DNA from: a virus
Taxonomy: Duplodnaviria; Heunggongvirae; Uroviricota; Caudoviricetes
Strand: one strand, 5' to 3'
DNA length: 6,981 nt
Virus record (IMG/VR): IMGVR_UViG_2648501669_000014
Part shown: positions 1 through 6,981 of the stretch, one piece after another
Layout of the letters: each line of letters opens with the position of its first letter
Position numbering within the stretch: the first letter of the stretch is position 1
Made by a program: the position numbers and the translations under genes
The notes under the pieces: generated by a model
Told to the model about the DNA's origin: nothing
The model's database searches: none
What the model saw: the letters and a program-made list of their open reading frames with translations, nothing else

Positions 1-7
1 GTTTTAG

Positions 8-352
8 TTGACCACAACAATTAGCCTGATTCGAAACAAGCAATTCGATAAATCTGATGTGAAAATCGAGATGGTTTTCCTTAACCCCAACACGGGCAAG
101 GTTGAAACTACTTACCCTGTTTTCCGTGGGGTAGTCGATTCCATCGGTATTAACATCGAACATGAAGATGATGAGTGTAAAAACGAATCAGAATTTCAGC
201 TTAATAGTATCTGGGAAGTTCTAGATAAAAACGCTCGTAGTCATGCCTCCGATGGTATCCACCGATCCTATGTTGGAAACGAGAACGATCTATTCTTCTC
301 TCGTGCCGGGAAGTGGCAAAGCGAGTCGAAGTGGTTTAGCTCTAAGAAATAA
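8..352 (+). CDS. Hypothetical protein in the tail module (start uncertain: TTG 8, GTG 59 or ATG 71)
   Basis: Open frame ending TAA 350..352. All three + frames have stops within nt 1..24, so the gene starts inside the window. No clear SD before any candidate start. No HxH (JAB) or Cys cluster seen. Sits directly upstream of the K-like gene. Confidence 0.45.
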   Translation: MTTTISLIRNKQFDKSDVKIEMVFLNPNTGKVETTYPVFRGVVDSIGINIEHEDDECKNESEFQLNSIWEVLDKNARSHASDGIHRSYVGNENDLFFSRAGKWQSESKWFSSKK

Positions 353-398
353 TCCCTTCTCCCTAAGCCTAGTAAATAACAGCATGGAGGTATTCAAC

Positions 399-818
399 AT
401 GCTAAAAACTAGGCTTATCACCGATTACATCAATTCTTTAATAGGTCAGGAGTTCGTTCAAGGCGAGAATGATTGCAATCTCATTGCATGTAAGATCATC
501 GATATTCTCGCTGGTACTGACCTATATAATTCTCTTTATAAAAAATATTCAACTAAAGAAGAAGGCTTGAAAATCTGCAAAGAATTAAGCGGATATTCAA
601 ACATCCTTCAACCAATAAAGAAACATTTCAAATTAGTCACTGATGATTTACAGGACGGCGACTTACTGGTCACAGCCCACAAATTAGGAAACCGTAATTA
701 TTATTCCGTAGTTCCTCATTATTCCGGTTATGGCCTCGTTGAAGAAGATGGTATCTGGATGACCATTCCTGTTTCAGACATTGACTATGAACAAGTTTAT
801 AGATTCGGGGGTGAATAA
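399..818 (+). CDS. Tail assembly protein K-like NlpC/P60 (C40) cysteine peptidase, 139 aa
   Basis: ATG 399 lies 8 nt after GGAGG (386..390). The product has a D-C-N-L-I catalytic-Cys-like motif near the N-terminus and a later GDLLVTAH/VVPHY region consistent with the NlpC/P60 Cys...His...His order. Stop TAA 816..818 overlaps the next ATG (TAATG). Position before the J-like gene matches lambda K. No JAB/MPN motif present. Confidence 0.75.
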   Translation: MLKTRLITDYINSLIGQEFVQGENDCNLIACKIIDILAGTDLYNSLYKKYSTKEEGLKICKELSGYSNILQPIKKHFKLVTDDLQDGDLLVTAHKLGNRNYYSVVPHYSGYGLVEEDGIWMTIPVSDIDYEQVYRFGGE

Positions 819-3800
819 TGGGATTTGAAATATTGGTAGGCGCGGTGATCGCTGGTGCTTCGGCGGGGATGGCGGCAGCCGCAACATTTTCTGTTATGAC
901 CGCAGTCGCTATCGGTATGGCTGCTGGTGCAATGACCTTGATCGCTTCCACTGTAGGCGCACCAAAAACACCTAAAGTACAAAGCCCAGATAATGCGGTG
1001 ACACTAGGAACATCAAACGATCCGAAGACAGTATTACCCGTTCTTTTCGGTGTTACCCGTACTGGTACAAACTGCGTTTACAAAGCAATTTCTAAAAGAG
1101 AAAACAATAAGTTAGTGCAAATCTTCGCTGTAGCAGAGGGTGAAATCGACCACTACAAAGCACTGTTTATCGATAATAAAAATGTTCTTGTTGGTAAGAA
1201 CATGACGATCCGTGATGGCATTCTCGATAAGGGCAACATTAAAGAAGAATACCGGAAAGTGTTGGAGGTTGAGTTCCGCACGGGTAAGAATCCTAACACC
1301 GCTTTGTCACTGGCAAAACAGCATTTAGGCTCAGACTGGACCGATGCTTACAAGGGTAACGGCATTGCAACCATGTGTATTGTGTTACGTCGTGATGACA
1401 AATCTCTTGCTGCTGGTGTTGATATCCTTCAACCAAATAGCCAAGTGGCAGTCGATGTTATGGGCTTAAAGATTCGTAACCTTGAAACCAATGCTATTGA
1501 GGCTAGCACTAACGGCGTGGACCAGATTTTCCACTACCTAACAAATGAAAAATATGGCTTATCCGTACCAATTGAAAACATTAACGTTGATTCATTCCTG
1601 AAAGTACGTAAGCAAGTACGCCAGATGGATTTGCATTCAAACGGTGCATGTGATCCGAACGCCAGCTTTAAAGAGAACTTAACTAGCCTTATGCAGACTT
1701 TCGGCGGGGTGATGTTCGAATCCTTCGGAAGAATTACCCTGAAACTGGATGCTCCTGATATTGTTAAGCATACCTTCAATGAAGACAATATCATGATGGG
1801 TAAGGTATCACTGAAAACAGGTGGCACTAACGGTTATTTCAATACCATTAACGCGATGTATCAGGAACCATCAATTGACTATTCCGAGCAAATGCTACGT
1901 TATCCGGCTGATGCTGAAAACGATGCTACTATTCGTCAAGATGGTCGAATTATCGCTAAAGATATTGAATATCGTTTTGTTAAGTCTAAAGCCCAGATTG
2001 ATAAACTTGCGAGTGTAGAACGAAATAAATCTCGTATCACTCAGGTTATCAGCTTTATGACTACTGACGCATTCACTGCCGAAGTTTGGGACGTTATCAG
2101 CGTAACCTATGATGAATTGAAACTGAATAATTCACTTTGGCGTATTACCGCAATTGATCGTTCTATTGATTCTGGTATTGCTGGGATGATGACTATCACC
2201 GCTACAGAATATAATTCTCAGGTTTATACTGACCTGAACTATGCGGCAACTCCAGACAATAGACCAAGTGGTTTACCGGATTCAATGACAGTACAGAAGC
2301 CTACTAATTTCAGAATTAAGGCAACTGGCGAGACGATTTACGGTAAAAACGTTACTTTGACATGGGATGCACCGGAAGATTTTAACCGCTACGGCTTCCA
2401 GATTGATTACCGTGTAAGCGGATCACCTAACTGGATTAAGTTGGGACAGACTTCACAGCAAATTTTCAGTGTCAATGCACTGGCAAAAGATCGTTCCTAC
2501 GATTATCGAGTTTGTGCTTTCGGTATCATCGCGCGATCCGATTGGGTAGAACTGGTTAACCAGAATCCTACCGTTACCTATGAATTGCCGACTCCGGTTA
2601 TTCGAATCAAAAATCAGGGTAGCACGCCAGGAACTTTCGAAGGTAATGATCTGATTATCGAATGGGAAAACCAGCAACAATTAGATGTGATGATCAACGG
2701 TGAAACTAACAAGTTTAGTGACCTGTTTGAAGCATACATTATCAAGGTGACTAACAAGGCTGGTAAGTCTATTCAGTACCGTACCCGCGATCCTGAATCA
2801 TGGACTTATACGCTTGATATGAACCAGTTTAACGGCCTTTCGCGTCAACTGACGGTAGAAGTATCAGCTAAGGGCTATAACAACTCAGAGAGCGCCCCAG
2901 CGCGTTTAGTGGCTATCAACCCACAACATAAGCCAATGAAAGGTTTTAGTGCGCGTGGTGGCTTTAATACTGCGTTTGTTAGCTGGGCGGATGACGTAGA
3001 ACATGACTATGCAGGGTCAATCATCCAGTATGCAACCGACAACACTTTCTCAGATGCAAGGGCAGTAAGCACGAATAGTGTTAGCCATACTTCCTTTGAT
3101 ATTGCTGACGGTGATTATTATATCCGTGGTGCTCACTACGATATTTTCGGTATGGATGATGCTGTTTGGTCTGAACCGTATTTCATGCAAATGAAATCTA
3201 CCATTAGCTGGGACGATCAGGACAAAGAAGCACTGGAAGACCTGATTGGTTTACAAGATCGCTTAGATGAAACCATCGCTGATGCTATTGCTCAAGCTGG
3301 CGCTAATGCCGATGCTAAAATTGATGCAATGCATAAGCAAATCACTACCGAGACGGGTAAAACTGTTCAAGCCTCAGCCGATACCTTAAAGAGTCTGATT
3401 GCTTCTGGTGATAAGGCAAGTTCAACTAAGATTGATCAGGTTAAAGCTGAACTGAAAGGCGATATCACCAAAGAAGTTAGCGCCTCCGCTACAACCCTGA
3501 AACAAGCTATTGCTACCAGTGAAGCAGCAAGCGCAAGTAAGATTGACCAAGTTCGGGTAGAAATGGATGGCAAGATTGCTGGTGTGAATCAGGAAGCGGA
3601 CGTTAAGATCGATGCTTTGAAGGGAACCATTAACAGCAAATACAATCTAGCAGTTAATGCAGATGGTCGCGTGGCTGGCATTCACATGAGCGCAACTAAC
3701 GATCCGGCACAACCGACTAAAATCATCTTTACGGCTGATAAAATTGCTGTAGCTCCGCAGAACGGGACCGATGTTTGCCCGTTTGGTATCGAAGGTAACA

Positions 3801-4594
3801 AGGTTTATCTCGATAATGCGATGATTCGTAATGCCTCAATCGGATCAGCACAGATTACTGATGCTAGTATCACCACGGCTAAAATTGGCAATGCTGCGAT
3901 CAATTCAGCGAAAATCCAAGACGGCGCGATCACCAACGCCAAGATTGTAAATGGCGCAATTGATAACGCTAAAATCGGTAACTATATCCAGTCTTCCAAC
4001 TGGAACGGATCTACCGGATGGCATATCAATAAGAACGGTAGTGCTACGTTCATGAACGCTACCGTTAAAGGTAATATCACGGCTGATTCCGGTACTCTGA
4101 ACAACGTCACGATTAACTCTAGCTGTGTTATTAAGGGTATGCTTGAAGCTACTCAGGTTAAGGGTGATTTCGTTAAGGTGATTGGTCGTAAGTTCCCACA
4201 CCGTGATGTTAACGTTGATAATGGTTATGGTGGCTATCCGCAAGGTACAGTAACCGTTCGCGTTGAAGATGATCACAAGTTCGATCGTCAAATCGTTATT
4301 CCGGCAATTAGTTTTGGTGGATTGCGAGCGCGTGAAGGGTCGAACAATAATACCTATTACGACACCTGTCGCCTGATTGTTCGTAAGAATGGGTCAGAGT
4401 TGTATAATAGGGCGTATGGCGGTAATACTGGTCTTTACTCAGGTGTTATTGATATGCCAGCGGGTAAAGGTGCTGTGACCTTGACCTTTGAAGTGCAATC
4501 AAGCGCAATCAACAACTGGACGCCTAGCACATGGATCAGTGATTTAACTGTAATGGTAACTAAAAAAGCTACTACGGGTATTACTGTTTCTTAA
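818..4594 (+). CDS. Central tail fibre / host specificity protein, lambda gpJ family (1258 aa), with a gpI-C-terminal-like hydrophobic N-terminal module
   Basis: Uninterrupted 3777-nt ORF with GGGGG SD at 806..810. The C-terminal ~180 aa are colinear with my recollection of the lambda J C-terminus (SGTLNNVTI, DDHKFDRQIVIP, VIDMPAGKGAVTLTF, VMVTKK...GITVS versus lambda SGTLSNVTI, DDHPFDRQIVVLP, IVDMPAGRGNVILTF, VMVIKK...GISVV). Central FN3-like repeats (about 2260..3200). The first ~95 aa are a Gly/Ala-rich hydrophobic stretch ending in VLPVLFG, resembling the lambda gpI C-terminus (VLPVLYG). Confidence 0.93.
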   Translation: MGFEILVGAVIAGASAGMAAAATFSVMTAVAIGMAAGAMTLIASTVGAPKTPKVQSPDNAVTLGTSNDPKTVLPVLFGVTRTGTNCVYKAISKRENNKLVQIFAVAEGEIDHYKALFIDNKNVLVGKNMTIRDGILDKGNIKEEYRKVLEVEFRTGKNPNTALSLAKQHLGSDWTDAYKGNGIATMCIVLRRDDKSLAAGVDILQPNSQVAVDVMGLKIRNLETNAIEASTNGVDQIFHYLTNEKYGLSVPIENINVDSFLKVRKQVRQMDLHSNGACDPNASFKENLTSLMQTFGGVMFESFGRITLKLDAPDIVKHTFNEDNIMMGKVSLKTGGTNGYFNTINAMYQEPSIDYSEQMLRYPADAENDATIRQDGRIIAKDIEYRFVKSKAQIDKLASVERNKSRITQVISFMTTDAFTAEVWDVISVTYDELKLNNSLWRITAIDRSIDSGIAGMMTITATEYNSQVYTDLNYAATPDNRPSGLPDSMTVQKPTNFRIKATGETIYGKNVTLTWDAPEDFNRYGFQIDYRVSGSPNWIKLGQTSQQIFSVNALAKDRSYDYRVCAFGIIARSDWVELVNQNPTVTYELPTPVIRIKNQGSTPGTFEGNDLIIEWENQQQLDVMINGETNKFSDLFEAYIIKVTNKAGKSIQYRTRDPESWTYTLDMNQFNGLSRQLTVEVSAKGYNNSESAPARLVAINPQHKPMKGFSARGGFNTAFVSWADDVEHDYAGSIIQYATDNTFSDARAVSTNSVSHTSFDIADGDYYIRGAHYDIFGMDDAVWSEPYFMQMKSTISWDDQDKEALEDLIGLQDRLDETIADAIAQAGANADAKIDAMHKQITTETGKTVQASADTLKSLIASGDKASSTKIDQVKAELKGDITKEVSASATTLKQAIATSEAASASKIDQVRVEMDGKIAGVNQEADVKIDALKGTINSKYNLAVNADGRVAGIHMSATNDPAQPTKIIFTADKIAVAPQNGTDVCPFGIEGNKVYLDNAMIRNASIGSAQITDASITTAKIGNAAINSAKIQDGAITNAKIVNGAIDNAKIGNYIQSSNWNGSTGWHINKNGSATFMNATVKGNITADSGTLNNVTINSSCVIKGMLEATQVKGDFVKVIGRKFPHRDVNVDNGYGGYPQGTVTVRVEDDHKFDRQIVIPAISFGGLRAREGSNNNTYYDTCRLIVRKNGSELYNRAYGGNTGLYSGVIDMPAGKGAVTLTFEVQSSAINNWTPSTWISDLTVMVTKKATTGITVS
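3301..3625 (+). repeat. Imperfect periodic repeats (about 111-114 nt, 37-38 aa) encoding a KID-x-[VA] motif-bearing, Ala/Ser/Thr/Lys-rich, probably helical segment of the J-like protein
   Basis: AKIDAM (about 3313), TKIDQV (about 3428), SKIDQV (about 3539) and VKIDAL (about 3604) recur with similar flanking ...SA.TLK..IA.S context. The DNA pair actaagattgatcaggtt / agtaagattgaccaagtt is visible directly. Confidence 0.6.
3818..3982 (+). repeat. In-frame tandem 30-nt repeats (5-6 copies) encoding a 10-aa unit A-K-I-x-[ND]-[AG]-A-I-x-x inside the J-like gene
   Basis: Translation reads ...AMIRNASIGS AQITDASITT AKIGNAAINS AKIQDGAITN AKIVNGAIDN AKIGNY... with codon boundaries at 3818, 3848, 3878, 3908, 3938, 3968. 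Confidence 0.85.
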
Positions 4595-4612
4595 AAATTT
4601 AATTTTAATAAT

Positions 4613-4655
4613 TAATCCCGCTTAATTCTTTTGAGTTAGGCGGGATTATTTTTAT
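4613..4655 (+). terminator. Rho-independent terminator downstream of the J-like gene
   Basis: taatcccgc (4613..4621) pairs with gcgggatta (4640..4648); the stem extends by U-G/A-T pairs to about 13 bp with a roughly 10-nt loop. Followed by TTTTTAT (4649..4655). Lies 19 nt after the J stop. Confidence 0.8.
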
Positions 4656-4698
4656 CTAAATAATTCTGCCATGAAATTATAAAAATATCGGGGGCGTA

Positions 4699-4977
4699 AT
4701 GACTGAAATTATATATGGCGGTATCGGTGTTATCGCCTTAATTTGCGGTGGTCTTTGGAGACTTCACCGAAATCAATTAGCAACTGAAAATAGGTTATCT
4801 AAATTGGAATCCAGCGACGCATTGTTAAACCAGAAGTTTGAGACGATGCAGAATAACCATACTCAGATTGCTGAACGTGTTTACCAAATGGAACAAACAC
4901 TACACGGTATAGAGAAGAAAGTGGTTGCGATGGATGCTAAATTTGACCAAGTTCTCGACATACTCAAACAAAAATAA
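4699..4977 (+). CDS. Small membrane-anchored protein, 92 aa: N-terminal TM helix plus C-terminal predicted coiled coil; function unknown
   Basis: ATG 4699 is preceded by GGGGG (4690..4694). Residues 4-20 (IIYGGIGVIALICGGLW) are hydrophobic and followed by RLHR, which by the positive-inside rule puts the C-terminus in the cytoplasm. The remainder is heptad-like and charged (LSKLESSDALLNQKFETMQ...). Confidence 0.7.
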   Translation: MTEIIYGGIGVIALICGGLWRLHRNQLATENRLSKLESSDALLNQKFETMQNNHTQIAERVYQMEQTLHGIEKKVVAMDAKFDQVLDILKQK

Positions 4978-4995
4978 TAATAAAGGGGTGAATAT

Positions 4996-5166
4996 ATGAA
5001 GAATAAACTTAAGAAATATTTTGGTTATCTCTTGATTGTCGCCCTCACTTATAACGTAGCTATTAGACCTCTGCTAACGTCCTTTGGGCTTGAACTCCCG
5101 GCTATGACCGTGGATGAACAATTGCTAAGGACACTGGCGGGGGTCTTTTCGTTATTAGGGGGCTAA
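4996..5166 (+). CDS. Small hydrophobic protein, 56 aa (not in the supplied ORF track); function unknown
   Basis: ATG 4996 lies 7 nt after AAAGGGG (4982..4988). My translation is MKNKLKKYFGYLLIVALTYNVAIRPLLTSFGLELPAMTVDEQLLRTLAGVFSLLGG, ending TAA 5164..5166. Basic N-terminus then a hydrophobic helix; no Cys, so not a lipoprotein. Stop is 1 nt before the next ATG. Confidence 0.5.
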   Translation: MKNKLKKYFGYLLIVALTYNVAIRPLLTSFGLELPAMTVDEQLLRTLAGVFSLLGG

Positions 5167-5167
5167 C

Positions 5168-5851
5168 ATGGCAACCAGTACCAATAAACGAAACGCTCTA
5201 AGGACTAAGAAAGCGTTACGGCAATGGTCTGAAAAGGCAACCGATACATTCGAAAGGGCACTAGGGGAAGGGGCGATCTTTGCTTCCAGAGCACTCCAGA
5301 AGAAGATTAACAAGAATGTTGATAGACCTACTCGATGGACTCAACAAGCTGTAGGTAATACCAACTACAAGAACCGATCAGGGACGAGACACCAAATCTT
5401 CATCAAGGGCGCAAGGGATAAGGACAAGAAGATCGGCAGTCAGGATGACTATCTGAAACACTATTTCGATGGTGGCAAAATCAATAAGCTAGTGCCAATC
5501 GCTAACGGTAAGGTCTTAGACGCCCACGGGAACATTAAGGCCATCAAAGGCGGTAAGATGATGCGTAACATCGAAAACGGCAACTTCATCAAGGTAGAAA
5601 ACAAGGAAGGAACTTTTATCATGAAGAAGTACAAGCCTAAGAAATCCCGAACCAAACGCGCTAGGAATGGATCGGCGGTGGCAAAACGTCGCTTAGAGAA
5701 ACGCATCCAGAAACAGAGTAAGCGAATTGTTGCCGTTAAGTCGGATAAAATTTCTACTCGTTATTCGACGCTAGGATCGTGGGAAAGCAACGAGGAAATG
5801 ATGCTTAAGAACATTAATAAGCACATTAAATCGCGCATGAGATACGTTTAA
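5168..5851 (+). CDS. Highly basic Lys/Arg-rich protein, 227 aa; function unknown (candidate nucleic-acid-binding or injected protein)
   Basis: ATG 5168 is preceded by GGGGG (5157..5161). Hand count is about 36 K and 21 R against about 19 D+E, so strongly net positive. No motif I recognise. The antisense ORF 5461..5706 is rejected. Confidence 0.75.
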   Translation: MATSTNKRNALRTKKALRQWSEKATDTFERALGEGAIFASRALQKKINKNVDRPTRWTQQAVGNTNYKNRSGTRHQIFIKGARDKDKKIGSQDDYLKHYFDGGKINKLVPIANGKVLDAHGNIKAIKGGKMMRNIENGNFIKVENKEGTFIMKKYKPKKSRTKRARNGSAVAKRRLEKRIQKQSKRIVAVKSDKISTRYSTLGSWESNEEMMLKNINKHIKSRMRYV

Positions 5852-5861
5852 TCCATAAATA

Positions 5862-5883
5862 CCCTCATAGAATCTTATGGGGG
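5862..5883 (+). promoter_or_regulatory. Intergenic stem-loop that pairs with the SD of the 5890 gene (possible translational control or RNA-stability element)
   Basis: ccctcata (5862..5869) pairs with tatggggg (5876..5883), 8 bp including one U-G, loop gaatct. The right arm contains the GGGGG SD (5879..5883) 6 nt before ATG 5890. No U-tract follows, so it is not a typical terminator. Confidence 0.35.
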
Positions 5884-5889
5884 TATAAC

Positions 5890-6237
5890 ATGGCTAAAAA
5901 TATTTTCACTGAATTTCCTACTTATCCGGTCGATCAGCTTTCCGGTATTTTTATTAATGGCATTAGTCCAGAATCAATGACTTATGATTTTGAGGCGAAG
6001 AGAGTTAAACATAAACAATATAAAGAATGTATCCGCGATCATGAAAAAGGGACCGTGTTTTGTGTCGCTACATTGGCTAAACGTCCTAAGTATCGTTTTC
6101 GTGTCGGGCAAGAAGTCGATGTAGTTAATCCTTATAGTTTTAACTGTCTGGGTGATGCACGCGCGGTGTGTGTAGGCACAACTAATTACTACATTAAAGG
6201 ACTCAGATTTACCGGGTATATAATGGAATACATCTAA
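5890..6237 (+). CDS. Hypothetical protein, 115 aa; function unknown
   Basis: ATG 5890 with GGGGG SD. Last gene before the second terminator. The overlapping antisense ORF 5974..6318 lacks supporting signals. Confidence 0.65.
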   Translation: MAKNIFTEFPTYPVDQLSGIFINGISPESMTYDFEAKRVKHKQYKECIRDHEKGTVFCVATLAKRPKYRFRVGQEVDVVNPYSFNCLGDARAVCVGTTNYYIKGLRFTGYIMEYI

Positions 6238-6251
6238 CTCTAATAAATACG

Positions 6252-6280
6252 AGCGACCAATTTCGGTCGCTTTTTTATTT
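6252..6280 (+). terminator. Rho-independent terminator after the four-gene cassette
   Basis: agcgacc (6252..6258) pairs with ggtcgct (6265..6271), 7-bp GC-rich stem with a 6-nt loop, followed by TTTTTTATTT (to 6280). It abuts the GGAGG SD (6281..6285) of the next gene. Confidence 0.8.
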
Positions 6281-6289
6281 GGAGGAATC

Positions 6290-6739
6290 ATGGAGATTTT
6301 ATTTGCTGAATATATCAACTACACCGGATTTACAAGAAAAACGCCTCTTGACTATGAACCTATTGCCATTAAACGTTGTGATGAGTTGGGGTACATCTAT
6401 AACGGTTTTGTTGTGCCGTGGAAAGGGCAACATACACCCGTTTCTATAACCTGCAAGAAACATAGCACAACGCGAACAATTGCTTTCAAAACTCTTAAAA
6501 AACAAGGTGCGTGTCTTGAATGCTATAAAGAATCATTAAAACTTCCTAAGAAAAAGAATAGAGATAAGGAAGCTGTATTAGATAAAGCAAGCAATGTGCT
6601 GGAACGCAAAGATATGGTTTTAGTTGGATTGTTAGAAGATTATAAAGGATTAGACACAAAAGTTTCTTATAAGTGCAATTGCTGTGATACTGCATACGAA
6701 ACCATAATCACTAGAATCATAAACGATGATGCTGGGTAG
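6290..6739 (+). CDS. Cys-rich protein with two tandem zinc-ribbon-like modules (at least 149 aa); 3' end interrupted by IS2, likely C-terminally truncated
   Basis: ATG 6290 lies 5 nt after GGAGG. Contains C-x2-H-x16-C-x2-C (CKKH...CLEC) and a second related module (VSITC... / VSYKCNCC...). The terminal TAG (6737..6739) is the first 3 nt of the IS2 left end, so the native C-terminus is missing. Confidence 0.7.
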   Translation: MEILFAEYINYTGFTRKTPLDYEPIAIKRCDELGYIYNGFVVPWKGQHTPVSITCKKHSTTRTIAFKTLKKQGACLECYKESLKLPKKKNRDKEAVLDKASNVLERKDMVLVGLLEDYKGLDTKVSYKCNCCDTAYETIITRIINDDAG

Positions 6740-6981
6740 ACTGGCCCCCTGAATCTCCAGACAACCAGTATCACTTAAATAAGTGATAGTCTTAATACTA
6801 GTTTTTAGACTAGTCATTGGAGAACAGATGATTGATGTCTTAGGGCCGGAGAAACGCAGACGGCGTACCACACAGGAAAAGATCGCAATTGTTCAGCAGA
6901 GCTTTGAACCGGGGATGACGGTCTCCCTCGTTGCCCGGCAACATGGTGTAGCAGCCAGCCAGTTAAGTCGCTGGCCTACAC
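6737..6981 (+). mobile_element. IS2 (IS3 family) insertion sequence, left end; continues beyond the window
   Basis: Sequence from 6737 (TAGACTGGCCCCCTGAATCTCCAGACAACCAGTATCACTTAAATAAGTGATAGTC...) matches my recollection of the IS2 left terminus and leader. It is followed by the insC start. The left terminal inverted repeat is about the first 41 bp (6737..6777). Confidence 0.9.
6828..6981 (+). CDS. insC: IS2 transposase OrfA (InsC), 5' portion; 3' end outside the window
   Basis: Translation [46 protein letters not shown]... matches remembered IS2 InsC. ATG 6828 is preceded by GGAGAA. Confidence 0.9.

Follow-up and report, generated by a model that had tools for sequence, protein, structure and literature searches.

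The window analysed here, a stretch of 6,981 nucleotides from an E. coli prophage, encodes a J-like tail-tip protein whose first residues recall the C-terminal half of lambda gpI. As gpI and gpJ are separate proteins in lambda, the locus raises the question of whether this arrangement records an unusual fusion of two genes or the natural beginning of a tail-tip protein, and whether the likeness to gpI is genuine in the first place.

A single constrained reading frame

The J-like protein (1258 aa) is encoded on the + strand by the ORF at 818-4594. Direct reading of its translation start (806..820, + strand) reveals a Shine-Dalgarno-like run, GGGGGTGA, at 806-813, followed by a TAATG stop/start overlap (816-820) in which the initiating ATG at 818 overlaps the termination codon of the DUF6950 gene lying upstream. 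The RefSeq/PGAP start of the gene is identical in five E. coli genomes, and the ORF is intact in these five independent genomes, with no stop codon between the gpI-like module and the J-like body. Their pN/pS values are 0.04 for codons 1-47, 0.17 for codons 48-97 and 0.08-0.09 for the remainder. The gene is thus a single continuous, selectively constrained ORF that includes the module, in agreement with the original prediction of one polypeptide at the DNA level. That prediction had also considered that a sequencing error might conceal a stop between the two parts; this explanation is ruled out by the uninterrupted frame in the five genomes and in 43 related viral contigs, a close family found with a narrow alignment, in all 43 of which the ORF begins with the module.

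Copies of IS2 are present in the capsid region of the prophage and downstream of its tail genes, and the production of particles by this prophage is therefore uncertain. Among phage records a megablast search matched an IS2 end only, and tblastn yielded one match, DCP80.

Relationship of the N-terminal module to lambda gpI

A Pfam and NCBIfam scan of the N-terminal 120 residues recovered nothing significant. To our knowledge there is no Pfam model for the gpI C-terminal-type region, the Pfam gpI model comprising only the ubiquitin-like domain.

The informative part of the module is residues 48-97 (959..1108, + strand), a plug and β-strand segment that follows the hydrophobic stretch and has the form PK..P+VQSPDN...VLPVLFG.TRTG (in the window protein PKTPKVQSPDN...VLPVLFGVTRTG...). 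Pairwise BLASTP aligned window residues 48-107 with gpI 156-223 (34% identity, E 4e-6), and a phmmer search of the whole PDB with residues 1-121 returned three matches up to E = 10, all of them lambda gpI chains (E ~0.02). Comparison of family against family by hhalign gave a match to gpI with 95.8% probability (E 7.5e-9), and a broad 36-sequence profile gave 96.8% (E 2e-10). When the PDB was searched with the family profile using hmmsearch, gpI and T5 pb3 came joint first, each with E 5.5e-10, profile positions 5-98 matching gpI 106-212 and positions 73-126 matching T5 pb3 262-315. The same search recovered the gpI-like chains of the F2 pyocin and phage T1, a marginal match of positions 15-128 to RcGTA g15 8-143 (E 1.2e-3), and a weak match of positions 97-146 to gpJ 20-76 (E 0.87), the last being backed by an hhalign alignment of window residues 95-140 with gpJ 20-77 (E 8e-5). 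One profile therefore divides cleanly on the two lambda proteins, which places the lambda I/J gene boundary at about window residue 97. As had been predicted, similarity to gpJ begins only past the module, at residue ~95-97.

Lambda gpI (8IYK, 8K35, 8XCG, 9E7M) and the window module share the same succession of elements, namely a Gly/Ala hydrophobic stretch, a P-K/R-x-P-x-x-Q-x-x-D-N motif and then the [IL]P[VI][VL][YF]G-x-x-R-x-G strand typical of the C-terminal part of gpI (TAPI-C). AlphaFold2 models a strand at residues 79-91 with confidence and as continuous with the sheet of the hub domain. Together these comparisons point to residues 48-97 as the equivalent of gpI 156-213 and of the part of T5 pb3 that begins at residue 262, and argue that the J-like protein's N-terminal ~97 residues are homologous with the C-terminal half of gpI in lambda.

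Residues 1-47 (818..958, + strand) form a Gly/Ala-rich hydrophobic segment that is uncharged but for one residue; it was delineated by composition, hydropathy, HMM alignment and its low pN/pS. Alanine makes up 30% and glycine 15% of it, and the maximum of the Kyte-Doolittle 19-residue mean is 1.9; the corresponding region of lambda gpI (99-155) has zero charged residues and a maximum of 1.8. Thus, the ~50-residue Gly/Ala hydrophobic stretch that characterises TAPI-C directly upstream of the plug segment is present. In the AlphaFold2 model the structure of residues 1-53 is not confidently predicted (pLDDT <50), with one helix at 34-45. This segment is a candidate counterpart of helices H1/H2 of gpI and of the RcGTA megatron's iris/penetration domain, with an alignment that is weakly determined because the segment is of low complexity.

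The low complexity of residues 1-47, and the want of any Pfam model or significant match for the N-terminal region, might suggest that the likeness to gpI is a compositional accident, in which a generic hydrophobic N-terminus (a signal peptide or anchor) precedes an unrelated linker. The statistically strong alignments with gpI fall in the non-hydrophobic part, residues 47-98, rather than in the hydrophobic segment, and the PDB-wide matches are limited to gpI-type chains, pb3 and g15, all at the topologically expected positions. The segment is also unlike a Sec or lipoprotein signal, having no positively charged n-region and no lipobox Cys, and being 47 residues long. The hhalign and PDB profile results refute an origin of the resemblance by chance, which we consider to have a negligible probability.

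The hub body and the C-terminal fibre region

Residues 98-520 (1109..2377, + strand) constitute the baseplate-hub body of the gpJ/pb3/megatron type, as delimited by AlphaFold2, Foldseek and hhalign. The AlphaFold2 model of this body has a mean pLDDT of 80, and Foldseek searches with the model of residues 1-520 recovered T5 pb3 (7ZHJ, 7ZQB) as the best structural match (E 6e-29), followed by lambda gpJ (1e-19) and RcGTA g15 (3e-17). The model thus indicates that the J-like protein has a hub-domain fold of the gpJ/pb3/g15 type. PF13550 (Phage-tail_3) scores below threshold in the window protein, reaching 19.8 bits where 23 are required, but exceeds the gathering score in 6 of the 7 long relatives scanned, where it lies downstream of the module.

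The remainder, residues 521-1258 (2378..4594, + strand), combines fibronectin-type repeats, a central fibre and a lambda-type receptor-binding domain, as judged from Pfam, BLASTP and PDB searches. The fn3 matches in this region are weak, while PF09327 is found at residues 931-1028 (E 7e-21) and PF12421 at 1124-1258 (E 7e-34). The C-terminal part aligns by BLASTP with gpJ 872-1131 (E 5e-36) and matches the PDB chain 9wca_J (E 7e-54).

Gene neighborhood

The window opens with the 3' end of a hub gene (8..352, + strand; 217 aa in full) of the RcGTA g13/phiJL001 gp84 type, which corresponds to the tail protein family phrog_2048. The full-length protein, taken from L002, reaches 26.3 bits (cut-off 26) with PF09931, 'Baseplate hub protein, N-terminal attachment domain', and RefSeq labels the gene in sister genomes as DUF2163 or baseplate hub domain. 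This gene supplies the part that gpL supplies in lambda. It is followed, where lambda has K and RcGTA has g14, by the DUF6950 gene (399..818, + strand; 139 aa; PF22262, E 3.3e-12), for whose product no relative was found in the PDB. A gene of ~138 aa directly adjoins the J start in all 43 related contigs. Lambda gpK contains Prok-JAB and NlpC/P60 domains and a faint match to DUF6950 (E 0.067), and this match is the sole link of DUF6950 to NlpC/P60.

In the window no gene lies between the K-position gene and J, and neither the window, nor the prophage as a whole, nor any of the 43 related contigs contains a separate I gene; the original prediction had proposed to look for one in relatives. It had further held that the ubiquitin-like domain of gpI is missing, and indeed PF06805, which is found in lambda gpI (E 1e-28), is absent from all window ORFs scanned and from the J N-terminus at E <= 10. 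The module thus differs from lambda gpI, a stand-alone protein of 223 aa that starts with a PF06805 domain and is encoded beside the JAB and NlpC/P60 protein gpK, in having neither a ubiquitin-like domain, nor a gene of its own, nor a neighboring JAB peptidase, the Pfam scan having detected no JAB domain in the DUF6950 gene or the tail cluster.

The absence of a JAB peptidase bears on whether the single frame might yield two products, with the module being separated by initiation at an internal codon or by proteolysis and acting as a free gpI. An in-frame GTG, codon 100, lies exactly at the I/J boundary, lambda gpI itself is predicted to be processed by removal of its ubiquitin-like domain by the gpK JAB (PMC1779556), and lambda gpH is likewise cleaved (PMC12617516). 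The original prediction had stated that there is no in-frame Met between the two parts; this is correct for codons 40-128, which are devoid of ATG, but Met codons do occur at positions 18, 27, 34 and 39, within the hydrophobic stretch. No Shine-Dalgarno-like sequence was found upstream of any of these Met codons or of the GTG, making internal initiation at codon 100 unlikely, and on reading the sequence no internal start ahead of the J-like body appears credible. Given also that the modelled strand 79-91 runs straight into the hub sheet, and that the equivalent segments of RcGTA and T5 were observed within the same chain (PMC7296036, PMC10038345), we regard a two-product arrangement as very unlikely.

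Phyletic spread of the one-chain layout

Word-indexed searches gave close and often truncated relatives, and with a gpI C-terminal query only enterobacterial gpI proteins; exhaustive HMMER searches were accordingly used for distant homologs. These recovered 486 clusters (at 50% identity) matching the module at E <= 1e-3, including very divergent sequences with ~20% identity to the window protein. Among the best 150 of the 486 clusters there are 92 proteins with a length of 600 aa or more, and in 86 of these the whole module is N-terminal. Module and hub are also contiguous in T5 pb3 (262-315), as they are in g15, the RcGTA megatron (8-143). As early as 2006 Iyer, Burroughs and Aravind drew attention to fusions of TAPI to TAPJ (PMC1779556). 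These carry the I module and J on one polypeptide, as in the window, but are described as containing the whole of TAPI with its ubiquitin-like domain, whereas the window protein has the TAPI-C part alone. Two proteins, P0277 and P0230, resemble such fusions of whole I to J; a gpI-type ubiquitin-like domain was not demonstrated in the N-terminal extension of P0277, where hhalign matched only the plug motif.

These observations bear on a recent, lineage-specific fusion, in which an ancestral, separate I gene like that of lambda was stripped of its ubiquitin-like domain and stop codon and became joined to J. Such an event would fit with the existence of separate I-type proteins matching the same profile in lambda, T1 and the F-type pyocins, with the TAPI::TAPJ fusions and their likely counterparts P0277 and P0230, and with the lambda-J-like C-terminal third, which shows that part of the gene does have lambdoid ancestry. 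However, the contiguous layout spans lineages, from the 486 divergent clusters to T5 pb3 and RcGTA g15, the neighboring genes are of the RcGTA type (a PF09931 hub and a short DUF6950 protein) rather than lambda L and K, and the hub part is nearer in fold to T5 pb3 than to gpJ. A recent fusion is hence improbable. A tip protein that bears the module is what a large group of phages normally have, and the arrangement is ordinary rather than unusual. The idea of a derived and unusual event, implied by the word fusion in the original prediction, is accordingly not supported, the contiguous arrangement being widespread and visible in the structures of T5 pb3, RcGTA and R4C. What survives of that prediction is its core, a gpI C-terminal-like hydrophobic and plug module on a J-like polypeptide. 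It had named as its counter-case a segment that is standard in J proteins of this group and unrelated to gpI; the segment is indeed standard, both in the group and far beyond it, but its kinship with gpI is nonetheless real.

Functional implications

Characterized tail tips offer clues regarding the role of the module. A trimer of gpI 135-223 plugs the lambda tip and augments the β-sheets of gpJ (PMC10721106), while helices H1/H2 of gpI are predicted to be transmembrane and exit the tip upon its opening (PMC11101478, PMC12617516). [quoted passage not shown] RcGTA and the window also have a similar gene order, with a PF09931-type hub gene, a small gene of ~140-150 aa and then the megatron or J. 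The small gene of RcGTA is, however, an annotated NlpC/P60 peptidase as against DUF6950 in the window, the C-terminus in RcGTA and R4C is a fibre-binding domain as against a lambda-J-type central fibre and receptor-binding domain, and the sequence similarity of the g15 module to that of the window is marginal. In T5 pb3 the IPVVYG...AEGEIDGF stretch is contiguous, as in the window protein, and has a plug immediately ahead of it; the pb3 plug refolds and becomes anchored in the membrane (PMC10038345). It differs in that the gpL-equivalent hub domain I is N-terminal, so that the plug is internal (~215-260), and in that this plug is a β-hairpin-forming insertion rather than a long Gly/Ala hydrophobic N-terminus.

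We therefore propose that the window very probably encodes a homolog of the C-terminal half of gpI as the natural N-terminus of a hub/central-fibre protein, with a role in plugging and membrane insertion; its virion location, plug function and membrane insertion are suggested by analogy with the lambda, T5 and RcGTA structures. The module and lambda gpI would then share the same presumed role of lumen plug with membrane-active helices. In the trimeric tip residues ~48-97 would thread through the hub domains as β-strands, forming the plug that shuts the tail channel beneath the C-terminus of the tape measure, and residues 1-47 would be kept in the lumen as two hydrophobic helices. Upon contact of the lambda-type C-terminal receptor-binding domain with its receptor, the hub domains might swing open and free the plug, and the released hydrophobic helices might then insert into the outer membrane or anchor the tip to it. 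The module may be removed by proteolysis after assembly. Tethering of the module to the hub would make the ubiquitin-like domain and a neighboring JAB peptidase unneeded, their joint absence being drawn from the window's family and the literature.

The finding is of modest importance and does not define a new kind of system. By mapping the split lambda I and J onto single-chain hubs it locates the breakpoint at window residue ~97, equivalent to gpI ~212 and gpJ ~20, and it should help in recognizing plug/penetration modules in the unannotated N-termini of many proteins labelled 'host specificity' or 'phage tail tip'. The separate I gene of lambda may equally well be the derived state. One tentative scenario, which we find conceivable but somewhat doubtful, is that the contiguous plug-on-hub form is ancestral and dominant, that a splitting of the hub gene gave rise to the lambda-type gene I, and that the gpI ubiquitin-like domain and the gpK JAB were then co-acquired to provide cleavable handling of a membrane-active peptide that had become free. 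The window can serve as a natural comparison in tests of the long-held prediction that the gpK JAB processes the ubiquitin-like domain of gpI; if the fission scenario is true, its family would be a natural control, with the Ubl/JAB pair being needed only where the plug is untethered.

Homology of the N-terminal module to lambda gpI

The N-terminal module (residues ~1-97) of the J-like tail-tip protein (ORF 818-4594, plus strand, 1258 aa) can be assigned to the gpI-like family. BLASTP aligned residues 48-107 with lambda gpI 156-223 (34% identity, E 4e-6), and residues 1-121, searched with phmmer against the entire PDB, gave three matches up to E = 10, exclusively lambda gpI chains. The segment 48-97 (APKTPKVQSPDN...VLPVLFGVTRTG...) follows an uncharged, Gly/Ala-rich hydrophobic stretch (residues 1-47), to which gpI 99-155 is very close in composition and hydropathy. 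The module is retained in relatives at 39-48% identity, and their VLPIVYGEQRVGS resembles gpI VLPVLYGEMRVGS even more closely. Comparison of the module family profile with the gpI family profile recovered a match at 95.8% probability (E 7.5e-9), and a 36-sequence profile made from distant relatives reached 96.8% (E 2e-10). The original prediction, that the first ~95 residues are related to the C-terminal half of gpI, is right both as an observation and as a claim of homology.

The start ATG overlaps the stop of the upstream DUF6950 gene (TAATG) and is preceded by a GGGGGTGA run. The ORF is uninterrupted in five independent genomes, in keeping with the proposal of a single polypeptide. Contrary to the accompanying statement that no in-frame Met lies between the two parts, Met codons are present at positions 18, 27, 34 and 39, along with a GTG at codon 100; none of these is preceded by a ribosome-binding site. 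Across the five genomes, codons 1-47 and 48-97 have pN/pS values of 0.04 and 0.17, and the remainder of the gene 0.08-0.09. Given the intact ORF and these comparably low values, the segment is both translated and under constraint, and its interpretation as an artefact is ruled out.

The I/J boundary and the fold of the hub

A search of the PDB with the 36-sequence profile recovered lambda gpI (E 5.5e-10; profile 5-98, chain residues 106-212), T5 pb3 (E 5.5e-10; 73-126 on 262-315), the I-type proteins of the F2 pyocin (E 8.4e-6; 9-96 on 103-197) and phage T1 (E 6.8e-4; 8-91 on 96-191), RcGTA g15 (E 1.2e-3; 15-128 on 8-143) and, weakly, lambda gpJ (E 0.87; 97-146 on 20-76). The last match is backed by hhalign, which placed residues 95-140 on gpJ 20-77 (E 8e-5). 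These matches indicate that a single stretch of the J-like protein covers the last part of gpI and then the first part of gpJ, with the lambda I/J gene boundary mapping to about residue 97; recognizable J similarity begins only past the first part, as originally proposed. The gpI-like and gpJ-like parts are likewise contiguous in T5 pb3 and RcGTA g15.

An AlphaFold2 model of residues 1-520 (mean pLDDT 80; residues 1-53 below 50) shows a confident strand (79-91) continuing directly into the hub sheets, and Foldseek ranked T5 pb3 first (E 6e-29), followed by lambda gpJ (1e-19), JBD30, Chi, RcGTA g15 (3e-17) and T1. The protein is a mosaic, with a hub part nearest T5 pb3 by fold and a lambda gpJ receptor-binding domain in its last ~190 residues (within 3608-4594). 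The latter domain has its best match in PDB 9wca_J ('A8 gpJ 713', E 7e-54), ahead of lambda gpJ (E 7e-35), which hints at a porin-type receptor.

Phyletic spread of the contiguous form

A 129-position profile (residues 1-130), run exhaustively with HMMER against 1.84 billion representatives, matched 486 clusters at E <= 1e-3. Among the best 150 of these, 92 proteins have at least 600 aa (median 1026 aa), and in 86 of the 92 the whole module is present at the N-terminus and continues into the hub part, with PF13550 and fn3 domains thereafter in most long examples scanned. As the profile takes in ~30 residues of the J part, these counts show that the contiguous module-on-hub form is widespread and give no frequency of split forms. 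The original prediction had been set against the possibility that the segment is a standard part of J with no relationship to gpI; it is indeed standard in this group, but the relationship to gpI stands. In all 43 related IMG/VR contigs a DUF6950 gene of ~138 aa overlaps the J start or ends within a few bases of it; none of these contigs has a separate gpI-like ORF. The phage record DCP80 has the same gene order (DUF6950, then J-like). This 141 kb record (PQ671644.1) is classed in Straboviridae (T4-like) Gaprivervirus, yet contains a tail module of siphophage type (tape measure, distal tail protein, hub, DUF6950 and J-like); it could be an assembly chimera or wrongly classified.

Genomic context and neighboring genes

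The window occurs at 100% identity in a chromosomal prophage of E. coli HCP5S3_I4, and 56 other complete E. coli genomes match it at 80-99% identity. The tail module comprises, in order, genes for the tail tube, the tape measure, a 186-aa protein (below-threshold match to the B domain of the distal tail protein pb9), a 217-aa hub with a PF09931 (DUF2163) attachment domain, a 139-aa DUF6950 protein and the 1258-aa 'phage tail tip' protein bearing the gpI-like module. No gene I was found in this tail module, and PF06805 was detected in none of the ORFs scanned, which bears out the earlier view that the gpI ubiquitin-like domain is absent.

The gene at the K position (399-818) encodes 139 aa with DUF6950 only and a conserved 'NDC' motif, and lacks a JAB domain. 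Lambda gpK (Prok-JAB plus NlpC/P60) showed a faint DUF6950 match in its N-terminal NlpC/P60 region (E 0.067), suggesting that DUF6950 may be a tail peptidase of a divergent NlpC/P60 type, equivalent to RcGTA g14. In the more distant relatives (IMG/VR contigs L036-L047 and L050; 39-47% identity) an ORF of ~156-162 aa that looks unrelated takes the place of the 217-aa PF09931-type hub gene, ~1 kb before the J start and between the tape-measure and DUF6950 genes; thus, the provider of hub domain I seems to differ within the family.

Downstream of J, where lambda has lom and side-fibre genes, four small ORFs are kept across E. coli carriers: 4699-4977 (92 aa, one hydrophobic helix and a coiled coil), 4996-5166 (56 aa, hydrophobic), 5168-5851 (227 aa, Lys-rich, faint phrog_1924 'minor tail protein' match) and 5890-6237 (115 aa, no match). 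The last 245 bases of the window are an IS2 end, which (6735-6981) truncates a CapR-domain/HNH-endonuclease-like ORF (6290-6739) that is intact, at 345 aa, in E. coli ETEC4090 (from position 6263 of locus L004). Given this insertion, a second IS2 adjoining the capsid gene and IS1 and IS5 copies near the integrase end, the prophage may be defective.

Two metagenomic cluster representatives from the HMMER search, P0277 (518 aa) and P0230 (352 aa), possess an extra N-terminal segment of ~80 residues, beta-grasp-like in appearance, after which come a hydrophobic stretch, a plug motif and an FNIII-A_GpJ domain. Neither Pfam nor hhalign confirmed this segment as ubiquitin-like; the two proteins are probably fusions of whole gpI to gpJ, such as Iyer et al. 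(2006) mentioned.

Functional implications

The above observations identify the module as the usual plug/penetration module at the N-terminus of hub proteins in the RcGTA/T5 style, in this case combined with a central fibre and receptor-binding domain of the lambda type. In the cryo-EM structure of lambda, a trimer of gpI 135-223 in the tip lumen forms a plug beneath the gpH C-terminus and is bound to gpJ through beta-sheet augmentation (PMC10721106). The gpI helices H1 and H2 are predicted to be transmembrane and exit the tip on LamB-triggered opening (PMC11101478, PMC12617516). The RcGTA and R4C megatrons start with an iris/penetration domain that seals the channel and for which penetration of the outer membrane has been proposed (PMC7296036, PMC10276861), and the T5 plug refolds to membrane-anchoring hairpins (PMC10038345). 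By analogy, the module would function as a plug with membrane-inserting helices.

Lambda exemplifies the alternative known arrangement, in which I is a separate gene whose product bears a ubiquitin-like domain, next to a K gene with a JAB domain. Iyer et al. (2006) defined TAPI-C and noted some prophages in which TAPI and TAPJ are fused; in their prediction, TAPI loses its ubiquitin-like domain through cleavage by the JAB domain of TAPK (PMC1779556). Both domains are absent from the present family, and their joint absence is consistent with this prediction. The finding is of use mainly for annotation and as a natural comparison for what the ubiquitin-like domain of gpI and the JAB domain of gpK do.

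Follow-up and report, generated by a model that had tools for sequence, protein, structure and literature searches.

A lambda-J-type receptor-binding tip exchanged as a cassette on an apparently non-lambdoid tail-tip protein of Escherichia coli prophages

Introduction

Lambda-type J tips are a model system for viral receptor change. For phage lambda itself, gpJ's receptor-binding domain (RBD) has been solved in a closed form (PDB 8xck) and in an open form with LamB (PDB 8xcj), and four loops at the bottom of the domain, L1-L4, insert into LamB, with the opening propagated up the fibre (Ge and Wang, 2024, PMC11101478). The C-terminus of A8 gpJ is a natural J tip of a lambdoid prophage that was fused to lambda gpJ, and such tips, A8 and 1A2 among them, have been swapped to redirect DNA-delivery particles derived from lambda (Brodel et al., 2024, PMC11338833). 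Structures of A8 gpJ are available as PDB 9wca (closed) and 9wcb (open, with OmpC), for which no paper was found in the literature searched; its natural form is represented in the comparisons below by P0142. Among the receptor-typed members of this family, LamB is used by lambda and Phi21, OmpC by A8, 1A2, and evolved Phi21, and OmpF by evolved lambda and Phi21. A single mutation in the J of phage Phi21 adds the use of OmpC to that of LamB (PMC11336670). Separately, the Gifsy-1 J is reported to bind OmpX and BtuB besides OmpC (PMC12312913). The principle of a conserved J-like backbone with a variable tip that tracks the receptor extends to other phage groups, namely the mEpimmI group of non-lambdoid temperate coliphages (LamB or OmpA; PMC11893012) and the Drexlerviridae, in which the distal domains of GpJ recognize LamB, TolC, and NupG and the LamB-binding tips have little or no homology to that of lambda (bioRxiv 10.64898/2026.04.02.716166).

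The locus described here lies in a 6,981-nt stretch of DNA (hereafter, the window) from a Caudoviricetes record (IMG/VR IMGVR_UViG_2648501669_000014). An initial annotation had read positions 3983-4594 as the diverged C-terminal receptor-binding domain of a lambda-like J and had proposed that it recognizes a different outer-membrane receptor or a distinct LamB allele. Here, relatives gathered by exhaustive search of 1.84 billion cluster representatives and of IMG/VR are used to compare the domain, and the protein that carries it, with the systems outlined above.

Results

The central tail fibre, or tail-tip, gene occupies positions 818..4594 on the + strand and encodes a 1258-residue protein of J-like architecture, recorded in RefSeq as WP_032083279.1 ('phage tail tip domain-containing protein') and matched by tail-fibre families in both Pfam and PHROG. 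Positions 3983-4594 form the 3' end of this ORF, stop codon included, and code for aa 1056-1258. A Phage_Tail_Tip segment (PF09327; aa 931-1028; 3608..3901, +; Pfam E=7e-21), common to many J-like proteins, sits at the transition from coiled coil to beta-prism, and the PDB sequence matches located in aa 830-1046 are to T1, F2-pyocin, and other fibres of the J-like kind. Within the beta-prism, five decapeptide repeats of the form xxA[S/A]IxxAKI can be read from the sequence listing at aa 1004-1053 (3827..3976, +); they are present in the translated tail-tip protein of Escherichia phage DCP80 and absent from lambdoid J, where the alignment has a gap, and TRF detected no DNA-level tandem repeat underlying them. 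A prism-base sub-module follows at aa 1067-1115 (4016..4162, +), aligned by HMMER to lambda gpJ 946-994 and 39% identical to lambda and 47% identical to A8. The Ig-like RBD, referred to here as allele alpha, comprises aa 1116-1258 (4163..4591, +) and lies at the extreme C-terminus, the order being PF09327 segment, prism repeats, RBD, and stop codon. The boundaries first given for the domain were roughly right: the exchanged cassette opens near 3850, homology to lambda sets in at 4016, and the start of the Ig domain falls around 4163-4187.

Directly 5' of the tail-tip gene is a DUF6950 gene (399..818, +; Pfam E=5.5e-12), a conserved member of the tail-tip module whose product (RefSeq WP_000921235.1) is identical in L001, L003, L004, L005, and L007. 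This gene and one for a baseplate-hub N-terminal domain (Pfam PF09931; DUF2163 by annotation in related prophages) occupy the upstream position, whereas lambda has L-K-I there. Downstream, a terminator-like hairpin with a 16-bp stem and a T-run (4613..4658, +), identified as an inverted repeat by consensus scan, begins 19 nt past the stop codon, immediately outside the polymorphic cassette on its 3' side. Two other features were discarded: the inverted repeat 4012-4032 / 4446-4466 is at chance level (14 of 100 shuffles were equal) and is unconserved in other alleles, and an antisense ORF at 3905-4291 (128 aa) matches no family and is regarded as spurious.

By family and by fold, the tail-tip gene ends in a genuine receptor-binding domain of the lambda J type, as had been proposed from the sequence of the window. 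The last 135 residues, aa 1124-1258, match positions 3-135 of the 135-position Pfam profile PF12421 (Ig_GpJ_C, 'Tip attachment protein J, C-terminal receptor binding domain'), with E=7.4e-34 and a score of 117.2 bits (cut-off, 26.2 bits). When PDB sequences were searched with phmmer, aa 1067-1258 aligned to lambda gpJ 946-1131 (E=7e-35) and, end to end, to 'A8 gpJ 713' (E=7e-54), which is the best solved-structure match (186 bits, compared with 123-127 bits for lambda). An AlphaFold2 monomer model of aa 1056-1258, made from 39 sequences, is a beta-sandwich (pLDDT 81), and its top four Foldseek matches in the PDB are the A8 and lambda tips, 9wca, 8xck, 9wcb, and 8xcj (E 1e-17 to 4e-17, with 1.3e-17 for A8; query-normalised TM 0.62-0.63), after which the fifth match drops to E 2e-4. 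These matches to gpJ tips are far beyond chance. A8 and the window protein share both prism base and Ig-like RBD, and lambda gpJ likewise carries its Ig_GpJ_C domain at the extreme C-terminus, past a Phage_Tail_Tip segment and a beta-prism.

Identity to the characterized tips is distributed unevenly along the domain. Overall, the window protein is 41% identical to lambda J, a LamB binder, and 48% identical to A8 gpJ, an OmpC binder; the RBD framework is 54% and 62% identical to lambda and A8, respectively, and the four loop segments are 16% (9/57) and 27% identical. The initial observation that the lambda framework is kept, with many differences between its motifs, is therefore borne out by these values. 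A8 and lambda, which use different receptors, are 53% identical in the framework and 23% in the loops, and the window and its sister allele in L002 are 85% and 23% identical, respectively. Conserved motifs in the framework and in prism-facing positions include DDHxFDRQ, NG, VIDMPAGxG, and SDLxVxVxKK, and those held in common with A8 include SGTLNNVTIN, DDxKFDRQ, VIDMPAGxG, and SDLxVxVxKK. The framework is under strong purifying selection (dN/dS 0.07; 0.00-0.08 across comparisons). Between the window and L002, dN is 0.80 in the loops and 0.13 in the framework; because dS is saturated, dN/dS above 1 in the loops is not demonstrable and the claim is limited to elevated dN.

The first variable segment (aa 1128-1142, HRDVNVDNGYGGYPQ; 4199..4243, +) lies between predicted strands in columns of low conservation and is identical to A8 and to lambda at 1/15 positions each. 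It is the longest of the seven compared (window, L003, L005, L002, P0001, A8, and lambda J), with an insertion of 4-8 residues when aligned with lambda J, A8, and the beta alleles, amounting to 8 residues in the case of A8. Segment 2 (aa 1164-1182, ISFGGLRAREGSNNNTYYD; 4307..4363, +) is identical to A8 at 5/22 positions and to lambda at 4/22, with indels, and segment 3 (aa 1199-1206, AYGGNTGL; 4412..4435, +) is identical at 1/8 positions to each of them and at 0/8 to the beta alleles. Segment 4 (aa 1226-1239, VQSSAINNWTPSTW; 4493..4534, +) matches A8 at 9/15 positions and lambda at 3/15, and contains an NNWTP motif common to A8, whereas the other loops have no A8 resemblance. Relative to lambda, indels occur in L1, L2, and L4. 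Judging from strand alternation and from the description of lambda, in which this region determines LamB binding, as the initial annotation had it, and the contacts are made by four distal loops (PMC11101478), the four variable segments would face the distal end.

Comparison of the remainder of the protein indicates that it is not an orthologue of lambda J. Residues 29-1119 are 40% identical to XNX25186.1 of Escherichia phage DCP80 (1252 aa) and otherwise resemble only proteins of Vibrio phages; this backbone is shared by J-like proteins from Vibrio phages of ~100 kb, henriette 12B8 among them. The likeness to DCP80 includes the decapeptide repeats and the prism as far as '...IEGDIV', a colinear gene order, and the terminase of the prophage, which is 43% identical to that of DCP80, with no other match listed above 31%. 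In contrast, the last ~130 residues of the DCP80 protein are unrelated to those of the window, have no Pfam match, and do not form a lambda-type RBD. Over its first ~850 residues, the window protein is not significantly similar to lambda J: phmmer against the PDB aligned lambda gpJ at aa 1067-1258 only, apart from an insignificant match at 951-1006, lambdoid J is matched in tblastn from aa ~845-898 onward to 1258, and Pfam Phage-tail_3 scored 19.8 bits, under its cut-off of 23. The description 'diverged lambda J' consequently holds for the C-terminal domain but not for the gene; the carrier of the A8 tip (P0142) is lambdoid and that of the window tip is not. A DNA search of isolated phages and plasmids returned no close relatives, the end of IS2 alone being matched. 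Membership in the mEpimmI group was rejected, with no mEpimmI genome among the DNA or protein matches listed; Drexlerviridae were likewise absent from the matches listed for the window DNA and J protein, and the window tip, unlike the LamB tips of that family, is a true lambda-type Ig RBD.

Within its own lineage, the tail-tip gene varies as a cassette (~3850..4594, +), delimited by DNA and protein identity bins and by dS. DNA identity to L002, L005, and L006 in 50-nt bins is 32-88% from ~3850 to 4599 and is back to 94-100% right after the stop codon, and protein bins agree. The cassette amounts to the last ~250 residues and is sharply bounded, with the tail-tip backbone otherwise 90-100% identical. 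Values of dS are 0.9-3.3 within the cassette versus 0.2-0.33 in the backbone, and since synonymous divergence within the cassette is saturated, the alleles came by recombination. Prism-base type 1 is found in the window, L003, P0001, and L033, and type 2 in L002, L005, and L025; all four combinations of prism base and RBD occur on the same backbone (1-alpha in the window, 2-alpha' in L025, 1-beta in L033, and 2-beta in L002). Old, deeply diverged prism-base and RBD alleles have recombined, within definite boundaries, on a near-constant backbone, and the divergence of the tip from lambda reflects the import of such alleles rather than drift from lambda. Among E. coli, ~17-20 complete genomes carry the alpha allele at 97-100% conservation, as do 18 contigs of IMG/VR. 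A scan of species-representative genomes (one genome per species) returned no match to it, and within this sampling no other species carries it.

An origin of the loop variability in a diversity-generating retroelement (DGR) was considered and rejected: the C-terminal region is not directly repeated anywhere in the window, the annotation of the 46.7-kb prophage region includes no reverse transcriptase, and the variation in the cassette includes indels and saturated synonymous change, which count against a DGR.

The E. coli prophage also encodes a 168-residue Gp38_N-domain protein and a 1202-residue side fibre, in which Gp34_trimer and Peptidase_S74 domains are recognized, and across the lineage the side-fibre locus is more variable than J. 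In addition, the prophage carries IS1, IS5, and two copies of IS2, with the capsid gene split by one of the latter. The prophage of this strain is for that reason probably defective, and its J tip may currently be unused. Relatives of the prophage in E. coli H2 (NZ_CP028733.1) and ETEC4090 (NZ_CP122620.1) are apparently intact.

Discussion

The region 3983-4594 very likely encodes the exchangeable, lambda-type tip of an apparently non-lambdoid tail-tip protein, with a receptor specificity of its own. The latter point follows from a framework that is conserved and four distal loops that have been replaced. In the proposed mechanism, the product of this region would form the distal tip of the central tail fibre, where aa 1067-1115 would be the last turns of a trimeric beta-prism (a trimer being assumed from homology to lambda and A8) and three RBDs would be held at the end of the fibre, as in the solved lambda-LamB and A8-OmpC complexes. 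The four distal loops of each subunit would be pushed into an outer-membrane protein, whereupon the base of the RBD would spread and the movement would be passed up the prism, leading the tail tip to open for DNA ejection. Trimer docking, the trigger mechanism, and the receptor class are extrapolated here from 8xcj and 9wcb.

A trimeric porin is the most probable receptor, since every receptor-typed member of the family uses LamB, OmpC, or OmpF; OmpC would be the leading single candidate, and the mode of binding is most probably not that of lambda on LamB. The initial proposal of a different receptor stands insofar as the loops, which carry indels and are almost wholly unlike those of lambda, make a different receptor or binding mode reasonable to expect. 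It does not extend to naming that receptor, as the nearest typed relative, A8, is 48% identical and binds OmpC. High identity to a receptor-typed J was not found: the closest RBD in a phage record is 56.6% identical, lambda h434 46%, and lambda 41%, and the best of the 1.84 billion cluster representatives is 58% identical over the full RBD. With no phage RBD at least 60% identical, the receptor is therefore not assignable from sequence, and the combination of 41-48% identity to typed relatives with single-mutation porin switches in Phi21 leads to the same conclusion. Binding to OmpC in the manner of A8, 1A2, and J C-termini of the 434 type, perhaps with tuning to certain OmpC alleles, can be suggested tentatively. 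A8, which is seen bound to OmpC in 9wcb and whose dependence on OmpC is experimental, is the closest solved structure by sequence and shares much of loop 4, NNWTP included; moreover, OmpC of E. coli is highly polymorphic, with 76 variants in 525 genomes (PMC11338833), which could drive the diversity of alleles seen at the J tip. Loops 1-3, however, are unrelated to those of A8, and overall identity is only 48%; OmpC is the established receptor of A8 and, for the alpha allele, a candidate. It is unlikely that the domain still binds LamB, be it through other contact residues or through tuning to a particular LamB allele. Family and fold are those of the LamB-binding RBD of lambda, and LamB also serves as receptor for quite different J-type tips of non-lambdoid phages, both those of mEpimmI phages (PMC11893012) and the C-termini of Drexlerviridae GpJ (bioRxiv 10.64898/2026.04.02.716166), but the loops are only 16% identical to those of lambda, with indels in three of the four, and A8 is nearer than lambda in the framework, in the loops, and in loop 4 especially. 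A non-porin receptor is conceivable, given what is reported of the Gifsy-1 J.

It should be noted that the side fibre and the Gp38_N-domain protein are a second candidate determinant of host range, which they may dominate. The initial annotation had allowed for host range being set by separate side tail fibres; such proteins do exist here and are candidates, along with J, for that role. A reading in which they are mainly responsible and the J tip is a generic ejection trigger, its polymorphism being of little effect, is distinctly unlikely, even though fibre and Gp38_N protein are encoded by the same prophage at a locus more variable than J and side fibres contribute strongly to adsorption in Ur-lambda (PMC11338833) and in Gifsy-1 (PMC12312913). 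J itself shows the signature expected of pressure on specificity, in that old alleles are kept, divergence is concentrated in the loops, the framework is constrained, and the cassette edges are sharp; furthermore, the contact between lambda J and its receptor is decisive and irreversible even with side fibres present (PMC11338833, PMC11101478). Decay of a defective prophage, with neutral drift as the source of divergence, would fit the insertion of two IS2 copies (one in the capsid gene), IS1, and IS5, yet it is extremely improbable: the ORF of 1258 codons is intact, the alpha allele is conserved across genomes and contigs as described above, framework dN/dS does not exceed 0.08, and divergence ends exactly at the stop codon. 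The data on selection and conservation effectively refute it.

Taken as an exchangeable lambda-type tip, the region is a well-delimited, naturally portable allele in which a family-compatible framework bears contact loops of which three of four are new, and the loops differ once more in a sister allele carried by the same backbone. The locus is a clean case of two-level module shuffling, and the natural junctions near position 3850 of the window and at aa ~1116-1129 ('GDFVK') mark sites of natural cut-and-paste, even across unrelated backbones. Its value is that of a candidate new specificity; the type of arrangement is known and the mechanism is not new. Unlikely is the further possibility that the alpha RBD uses a receptor beyond LamB, OmpC, and OmpF, either another porin or a non-porin, and that the prism base separately tunes the coupling of binding to opening. 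If this were true, specificity and trigger would be exchangeable independently of each other, the family would have a broader receptor repertoire, and new parts would be available for lambda-based delivery particles.

The tail-tip protein and its receptor-binding domain

One long open reading frame (ORF) in the window (818-4594, + strand) encodes a tail-tip protein, J, of 1258 aa; the region 3983-4594, at the 3' end of this ORF, covers aa 1056-1258 and the stop codon. The initial annotation recognized a lambda-J-like C-terminal domain here, and this assignment is borne out far beyond chance by Pfam, by sequence matches in the PDB, and by structural matches. The Pfam domain Ig_GpJ_C (tip attachment protein J C-terminal receptor binding domain) covers aa 1124-1258 with its full profile (E=7.4e-34, 117 bits versus a cut-off of 26), and Phage_Tail_Tip covers aa 931-1028. 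In a sequence search of the PDB, aa 1067-1258 aligned to lambda gpJ 946-1131 (E=7e-35) and better to A8 gpJ 713 (E=7e-54), a lambdoid-prophage J tip fused to lambda gpJ. An AlphaFold2 model of aa 1056-1258 (39 homologues, mean pLDDT 81) had as its top four Foldseek matches in the PDB, all with E of ~1e-17, closed A8 gpJ (9wca), the closed lambda fibre (8xck), open A8 with OmpC (9wcb), and open lambda with LamB (8xcj); the next match was at 2e-4.

The protein as a whole is not a diverged lambda J. Similarity to lambdoid J proteins is limited to about aa 845-1258 and is strong only from aa 1067, whereas aa 29-1119 share 40% identity with a protein from Escherichia phage DCP80 and about 23% with proteins from Vibrio phages of ~100 kb. 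The backbone is common with DCP80 through five decapeptide repeats in the fibre prism region (xxA[S/A]IxxAKI; aa 1004-1053, window 3827-3976), which lambdoid J proteins lack, and through the prism as far as '...IEGDIV', beyond which the remaining ~130 aa of the DCP80 protein form an unrelated domain without a Pfam match. TRF detected no tandem repeat in the DNA, indicating that the decapeptide repeats are old and diverged in nucleotide sequence. Upstream of J are genes for a tape measure, for a protein whose N-terminal domain is of the baseplate-hub type (PF09931; DUF2163 in the annotation of related prophages), and for a DUF6950 protein, unlike the L-K-I arrangement of lambda. Taken together, the partial lambdoid match, the DCP80-like backbone, and the non-lambda upstream genes indicate that a lambda-type tip is carried by a non-lambdoid tail-tip protein.

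For the terminase of the window's prophage, DCP80 is the only moderate relative (43%) among the matches listed. The DCP80 record (PQ671644.1, 141 kb), classed under Straboviridae/Gaprivervirus, starts with a siphophage-like structural module (terminase 1854-3611, J-like gene 18679-22437) that is colinear with the ~35-kb prophage type of the window; the record may have been misclassified or assembled as a chimera. In the related prophage of strain PK8568 (L002), a NUMOD3-domain, homing-endonuclease-like gene (1600-2370) lies between the hub and DUF6950 genes; it is missing from the window and from the remaining relatives.

Divergence concentrates in four loop segments

Overall identity to lambda J is 41% over 190 aa and to A8 48% over 192 aa, in agreement with tblastn against phage records (lambda 41%, lambda h434 46%, best record 56.6%). 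When conservation was projected onto the predicted strands to place the divergent segments, the differences and all indels fell in four inter-strand segments (aa 1128-1142, 1164-1182, 1199-1206, and 1226-1239); the strands are conserved, as are the alternate short turns DDHxFDRQ, NG, and VIDMPAGxG. Identity of the Ig-like receptor-binding domain (RBD, aa 1116-1258) to lambda J (LamB) is 54% in the framework and 16% in the four loop segments, and to A8 gpJ (OmpC) 62% and 27%, upholding the earlier description of a retained framework with many changed positions between. For scale, lambda and A8, which have known different receptors, are 53% (framework) and 23% (loops) identical in the same columns. 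Loop 1 carries an insertion of 4-8 residues, and loops 1-3 resemble neither lambda nor A8; loop 4 is the sole loop that resembles A8 (9/15 identical, including an NNWTP motif). The Ig-like RBD of lambda inserts four 'bottom' loops (L1-L4) into LamB, and the resulting opening is transmitted up the fibre (PMC11101478). By strand alternation and homology, the four variable segments would be the counterparts of L1-L4.

An exchangeable cassette

Comparison of J among six related prophages in 50-aa bins showed a per-bin identity of 86-100% (mostly at least 90%) over the first ~1000 aa, with the last ~250 aa splitting into distinct alleles. DNA divergence starts near window 3850 and ends at the J stop codon, with 94-100% identity again from 4600 on; a terminator-like hairpin with a 16-bp stem (4613-4648) lies 3' of the stop codon. 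Within this cassette (~3850-4594), prism-base (aa 1067-1115) types 1 and 2 are 57-63% identical to each other, and the RBD is either alpha, of which alpha' is an ~82% variant, or beta, 57-61% identical to alpha. The two sub-modules assort independently, all four combinations being present on the same backbone among complete genomes and IMG/VR contigs: 1-alpha in the window, 2-alpha' in L005 and L025, 1-beta in L033 and P0001, and 2-beta in L002.

Nei-Gojobori estimates for the alpha' (L005) and beta (L002) comparisons with the window gave a dS of 0.20-0.33 for the backbone versus 0.9-3.3 (saturated) for the cassette between alleles; the same-allele relative L003 is much closer to the window. 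The cassette alleles are thus far older than their backbones and were imported by recombination. In the RBD framework dN/dS is 0.07-0.08, and between the window and L002 dN is 0.13 in the framework and 0.80 in the loops; the fold is strongly constrained, with amino-acid change concentrated in the loops. Formal positive selection is not claimed because dS is saturated. Neutral decay as a source of the divergence is contradicted by the intact ORF, the conservation of the allele in many genomes, and the low dN/dS, and a mechanism of the diversity-generating retroelement (DGR) type by the finding of neither a template repeat in the window nor a reverse transcriptase in the annotated 46.7-kb prophage region. 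An inverted repeat within 3983-4594 is within chance and not conserved, and an antisense ORF has no family match.

Distribution and state of the prophage

The window is chromosomal Escherichia coli prophage DNA, 100% identical to pig isolate HCP5S3_I4, and it was found in 57 of 5426 complete genomes, every time on the chromosome. No RBD at least 60% identical was found in 50,697 phage records. Only 114 proteins among 1.84 billion cluster representatives show any match to the domain (E up to 1e-3), and the best of them reaches 58% identity across the whole RBD; no J variant with a known specificity proved highly identical in these searches. The allele was not found in representative genomes of other species (one genome per species). 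In IMG/VR, alpha and alpha' occur only on the window's backbone, and the 50% matches sit on another J of ~1114 aa.

At its right end (6735-6981) the window contains the terminal part of an IS2 copy with 95-99% identity to IS2 at other sites; this copy truncates an ORF (6290-6739) that has a CapR homology domain and matches an endonuclease-like PHROG. ETEC4090 has this ORF at its full length of 1038 bp and most related prophages lack it, which suggests a mobile insertion of endonuclease type between the tail genes and the endolysin. In the part of the window's own prophage that lies upstream of the window (L001 5889-9279), the major capsid gene is interrupted by a second IS2 copy, leaving an N-terminal piece (5889-6122) and a remainder (7411-9279); IS1 and IS5 are close to the serine recombinase. 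Although J is intact, the HCP5S3_I4 prophage is probably defective.

Receptor candidates and other host-range determinants

All receptor-typed members of the lambda-type RBD family use a trimeric porin. LamB is the receptor of lambda (PMC11101478) and of Phi21 (PMC11336670), and OmpC that of A8 and 1A2, as established by assaying delivery into lamB/ompC deletion strains (PMC11338833) and, for A8, seen in structure 9wcb. Experimentally evolved Phi21 and lambda use OmpC and OmpF, and a single mutation can give Phi21 added OmpC use (PMC11336670). Gifsy-1 J, whose tip may be of another RBD type, is reported to bind OmpX and BtuB as well (PMC12312913). A porin is the most probable receptor class for the window's RBD, because a three-fold tip would dock on a three-fold porin. 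OmpC would be the best single candidate, given the domain's greater similarity to A8 both overall and in loop 4, but only as a weak guess: loops 1-3 are novel, one mutation can add OmpC use in Phi21, and the Gifsy-1 report extends to other receptors. The proposal of a different specificity therefore stands in part: a mode other than lambda's LamB mode is likely, but the sequence names no receptor.

It had also been considered that separate side fibres might set host range. Besides a lambda-like tail tube protein, the window's prophage encodes a fibre of 1202 aa that carries Gp34_trimer and Peptidase_S74 chaperone domains and a 168-aa protein that has the N-terminal domain of a Gp38 adhesin (Gp38_N); in related prophages the side fibres are only 30-55% identical and the Gp38_N gene is missing. 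The presence of these genes supports that alternative only partly, and the phage probably uses two recognition devices, like Ur-lambda. The side-fibre locus (L001 11090-15906; L009 3351-8351; L010 3827-7820; fibres of 1144-1202 aa) is highly variable among prophages with 90-100% identical tail-tip modules. The Gp38_N-domain gene, between the tail-tube and chaperone genes, occurs only in the window's strain; in PK8568 the fibre is followed instead by three small ORFs. Capsid proteins are only 37% identical among prophages sharing the tail-tip module; module-level mosaicism is strong among these prophages.

In Drexlerviridae, a hypervariable receptor-binding protein locus follows gpJ (bioRxiv 10.64898/2026.04.02.716166), whereas the genes 3' of J here are conserved across J alleles, with DNA identity of 74-100% throughout. 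The annotated 92-aa protein after J is identical in L001, L002, L006, and L007, and a 56-aa protein is identical in all annotated relatives (unannotated in L005). Four conserved ORFs, none with a confident family, lie between J and the endolysin (window 4699-6237); they encode the 92-aa protein (N-terminal hydrophobic segment and coiled coil, polymorphic around 4800-4900), the hydrophobic 56-aa protein, a very basic 227-aa protein that weakly matches a 'minor tail protein' PHROG (E=5e-4), and one of 115 aa.

The window's tip is a lambda-type cassette that is portable, has two parts, and is carried by a non-lambdoid tail protein of a prophage. Its modest interest is as a candidate new specificity and as a clean natural example of the sites where such tips get cut and pasted.

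Follow-up and report, generated by a model that had tools for sequence, protein, structure and literature searches.

The central tail fibre gene of an Escherichia coli prophage carries an array of 12 five-residue repeats (pentads), or six ten-residue units (decapeptides), that probably forms a rigid β-structured spacer of fixed length in a trimeric central straight fibre, held by selection on the protein and stable in copy number. The array is an old structural repeat at the protein level, and shows no sign of current gain or loss of copies in the DNA. It lies in a stretch of 6,981 nucleotides that was analysed as a whole (the window).

The chromosome of E. coli strain HCP5S3_I4 matches the window with 100% identity over bases 20-6736, and the last 240 bases of the window are IS2. 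Of 5426 complete E. coli genomes, 57 contain DNA related to the window, in every case on the chromosome. Plasmids contain no DNA similar to the window, and at the DNA level phage records match its IS2 end only. In the HCP5S3_I4 genome (record NZ_CM149869), a tape measure gene, two small hypothetical genes and a DUF6950 gene precede the array-bearing open reading frame (ORF). This region is a siphovirus-type tail module, and the position of the ORF after the tape-measure and tail-assembly genes fits a lambda-J type. The prophage in this record is riddled with IS2, IS1 and IS5. The features of the gene are as follows.

818..4594, + strand: lambda-J-type tail-tip or central tail fibre (host specificity) protein of an E. 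coli prophage, an ORF of 1258 amino acids, assigned by Pfam, PHROG, PDB phmmer and gene order.
3301..3625, + strand: second repeat, of 37-residue (111-nt) period and about three copies, in the α-helical shaft (lag-37 score and AF2 helix).
3608..3802, + strand: upstream part of the central straight fibre, homologous to the lambda gpJ β-prism (residues 931-995; Pfam Phage_Tail_Tip and gpJ alignment).
3803..3982, + strand: repeat array of 12 pentads or six decapeptides (residues 996-1055).
3983..4051, + strand: conserved cap YIQSSNWNGSTGWHINKNGSATF that ends the array in all relatives (consensus xIQSxN[WFY]..G..GWxIxKxGxAEF).
4187..4591, + strand: Ig-like C-terminal receptor-binding domain (residues 1124-1258; Pfam Ig_GpJ_C).

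The Pfam family Phage_Tail_Tip (DUF1983) matches residues 931-1028 and a second stretch with 74.9 bits against a cut-off of 22, and Ig_GpJ_C matches residues 1124-1258 with 117.2 bits against a cut-off of 26.2 (E = 7.4e-34); the N-terminal hub family Phage-tail_3 scores 19.8 bits, with a cut-off of 23. PHROG tail-fibre families span residues 20-785. Among PDB entries, phmmer matches lambda gpJ (8IYK, 8XCJ), the best match being 'A8 gpJ 713' (9WCA, E = 7.4e-54). Taken together, the Pfam, PHROG and PDB gpJ matches identify a lambda-J-type tail-tip or central fibre protein and not a side fibre, and the Pfam and gpJ matches bear out the original prediction that this in-frame repeat belongs to a tail fibre gene. 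The NCBIfam model lambda_TipJ matches residues 1068-1258 only, and its 205 bits lie so far below the cut-off of 1950 that this protein and lambda J itself are not equivalogs.

Lambda gpJ comprises hub domains, two FNIII domains, an α-helical shaft, a β-sheet prism (the central straight fibre) and a receptor-binding domain (PMC11101478). The window protein shares the order of shaft, prism and Ig-like receptor-binding domain with lambda gpJ (8XCK/8XCJ/8IYK) and with the A8 gpJ chimera (9WCA/9WCB), but has 12 pentads where these have two to three degenerate ones (IFMND VFLKR LTAPT). When the protein is aligned to lambda and A8 gpJ, residues 951-1006 and 1067-1258 pair and residues 1007-1066 are skipped. 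Because the flanks of the array align to prism residues of lambda, the array belongs to the prism and lies about 68 residues above the Ig-like tip. It was thus rightly placed upstream of the receptor-binding domain, although it does not directly adjoin it: the array ends at residue 1055 and Ig_GpJ_C starts at 1124. The Ig-like tip probably binds OmpC, judging by its nearness to A8 gpJ; in the A8 chimera, which delivers through OmpC, the C-terminal part derives from a naturally occurring gpJ variant of an E. coli phage (PMC11338833).

Read in frame, the array is VYLDN AMIRN ASIGS AQITD ASITT AKIGN AAINS AKIQD GAITN AKIVN GAIDN AKIGN, followed by YIQSS NWNGSTGWHI at the start of the cap. Twelve pentads of the pattern [AG]-x-I-x-x run in phase over bases 3803-3982, and their decapeptide consensus is A-K-I-x-[DN]-[AG]-A-I-x-[TNS]. 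The array itself is where it had been described, but its proposed start at 3818 is one pentad (15 nt) too late, the first pentad being VYLDN at 3803. Over bases 3818-3982 the DNA self-identity is 0.427 at a lag of 15, 0.548 at a lag of 30 and 0.590 at a lag of 60, with other lags at about 0.27. This is the strongest periodicity in the ORF, in which no other 165-nt stretch exceeds 0.46 at any lag. A chance or compositional origin, for which only the Ala/Ile/Asn-rich composition speaks, is scarcely credible: shuffling the codons of 3818-3982 gives 0.309 +/- 0.040 at lag 30, none of 20,000 shuffles reaches the observed identity at lag 30 or lag 60, and the motif is shared by thousands of proteins (8643 cluster representatives at E <= 0.001, see below). 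The periodic array is therefore real, in register and beyond chance. RNA folding of the array is no better than that of shuffles (z = +0.51), an Rfam scan of the window gives no match, and no family match was found for the antisense ORF at 3905-4291.

In the window array the pentad is obvious and the alternation between the two pentads of a decapeptide is weaker. The unit becomes clear in long arrays of the wider family, of which we compiled 242 with at least 20 pentads each from 133 proteins. Their mean amino acid identity is 0.18 at a lag of five residues, 0.445 at 10, 0.48 at 20 and 0.457 at 30, and their consensus is A-K-I-A-D-[AGL]-A-[VI]-T-[TNS]. The much higher identity at lag 10 than at lag 5 indicates that the decapeptide is the true unit of the wider family, in agreement with the 30-nt, ten-residue unit first proposed. 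The window array is a stable six-unit example of this decapeptide repeat.

The repeat had been called perfectly phased, which holds for its register and not for the sequence of its units: these are 27-80% identical in nucleotides, and the longest exact direct repeat within the array is 8 nt. Where different units have identical residues, their codons agree in 46 cases, fewer than the 54 that the codon usage of the gene predicts, and Tandem Repeats Finder reports nothing at the array even at its lowest threshold (score 30). The likeness between units in DNA is that imposed by the protein motif and no more. Copies that diverged so long ago in DNA imply that the copy number of the array is stable.

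Close relatives agree with this. A query with bases 3650-4150 finds 55 near-full-length matches in E. coli genomes, at 100% to 75.5% identity, and among the 43 of these matches listed the stretch has the length of the query in all except three rows, which are 3 nt longer because they carry an extra codon after 3765, outside the array. In an alignment of seven alleles (L001, L010-L014 and the window itself) the array is free of indels and always has 12 pentads. The same count of 12 is found in five proteins of 73-91% identity (P0001-P0005), in a different J-like gene of E. coli 2021CK-01361 (L002), in six representatives of 50% clusters (P0122, P0140, P0149, P0185, P0206 and P0223), in the phage record DCP80 and in seven IMG/VR loci.

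These observations bear on the idea that the array is an in-frame tandem DNA repeat, prone to slippage or recombination, that now produces variants of fibre length. In keeping with it, the repeat keeps both frame and register, distant lineages differ in array length, and one distant array of 28 pentads (L074) can still be recognised in its DNA as a tandem repeat (periods of 30 nt and 120 nt, 72-77% matches), a tandem duplication that shows a way in which such arrays grow. Against it, the window array offers no substrate for slippage by any of the four DNA measures above, and there is not one length variant among the 43 listed E. coli genomes, the seven alleles or the more distant 12-pentad relatives. 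Comparison of copy number had been set beforehand as the refuting test, and the count proved identical in all close homologues checked, down to about 75% DNA identity. Present-day expansion and contraction of this array is accordingly very improbable.

The picture differs over deep time. We counted pentads in distant relatives backwards from the conserved cap. HK97 J, T1 gp33, the F2-pyocin protein PyoF10, PDB entry 23gd_D, PSA28, EC151 and Smarc4 have four pentads, PMBT28 has six, P0270 has eight, as does SU10 gp18 before a different cap, and other distant proteins have 22 to 64. Among 65 countable IMG/VR loci, 44 have four pentads, ten have six and seven have 12, with one locus each at 10, 11, 14 and 28; the count is even in 64 of the 65 and odd in one. 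Array length therefore differs between distant lineages almost always by whole decapeptides, and four pentads is the commonest form. The proposal that fibre length changes in in-frame units thus stands over deep time (4, 6, 8, 10, 12, 14 and 22 up to 64 pentads) and fails among close relatives.

The four-pentad proteins also indicate where the window array comes from. HK97 J, T1 gp33, PyoF10 and 23gd_D share the pentads, the cap and the Phage_Tail_Tip domain with the window protein (for example, TFIRA SFIQD GTIEN AKIGN followed by YIQSNNY..GW), but have four pentads to its 12. The four-pentad element falls within the Pfam Phage_Tail_Tip profile, at about positions 78-101, and the cap aligns with about positions 100-123. 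Since this element is already part of the family profile and counts vary across relatives, the window array is, by sequence comparison, an expanded form (eight additional pentads) of an element present in most J-like proteins.

Length polymorphism does occur near the array, in the helical shaft and not in the array itself: in allele L010 a deletion of 99 nt (3368-3466) falls within the second repeat. A second, longer-period repeat had been noticed at 3301-3625, and it is real, with a period of 37 residues (111 nt), about three copies and a lag-37 BLOSUM mean of 1.03 (the maxima of shuffles average 0.06 +/- 0.11). It is covered by a long helix at residues 883-934 in the AF2 monomer model (mean pLDDT of 71-92 over ten-residue blocks).

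Published multimer predictions of relatives suggest the fold of the array. The regions homologous to it in SU10 gp18 (PMC9509320), T1 gp33 (PMC11945409) and PyoF10 (PMC13455828) are each predicted to form a trimeric β-prism or β-helix. The pentad region of T1 and PyoF10 has no cryo-EM resolution. The SU10 tail needle (gp18, 7Z4B chain EA) has eight like pentads and a C-terminal domain modelled as a trimeric β-prism; unlike the window protein it is a podophage needle and not a siphophage tip, its cap is LSADKITAG, and its model comes from AlphaFold2-multimer and was fitted to a 15 Å map. Searches of PDB sequences yielded short or unresolved versions of the array and weak matches to pentapeptide-repeat proteins, but no structure that contains a long one. 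Our AF2 monomer model, made from an alignment of 31 sequences, has a mean pLDDT of 66, with values of 45-52 and no reliable fold over the array; its nearest structures by Foldseek are the central fibres of A8 and lambda gpJ.

We infer from these relatives that the array adopts a trimeric β-prism fold. Each decapeptide would contribute two short β-strand pentads, with small or aliphatic residues at the first and third positions of the pentad, and the decapeptides would add to the trimeric fibre a stretch flanked by the α-helical shaft and by the lower prism, which bears the Ig-like tip. The length of the array would then set how far the receptor-binding domain projects; by a rough estimate that assumes about 4.8 Å per strand layer, the rod would gain a few nanometres, about 3 to 6 nm (decapeptide versus pentad per face). 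In lambda, binding to LamB sends a twist up the prism and the shaft refolds (PMC11101478). Once the receptor is bound, the array would have to relay a comparable twist signal from the tip up the prism. The spacer and signalling roles are both drawn by analogy from lambda, which has only two to three degenerate pentads. Selection on the protein would maintain the repeat while its DNA copies, diverged long ago, drift, and changes in length would be rare, would involve whole decapeptides and would fall on the time scale of phage lineages. One feature counts against this explanation: a triple β-helix with one pentad per face cannot alone explain the strict alternation of two pentads.

An alternative is a spacer of a different fold, in which each chain would form its own right-handed, four-sided β-helix of the Rfr type, with four pentads to a coil, so that 12 pentads make three coils and three solenoids lie side by side. 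Pentapeptide-repeat proteins of this fold (Np275/Np276 and the designed beta1 series) resemble the array in their five-residue period, with a small residue at i-2 and an aliphatic one at i, and the A-x-[IL]-x-x spacing agrees with their consensus. Designed and natural members are aligned to the array by phmmer at E = 5e-5, and to a long array at E = 1e-12, and long arrays in relatives pass the Pfam Pentapeptide_4 cut-off. The slight excess of identity at lag 20 over lags 10 and 30 in long arrays, like that of lag 60 over lag 30 in the window DNA, is also what a four-pentad coil would give. Yet the window protein itself stays far below the Pentapeptide_4 cut-off, with 12 bits where 38 are required (PF00805 / PF13599 test; E = 0.23), and the array departs from pentapeptide-repeat proteins in its decapeptide alternation, its trimeric-fibre setting, its lack of [DN] at i-1 and its central residue, which is Ile or Val in place of their Leu or Phe. 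Genuine pentapeptide-repeat proteins are usually modelled with confidence by AF2, whereas confidence over the array is low, and the published multimer predictions of relatives are of a trimeric prism. Counts of 4, 8 and 12 correspond to whole coils, but 6, 10, 14, 22, 26, 30 and 34 do not, which rules out multiples of four as the rule of pentad number. We therefore regard independent Rfr-type solenoids as unlikely and prefer the trimeric prism.

A further possible role, compatible with that of a trimeric spacer, is that the array is a patch of homology at which J genes recombine and so swap receptor-binding ends between prophages. In E. coli strain H2 (L013) the flanks are 98-99% identical to the window, yet 34 of the 55 differences over 1545 nt fall in 3835-3976, where about 5 are expected. 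These 34 nucleotide differences cause only four amino acid changes; the patch is a short piece from a diverged allele, and the motif is under strong purifying selection. Two other alleles (L011 and L001) fall from about 92% to about 70% identity from the middle of the array (about 3889) onwards, and the J-like gene L002 has DNA in common with the window only at 3796-3953. Breakpoints also lie outside the array, however, with L010 and L014 diverging from about 4200; the alignment comprises seven alleles only, and mosaicism of tail fibre genes is common throughout phages. The conserved array may thus also be a junction for exchange of the receptor-binding end, but with seven alleles this is only a lead, and one we consider possible rather than probable.

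The motif extends well beyond J-like proteins. An exhaustive search with residues 931-1123 retrieves 8643 cluster representatives at E <= 0.001, the top matches being proteins of up to 4696 amino acids in which arrays are numerous and some runs exceed 60 pentads. Of six top long-array proteins scanned against Pfam, three have N-terminal Prophage_tail (Tal-type) domains and four reach the Pentapeptide_4 cut-off. Tal-type proteins such as P0131, P0123 and P0147 have the same decapeptide consensus as the wider family of the window array, but differ from the window protein in having 20 to more than 60 pentads, often in several arrays each, in lengths of up to 4696 amino acids and in belonging to another N-terminal hub family. 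The consensus array matches no Pfam family above its cut-off; Phage_Tail_Tip, Pentapeptide_4 and Decapeptide come closest, none of them exceeding its cut-off. Literature searches on pentapeptide or decapeptide repeats in phage fibres yielded nothing on the motif. We tentatively raise the idea, in which we have little confidence as yet, that the decapeptide defines a distinct and structurally uncharacterised class of fibre-building β-repeat, serving as a spacer in thousands of phage tail-tip and Tal proteins and changing only in whole decapeptides, from 4 to 64 or more pentads.

The J-like tail-tip gene of the window is an ordinary one, encoding a longer rod than lambda has, and its array is no hot spot of variation. 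What is new here is the 12-pentad form of a motif already known in J-like tail-tip proteins; mildly novel is that the class of decapeptide repeats is widespread, changes in whole decapeptides and is without a solved structure. The length of the array, which varies in ten-residue steps, is a trait of central tail fibres that is simple to count. It could be correlated with the thickness of the host surface, and could inform the engineering of gpJ chimeras such as the OmpC-targeting A8.

Length polymorphism is seen in the helical shaft of the J-like tail-tip protein, and not in its decapeptide array. One allele, from E. coli 266917_2, has a 99-nt (33-codon) in-frame deletion relative to the window (3368–3466) that falls within the 37-aa-period helical repeat. 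Differences between the E. coli H2 allele and the window are clustered in a short patch within the array (3835–3976) and are mostly synonymous; the two sequences are otherwise 98–99% identical. Alleles L001 and L011 show an abrupt drop in identity to the window from about 3889, in mid-array, onward. Together, the patch and the drop suggest that there are recombination junctions inside the array.

Among the cluster representatives carrying the same decapeptide motif (P0121–P0270), uninterrupted runs of at least 60 pentads are found in very large proteins, for example P0164 (residues 351–650), P0131 (residues 359–668) and P0208. Prophage_tail N-terminal domains are present in three of the six proteins of this set that were scanned against Pfam, and the number of pentads, counted from the conserved cap, is almost always even across the set. 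A J-like siphovirus-type tail-tip gene with a 12-pentad array also occurs in the record of Escherichia phage DCP80 (PQ671644.1, 1229–4987), the protein sharing 55% identity over residues 931–1119 of the window protein. This 141-kb record is classified as Straboviridae/Tevenvirinae. Such a gene is odd in a T4-like phage, and the record may be a chimeric assembly or have a misassigned taxonomy.

The nuclease genes directly downstream of the tail-tip gene differ between alleles, as surveyed in L001, L002 (a different J-like gene, from E. coli 2021CK-01361), the window and E. coli genomes with window-related DNA. They include GIY-YIG, NUMOD3, endonuclease-domain and HNH-like (PHROG match) kinds, and genes of the homing-endonuclease type seem to use this position as a landing site. 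The features of this region and of the NZ_CM149869 prophage (L003) are as follows.

L001, 5984–6501: nuclease gene downstream of the J-like gene
L002, 5024–5500: nuclease gene downstream of the J-like gene
Window, 6290–6739: HNH-like PHROG match downstream of the tail-tip gene
Window, 6737–6978 (window end): IS2, 95–99% identical to IS2 copies in phage records
L003, 2568–3796, 23166–24394, 27609–28306 and 28985–29965: IS-bearing spans
L003, 7460–12276: genes for a 'tail fiber domain-containing protein' (3.6 kb) and a 'receptor recognizing protein Gp38', with the head genes on one side and the tape-measure gene on the other

The open reading frame from window 6290 has CapR-homology and endonuclease-like matches, and is apparently truncated by IS2 at the window end. 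In NZ_CM149869 the same prophage has a further IS2 adjoining the capsid gene, as well as IS1 and IS5; given these insertions (two of IS2), it is probably defective in that strain.

The tail fiber and Gp38 pair in L003 would amount to an adhesin of T-even type carried by a siphovirus-type prophage. For the window receptor-binding domain (4187–4591), the nearest relative with a known structure is the A8 gpJ chimera, which was solved bound to OmpC of E. coli EDL933 (9WCB). By analogy with this complex, the receptor of the prophage tip is probably OmpC or a related porin.

Follow-up and report, generated by a model that had tools for sequence, protein, structure and literature searches.

What do two small membrane proteins do when they are encoded side by side, immediately past the last tail gene of a prophage and at the head of a conserved gene cassette? 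The question is raised by a 6,981-nt stretch of tailed-phage DNA (IMG/VR record IMGVR_UViG_2648501669_000014, Caudoviricetes; hereafter, the window), in which a 92-aa protein with a single transmembrane (TM) segment and a putative coiled coil is followed by a 56-aa hydrophobic protein, a pair for which an initial annotation had suggested a role as exclusion factors or membrane-acting effectors. Both proteins are annotated as hypothetical in RefSeq (WP_021515509.1 and WP_001406248.1, respectively), and both are encoded by thousands of assemblies of E. coli and Salmonella, within a prophage family that has no characterised isolate; the exact 92-aa protein occurs in 3666 blocks of the assembly index and the exact 56-aa protein in 5920. 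The literature was searched for the prophage and for the protein accessions, with no match. We propose, at a probability of roughly 0.55, that the pair acts as a two-component holin, or as a holin and its regulator, within the lysis module of the prophage, a reading that is based on context rather than on homology or experiment. The features of the window that bear on this proposal are as follows.

818-4594, plus strand: J-like tail tip / host-specificity protein of 1258 aa (Pfam Ig_GpJ_C 7e-34, Phage_Tail_Tip 7e-21)

4613-4648, plus strand: intrinsic-terminator-like hairpin with a 16-bp stem and a T run, between the J-like gene and the module

4699-4977, plus strand: gene for the 92-aa protein, with an ATG start and the Shine-Dalgarno sequence GGGGG at 4690-4694; proposed holin partner, co-holin or lysis timer

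4996-5166, plus strand: gene for the 56-aa protein, with an ATG start and the Shine-Dalgarno sequence AAGGGG at 4983-4988; proposed small holin subunit

5168-5851, plus strand: gene for a very basic 227-aa protein (pI 10.8, 57 K+R), a conserved module member

5890-6237, plus strand: gene for a 115-aa soluble protein, a conserved module member

6251-6272, plus strand: terminator-like hairpin, absent from the uninterrupted locus L001, with which a strain-specific insertion begins

6290-6739, plus strand: CapR-domain, homing-endonuclease-like open reading frame (Pfam CapR 2e-7; phrog_681 endonuclease 3e-13)

6738-6981, strand not given: end portion of an IS2 copy; the M15 endolysin gene of the source strain lies beyond it, outside the window

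Positions 20-6737 of the window match the chromosome of E. coli strain HCP5S3_I4 at 100%, and the window is part of the late region of a siphovirus-type E. coli prophage of about 35 kb with a serine integrase. An uninterrupted copy in strain H2 (L018), likewise about 35 kb long, is inserted into hicB and has a large serine recombinase at its boundary, and in other strains the prophage adjoins the csg locus. The J-like gene is the final tail gene and stands directly upstream of a five-gene module: in uninterrupted copies J is followed by the hairpin, the 92-aa, 56-aa, 227-aa and 115-aa genes and a 117-aa Peptidase_M15_3 endolysin, then by variable genes and, beyond these and on the opposite strand, by the recombinase, with the variable slot lying between endolysin and recombinase. 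In the window, the CapR-domain open reading frame stands as an insertion after the 115-aa gene and ahead of the endolysin; it is itself truncated by IS2 and is not a member of the module. The genes of the module are closely spaced: 18 nt separate the 92-aa gene from the 56-aa gene, 1 nt separates the latter from the 227-aa gene, and the 115-aa gene follows after a further 38 nt; in the uninterrupted locus L001 the endolysin gene begins 9 nt past the 115-aa gene. The placement of the pair at the head of a cassette, as described in the initial annotation, is thus borne out, with the 227-aa and 115-aa genes and then the M15 endolysin downstream.

Both open reading frames run as they had been annotated, and both encode small membrane proteins. 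The sole hydrophobic segment of the 92-aa protein is a Gly-rich N-terminal TM at residues 4-20 (nt 4708-4758), IIYGGIGVIALICGGLW, which is its best hydrophobic window (Kyte-Doolittle 2.0); RLHR comes next, and a juxtamembrane motif, GGLW(R/K)LHRNQ, is conserved in the family. An unbroken heptad register extends over residues 26-92 (nt 4774-4974), with hydrophobic residues at 15 of the 20 a/d positions, and AlphaFold2 with the family alignment models the protein as a single helix from residue 2 to residue 91 (pLDDT 84). The 56-aa protein, which contains no Cys, begins with the basic sequence MKNKLKK and has one hydrophobic core at approximately residues 8-28, such that it carries one TM segment with an invariant (Y/W)N...P motif, an acidic C-terminal side and a hydrophobic ...SLLGG tail. 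These layouts agree with those originally read for the two proteins. A dual-start antiholin motif of the S107/S105 type is absent from both genes, as judged by direct reading of their sequences.

The charges that flank the TM segments differ between the two families. In the 92-aa family, the N-terminal flank is acidic or neutral and the C-terminal flank has a charge of +1 to +3 in 10 of 11 members, and in the 56-aa family the bias is the opposite, with +3 to +6 on the N-terminal side. Taken with the hydropathy windows, the positive-inside rule predicts an N-out/C-in orientation for the 92-aa protein, which would place its coiled coil in the cytoplasm as the earlier annotation had also predicted, and an N-in/C-out orientation for the 56-aa protein.

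The two open reading frames are real genes under purifying selection, with dN/dS of ~0.08-0.10. For the 92-aa gene, dN/dS is 0.076 between the most distant E. coli-type alleles and all 25 distinct DNA alleles are intact; in the comparison with Salmonella, pN is 0.149 and pS is saturated at 0.81, and no ratio was therefore computed. The 56-aa gene has a dN/dS of 0.10 relative to Salmonella, and 11 of its 11 distinct DNA alleles are intact.

The module is conserved well beyond E. coli. The order of 92-aa gene, 56-aa gene, basic 186-227-aa gene, 115-aa gene and endolysin is kept, with tiny gaps or overlaps, in prophages of E. coli, Salmonella (L015), Providencia (L014), Proteus (L046) and the Buttiauxella type (L045, L055-L057), and the module sits at the end of the late operon, beside the serine recombinase. 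J, the 92-aa, 56-aa, 227-aa and 115-aa genes and an M15 endolysin are found together in 45 of the 45 loci of the E. coli/Salmonella/Providencia/Proteus type. Most of this synteny comes from one prophage lineage, and so a part of it may reflect descent. In the Buttiauxella-type loci, the first two module genes overlap, and an unrelated M15_4 peptidase serves as the endolysin; indeed, the endolysin slot is filled by M15_3 in E. coli, M15_4 in Buttiauxella and Phage_lysozyme in Symbiopectobacterium, and the partner genes stay.

Only three contexts are independent (L047, L048 and L053). They weigh most heavily in judging function, and they indicate that relatives of the 92-aa protein are kept with an endolysin across changes in gene order, enzyme and neighbours. 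In the Symbiopectobacterium prophage (L048), J is followed by DUF6453, an 87-aa TM-plus-coiled-coil relative, a signal-less Phage_lysozyme, a GIY-YIG endonuclease, homologues of the 227-aa and 115-aa proteins (196 and 121 aa) and, finally, a 97-aa 56-like protein, such that the 87-aa relative immediately precedes the lysozyme and the 56-like protein is at the opposite end of the module. In Escherichia phage DCP80 (L053), a J-like gene precedes genes for a 153-aa TM-plus-coiled-coil protein, an endonuclease VII, a 57-aa 56-like protein, homologues of the 227-aa and 115-aa proteins and then a gene annotated "endolysin", whose product appears, from a reading of its sequence rather than a Pfam scan, to be of the T4-lysozyme-like Phage_lysozyme type. 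A high-GC metagenomic contig (L047) carries a cluster headed by a 97-aa TM-plus-coiled-coil protein (P0092), after which come a 75-aa protein with two TM segments, a 48-aa protein with one, and an M15_3 endolysin, and the genes called over ~3.5 kb upstream of this cluster gave no match to tail families. The hhalign probabilities for P0092 (94.7%) and the DCP80 153-aa protein (62%) against the 92-aa family rest on TM-plus-coiled-coil similarity and are error-prone. Wider locus searches with the 56-aa family recovered near-identical prophages only, and those with the 227-aa family gave either no usable pattern or no matches.

The 227-aa and 115-aa proteins have weak profile matches of their own, to phrog_1924 ("minor tail protein"; 5e-4 and 1e-3) for the 227-aa family and to a "tail" family (phrog_10489; 0.065) for the 115-aa family, and a single-sequence structure model of the 115-aa protein has a pLDDT of 32. 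That two genes with such "tail" matches separate the pair from the endolysin in the main lineage is an observation that speaks against a holin.

A requirement for a holin follows from the endolysins themselves, as an N-terminal hydrophobic segment is absent in all four types (E. coli, Buttiauxella, Symbiopectobacterium and DCP80). The pair has the features that such a holin would have: the 92-aa protein combines a TM segment with a charged helical tail, a single TM segment is present in the 56-aa protein, both are encoded in the same late unit as the signal-less endolysin, and the 35-kb prophage holds no rival holin candidate. In a hydropathy scan of all annotated proteins of the intact prophage, TM segments were found in the TMP, in the N-terminus of J and, as a single segment, in a 268-aa Rha-family regulator, and the small membrane proteins were the 92-aa and 56-aa proteins together with two signal-peptide proteins near the prophage ends.

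From these observations we infer the topology of the two proteins, their interaction and their function in lysis. Late in the lytic cycle, the pair and the endolysin would be produced together from the end of the late operon, with the 56-aa protein inserting N-in/C-out and the 92-aa protein N-out/C-in. The Gly-rich TM of the latter could then lie antiparallel to that of the former, an arrangement that would resemble a class II holin whose two helices had been divided between separate polypeptides, and the cytoplasmic coiled coil of ~65 residues would drive oligomerisation. At a critical concentration, or upon loss of the proton-motive force, the assembly would open the inner membrane, and the signal-less M15 peptidase would thereby reach the peptidoglycan. 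The sequence does not assign the parts of hole-former and timer to either partner. If the lysis role is true, the pair fills the place of the missing holin of this prophage family and represents a Gram-negative counterpart of the two-component holins of Bacillus.

The position of the pair also invites the exclusion reading of the initial annotation, in which the two would be superinfection-exclusion or lysogenic-conversion membrane proteins that the lysogen makes from a promoter of their own and that stop related phages at adsorption or at DNA entry. We consider this reading unlikely. Genes of the cor, lom and llp type are often located just past the receptor-binding J gene, as the pair is, and T5 llp, phi80/N15 cor and T4 imm/sp are small envelope proteins encoded beside the gene for the receptor-binding protein. 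A drop in GC content, from ~0.40-0.45 across the window to 0.35 over the two genes, is in keeping with this reading, as are the T-even relatives of the 56-aa protein, which have no known lysis role, and the strong terminator ahead of the pair, whose AT-rich 50-nt leader could conceal a weak promoter. A search of the plus strand between J and the 92-aa start (4595-4698) nevertheless found no sigma-70-like promoter, though one of a non-consensus type may exist, and in phage DCP80, in which the hairpin lies just 11 nt from the start codon, and in the Buttiauxella-type loci, the spacing leaves no room for a promoter ahead of the relative of the 92-aa gene. Nor is the pair distributed like a patchy moron, as it is never missing and the full module is present in 45/45 loci; it is packed translationally with the downstream genes (the 1-nt gap here, the overlaps in the Buttiauxella type), it matches no PADLOC model, and the linkage of its relatives to an endolysin persists in L047, where the genes called upstream have no tail-family match. 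The llp, cor, imm and sp products are also lipoproteins or secreted and have their own expression in the lysogen or in early infection, unlike the pair, for which neither a lipobox nor a promoter was found and which is invariably present and endolysin-linked. What stands of the original suggestion is therefore its membrane-acting part, which is compatible with all of the findings, and what is disfavoured, though not refuted, by the 45/45 presence and the late-operon packing is exclusion. If the pair were an exclusion system after all, it would be among the commonest in E. coli. A hairpin of differing sequence occupies the equivalent position in Salmonella, Providencia, Proteus and DCP80; the simplest reading of the module is that it forms the distal end of the late transcript, and the hairpin at 4613-4648 may act as an attenuator. 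The strength of the hairpin between J and the module also makes separate regulation possible, an observation that counts against a holin.

Two further readings keep the pair within the late region and give it other work. The two proteins might be virion-associated or morphogenetic membrane proteins of the tail module, such as helpers in tail-tip assembly or DNA entry, with everything from J through the 115-aa gene being structural and the endolysin simply coming next, and we regard this as quite improbable. The pair directly follows J in most loci, its 227-aa and 115-aa neighbours have the weak "tail" matches described above, and its coiled-coil repeats resemble tail-fibre repeats that were found by HMMER. 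However, the L047 relative lies in a holin-type cluster beside an endolysin with no tail-family match upstream, the Symbiopectobacterium relative abuts the lysozyme with the 196-aa and 121-aa genes farther on, and small integral membrane proteins are unusual parts of siphovirus virions. Least probable of all, in our estimate, is that the 92-aa protein works downstream of endolysin action as an Rz-like inner-membrane spanin subunit, or as an outer-membrane disrupter of some other sort, and has an unconventional partner in the 56-aa protein or in a different product of the module. The N-terminal TM and coiled coil recall lambda Rz, the module is a lysis-type location, no recognisable spanin is present in the prophage, and PHROG "Rz-like spanin" profiles match the 92-aa protein weakly (phrog_739 at 0.036) and its Symbiopectobacterium 87-aa relative better (3.8e-6 and 3.6e-5). 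Such matches are, however, typical of any TM-plus-coiled-coil protein, and the HMMER search was dominated by coiled-coil noise. Moreover, unlike lambda Rz/Rz1, the pair stands at the head of its module rather than at the tail and has no lipoprotein partner: a coding-strand scan of the E. coli prophage and of seven cassette regions (the window, L001, L014 and L045-L048) found no lipobox open reading frame, whether nested in a gene, overlapping it or next to it, and the 56-aa protein is without Cys. The rule-based N-out/C-in prediction for the 92-aa protein is the opposite of the Rz topology, and a length of 92 aa would give a spanin rather little periplasmic reach. The initial statement that this is not a spanin pair is therefore upheld.

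The preferred reading as a two-component holin, or holin with regulator, finds no counterpart by homology. Megablast of positions 4500-5900 against 50,697 phage records gave no match; tblastn against the phage records gave none for the 56-aa and 227-aa proteins and one at chance level (E=0.3) for the 92-aa protein, and the Symbiopectobacterium 87-aa protein, used as a tblastn query, returned chance matches only. Searches of Pfam, NCBIfam, PADLOC and PDB sequences yielded nothing specific for the four module proteins of 92, 56, 227 and 115 aa, and Foldseek of the single-helix model of the 92-aa protein against BFVD had no match. In an exhaustive HMMER profile search with the 92-aa family, about five clusters were true and the other matches were coiled-coil repeat proteins. 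The XhlA family (PF10779) was not matched at E<=0.1, the TM of the 92-aa protein being N-terminal rather than C-terminal, and the BhlA/UviB family (PF10960) had no Pfam match. The profile phrog_1625 ("bacteriocin production or immunity"), which we take to be the BhlA/UviB family, was matched by the 92-aa protein at 0.0088 and by P0092 at 0.0077, values no better than those of many coiled-coil families. Homology to a known holin or antiholin, which the initial annotation had named as evidence that would tell against its own reading, was thus not found in Pfam, NCBIfam or PDB, and PHROG matches were weak or to functionally uncharacterised families. By sequence, the pair belongs to no known holin family; it would form a new sequence family and, in its layout, a variant on a type of system already known.

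The profile phrog_2024 was matched by the 56-aa protein itself at E=0.0054 and by the Symbiopectobacterium 97-aa relative at 4e-11; this relative aligns with the 56-aa family over its C-terminal half at an hhalign probability of 87%. The 56-aa family shares the motif (Y/W)N...P...G..LP with 65-aa phrog_2024-type open reading frames of T-even phages, which are located between the dCTPase and primase genes, and appears to correspond to phrog_2024, a functionally uncharacterised family. T-even phages encode the T holin, and the 56-aa family therefore need not be a holin; these relatives count somewhat against the 56-aa protein as the hole-former. GTA_holin_3TM (PF11351) was also considered as a relative of the 56-aa protein and rejected: Pfam gave no match for the protein, the lead from the Symbiopectobacterium 97-aa relative had E=0.052 and 14.5 bits against a cut-off of 24.8, and hhalign of the 56-aa family with ORF26 of an Oceanospirillum phage and with ICP1 TeaA gave probabilities of 0.1-0.2%.

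Among systems known by function, the layout of the 92-aa protein and its predicted N-out/C-in topology resemble those of BhlA/UviB, as in the bhlA-bhlB-blyA genes of SPbeta. BhlA has an N-terminal TM that is preceded by an acidic N-tail and followed by basic residues, with a coiled coil at the C-terminus, and its gene adjoins a second small holin and a lysin. Unlike in BhlA/UviB, PF10960 is unmatched in the 92-aa protein, and the sole link is phrog_1625 (E=0.009), which is within coiled-coil noise.

The closest functional parallel, by analogy, would be the two-component holins of the Bacillus phages PBSX and SPP1. In PBSX XhlA/XhlB and SPP1 gp24.1/gp26, a one-TM protein and a small two-TM holin are harmless singly and lethal jointly (PMC6316719; PMC5589764), and the genes (xhlA-xhlB-xlyA in PBSX; gp24.1/gp26/gp25 in SPP1) are sited past the tail genes with the lysin (PMC6316719; PMC5589764; PMC6834076). 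The pair described here is similar in that a one-TM protein with a helical soluble part accompanies a small hydrophobic partner, and in that the two genes come after those for the tail and share an operon with the endolysin at the end of the prophage. It differs in that the TM of XhlA is C-terminal (PMC6316719), as is that of gp24.1, whereas that of the 92-aa protein is N-terminal and its sequence does not match PF10779; in addition, XhlB has two TM segments and the 56-aa protein one clear TM, and the host here is Gram-negative. PBSX also encodes XepA, an extra soluble cassette protein of uncharacterised role, to which the 227-aa and 115-aa proteins are comparable; the 115-aa protein might conceivably resemble YomS/XepA. 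A more far-reaching version of the lysis reading, to which we give little credence, is that the five-gene block is a self-contained, spanin-less lysis system of a widespread lineage of Enterobacterales prophages, in which the pair would be a split holin of a new kind, made of two antiparallel single-TM subunits of which one bears a long cytoplasmic coiled-coil timer, and the ever-present soluble 227-aa (extremely cationic) and 115-aa proteins would disrupt the outer membrane in place of spanins. A soluble endolysin that is accompanied by two conserved proteins and by no recognisable spanin makes the module tractable for the question of how Gram-negative phages breach the outer membrane, and interest in it would be higher if the 227-aa and 115-aa proteins were a new device for outer-membrane disruption.

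A looser parallel is found in the lysis cassettes of actinophages, in which one-TM N-out/C-in proteins always accompany another TM protein and in the D29 gp11 holin, where oligomerisation and the timing of lysis are governed by the coiled coil (PMC9671378). The actinophage proteins differ from the 92-aa protein in family and in host; there is no coiled coil in the one-TM proteins of Gordonia phages, and the TM segments of D29 gp11 number two.

The lysis module clearly illustrates non-orthologous replacement at its endolysin slot: in modules that are otherwise homologous, the enzyme there comes from one of three families with no relation to each other (M15_3, M15_4 and Phage_lysozyme). The pair of small membrane proteins and the endolysin are constantly accompanied by a basic 186-227-aa protein and a 99-121-aa protein, despite changed gene order. 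The larger of these companions is extremely basic (pI 10.8, K+R 25%), and the sole leads for both are weak PHROG matches to 'tail' families. In most related prophages, the spacing from the 115-aa gene to the endolysin is 9 nt; in the window strain, these two genes are separated by a strain-specific insertion consisting of a hairpin resembling a terminator and a homing-endonuclease-like gene with a CapR domain (phrog_681 match, 3e-13). The latter gene is itself interrupted by an IS2 end at ~6738.

Endolysin slot and neighbouring features
8358-8741, L045 (Buttiauxella-type locus): endolysin slot
7327-7800, L048 (Symbiopectobacterium prophage): endolysin slot
11550-11903, L001 (uninterrupted copy): endolysin slot
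5168-6237, window: genes for the basic and 99-121-aa proteins
8223-9166, L048: genes for the basic and 99-121-aa proteins
6923-7787, L053 (Escherichia phage DCP80): genes for the basic and 99-121-aa proteins
6251-6981, window: hairpin, CapR-domain gene and IS2 end

The prophage as a whole is ~35 kb long with a GC content of about 40% (L013, L018, L001-L012), and is integrated in hicB or beside the csg locus via a large serine recombinase. Its variable slot, the interval between endolysin and recombinase, holds T4-like cargo: Gp34/Gp38-type fibre parts, a UvsW helicase, UvsY and endonuclease-like genes of the CapR/MUG113 type. No spanin gene was found in the whole prophage of strain H2 (L018, 5686-40850), despite a Gram-negative host and a soluble endolysin; a coding-strand lipobox ORF and a u-spanin were both looked for there, and neither was found.

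Among sequenced phage isolates, none matched window 4500-5900 or the proteins encoded in this region. The 56-aa family has a relative in 338 T-even records, spanning Mosigvirus, Gaprivervirus, Moonvirus and Klebsiella relatives: a membrane ORF of 65 aa, flanked by gene 56 (dCTPase) and gene 61 (primase), both on the other strand.

65-aa membrane ORF in T-even phage loci
7920-8117, L049, strand opposite to neighbours
2486-2683, L050, strand opposite to neighbours

The DCP80 record (PQ671644.1; L053 is its stretch 16671-31003), 141 kb in length, is classed as Gaprivervirus (T4-like). Despite this filing, it has a J-like tail tip gene of siphovirus type with the lysis module behind it, and may represent either an assembly chimera or a mosaic of an unusual kind.

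In the window, the 1258-aa tail tip protein carries two hydrophobic Ala/Gly-rich segments at its N-terminus.

818-960, window: residues 1-46 of the J-like tail tip protein

Together with a faint match to phrog_32, a tail assembly protein family (E=0.084), these segments suggest that the N-terminal part could be a fused gpI-like or a membrane-interacting region.

Follow-up and report, generated by a model that had tools for sequence, protein, structure and literature searches.

A candidate tail completion protein, strongly basic and encoded outside the neck module, in a siphovirus-type prophage of Escherichia coli

We have analyzed a window of 6,981 nucleotides from a tailed virus (IMG/VR record IMGVR_UViG_2648501669_000014; Caudoviricetes), and specifically a 227-codon open reading frame located on the plus strand at positions 5168-5851 (from ATG to TAA, the end coordinate including the stop codon). 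Our main reading, to which we would assign a probability of roughly 65%, is that the product is a divergent tail completion protein (TCP, or Ne1) of a cos-packaging siphovirus-type prophage. It would belong to the superfamily of PHROG 1924 and, more distantly, of lambda gpZ, HK97 gp10 and 80alpha gp51. The 227-aa protein is most likely a divergent and so far unannotated branch of this phrog_1924/TCP superfamily and, also most likely, an ordinary virion part whose gene is unusually placed, and not an anti-defence factor of a new kind.

The gene at 5168-5851 is real and constrained. The dN/dS values obtained against the homologues of Salmonella (74% identity) and of a second E. coli lineage (57%) were between 0.08 and 0.17, with saturated dS, and homologues as distant as 23% identity retain the length, the motifs and the neighbours. 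A chance open reading frame is therefore ruled out by conservation and purifying selection. The same CDS is annotated in RefSeq as "hypothetical protein" in a 99.9% identical E. coli chromosome. When the start region is read directly (5157-5170, plus strand), a ribosome-binding-site-like AGGGGG is found at 5157-5162, the TAA of the upstream 56-codon gene at 5164-5166 and the ATG at 5168-5170, beginning 1 nt past that stop codon. This spacing and layout suggest that the gene is translationally coupled to the one coding for the 56-aa protein.

The first-pass annotation of this DNA had counted by hand about 57 Lys plus Arg against about 19 Asp plus Glu, and the translation gives exactly these figures (36 K and 21 R against 9 D and 10 E). 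The predicted pI is 10.77 and the mass 26.1 kDa. Since the remaining ORFs of the window have pI values of only 5.2-9.6, the protein stands out locally. Positive charge is found along the whole chain, with a maximum at residues 141-200 (net +5 to +8 per 20 residues). No transmembrane segment was detected (maximum hydropathy 0.58) and neither a signal peptide nor a lipobox was seen by eye. Three parts can be distinguished along the sequence. The conserved core, residues 3-124 (5174-5539, plus strand), is the stretch that aligns to phrog_1924-type proteins and holds the invariant columns; it contains a long N-terminal helix, the DRPTxFT motif, a beta-hairpin, the Q..YL motif (92-96), K107, P110 and GNI (121-123). 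A Lys/Arg-rich insertion follows at residues ~154-186 (KYKPKKSRTKRARNGSAVAKRRLEKRIQKQSKR; 5627-5725, plus strand), delimited from alignments, that carries 18 of the 57 basic residues and is the densest local charge in the protein. It is absent from most members of the family, being restricted in the family alignments to the E. coli/Salmonella branch, plus a differing version in the member P0011. Finally, a C-terminal helix is predicted at residues ~205-227 (5780-5848, plus strand), after a conserved LGSWE motif; it corresponds to a low-confidence AlphaFold2 helix (205-225) and to a stretch of family conservation.

The family was built up from several searches. The first one, over a set of 5.8 billion proteins, gave six clusters from E. 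coli and Salmonella at 57-97% identity, an exhaustive search of representatives added further relatives at 29-41%, and a profile search added prophage proteins from Citrobacter, Klebsiella, Enterobacter and Kluyvera. A third homologue search, with a 31-sequence profile, gave fewer matches than the second. Overall, the enterobacterial family comprises roughly 35 clusters with members of 180-240 aa, and L43, P54, T58, Q92, Y95, L96, K107, P110, G121 and N122 are invariant or nearly so. The protein had been described before as of unknown family and without a recognisable catalytic motif. This description holds for Pfam and NCBIfam, where neither the window protein nor 13 relatives had a meaningful match, but not for PHROGs, in which hmmscan assigned the window protein to phrog_1924 ("minor tail protein") and to nothing else, with a weak E value of 4.9e-4. 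Nine of the 13 family members matched the same PHROG, also with marginal values (best E 9.8e-6).

Searching the phage and plasmid collections by tblastn with the window protein gave no match, and the same search with distant family members retrieved gp49 of Dinoroseobacter phage R4C, annotated as "minor tail protein", that carries the DRPTPFT, Q..YL and YGN motifs as in the target family. Relatives of R4C gp49 are found in Rhodobacter phages of the RcCronus type, Ralstonia phages, Citrobacter phiNP, Serratia BZS1 and many Pseudomonas lambdoid phages, and some of them are annotated as "minor tail protein Z" or "tail completion protein". We gathered 12 phage proteins each scoring between 1e-48 and 5e-93 on phrog_1924 and compared them with the 31-sequence profile of the family. 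The hhalign probability was 98.2% (E 3.8e-14, 111 columns), and the score of 95.5 can be compared with 11.2 +/- 2.0 for 100 column-shuffled controls. Judging from these profile comparisons, the 227-aa family is homologous to the phrog_1924 minor tail proteins. The motifs DRPT(P)FT, Q..YL, GG and YGN are common to both groups; in the window protein the first one reads DRPTRWT (residues 52-58) and the others are represented by Q92, Y95 and L96, by G102-G103 and by G121-N122-I123.

The named members of PHROG 1924 (vB_DshS-R4C gp49, gp45 of RcCronus and RcRhea, LESphi3 P31_35 "minor tail protein Z", phiNP_029 and BZS1 p72) resemble the target in their length of ~180-250 aa and high pI. They also accompany head modules with a GpA-type terminase, and their genes are located outside the neck module, near the lysis genes and upstream of TerS. 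Besides, phiNP_029, BZS1_p72 and phiAP1_320 have a comparable Lys/Arg-rich insert at the same site (KPKKSKRKKRAKRSPNG in phiNP versus KPKKSRTKRARNGS in the window protein). The pI ranges are 10.1-11.2 for the target family, 10.1-12.0 for the phrog_1924 set and 11.7-12.0 for the relatives of gpZ. Extreme richness in Lys and Arg thus characterises the superfamily as a whole. On the other hand, identity to the target family is just ~22%, the alignment does not run past residue ~124, and only by eye can the C-terminal halves be matched. The gene considered here comes after a J-like tail-tip gene and not after an Rz gene, and its conserved partner, coding for a 56-aa membrane protein, was not seen in the phrog_1924 phages. 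We found no experimentally characterised phrog_1924 member in the literature.

A more distant connection leads to lambda gpZ (PF06763, Minor_tail_Z; PHROG 27; Ne1). The phrog_1924-type proteins matched phrog_27 ("tail completion or Neck1 protein") with E values from 4e-8 to 3e-3, and lambda gpZ itself matched phrog_27 at 3e-69 and phrog_1924 at 1.9e-4. Below the Pfam threshold, Minor_tail_Z was matched by R4C gp49 (E 0.013) and by the LESphi3 protein (E 0.075). Aligning the phrog_1924 set with eight gpZ relatives gave an hhalign probability of 66% and an E value of 5.5e-5 over the N-terminal 74 columns only, with a score of 37.4 against 12.4 +/- 1.9 for shuffled profiles (maximum 19.6). The search for loci related to lambda gpZ had returned only copies at least 99% identical, which were unusable for a profile. 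Compared directly, the target family and the gpZ family did not match (hhalign probability 0.06%), and neither the window protein nor 13 family members matched PF06763, PF04883 or phrog_27. When the profiles were merged, residues ~8-80 of the window protein fell in register with residues 3-75 of gpZ (E 0.004). From these alignments, the relationship of the target to gpZ and the TCPs appears supported but partial, being transitive and covering ~75 residues.

The two proteins are alike in other respects. Lambda gpZ has 46 Lys plus Arg and 9 Asp plus Glu in 192 aa, a long helical N-terminal region that leads into a hairpin and a central poly-basic stretch (RRRRRKK), and lambda is also a cos-packaging phage with a GpA terminase. 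However, the middle and C-terminal parts of gpZ cannot be aligned to the target, and the gpZ gene sits within the neck module, between the genes for head closure (FII) and for the tail terminator (U), whereas the gene of the window is located past the tail-tip gene. We do not call the protein "a gpZ" because it fails the direct gpZ Pfam tests and lacks the canonical gene position, but it probably works like gpZ.

Structure prediction may point in the same direction. The pLDDT of the AlphaFold model was 42 with a 7-sequence alignment and 54 with 26 sequences. The better AlphaFold2 model (pLDDT 54) has a 49-residue N-terminal helix, a short helix and a beta-hairpin at 62-79, followed by an ill-defined central part in which two further hairpin strands lie, a helix in the basic insert and the C-terminal helix at 205-225. 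When the model was compared by Foldseek with the PDB and BFVD, no match had an E value lower than 0.06, and one HK97-gp10-like entry of BFVD appeared at E 1.4. The best fold match of this low-confidence model is a TCP, that of 80alpha (gp51, related to HK97 gp10; PDB 9mu2 chain P). As the model is weak, we give the match no more than a supporting weight; it does not depend on the chain of sequence comparisons and would indicate the same family. The 80alpha protein is the only TCP located by experiment, and gpZ is described as sharing its fold while carrying one more domain at the apex (PMC11661146). As predicted, the resemblance would include, in the same order, a bent long N-terminal helix, a beta-hairpin loop and a C-terminal helix (PMC11661146). 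The differences are an identity of 10% and a target of double the length, into which a beta/basic region is inserted in a model of low confidence; moreover, 80alpha packages by headful while the head module found here is of the cos type. Searching the PDB by sequence with profiles of the family, the phrog_1924 set and lambda gpZ found nothing; matches to an OXA beta-lactamase and to BMX, with E values of 0.1-0.7, were discarded as noise.

We also considered p143 of phage T5, annotated as a TCP and located at the tail tip beside pb3. It is similar in size (255 aa), its tail-tip location is loosely echoed by the gene studied here adjoining the tail-tip gene, and AlphaFold predictions of it are likewise poor (PMC11784142). 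The p143 gene lies in the neck module, unlike the target gene. As a relative, T5 p143 was rejected, the hhalign probability being 0.5% with the target family and 0.2% with the phrog_1924 set.

The genomic context is that of a prophage. The right end of the window (~6735-6978) is an IS2, and outside it the window matches the chromosome of E. coli HCP5S3_I4 at 99.9% identity. It is part of a siphovirus-type prophage of ~41 kb that is inserted in hicB. Among the prophage genes are those coding for a large serine recombinase, a GpA-type large terminase, a 165-aa head-tail joining protein and a lambda-type portal, together with a protease-capsid fusion gene that is cut by IS2. The tail genes code for the major tail, tape measure and distal tail proteins, and a DUF6950 protein is also present. 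A J-like tail-tip protein of 1,258 aa (PF09327, PF12421) occupies positions 818-4594 of the window. The target gene is found downstream of it, and the prophage map places the neck module ~14 kb upstream.

The J-like gene is followed by a strong terminator-like hairpin of the intrinsic type, with a 16-bp stem and a T run (4613-4658, plus strand), and then by a unit of four plus-strand genes (4699-6237) coding for proteins of 92, 56, 227 and 115 aa, which is closed by a bidirectional terminator-like hairpin (6251-6282) located after the last gene. Hairpins at 4613-4648 and 6251-6272 thus flank the unit on both sides. The 92-aa protein (4699-4977), whose gene is the first of the unit and keeps its position in relatives, has an N-terminal transmembrane segment (hydropathy maximum 1.77, residues 4-22) and a coiled coil, with just weak coiled-coil-type matches in Pfam. 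The small hydrophobic protein of 56 aa (4996-5166; hydropathy maximum 1.56) has a weak match to phrog_2024 (E 0.0054), and its gene is a conserved partner upstream of the target that occupies the same place in the Citrobacter, Salmonella and E. coli relatives. The 115-aa protein (5890-6237), a downstream neighbour conserved by synteny, had no family match in Pfam, PHROGs or NCBIfam.

In the window, the 115-aa gene is followed by an endonuclease gene (phrog_681, CapR domain) that is split by IS2, and then by the endolysin; in uninterrupted relatives, an M15 endolysin gene comes directly after it. The Salmonella relatives and a second E. coli lineage have the order J-like, 92 aa, 56 or 57 aa, homologue, 115-117 aa and M15 endolysin. 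In Citrobacter (29% identity) the J-like gene is followed by genes for ~100 and 59 aa, the homologue and the prophage end. Metagenomic contig L108 shows the order endonuclease VII, 133 aa, homologue, 130 aa, TerS, GpA TerL, portal and protease-capsid, and the 133-aa protein upstream of the homologue matches phrog_2024 with its C-terminus (E 1.2e-6). In LESphi3, phiNP, BZS1 and Solano the phrog_1924 gene is located past the lysis genes (holin, endolysin, Rz) and ahead of TerS, and in R4C and RcRhea the homologue is the last gene ahead of the cohesive end and TerS. The target family travels with lambda-type head modules of GpA terminase, portal and protease-capsid.

One candidate function can be discarded at this point, namely that the protein is itself the TerS. 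This prophage has a separate TerS gene (phrog_57, E 6e-12; L088:25298-25849), as do R4C, LESphi3, phiNP and L108 beside their homologues. The TerS gene lies just inside the opposite prophage end, so that on the circular genome the same order would be found: tail tip, target, lysis genes, integrase with attP, and TerS. The neck module contains genes for proteins of 96, 140 and 277 aa, none of them recognisable as Ne1 or TCP, which leaves the 227-aa protein as the sole candidate TCP of this phage.

What such a protein would do can be described by analogy with the few studied examples. The prototype TCP is lambda gpZ, whose absence still allows particles to form but lowers their infectivity ~500-fold; binding to one DNA end has been proposed for it (PMC11661146, PMC4362835). 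The TCP of 80alpha is a monomer within the neck, stacked on the last base pair with its positive face toward the DNA, and forms a beta-sheet with the N-termini of three tape measure proteins (PMC11661146). SPP1 gp16.1 aids tail-to-head joining and is needed for the routing of DNA into the cytoplasm (PMC11099176). From these cases we infer the presence of the 227-aa protein in the virion, its location, its copy number and its contact with the DNA end. By analogy with the solved neck of 80alpha and with the genetics of lambda gpZ and SPP1 gp16.1, one or a few copies would join the finished tail at or before head-tail joining. They would be placed in the lumen of the neck or upper tail, with the packaged DNA ending on one side and the three N-termini of the tape measure protein on the other. 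There the protein may cap the cohesive DNA end, its positive surface facing the DNA, while being linked to the tape measure protein, and at infection it would exit with the tape measure protein and the DNA. Particles without it would be expected to look normal and infect poorly. The high positive charge would serve for contact with DNA and perhaps also with the tail lumen, which is negative in 80alpha and R4C, and the lineage-specific Lys/Arg-rich loop at ~154-186 may add DNA or lumen contacts.

The gene position argues against the TCP reading. TCP genes are located within the neck module in all five siphoviruses reviewed (PMC11099176), and the target gene is outside it. Besides, the cryo-EM study of R4C lists 12 structural proteins in its main text, where neither "gp49" nor "049" occurs; TCPs are often missed in symmetrised cryo-EM maps (PMC11784142, PMC11661146). 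If the assignment is correct, siphovirus TCPs are not always encoded in the neck, and phrog_1924 together with the target family would be a branch whose genes, in cos phages, lie close to those for lysis and terminase. Because of this position, such genes would be missed by position-based searches, and they may explain phages seemingly without a TCP, for example R4C. The location and mechanism of TCPs are being resolved only now, and a very basic, insert-bearing variant could help to clarify how the end of the DNA is retained and later let go.

The same context can be read in other ways. It is unlikely, in our opinion, that the protein is a non-virion accessory of cos packaging, binding cos or the DNA end and either assisting the GpA-type terminase or holding the end at head completion. 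Such a role would agree with the very basic composition, with the constant association of the family and phrog_1924 with GpA-type terminase and lambda-type portal modules, with a gene immediately upstream of TerS in many phages and with the 13-base cohesive ends of the RcCronus-type phages. One family member even has a weak match to a TerS PHROG (E 0.026), and R4C gp49 is missing from the 12 structural proteins that the cryo-EM paper names in its text. However, the N-terminal region is homologous to gpZ/Ne1, and every genome examined, including this prophage, already has a separate TerS gene. Furthermore, lambda gpZ is a tail protein and has itself been proposed as a DNA-end binder (PMC11661146), so that a packaging accessory and a TCP are partly overlapping readings. 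A doubtful extension of the TCP reading is that the gene left the neck module, became co-transcribed and translationally coupled with the conserved small membrane protein in the lysis region and gave the DNA-end cap a second job. If true, the protein could be a pilot with a membrane partner, routing or protecting the cohesive end of the DNA when it reaches the inner membrane, or could alternatively, in phages with GpA terminase, connect tail joining with packaging and the handling of cos ends; in either case its role would be distinct from that of the classical neck-encoded TCPs.

The first-pass annotation had taken the composition as typical of nucleic-acid-binding or of capsid-packaged, injected proteins, had cited the basic internal proteins of T4, of which IPI acts against restriction, and had suggested an anti-defence or DNA-binding role as inference only. 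The general part of that proposal, a basic protein that is packaged and contacts nucleic acid, fits with the evidence for a TCP, but its specific part is unsupported: no similarity to IPI, IPII or IPIII was found, and nothing pointing to an anti-defence or anti-restriction role. An injected internal or pilot protein with such a role, for example shielding the incoming DNA end from nucleases and restriction, would have the basic composition in its favour, and TCPs do cap the DNA end (PMC11661146). Lambda gpZ was also weakly labelled during injection by a TurboID-ManZ fusion at the inner membrane (PMC13190303), which implies that a TCP-like protein could enter with the DNA. We nevertheless regard this role as very improbable. 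PHROGs returned phrog_1924 alone and Pfam and NCBIfam nothing, the host element is a lambda/R4C-like prophage of siphovirus type and not a T4-like phage, and the conservation of the family, with its fixed synteny, resembles that of core structural genes and not that of variable accessory ones. By the refuting condition set in that annotation, clear homology to a structural family with another role, the anti-defence reading fails on the homology to phrog_1924 minor tail proteins and on a best fold match that is a TCP. The gene order, with two small transmembrane proteins of 92 and 56 aa before the target and the 115-aa protein and M15 endolysin after it in the E. coli and Salmonella relatives, would be compatible with a component or regulator of the lysis cassette. 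The phrog_1924 genes following holin, endolysin and Rz in LESphi3, phiNP, BZS1 and Solano, and the suggested coupling with the 56-aa gene, would be in line with this. Even so, a lysis function is unlikely for a 227-aa protein without a membrane segment, in which neither signal peptide nor lipobox was seen by eye, and we consider it highly improbable given the homology to minor tail and TCP families. In the Citrobacter prophage the three-gene block stands at the prophage end with no endolysin gene in the 10 kb shown downstream, and the R4C homologue comes after replication genes.

Assigning the protein to the TCPs would give a name and a testable role to a "hypothetical" protein carried by about one of every hundred complete E. 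coli genomes, and to the same kind of protein in related prophages of Salmonella, Citrobacter, Klebsiella, Enterobacter and Kluyvera. Specifically, of 5,426 complete E. coli genomes, 55 (~1%) carry the segment 4600-6740 of the window, and in every one of them the location was chromosomal.

The gene of the 227-aa basic protein (window 5168-5851, + strand), which we read as divergent tail completion protein (TCP)-like, is the third in a unit of four genes coding for proteins of 92 aa, 56 aa, 227 aa and 115 aa. The unit is delimited by two hairpins, a terminator-like one with a 16-bp stem (window 4613-4658) located 3' of the J-like tail-tip gene and a bidirectional one (window 6251-6282) located 3' of the 115-aa gene. 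A sigma-70-like promoter was sought 5' of the unit on the + strand and none was found. The two genes preceding the target code for small membrane-type proteins: the first (92 aa, window 4699-4977) has both a TM segment and a coiled coil, and the second (56 aa, window 4996-5166) is hydrophobic and weakly matches phrog_2024. In enterobacterial prophages the target gene is always preceded by both. A metagenomic contig with a distant relative (L108) has a 133-aa protein in the matching position (L108:3604-4005), and its C-terminus is the phrog_2024-like segment. These small proteins may resemble holins or may partner the TCP-like protein.

Homologues of the target were also found in other surroundings. 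In a Kluyvera intermedia prophage (CP162029.1, 3244189-3260731), the J-like gene and then an Endonuclease_7 gene precede the target homologue; after it come a tail-assembly-chaperone-like gene and, at the very end of the prophage, a 779-aa gene. The product of the latter, with only a weak SHOCT match, might be a tape measure protein. This odd gene order suggests a rearrangement or a different integration point. The 141-kb record of Escherichia phage DCP80 (PQ671644.1, 11659-36108), classified as T4-like Straboviridae, holds a siphovirus-type J-like gene, an endonuclease VII gene and an endolysin gene together with a target homologue 52% identical to P0013, a protein of the target family. These genes adjoin T4-like early genes (motA, ndd), and the record resembles either a chimeric assembly or an uncommon mosaic.

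Beyond the bidirectional hairpin, an endonuclease gene with a CapR domain (PF21817) and a match to phrog_681, a family annotated as endonuclease, occupies window 6290-6739 and is interrupted at about window 6737 by an IS2 (window about 6735-6981). The corresponding location on the E. coli chromosome NZ_CM149869.1 is L001:21691-24064 (L001 being a region of this chromosome), with the C-terminal part as a 175-aa ORF on the far side of the IS2. The phrog_681 endonuclease looks like a homing endonuclease. Relatives in Salmonella and other E. coli lack the entire gene, and in them the endolysin gene comes immediately after the 115-aa gene.

The whole prophage (NZ_CM149869.1, about 2455951-2496987, regions L088 and L001) is inserted in hicB, its integration enzyme being a large serine recombinase. 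This copy is probably defective because it carries several IS elements, namely an IS2 within the protease-capsid gene, a second IS2, an IS1 and an IS5. TerL and TerS (large and small terminase subunits) are about 6 kb apart, with unrelated genes between them, some on the opposite strand. Upstream of the window, at L001:6510-11326, the gene layout is unusual for the tail module of a siphovirus. Two major-tail-protein-like genes there (phrog_158 in each case, 277 aa and 156 aa) flank the gene of a 1,202-aa tail-fibre-domain protein, and a T4 Gp38-like adhesin gene comes after the 156-aa one. The mechanical ORF call at window 243-818 gives the DUF6950 gene 191 aa and overlaps the 3' end of the preceding tail gene; RefSeq places the start at window 399 (139 aa), and the J-like gene's start codon (ATG, window 818) overlaps the DUF6950 stop.

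Follow-up and report, generated by a model that had tools for sequence, protein, structure and literature searches.

Homing endonucleases of the T5orf172 type have been surveyed in phages, where 87% of 229 such proteins were reported to carry at least one CapR/DUF723/DUF4397 zinc-finger module, frequently in several copies 'like beads on a string', and where their genes mark boundaries of genetic exchange (Barth, Dunham & Seed 2023; PMC10448857). CapR, a protein of the Vibrio cholerae satellite PLE, was shown to bind DNA, for which four conserved cysteines are needed, and to be derived from the N-terminal region of putative ICP1 T5orf172 homing endonucleases (Netter et al. 2021; PMC8096241). 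Free-standing endonucleases of phage T4 are known to spread by intronless homing with co-conversion, while terminators and hairpins located in front of T4-type endonuclease genes hold their expression low (PMC2988022).

The stretch of DNA analysed here (designated the window) is the complete 6981-bp contig JRQF01000015.1 of assembly GCA_000768125.1, which is derived from the late region of an E. coli prophage and has its 3' end inside an IS2 element. Positions 6238..6739 very probably represent the 5' portion of a free-standing cassette that encoded a homing endonuclease in a temperate E. coli prophage and that was disabled when IS2 inserted into it. The following features were assigned.

818..4594: tail-tip J-like gene (Pfam Phage_Tail_Tip and Ig_GpJ_C)
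Between the tail-tip J-like gene and the ORF at 6290..6739: four small genes
5890..6237, + strand: conserved prophage gene of 115 aa, upstream of the insertion site
6181..6237: last ~57 nt of the 115-aa gene, with a donor-type haplotype that accompanies the endonuclease cassette
6238..6289, + strand: 5' leader of the cassette, with hairpin and Shine-Dalgarno sequence, absent from endonuclease-free alleles
6290..6739, + strand: truncated ORF of the putative homing endonuclease (native residues 1-149 of 345, then an IS2-derived TAG)
6347..6541, + strand: module 1 (aa 20-84), a complete CapR-type Cys/His module (module profile E = 2e-22)
6569..6736, + strand: module 2 (aa 94-149), cut by IS2 (profile matches stop at 51-55 of ~61-62)
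6737..6981, + strand: left end of IS2 (inverted repeat TAGACTGGCCCCC; orfA ATG at 6828)

The closest likeness is to the T5orf172 endonucleases of vibriophage ICP1 (e.g. gp165 and gp174) and of other phages, which share the N-terminal Cys-rich tandem modules and the C-terminal domain of the T5orf172/MUG113 type (GIY-YIG clan), and which are also free-standing intergenic genes at sequence-exchange boundaries. Unlike those genes, the present gene resides in a temperate E. coli prophage whose integrase is a serine recombinase, where it is flanked by a late gene and the endolysin gene; its second ligand is mostly His (CHCC), compared with the CxxC...CxC reported for CapR, and the window copy has been destroyed by IS2. 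The words 'prophage' and 'temperate' are absent from the published T5orf172 survey (PMC10448857). T4 SegA-G likewise belong to the GIY-YIG superfamily, are located intergenically between conserved genes, and exhibit presence/absence polymorphism, flank co-conversion and expression-limiting terminators or hairpins. However, the nuclease domain of Seg proteins and I-TevI is N-terminal rather than C-terminal, their DNA-binding modules are of the NUMOD/HTH type rather than CapR-type fingers, and the T5orf172 motif (K-[FY]-G-I-T-N, D-G-Y-T-E-T) differs from the canonical GIY...YIG.

The ORF at 6290..6739 is present as given in the preliminary description, on the + strand, with an ATG start and 149 aa, and is preceded by the Shine-Dalgarno sequence GGAGG (6281..6285). 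A matching gene was identified in three complete E. coli genomes (ETEC4090, E275a and HCP5S3_I4), with 99.6-99.8% nucleotide identity, the DNA up to base 6737 being 99.4-99.6% identical. The ETEC4090 and E275a alleles are uninterrupted, comprising 1038 nt and encoding 345 aa (e.g. WP_001767182.1, which bears the RefSeq label 'hypothetical protein'). Over the shared 448 nt, the window exhibits a single, synonymous difference from ETEC4090 and two differing sites from the second uninterrupted allele. The 149-codon frame corresponds to the front 43% of the 345-residue gene with no foreign residues appended, and the intact alleles run on past residue 149 as ...DDAG/CRHCGSIK (slash after residue 149). 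Since near-identical uninterrupted alleles encode 345 aa, the gene in the window has been cut short after residue 149, in agreement with the proposed disruption by IS2; the intact alleles retrieved end at residue 345 and not at residue 149. Alleles with 99.6-99.8% identity that continue without interruption also ruled out the reading of the ORF as a complete small gene.

The stop codon of the ORF had been ascribed to the IS2 terminus, and the TAG at 6737-6739 was indeed shown to be the opening triplet of the left end TAGACTGGCCCCC. From 6737 through 6964, the sequence matches an annotated IS2 of another genome without a difference, and the terminal inverted repeat TAGACTGGCCCC... followed by orfA, the deduced product of which matches HTH_Tnp_1, identifies the element as IS2 (IS3 family). 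The IS2 part of the query has matches in 4709 of 5426 E. coli genomes, with the annotation 'IS3-like element IS2 family transposase'. The exact terminus was fixed by HCP5S3_I4, in which a reverse-orientation IS2 terminates ...CCAGTCTA against its 5-bp target duplication; the T of TAG therefore belongs to IS2 and, with the terminus at 6737, the stop codon is wholly IS2-derived. A simple insertion would place the right end of IS2, ...GGGGCAAATCCA, next to the gene sequence CTGGGTGTCGTCATTGTGGG. The last 17 bases of the contig (6965..6981) contain six mismatches to IS2, compared with complete identity over the preceding 228 bases, and would alter the orfA reading from ...QLFLWRKQ to ...QLSRWPT; this segment has the appearance of an assembly artefact at the end of the contig, or of a join to another, divergent copy of IS2. 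As a separate observation, the sequence to the left of the window IS2 (6720..6736, AAACGATGATGCTGGG) is similar to that left of an IS2 in ygeQ of strain PSS-15 (TAACGATGAAGATTGG; locus L006, NZ_AP027709.1, ~1501..1518), the megablast match having run 18 nt beyond the element, which may reflect a target preference or coincidence.

IS2 is positioned between codons 149 and 150, whereby module 1 is kept, while the C150-x2-C153 pair of module 2, module 3 and the nuclease domain are lost. The missing C-terminus had been suspected to contain an effector or nuclease domain, and in the intact alleles this region corresponds to a predicted nuclease domain. Since this domain is lost, the fragment cannot be an endonuclease; full folding of a fragment with half a metal site is unlikely, and the 149-aa product is most likely non-functional. 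The difference of only one synonymous base over 448 nt from an intact allele indicates that the IS2 insertion is recent, and the window copy is presumably a recent pseudogene.

The internal duplication noted in the fragment is far beyond chance, as module profiles, built from distant homologues only and with close relatives left out, each matched both copies at E-values of 1e-9 to 1e-22. The second segment, KVSYKCNCCDTAYETII, aligns with the first module. The spacing claimed for the repeats is exact in module 1 (C55-x2-H58-x16-C75-x2-C78, with ligand codons at 6452, 6461, 6512 and 6521, respectively), where C55, C75 and C78 are Cys in 24/24 aligned homologues and a His is located 2-4 residues past the first Cys. 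In module 2 of the window, C129/C131/C132 are kept and C150-x2-C153 is missing, C150 and C153 being invariant among 26/26 homologues. IS2 thus takes away the second knuckle of module 2, so that only one complete module is retained in the window. The notion of a double module therefore holds in so far as a Cys/His module is repeated, but not in number, as all three modules of the intact protein were detected by the module profiles (E = 6e-5 to 1e-21).

Alignment of 26 full-length relatives yielded the consensus hydrophobic-G-F-x-G-x-Y-x-G-x2-T-K-x4-C-x2-4-H-x~16-G-C-x2-C for each module, with ligands 1, 3 and 4 being Cys in at least 24 of the 26 homologues in every module, and ligand 2 being His or Cys, 2-4 residues after the first. 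For the CapR homology domain (PF21817), the reference pattern consists of two conserved Cys pairs separated by ~16-26 residues. The window fragment matches Pfam CapR in two stretches (E = 2.1e-7; 31.4 bits, compared with a curated cutoff of 24.2), and among the 26 relatives CapR was detected in 26, DUF4379 ('probable treble clef zinc finger') in 11 and DUF723 in six. On this profile evidence, the modules are of the CapR-homology/DUF4379 type, i.e. the predicted DNA-binding repeats of T5orf172 homing endonucleases; judged from the conservation of their ligands, they may bind zinc. In the AlphaFold model, each module is represented by a helix-strand-strand-strand-short helix topology (module 1 pLDDT 93-96), with the Cys-x2-His knuckle between strands and with C75/C78 and C150/C153 beginning helices 76-84 and 151-157, respectively; this predicted secondary structure is only indicative of treble-clef-like, not ribbon-like, modules. 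A PDB profile search with the modules returned nothing significant (best E >= 0.035), and the sole thematically relevant match in a PDB sequence search was a weak one to a DUF4379 mitoribosomal factor (E = 0.11).

The zinc-binding domains of DnaG exhibit a CHC2 spacing similar to C-x2-H-x16-C-x2-C, and the closeness of module 1 to this spacing had led to a comparison with the DnaG/CHC2 zinc ribbon, by which the product would be a primase- or replication-related protein. The probability of this reading is close to nil. In Pfam searches, zf-CHC2 was absent at E <= 1 from both the fragment and the intact protein, and at E <= 0.01 from the 26 homologues, with CapR, DUF4379 and DUF723 matching instead; the CxxC pairs of modules 1 and 2 are placed at a helix N-terminus in the model, which is treble-clef-like; and the domain following the modules is a predicted GIY-YIG nuclease, not a primase. 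The likeness to DnaG is confined to the Cys-x2-His ... Cys-x2-Cys spacing, with no detectable sequence relationship, another predicted topology and another domain context.

The C-terminal domain of the intact protein (aa ~230-345) displays the motif F-Y-V...I-K-Y-G-I-T-N...R...E...D-G-Y-T-E-T, within which Y241, K250, G252, R262, E292 and D311-G312-x-T314-E315-T316 are invariant among the 26 full-length relatives. The conserved Tyr, Lys-x-Gly, Arg and Glu of T5orf172/MUG113-type domains are thus all present. Pfam MUG113, T5orf172 and GIY-YIG were detected in 14, six and one of the 26 relatives, respectively, and none of these three profiles matched this protein itself significantly, so that the nuclease assignment leans on homologues and on the predicted fold. 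Further support was obtained from phrog_681 ('endonuclease'), which matched the fragment at E = 3e-13 and the intact allele at E = 9e-43 (aa 25-340). From these alignments and models, the intact gene was shown to encode three tandem CapR-type modules followed by a predicted C-terminal GIY-YIG-superfamily nuclease domain of the T5orf172/MUG113 type.

The AlphaFold model of the whole intact protein reached a mean pLDDT of 87.5. When the domain was modelled alone (pLDDT 90), the top six Foldseek matches were to Slx1, with a probability of up to 0.99 and a weak E-value of 0.026. The sequence identity to the SLX1 nuclease domain (PDB 7wme, 6seh and 7cq2) is only 10-16%, and SLX1 differs in being eukaryotic, in having a RING/PHD finger C-terminal to the nuclease, in needing SLX4 and in not being sequence-specific. 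The whole-protein Foldseek search against the PDB returned nothing at E <= 0.001; its top rows, which are tandem dsRNA-binding-domain proteins, were dismissed as not meaningful for a flexible multidomain model (pTM 0.40). PDB sequence searches with the intact protein and with the nuclease-domain profile yielded nothing significant, and NCBIfam returned nothing useful. An HNH reading was also discarded: phrog_559 ('HNH endonuclease') matched only aa 34-236, i.e. the module region, which is indicative of shared DNA-binding repeats and not of an HNH domain.

The family is large, an exhaustive HMMER search with the 92%-identical allele having retrieved 1583 representative clusters at E <= 1e-3. 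Relatives were found by translated search in 207 phage records, including T4-like Escherichia, Klebsiella, Aeromonas and Vibrio phages and others. Phage genomes often hold two or three family copies, several of which are labelled endonuclease, GIY-YIG nuclease or putative homing endonuclease. The prophage segment as a whole had no megablast match in the phage collection. Two divergent family members were observed in passing. UTME-9 (locus L005, 6852..7850) encodes, at another site of its related prophage, downstream of the endolysin gene, a 332-aa paralogue with ~32% identity across the N-terminal and nuclease regions, in which several module-1 Cys ligands are replaced and which has no Pfam match; it may represent a degenerating second endonuclease. 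A 508-aa metagenomic protein (P0006) has the family modules and nuclease fused N-terminally to ATP-dependent DNA ligase domains (PF01068 and PF14743), which could represent an endonuclease that entered the 5' start of a phage ligase gene without shifting its frame, or else a fusion created by gene calling.

The cassette, consisting of hairpin, ribosome-binding site and ORF, comprises 1082 bp and was shown to be inserted exactly between the TAA of the 115-aa gene and GGGGGTAATATG. Endonuclease-free prophages (14EC029, PK8568 and UTME-9) read directly from TAA through 9 nt (GGGGGTAAT) to the ATG of an M15 peptidase (endolysin) gene. The endonuclease ORF ends in ...TAT AGG GGG TAA, whereby it borrows its last two codons and stop from the endolysin ribosome-binding site and leaves that site intact. 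The upstream 1.7 kb of DNA is present in 55 complete E. coli genomes, of which three contain the cassette, while it was undetectable in the remaining 52 even by word-11 blastn. Three alleles (100, 92 and 83% protein identity, the latter two from other assemblies) share one site; only a handful of carriers are known.

Comparison of the window with the endonuclease-free 14EC029 revealed near-identity along ~1.35 kb upstream (0-2 differences per 50 nt), followed, where the insertion is reached, by a jump to 18 differences in 50 nt. At the end of the 115-aa gene, 22 of 57 nt differ, resulting in six amino-acid changes, and this 57-nt haplotype is common to all endonuclease-bearing alleles. The megablast similarity of most endonuclease-free genomes ends at window position 6179, and no comparable divergent tract was found in the downstream flank. 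A free-standing gene that is present or absent at a fixed site between conserved genes was thus observed together with a linked flanking tract, and this combination of presence/absence and flank is the pattern that would be expected, by analogy with the free-standing endonucleases of T4 (PMC2988022), of double-strand-break repair with co-conversion of a short flank. The 57-nt tract alone is no proof of homing, as a donor-type flank is likewise present in UTME-9, which is free of the endonuclease; ordinary phage mosaicism, an ancestral haplotype or a precise loss that left the tract behind could account for it.

A terminator scan located a hairpin with an 8-bp stem and a six-base loop at 6251..6272, followed by a T-run at 6273..6279, and a folding energy of -21.7 kcal/mol was calculated for the 86-nt leader (z = -3.5 compared with shuffles). 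The preliminary description had placed the gene directly after a terminator with no room for its own promoter; the hairpin is real, the leader is 52 nt long and no sigma-70-like promoter was found in it. The gene does follow a terminator, but this hairpin belongs to the inserted cassette and is not a pre-existing host feature. The stem and T-run are invariant in the alleles with 92 and 83% protein identity, in which the coding sequence and neighbouring bases have changed. Given the conserved hairpin and a 52-nt leader with no detected promoter, it is reasonable to propose expression by late-operon read-through or antitermination, in keeping with the T4-type endonuclease genes. In the minimum-energy fold, CUCU at the first bases of the cassette (6238..6241) pairs with GGAG of the Shine-Dalgarno sequence. 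Both sides vary in the diverged alleles with no clear compensatory changes, so that covariation lends no support to occlusion of the ribosome-binding site by this pairing, which is no more than a possibility.

Other elements of the late region were recorded alongside. A strong terminator-like hairpin (4613..4648; 16-bp stem, then TTTTTAT) is located directly after the tail-tip J-like gene, and the hairpins at 4613 and 6251 indicate that the late region contains at least two internal terminators for late transcription to read through. Two small genes at window 4699..5166, which are conserved across all relatives between the tail-tip gene and the endolysin region, encode products of 92 aa, ending in a coiled coil, and of 56 aa, both with hydrophobic and possibly membrane-spanning N-termini. 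The annotation shows no holin gene close to the M15 endolysin gene, and the 92-aa and 56-aa products may be lysis-related. The stretch from the endolysin gene to the serine recombinase gene is variable among related prophages (locus L011, 3375..5437; locus L007, 5423..7161), and in some of them encodes a helicase-type protein (UvsW_N/ResIII/DEAD; PADLOC PbeA-like, E = 4e-12); this stretch, at the end of the prophage, may represent a hotspot for accessory or defence genes.

A mechanism can be proposed for the intact element. In prophage or phage genomes that are free of the endonuclease, the three modules of the protein would combine to recognize an extended DNA site located where the 115-aa gene meets the endolysin gene, or close by, and the GIY-YIG domain would cleave this site. 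The break would then be repaired by recombination with an endonuclease-carrying genome, from which the cassette and a short length of flanking sequence would be copied (intronless homing). Transcription would occur only by read-through of the cassette's own conserved terminator from the late (tail/lysis) operon, a dependence that would keep nuclease levels low.

A second IS2 was identified in the same endonuclease gene of HCP5S3_I4 (NZ_CM149869.1; locus L012, 7150..8484), the upstream 1.7 kb of which is 99.9% identical to the window. This element is located 66 bp 3' of window 6736, in the opposite orientation and with the 5-bp duplication GATGG, so that IS2 has disrupted this allele in two of its four known carriers, in independent events. 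The two truncation points differ, leaving 149 and ~171 native residues, respectively. By parting the late operon from the endolysin gene, the window IS2 could possibly exert a polar effect on lysis.

Alternative accounts of the locus were weighed against that of a homing cassette broken by IS2. The intact protein may have served the prophage as a nuclease for defence or superinfection exclusion (a moron), cutting incoming phage DNA until IS2 knocked it out. This is improbable: PADLOC found no match for the endonuclease protein, the family is abundant and often multi-copy in lytic T4-like, Aeromonas and Vibrio phages, and the exact insertion in the 9-nt spacer, with the neighbour's ribosome-binding site kept and a linked flank, is as homing predicts. 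It is likewise improbable that the two IS2 events were non-random, with selection in lysogens having favoured either relief from a nuclease that is toxic and leaky or polar silencing of the downstream endolysin gene, and that the resulting nuclease-less fragments act in a CapR-like manner with domestication in progress. Chance suffices for two such events, given that HCP5S3_I4 has ~19 IS2 matches.

The suggestion that the 149-aa product is itself functional, as a CapR-like DNA-binding protein that can still recognize the target of the endonuclease and serves as a repressor or site shield in the manner of the domesticated Vibrio PLE CapR, is very doubtful. The fragment keeps one complete CapR-type module, the N-terminal region, the start codon and the Shine-Dalgarno sequence; CapR is itself a nuclease-less derivative of such a DNA-binding region and represses a phage operon (PMC8096241); and a second, independent IS2 lies in the same gene of another strain. 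Against this, the fragment differs from an intact allele by a single synonymous base, which leaves no time for selection on it, module 2 breaks off halfway through its metal site and probably misfolds, the different truncation points give no sign of a selected product, and the IS2 load of HCP5S3_I4 makes chance insertion plausible. CapR (Pfam PF21817) has a homologous Cys-rich DNA-binding domain and, like the window fragment, is missing the nuclease domain; however, CapR is a conserved, selected, nuclease-free regulator, whereas the window fragment is an evolutionarily days-old accident of one and a half modules.

The homing endonuclease cassette described here has an architecture that is already published, and the window copy is an ordinary, broken member of the CapR-repeat/T5orf172 homing endonucleases. 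The assignment names, and supplies a mechanism for, a gene that is annotated only as 'hypothetical protein', with modest consequences and with no question newly testable beyond the ICP1 or T4 systems. As a caveat for assemblies, when a gene fragment at the end of a contig has its stop in an IS terminus, truncation is the reading to adopt. For the CapR-repeat/T5orf172 family, which is known mainly from lytic Vibrio and T4-like phages, the locus indicates that its members also occur in temperate E. coli prophages, and it represents a natural example of the full life cycle of such an element, from precise intergenic invasion with its flank to subsequent decay by an IS.

Follow-up and report, generated by a model that had tools for sequence, protein, structure and literature searches.

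The DNA analysed here (the window, 6,981 nucleotides) is the whole of draft contig JRQF01000015.1 (6,981 bp) from assembly GCA_000768125.1 of E. coli 77-30253-3. The strain is an isolate from a copper-fed Danish pig, and its MiSeq 2x300 draft consists of 790 contigs (PMC4276829). At this locus a tail module is followed by an endonuclease-like gene, an M15 endolysin gene, a gene for a large serine recombinase and host genes. The tail genes comprise those for tail fiber, tail tube, tape measure and tail tip (Phage_Tail_Tip and Ig_GpJ_C). The M15 endolysin was assigned to PHROG 894 (E 1.7e-45). Beyond the serine recombinase (559 aa) lie GntR/aminotransferase and ABC transporter genes. A megablast of positions 1..6760 against complete E. 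coli genomes gave 57 matches, all of them chromosomal, and no plasmid match to 1..6760 was obtained. The 59 places counted in complete genomes are likewise all chromosomal. The region is an integrated chromosomal prophage of the siphovirus type with a serine-recombinase integrase. Residence as a prophage on a chromosome or a plasmid had been expected, and the host genes beyond the serine recombinase place it on the chromosome. Window positions 1..6736 were also compared by megablast with a phage collection of 50,697 genomes and gave no match there, while IS2 alone did. Bacterial genomes seem to be the only place where this type of prophage has been recorded. In some strains it is integrated beside the GntR/aminotransferase and ABC transporter genes, in others beside ycdY/csgG (integration-site neighbourhoods in L005, which is JRGD01000226.1, 1576..4989; L002 13808..16951; L016 12328..15301).

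Positions 6290..6739 on the + strand hold the truncated 5' part of a phage endonuclease-like gene of PHROG 681, amounting to 149 of 345 codons. The intact gene was found in loci L002 and L008-L017, and the intact 345-aa protein is recorded on 218 contigs. The endolysin gene begins 2 nt past the stop of the interrupted gene. The intact protein matched PHROG 681 'endonuclease' with an E value of 8.8e-43 and carries two CapR homology domain/zinc-ribbon repeats (Pfam, 31.4 bits at a cut-off of 24.2). Only CapR scored above the Pfam cut-off; GIY-YIG, T5orf172 and MUG113 were sub-threshold and were seen mainly in the C-terminal domain of distant homologues (P0003-P0005). A PDB sequence search with the interrupted protein gave no meaningful match. 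The insertion lies between the two CxxC halves of a third zinc ribbon (YKCNCC...DDAG on one side, CRHCG on the other) and cuts the putative nuclease domain off from the N-terminal repeats.

Most related prophages are without the endonuclease-like gene, and their matches to the window stop at 6179. The description of the locus as an accessory region is apt, as the interrupted gene is missing from most of these relatives. In strain H2, a 115-aa gene directly adjoins the endolysin gene, with no endonuclease-like gene between the two. The same arrangement is seen in most related prophages (window 6180..6739; L018 9871..10581). At another place in the tail module, some relatives have a NUMOD3 homing-endonuclease-like gene (L011 3688..4461). 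Both the endonuclease-like and the NUMOD3 genes seem to be mobile nuclease genes that are gained and lost. Judged from sequence, the interrupted gene can be classed as facultative, homing-endonuclease-like and putatively dispensable.

The truncated gene runs into an IS2 element. IS2 is a 1.3-kb member of the IS3 family with a left inverted repeat (IRL) of 42 bp and a right inverted repeat (IRR) of 41 bp, and its OrfAB transposase is made by -1 frameshifting (PMC3299598). In the window, CTGGG (6732..6736) is followed directly by the IS2 left end TAGACTGGCCCCC, whose first base is 6737. The first 229 nt of the element (6737..6965, + strand), which include the IRL, the PIRL region and the start of orfA, matched the IS2 copy of E. 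coli O157:H7 PV15-279 (L003 1501..) at all 229 positions. Against the IS2 variant of strain HCP5S3_I4, 11 mismatches were counted over the same 229 nt. The IRL, taken as 42 bp according to PMC3299598, begins TAGACTGGCCCC, covers 6737..6778 on the + strand and is identical to other IS2 copies. Of the 5426 complete E. coli genomes, 4709 gave IS2-like matches to this part of the window, and the identity as IS2 is therefore not a chance resemblance. orfA begins 92 nt inside the element, and its 5' part (InsC/TnpA, HTH_Tnp_1; 46 codons) occupies 6828..6965 on the + strand. This fragment matched residues 1-46 of 121 of NCBIfam NF006928 'IS2 repressor TnpA' (E 1.5e-27) next to Pfam HTH_Tnp_1; its 96.5 bits are lower than the whole-protein cut-off of 229 bits, with only 46 of the 121 residues lying in the window.

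The sequence TAGACTGGCCCCCTGAATCTCC starts at window position 6737, and its first three bases, TAG (6737..6739), form the stop of the ORF 6290..6739. Hence the original prediction was accurate both in setting the IS2 left end at about 6737 and in stating that the element supplies the stop codon of the upstream gene. In the IS-free sequence a T also follows CTGGG, so that from the window alone the boundary is ambiguous by 1 nt. It was settled at 6737 because of the canonical IS2 termini and the contig that carries the right junction. The last positions of the window, 6966..6981 (+ strand), form a contig-end tail that, when aligned to IS2, is unlike it at 6 of 16 positions. The remaining 10 of 16 positions match, for which the chance is about 0.0016. 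The tail changes the translation from ASQLFLWRKQ to ASQLSRWPT. No exact match to 6966..6981 was found in complete E. coli genomes, and no other locus has this tail. From its sequence, it is probably a sequencing or assembly error in a low-quality read tail.

The IS2 right end is absent from the window because short-read contigs break in repeats. The expected right junction was modelled, and the C-terminal fragment of the ORF was then searched as a protein. Exact-pattern scans gave no match for the left junction in viral_contigs or genome_contigs (species-representative genomes) and none for the predicted right junction in viral_contigs or metagenome_contigs. The junction of the window was present in no complete E. 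coli genome, where every match ended at or before 6737. Two guessed chimeric proteins with a GTG start (MITD/GVWKYRGKSTGCRHCGS...) were absent from the protein collection; the real fragment begins at an internal ATG. This fragment of 175 aa, starting MDLIEHE..., is WP_032083333.1 and is encoded on contig JRGD01000226.1 (25,860 bp) of assembly GCA_000754845.1. Look-up of the C-terminal fragment (P0007) revealed no right-junction contig from JRQF01.

Contig JRGD01000226.1 starts within IS2. Positions 1..90 agree without a mismatch with the right end of the IS2 variant that is present in the window, and the 41-bp IRR, ending ...GGGGCAAATCCA, was found at this far boundary. The next five positions, 91..95, are CTGGG, and from position 96 the contig continues with TGTCGTCATTGTGGG, the continuation of the interrupted ORF. 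The sequence after CTGGG reads TGTCGTCATTG. CTGGG at 6732..6736 is thus the left copy of a 5-bp target duplication, with its second copy at JRGD01000226.1 91..95. When window 6290..6736 was joined to JRGD01000226.1 96..686, a 1038-nt ORF resulted, and its product is exactly the intact 345-aa protein. As a further comparison, IS-free relatives were inspected. The empty site, with a single CTGGG and GATGCTGGG running directly into TGTCGTCATTG, was present in 12 related loci. In ETEC4090, for example, the 345-aa ORF is intact and the site reads GATGCTGGG followed by TGTCGTCATTG. The recurrence of CTGGG after the IS2 right end had been predicted, and it was observed on a contig of a sister assembly of the same clone. 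The two checks proposed along with it gave the same answer: the ORF continues after the IRR and CTGGG on JRGD01000226.1 and restores 345 aa, and the 12 IS-free loci carry one CTGGG at the site.

The relation between the two assemblies was established from their shared sequence. An exact-protein look-up placed the truncated 149-aa protein also on contig JRGD01000204.1 (6,903 bp) of the sister assembly GCA_000754845.1. Over the 848 nt read, this contig showed no difference from the window, and a second IS junction at window 19/20 is common to both. From the identical sequence and the common 19/20 junction it follows that GCA_000768125.1 and GCA_000754845.1 represent the same clone with different contig limits. 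GCA_000754845.1 holds both IS2 junctions, the left one on JRGD01000204.1 and the right one on JRGD01000226.1. No mention of JRGD01 was found in the literature. The contigs at the IS2 reach 245, 93 and 90 nt into the element, and its interior is unassembled in both drafts. A full-length IS2 of about 1331 bp carries orfA/orfB and an A6G window for the -1 frameshift.

The start of the window also consists of IS sequence. Positions 1..19 (+ strand) belong to a second IS3-family element, distinct from IS2, and form its outer terminus (...TTGACCACAACA). The sister contig JRGD01000204.1 contains at least another 39 nt of this element. Of 5426 E. coli genomes, 3208 have the resulting 58-nt stretch, at 100% identity, at 'IS3 family transposase' ends. 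In every case the stretch stops at the base matching window 19, and the flanks beyond differ. Contig-end noise at 1..19 was ruled out by the continuation of JRGD01000204.1 into the IS3-family element. This second IS cuts a 217-aa tail gene (DUF2163/baseplate-hub-like in relatives), the 3' part of which occupies 20..352. With the IS at 1..19 and the IS2, the window contig begins and ends in an IS element. The IS3-family element of window 1..19 is itself broken, in at least two E. coli genomes, by a group II intron with an ltrA reverse transcriptase/maturase gene (L023 1..1650; L024 1..1550).

A near-identical prophage was found in strain HCP5S3_I4 (NZ_CM149869.1). Compared with this prophage, the flanks of the insertion differ at 2 positions over 6.7 kb on the upstream side and at none over 3.1 kb on the downstream side. 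HCP5S3_I4 carries a complete IS2 of exactly 1331 bp (L001 12785..14115) with a duplication of GATGG and a frameshifted transposase. Both IS2 copies thus lie in the same prophage lineage and in the same 345-codon endonuclease-like gene, and both are flanked by a 5-bp duplication. In contrast to the copy in the window, the HCP5S3_I4 copy is inserted 68 bp downstream, in the opposite orientation, and duplicated GATGG instead of CTGGG. It is also another sequence variant, with mismatches at 11 of 229 positions on the left and 6 of 90 on the right. Because site, orientation and variant differ, the HCP5S3_I4 insertion is an independent event. The HCP5S3_I4-type junction was also present in several Logan assemblies, including SRR33896409 (L006 1..28). 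That the window strain carries this insertion in addition was ruled out, since JRGD01000226.1 is unbroken from CTGGG through the GATGG site. In HCP5S3_I4 an IS1 lies within the serine recombinase gene (L001 17239..17936; compare JRGD01000226.1 3227), and 14EC007 and 14EC017 carry an IS1 inside the sequence that matches the window. IS elements accumulate in this prophage family.

Two IS2 insertions in one gene could mean that the gene is a regional hot spot for IS2 or that selection favours lysogens in which it is inactivated, a reading that we consider rather unlikely. If selection were involved, a free-standing nuclease might, for example, be costly to the host. The alternative is that two IS2 elements hit 68 bp apart by chance.

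Taken as a whole, the observations at the CTGGG site are very probably explained by a single simple IS2 insertion in the endonuclease-like gene with duplication of CTGGG, as originally predicted. The matching 5-bp repeats and the restored ORF argue for one transposition without adjacent deletion or inversion. IS2 is known to transpose via a figure-of-eight and then a minicircle; both ends at the minicircle junction attack the target, with a 5-bp spacing of the catalytic centres, and direct repeats result (PMC3299598). According to this scheme, one IS2 of about 1.33 kb would have entered at codon 149/150 of the 345-codon gene between the tail module and the endolysin gene. It would be oriented with the phage genes, with the IRL upstream and orfA on the + strand. 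Arrival by copy-out/paste-in, in which the abutted ends of the minicircle attack the target 5 bp apart (PMC3299598), would double the 5-bp target CTGGG. The TAG of the IRL would then end an N-terminal fragment that retains the two CapR/zinc-ribbon repeats, while the putative nuclease domain would be left on a separate downstream fragment, and the gene would be inactivated. Inactivation of the locus had been suggested as a possibility, and with 149 of 345 codons left the gene is indeed truncated. We infer that the two assembled ends belong to a single, intact IS2 of 1,331 bp. The right junction in JRQF01 is expected to be the same as that in the sister assembly, and the insertion may be polar on the endolysin gene.

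In its assembled parts, the element corresponds to the IS2 of E. coli (IS3 family, IS2 group; 1331 bp in ISfinder). Over its left 229 nt and its right 90 nt it does not differ from resident copies. An IRL starting with TA, an IRR ending ...GGGGCAAATCCA and a 5-bp target duplication are common to both. No difference was detected in the two assembled ends save the 6 error-like substitutions in the last 16 nt of the window. IS2 has been found in other phages and prophages, namely in Stx2a phages (nleG-like genes), in Shigella phage SfX (int region) and in phage Ge15. There, IS2 likewise interrupts accessory or non-essential prophage genes, but the phages, genes and sites differ.

A larger or rearranged structure would be the main competing explanation. 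This might be a composite of two IS2 copies, an IS2 split by another element at position 229/230, or an inversion or deletion brought about by IS2. The lack of an assembled interior in both drafts leaves room for such a structure, and the positions 6966..6981 unlike IS2 might mark a real disruption of the copy at IS2 position 229/230. Moreover, the region is IS-active, as seen from the IS at window 19/20 and from the opposite IS2 68 bp away in the near-identical prophage. The outer junctions, however, share a 5-bp direct repeat and jointly restore the ORF, and the two ends fit the same IS2 variant with 0 mismatches. In addition, the agreement of the tail with IS2 at 10 of 16 positions (P about 0.0016) is expected of read errors and not of a foreign element. 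We therefore regard a rearranged structure as very unlikely. An assembly chimera, in which a phage read was misjoined to an IS2 read and no IS2 is present at the real site, would fit a short contig with an error-like tail in a draft fragmented into 790 contigs, but it is effectively refuted: the same left junction was assembled independently with other contig limits (6903 vs 6981 bp) in GCA_000754845.1, and that assembly also contains its right-hand counterpart with the matching target duplication, which a chimera would not produce.

In summary, the simple insertion of IS2 with a target duplication in a dispensable prophage gene is routine biology that is already known, and the finding has little significance beyond annotation. 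The contig is to be annotated with an IS2-disrupted endonuclease-like pseudogene and, at its other end, with an IS-disrupted tail gene. The case also shows that IS junctions split across draft contigs can be re-paired using public assemblies. For the phage itself, the IS2-disrupted gene together with the IS-disrupted tail gene suggests a decaying prophage, and the prophage in E. coli 77-30253-3 is probably defective.
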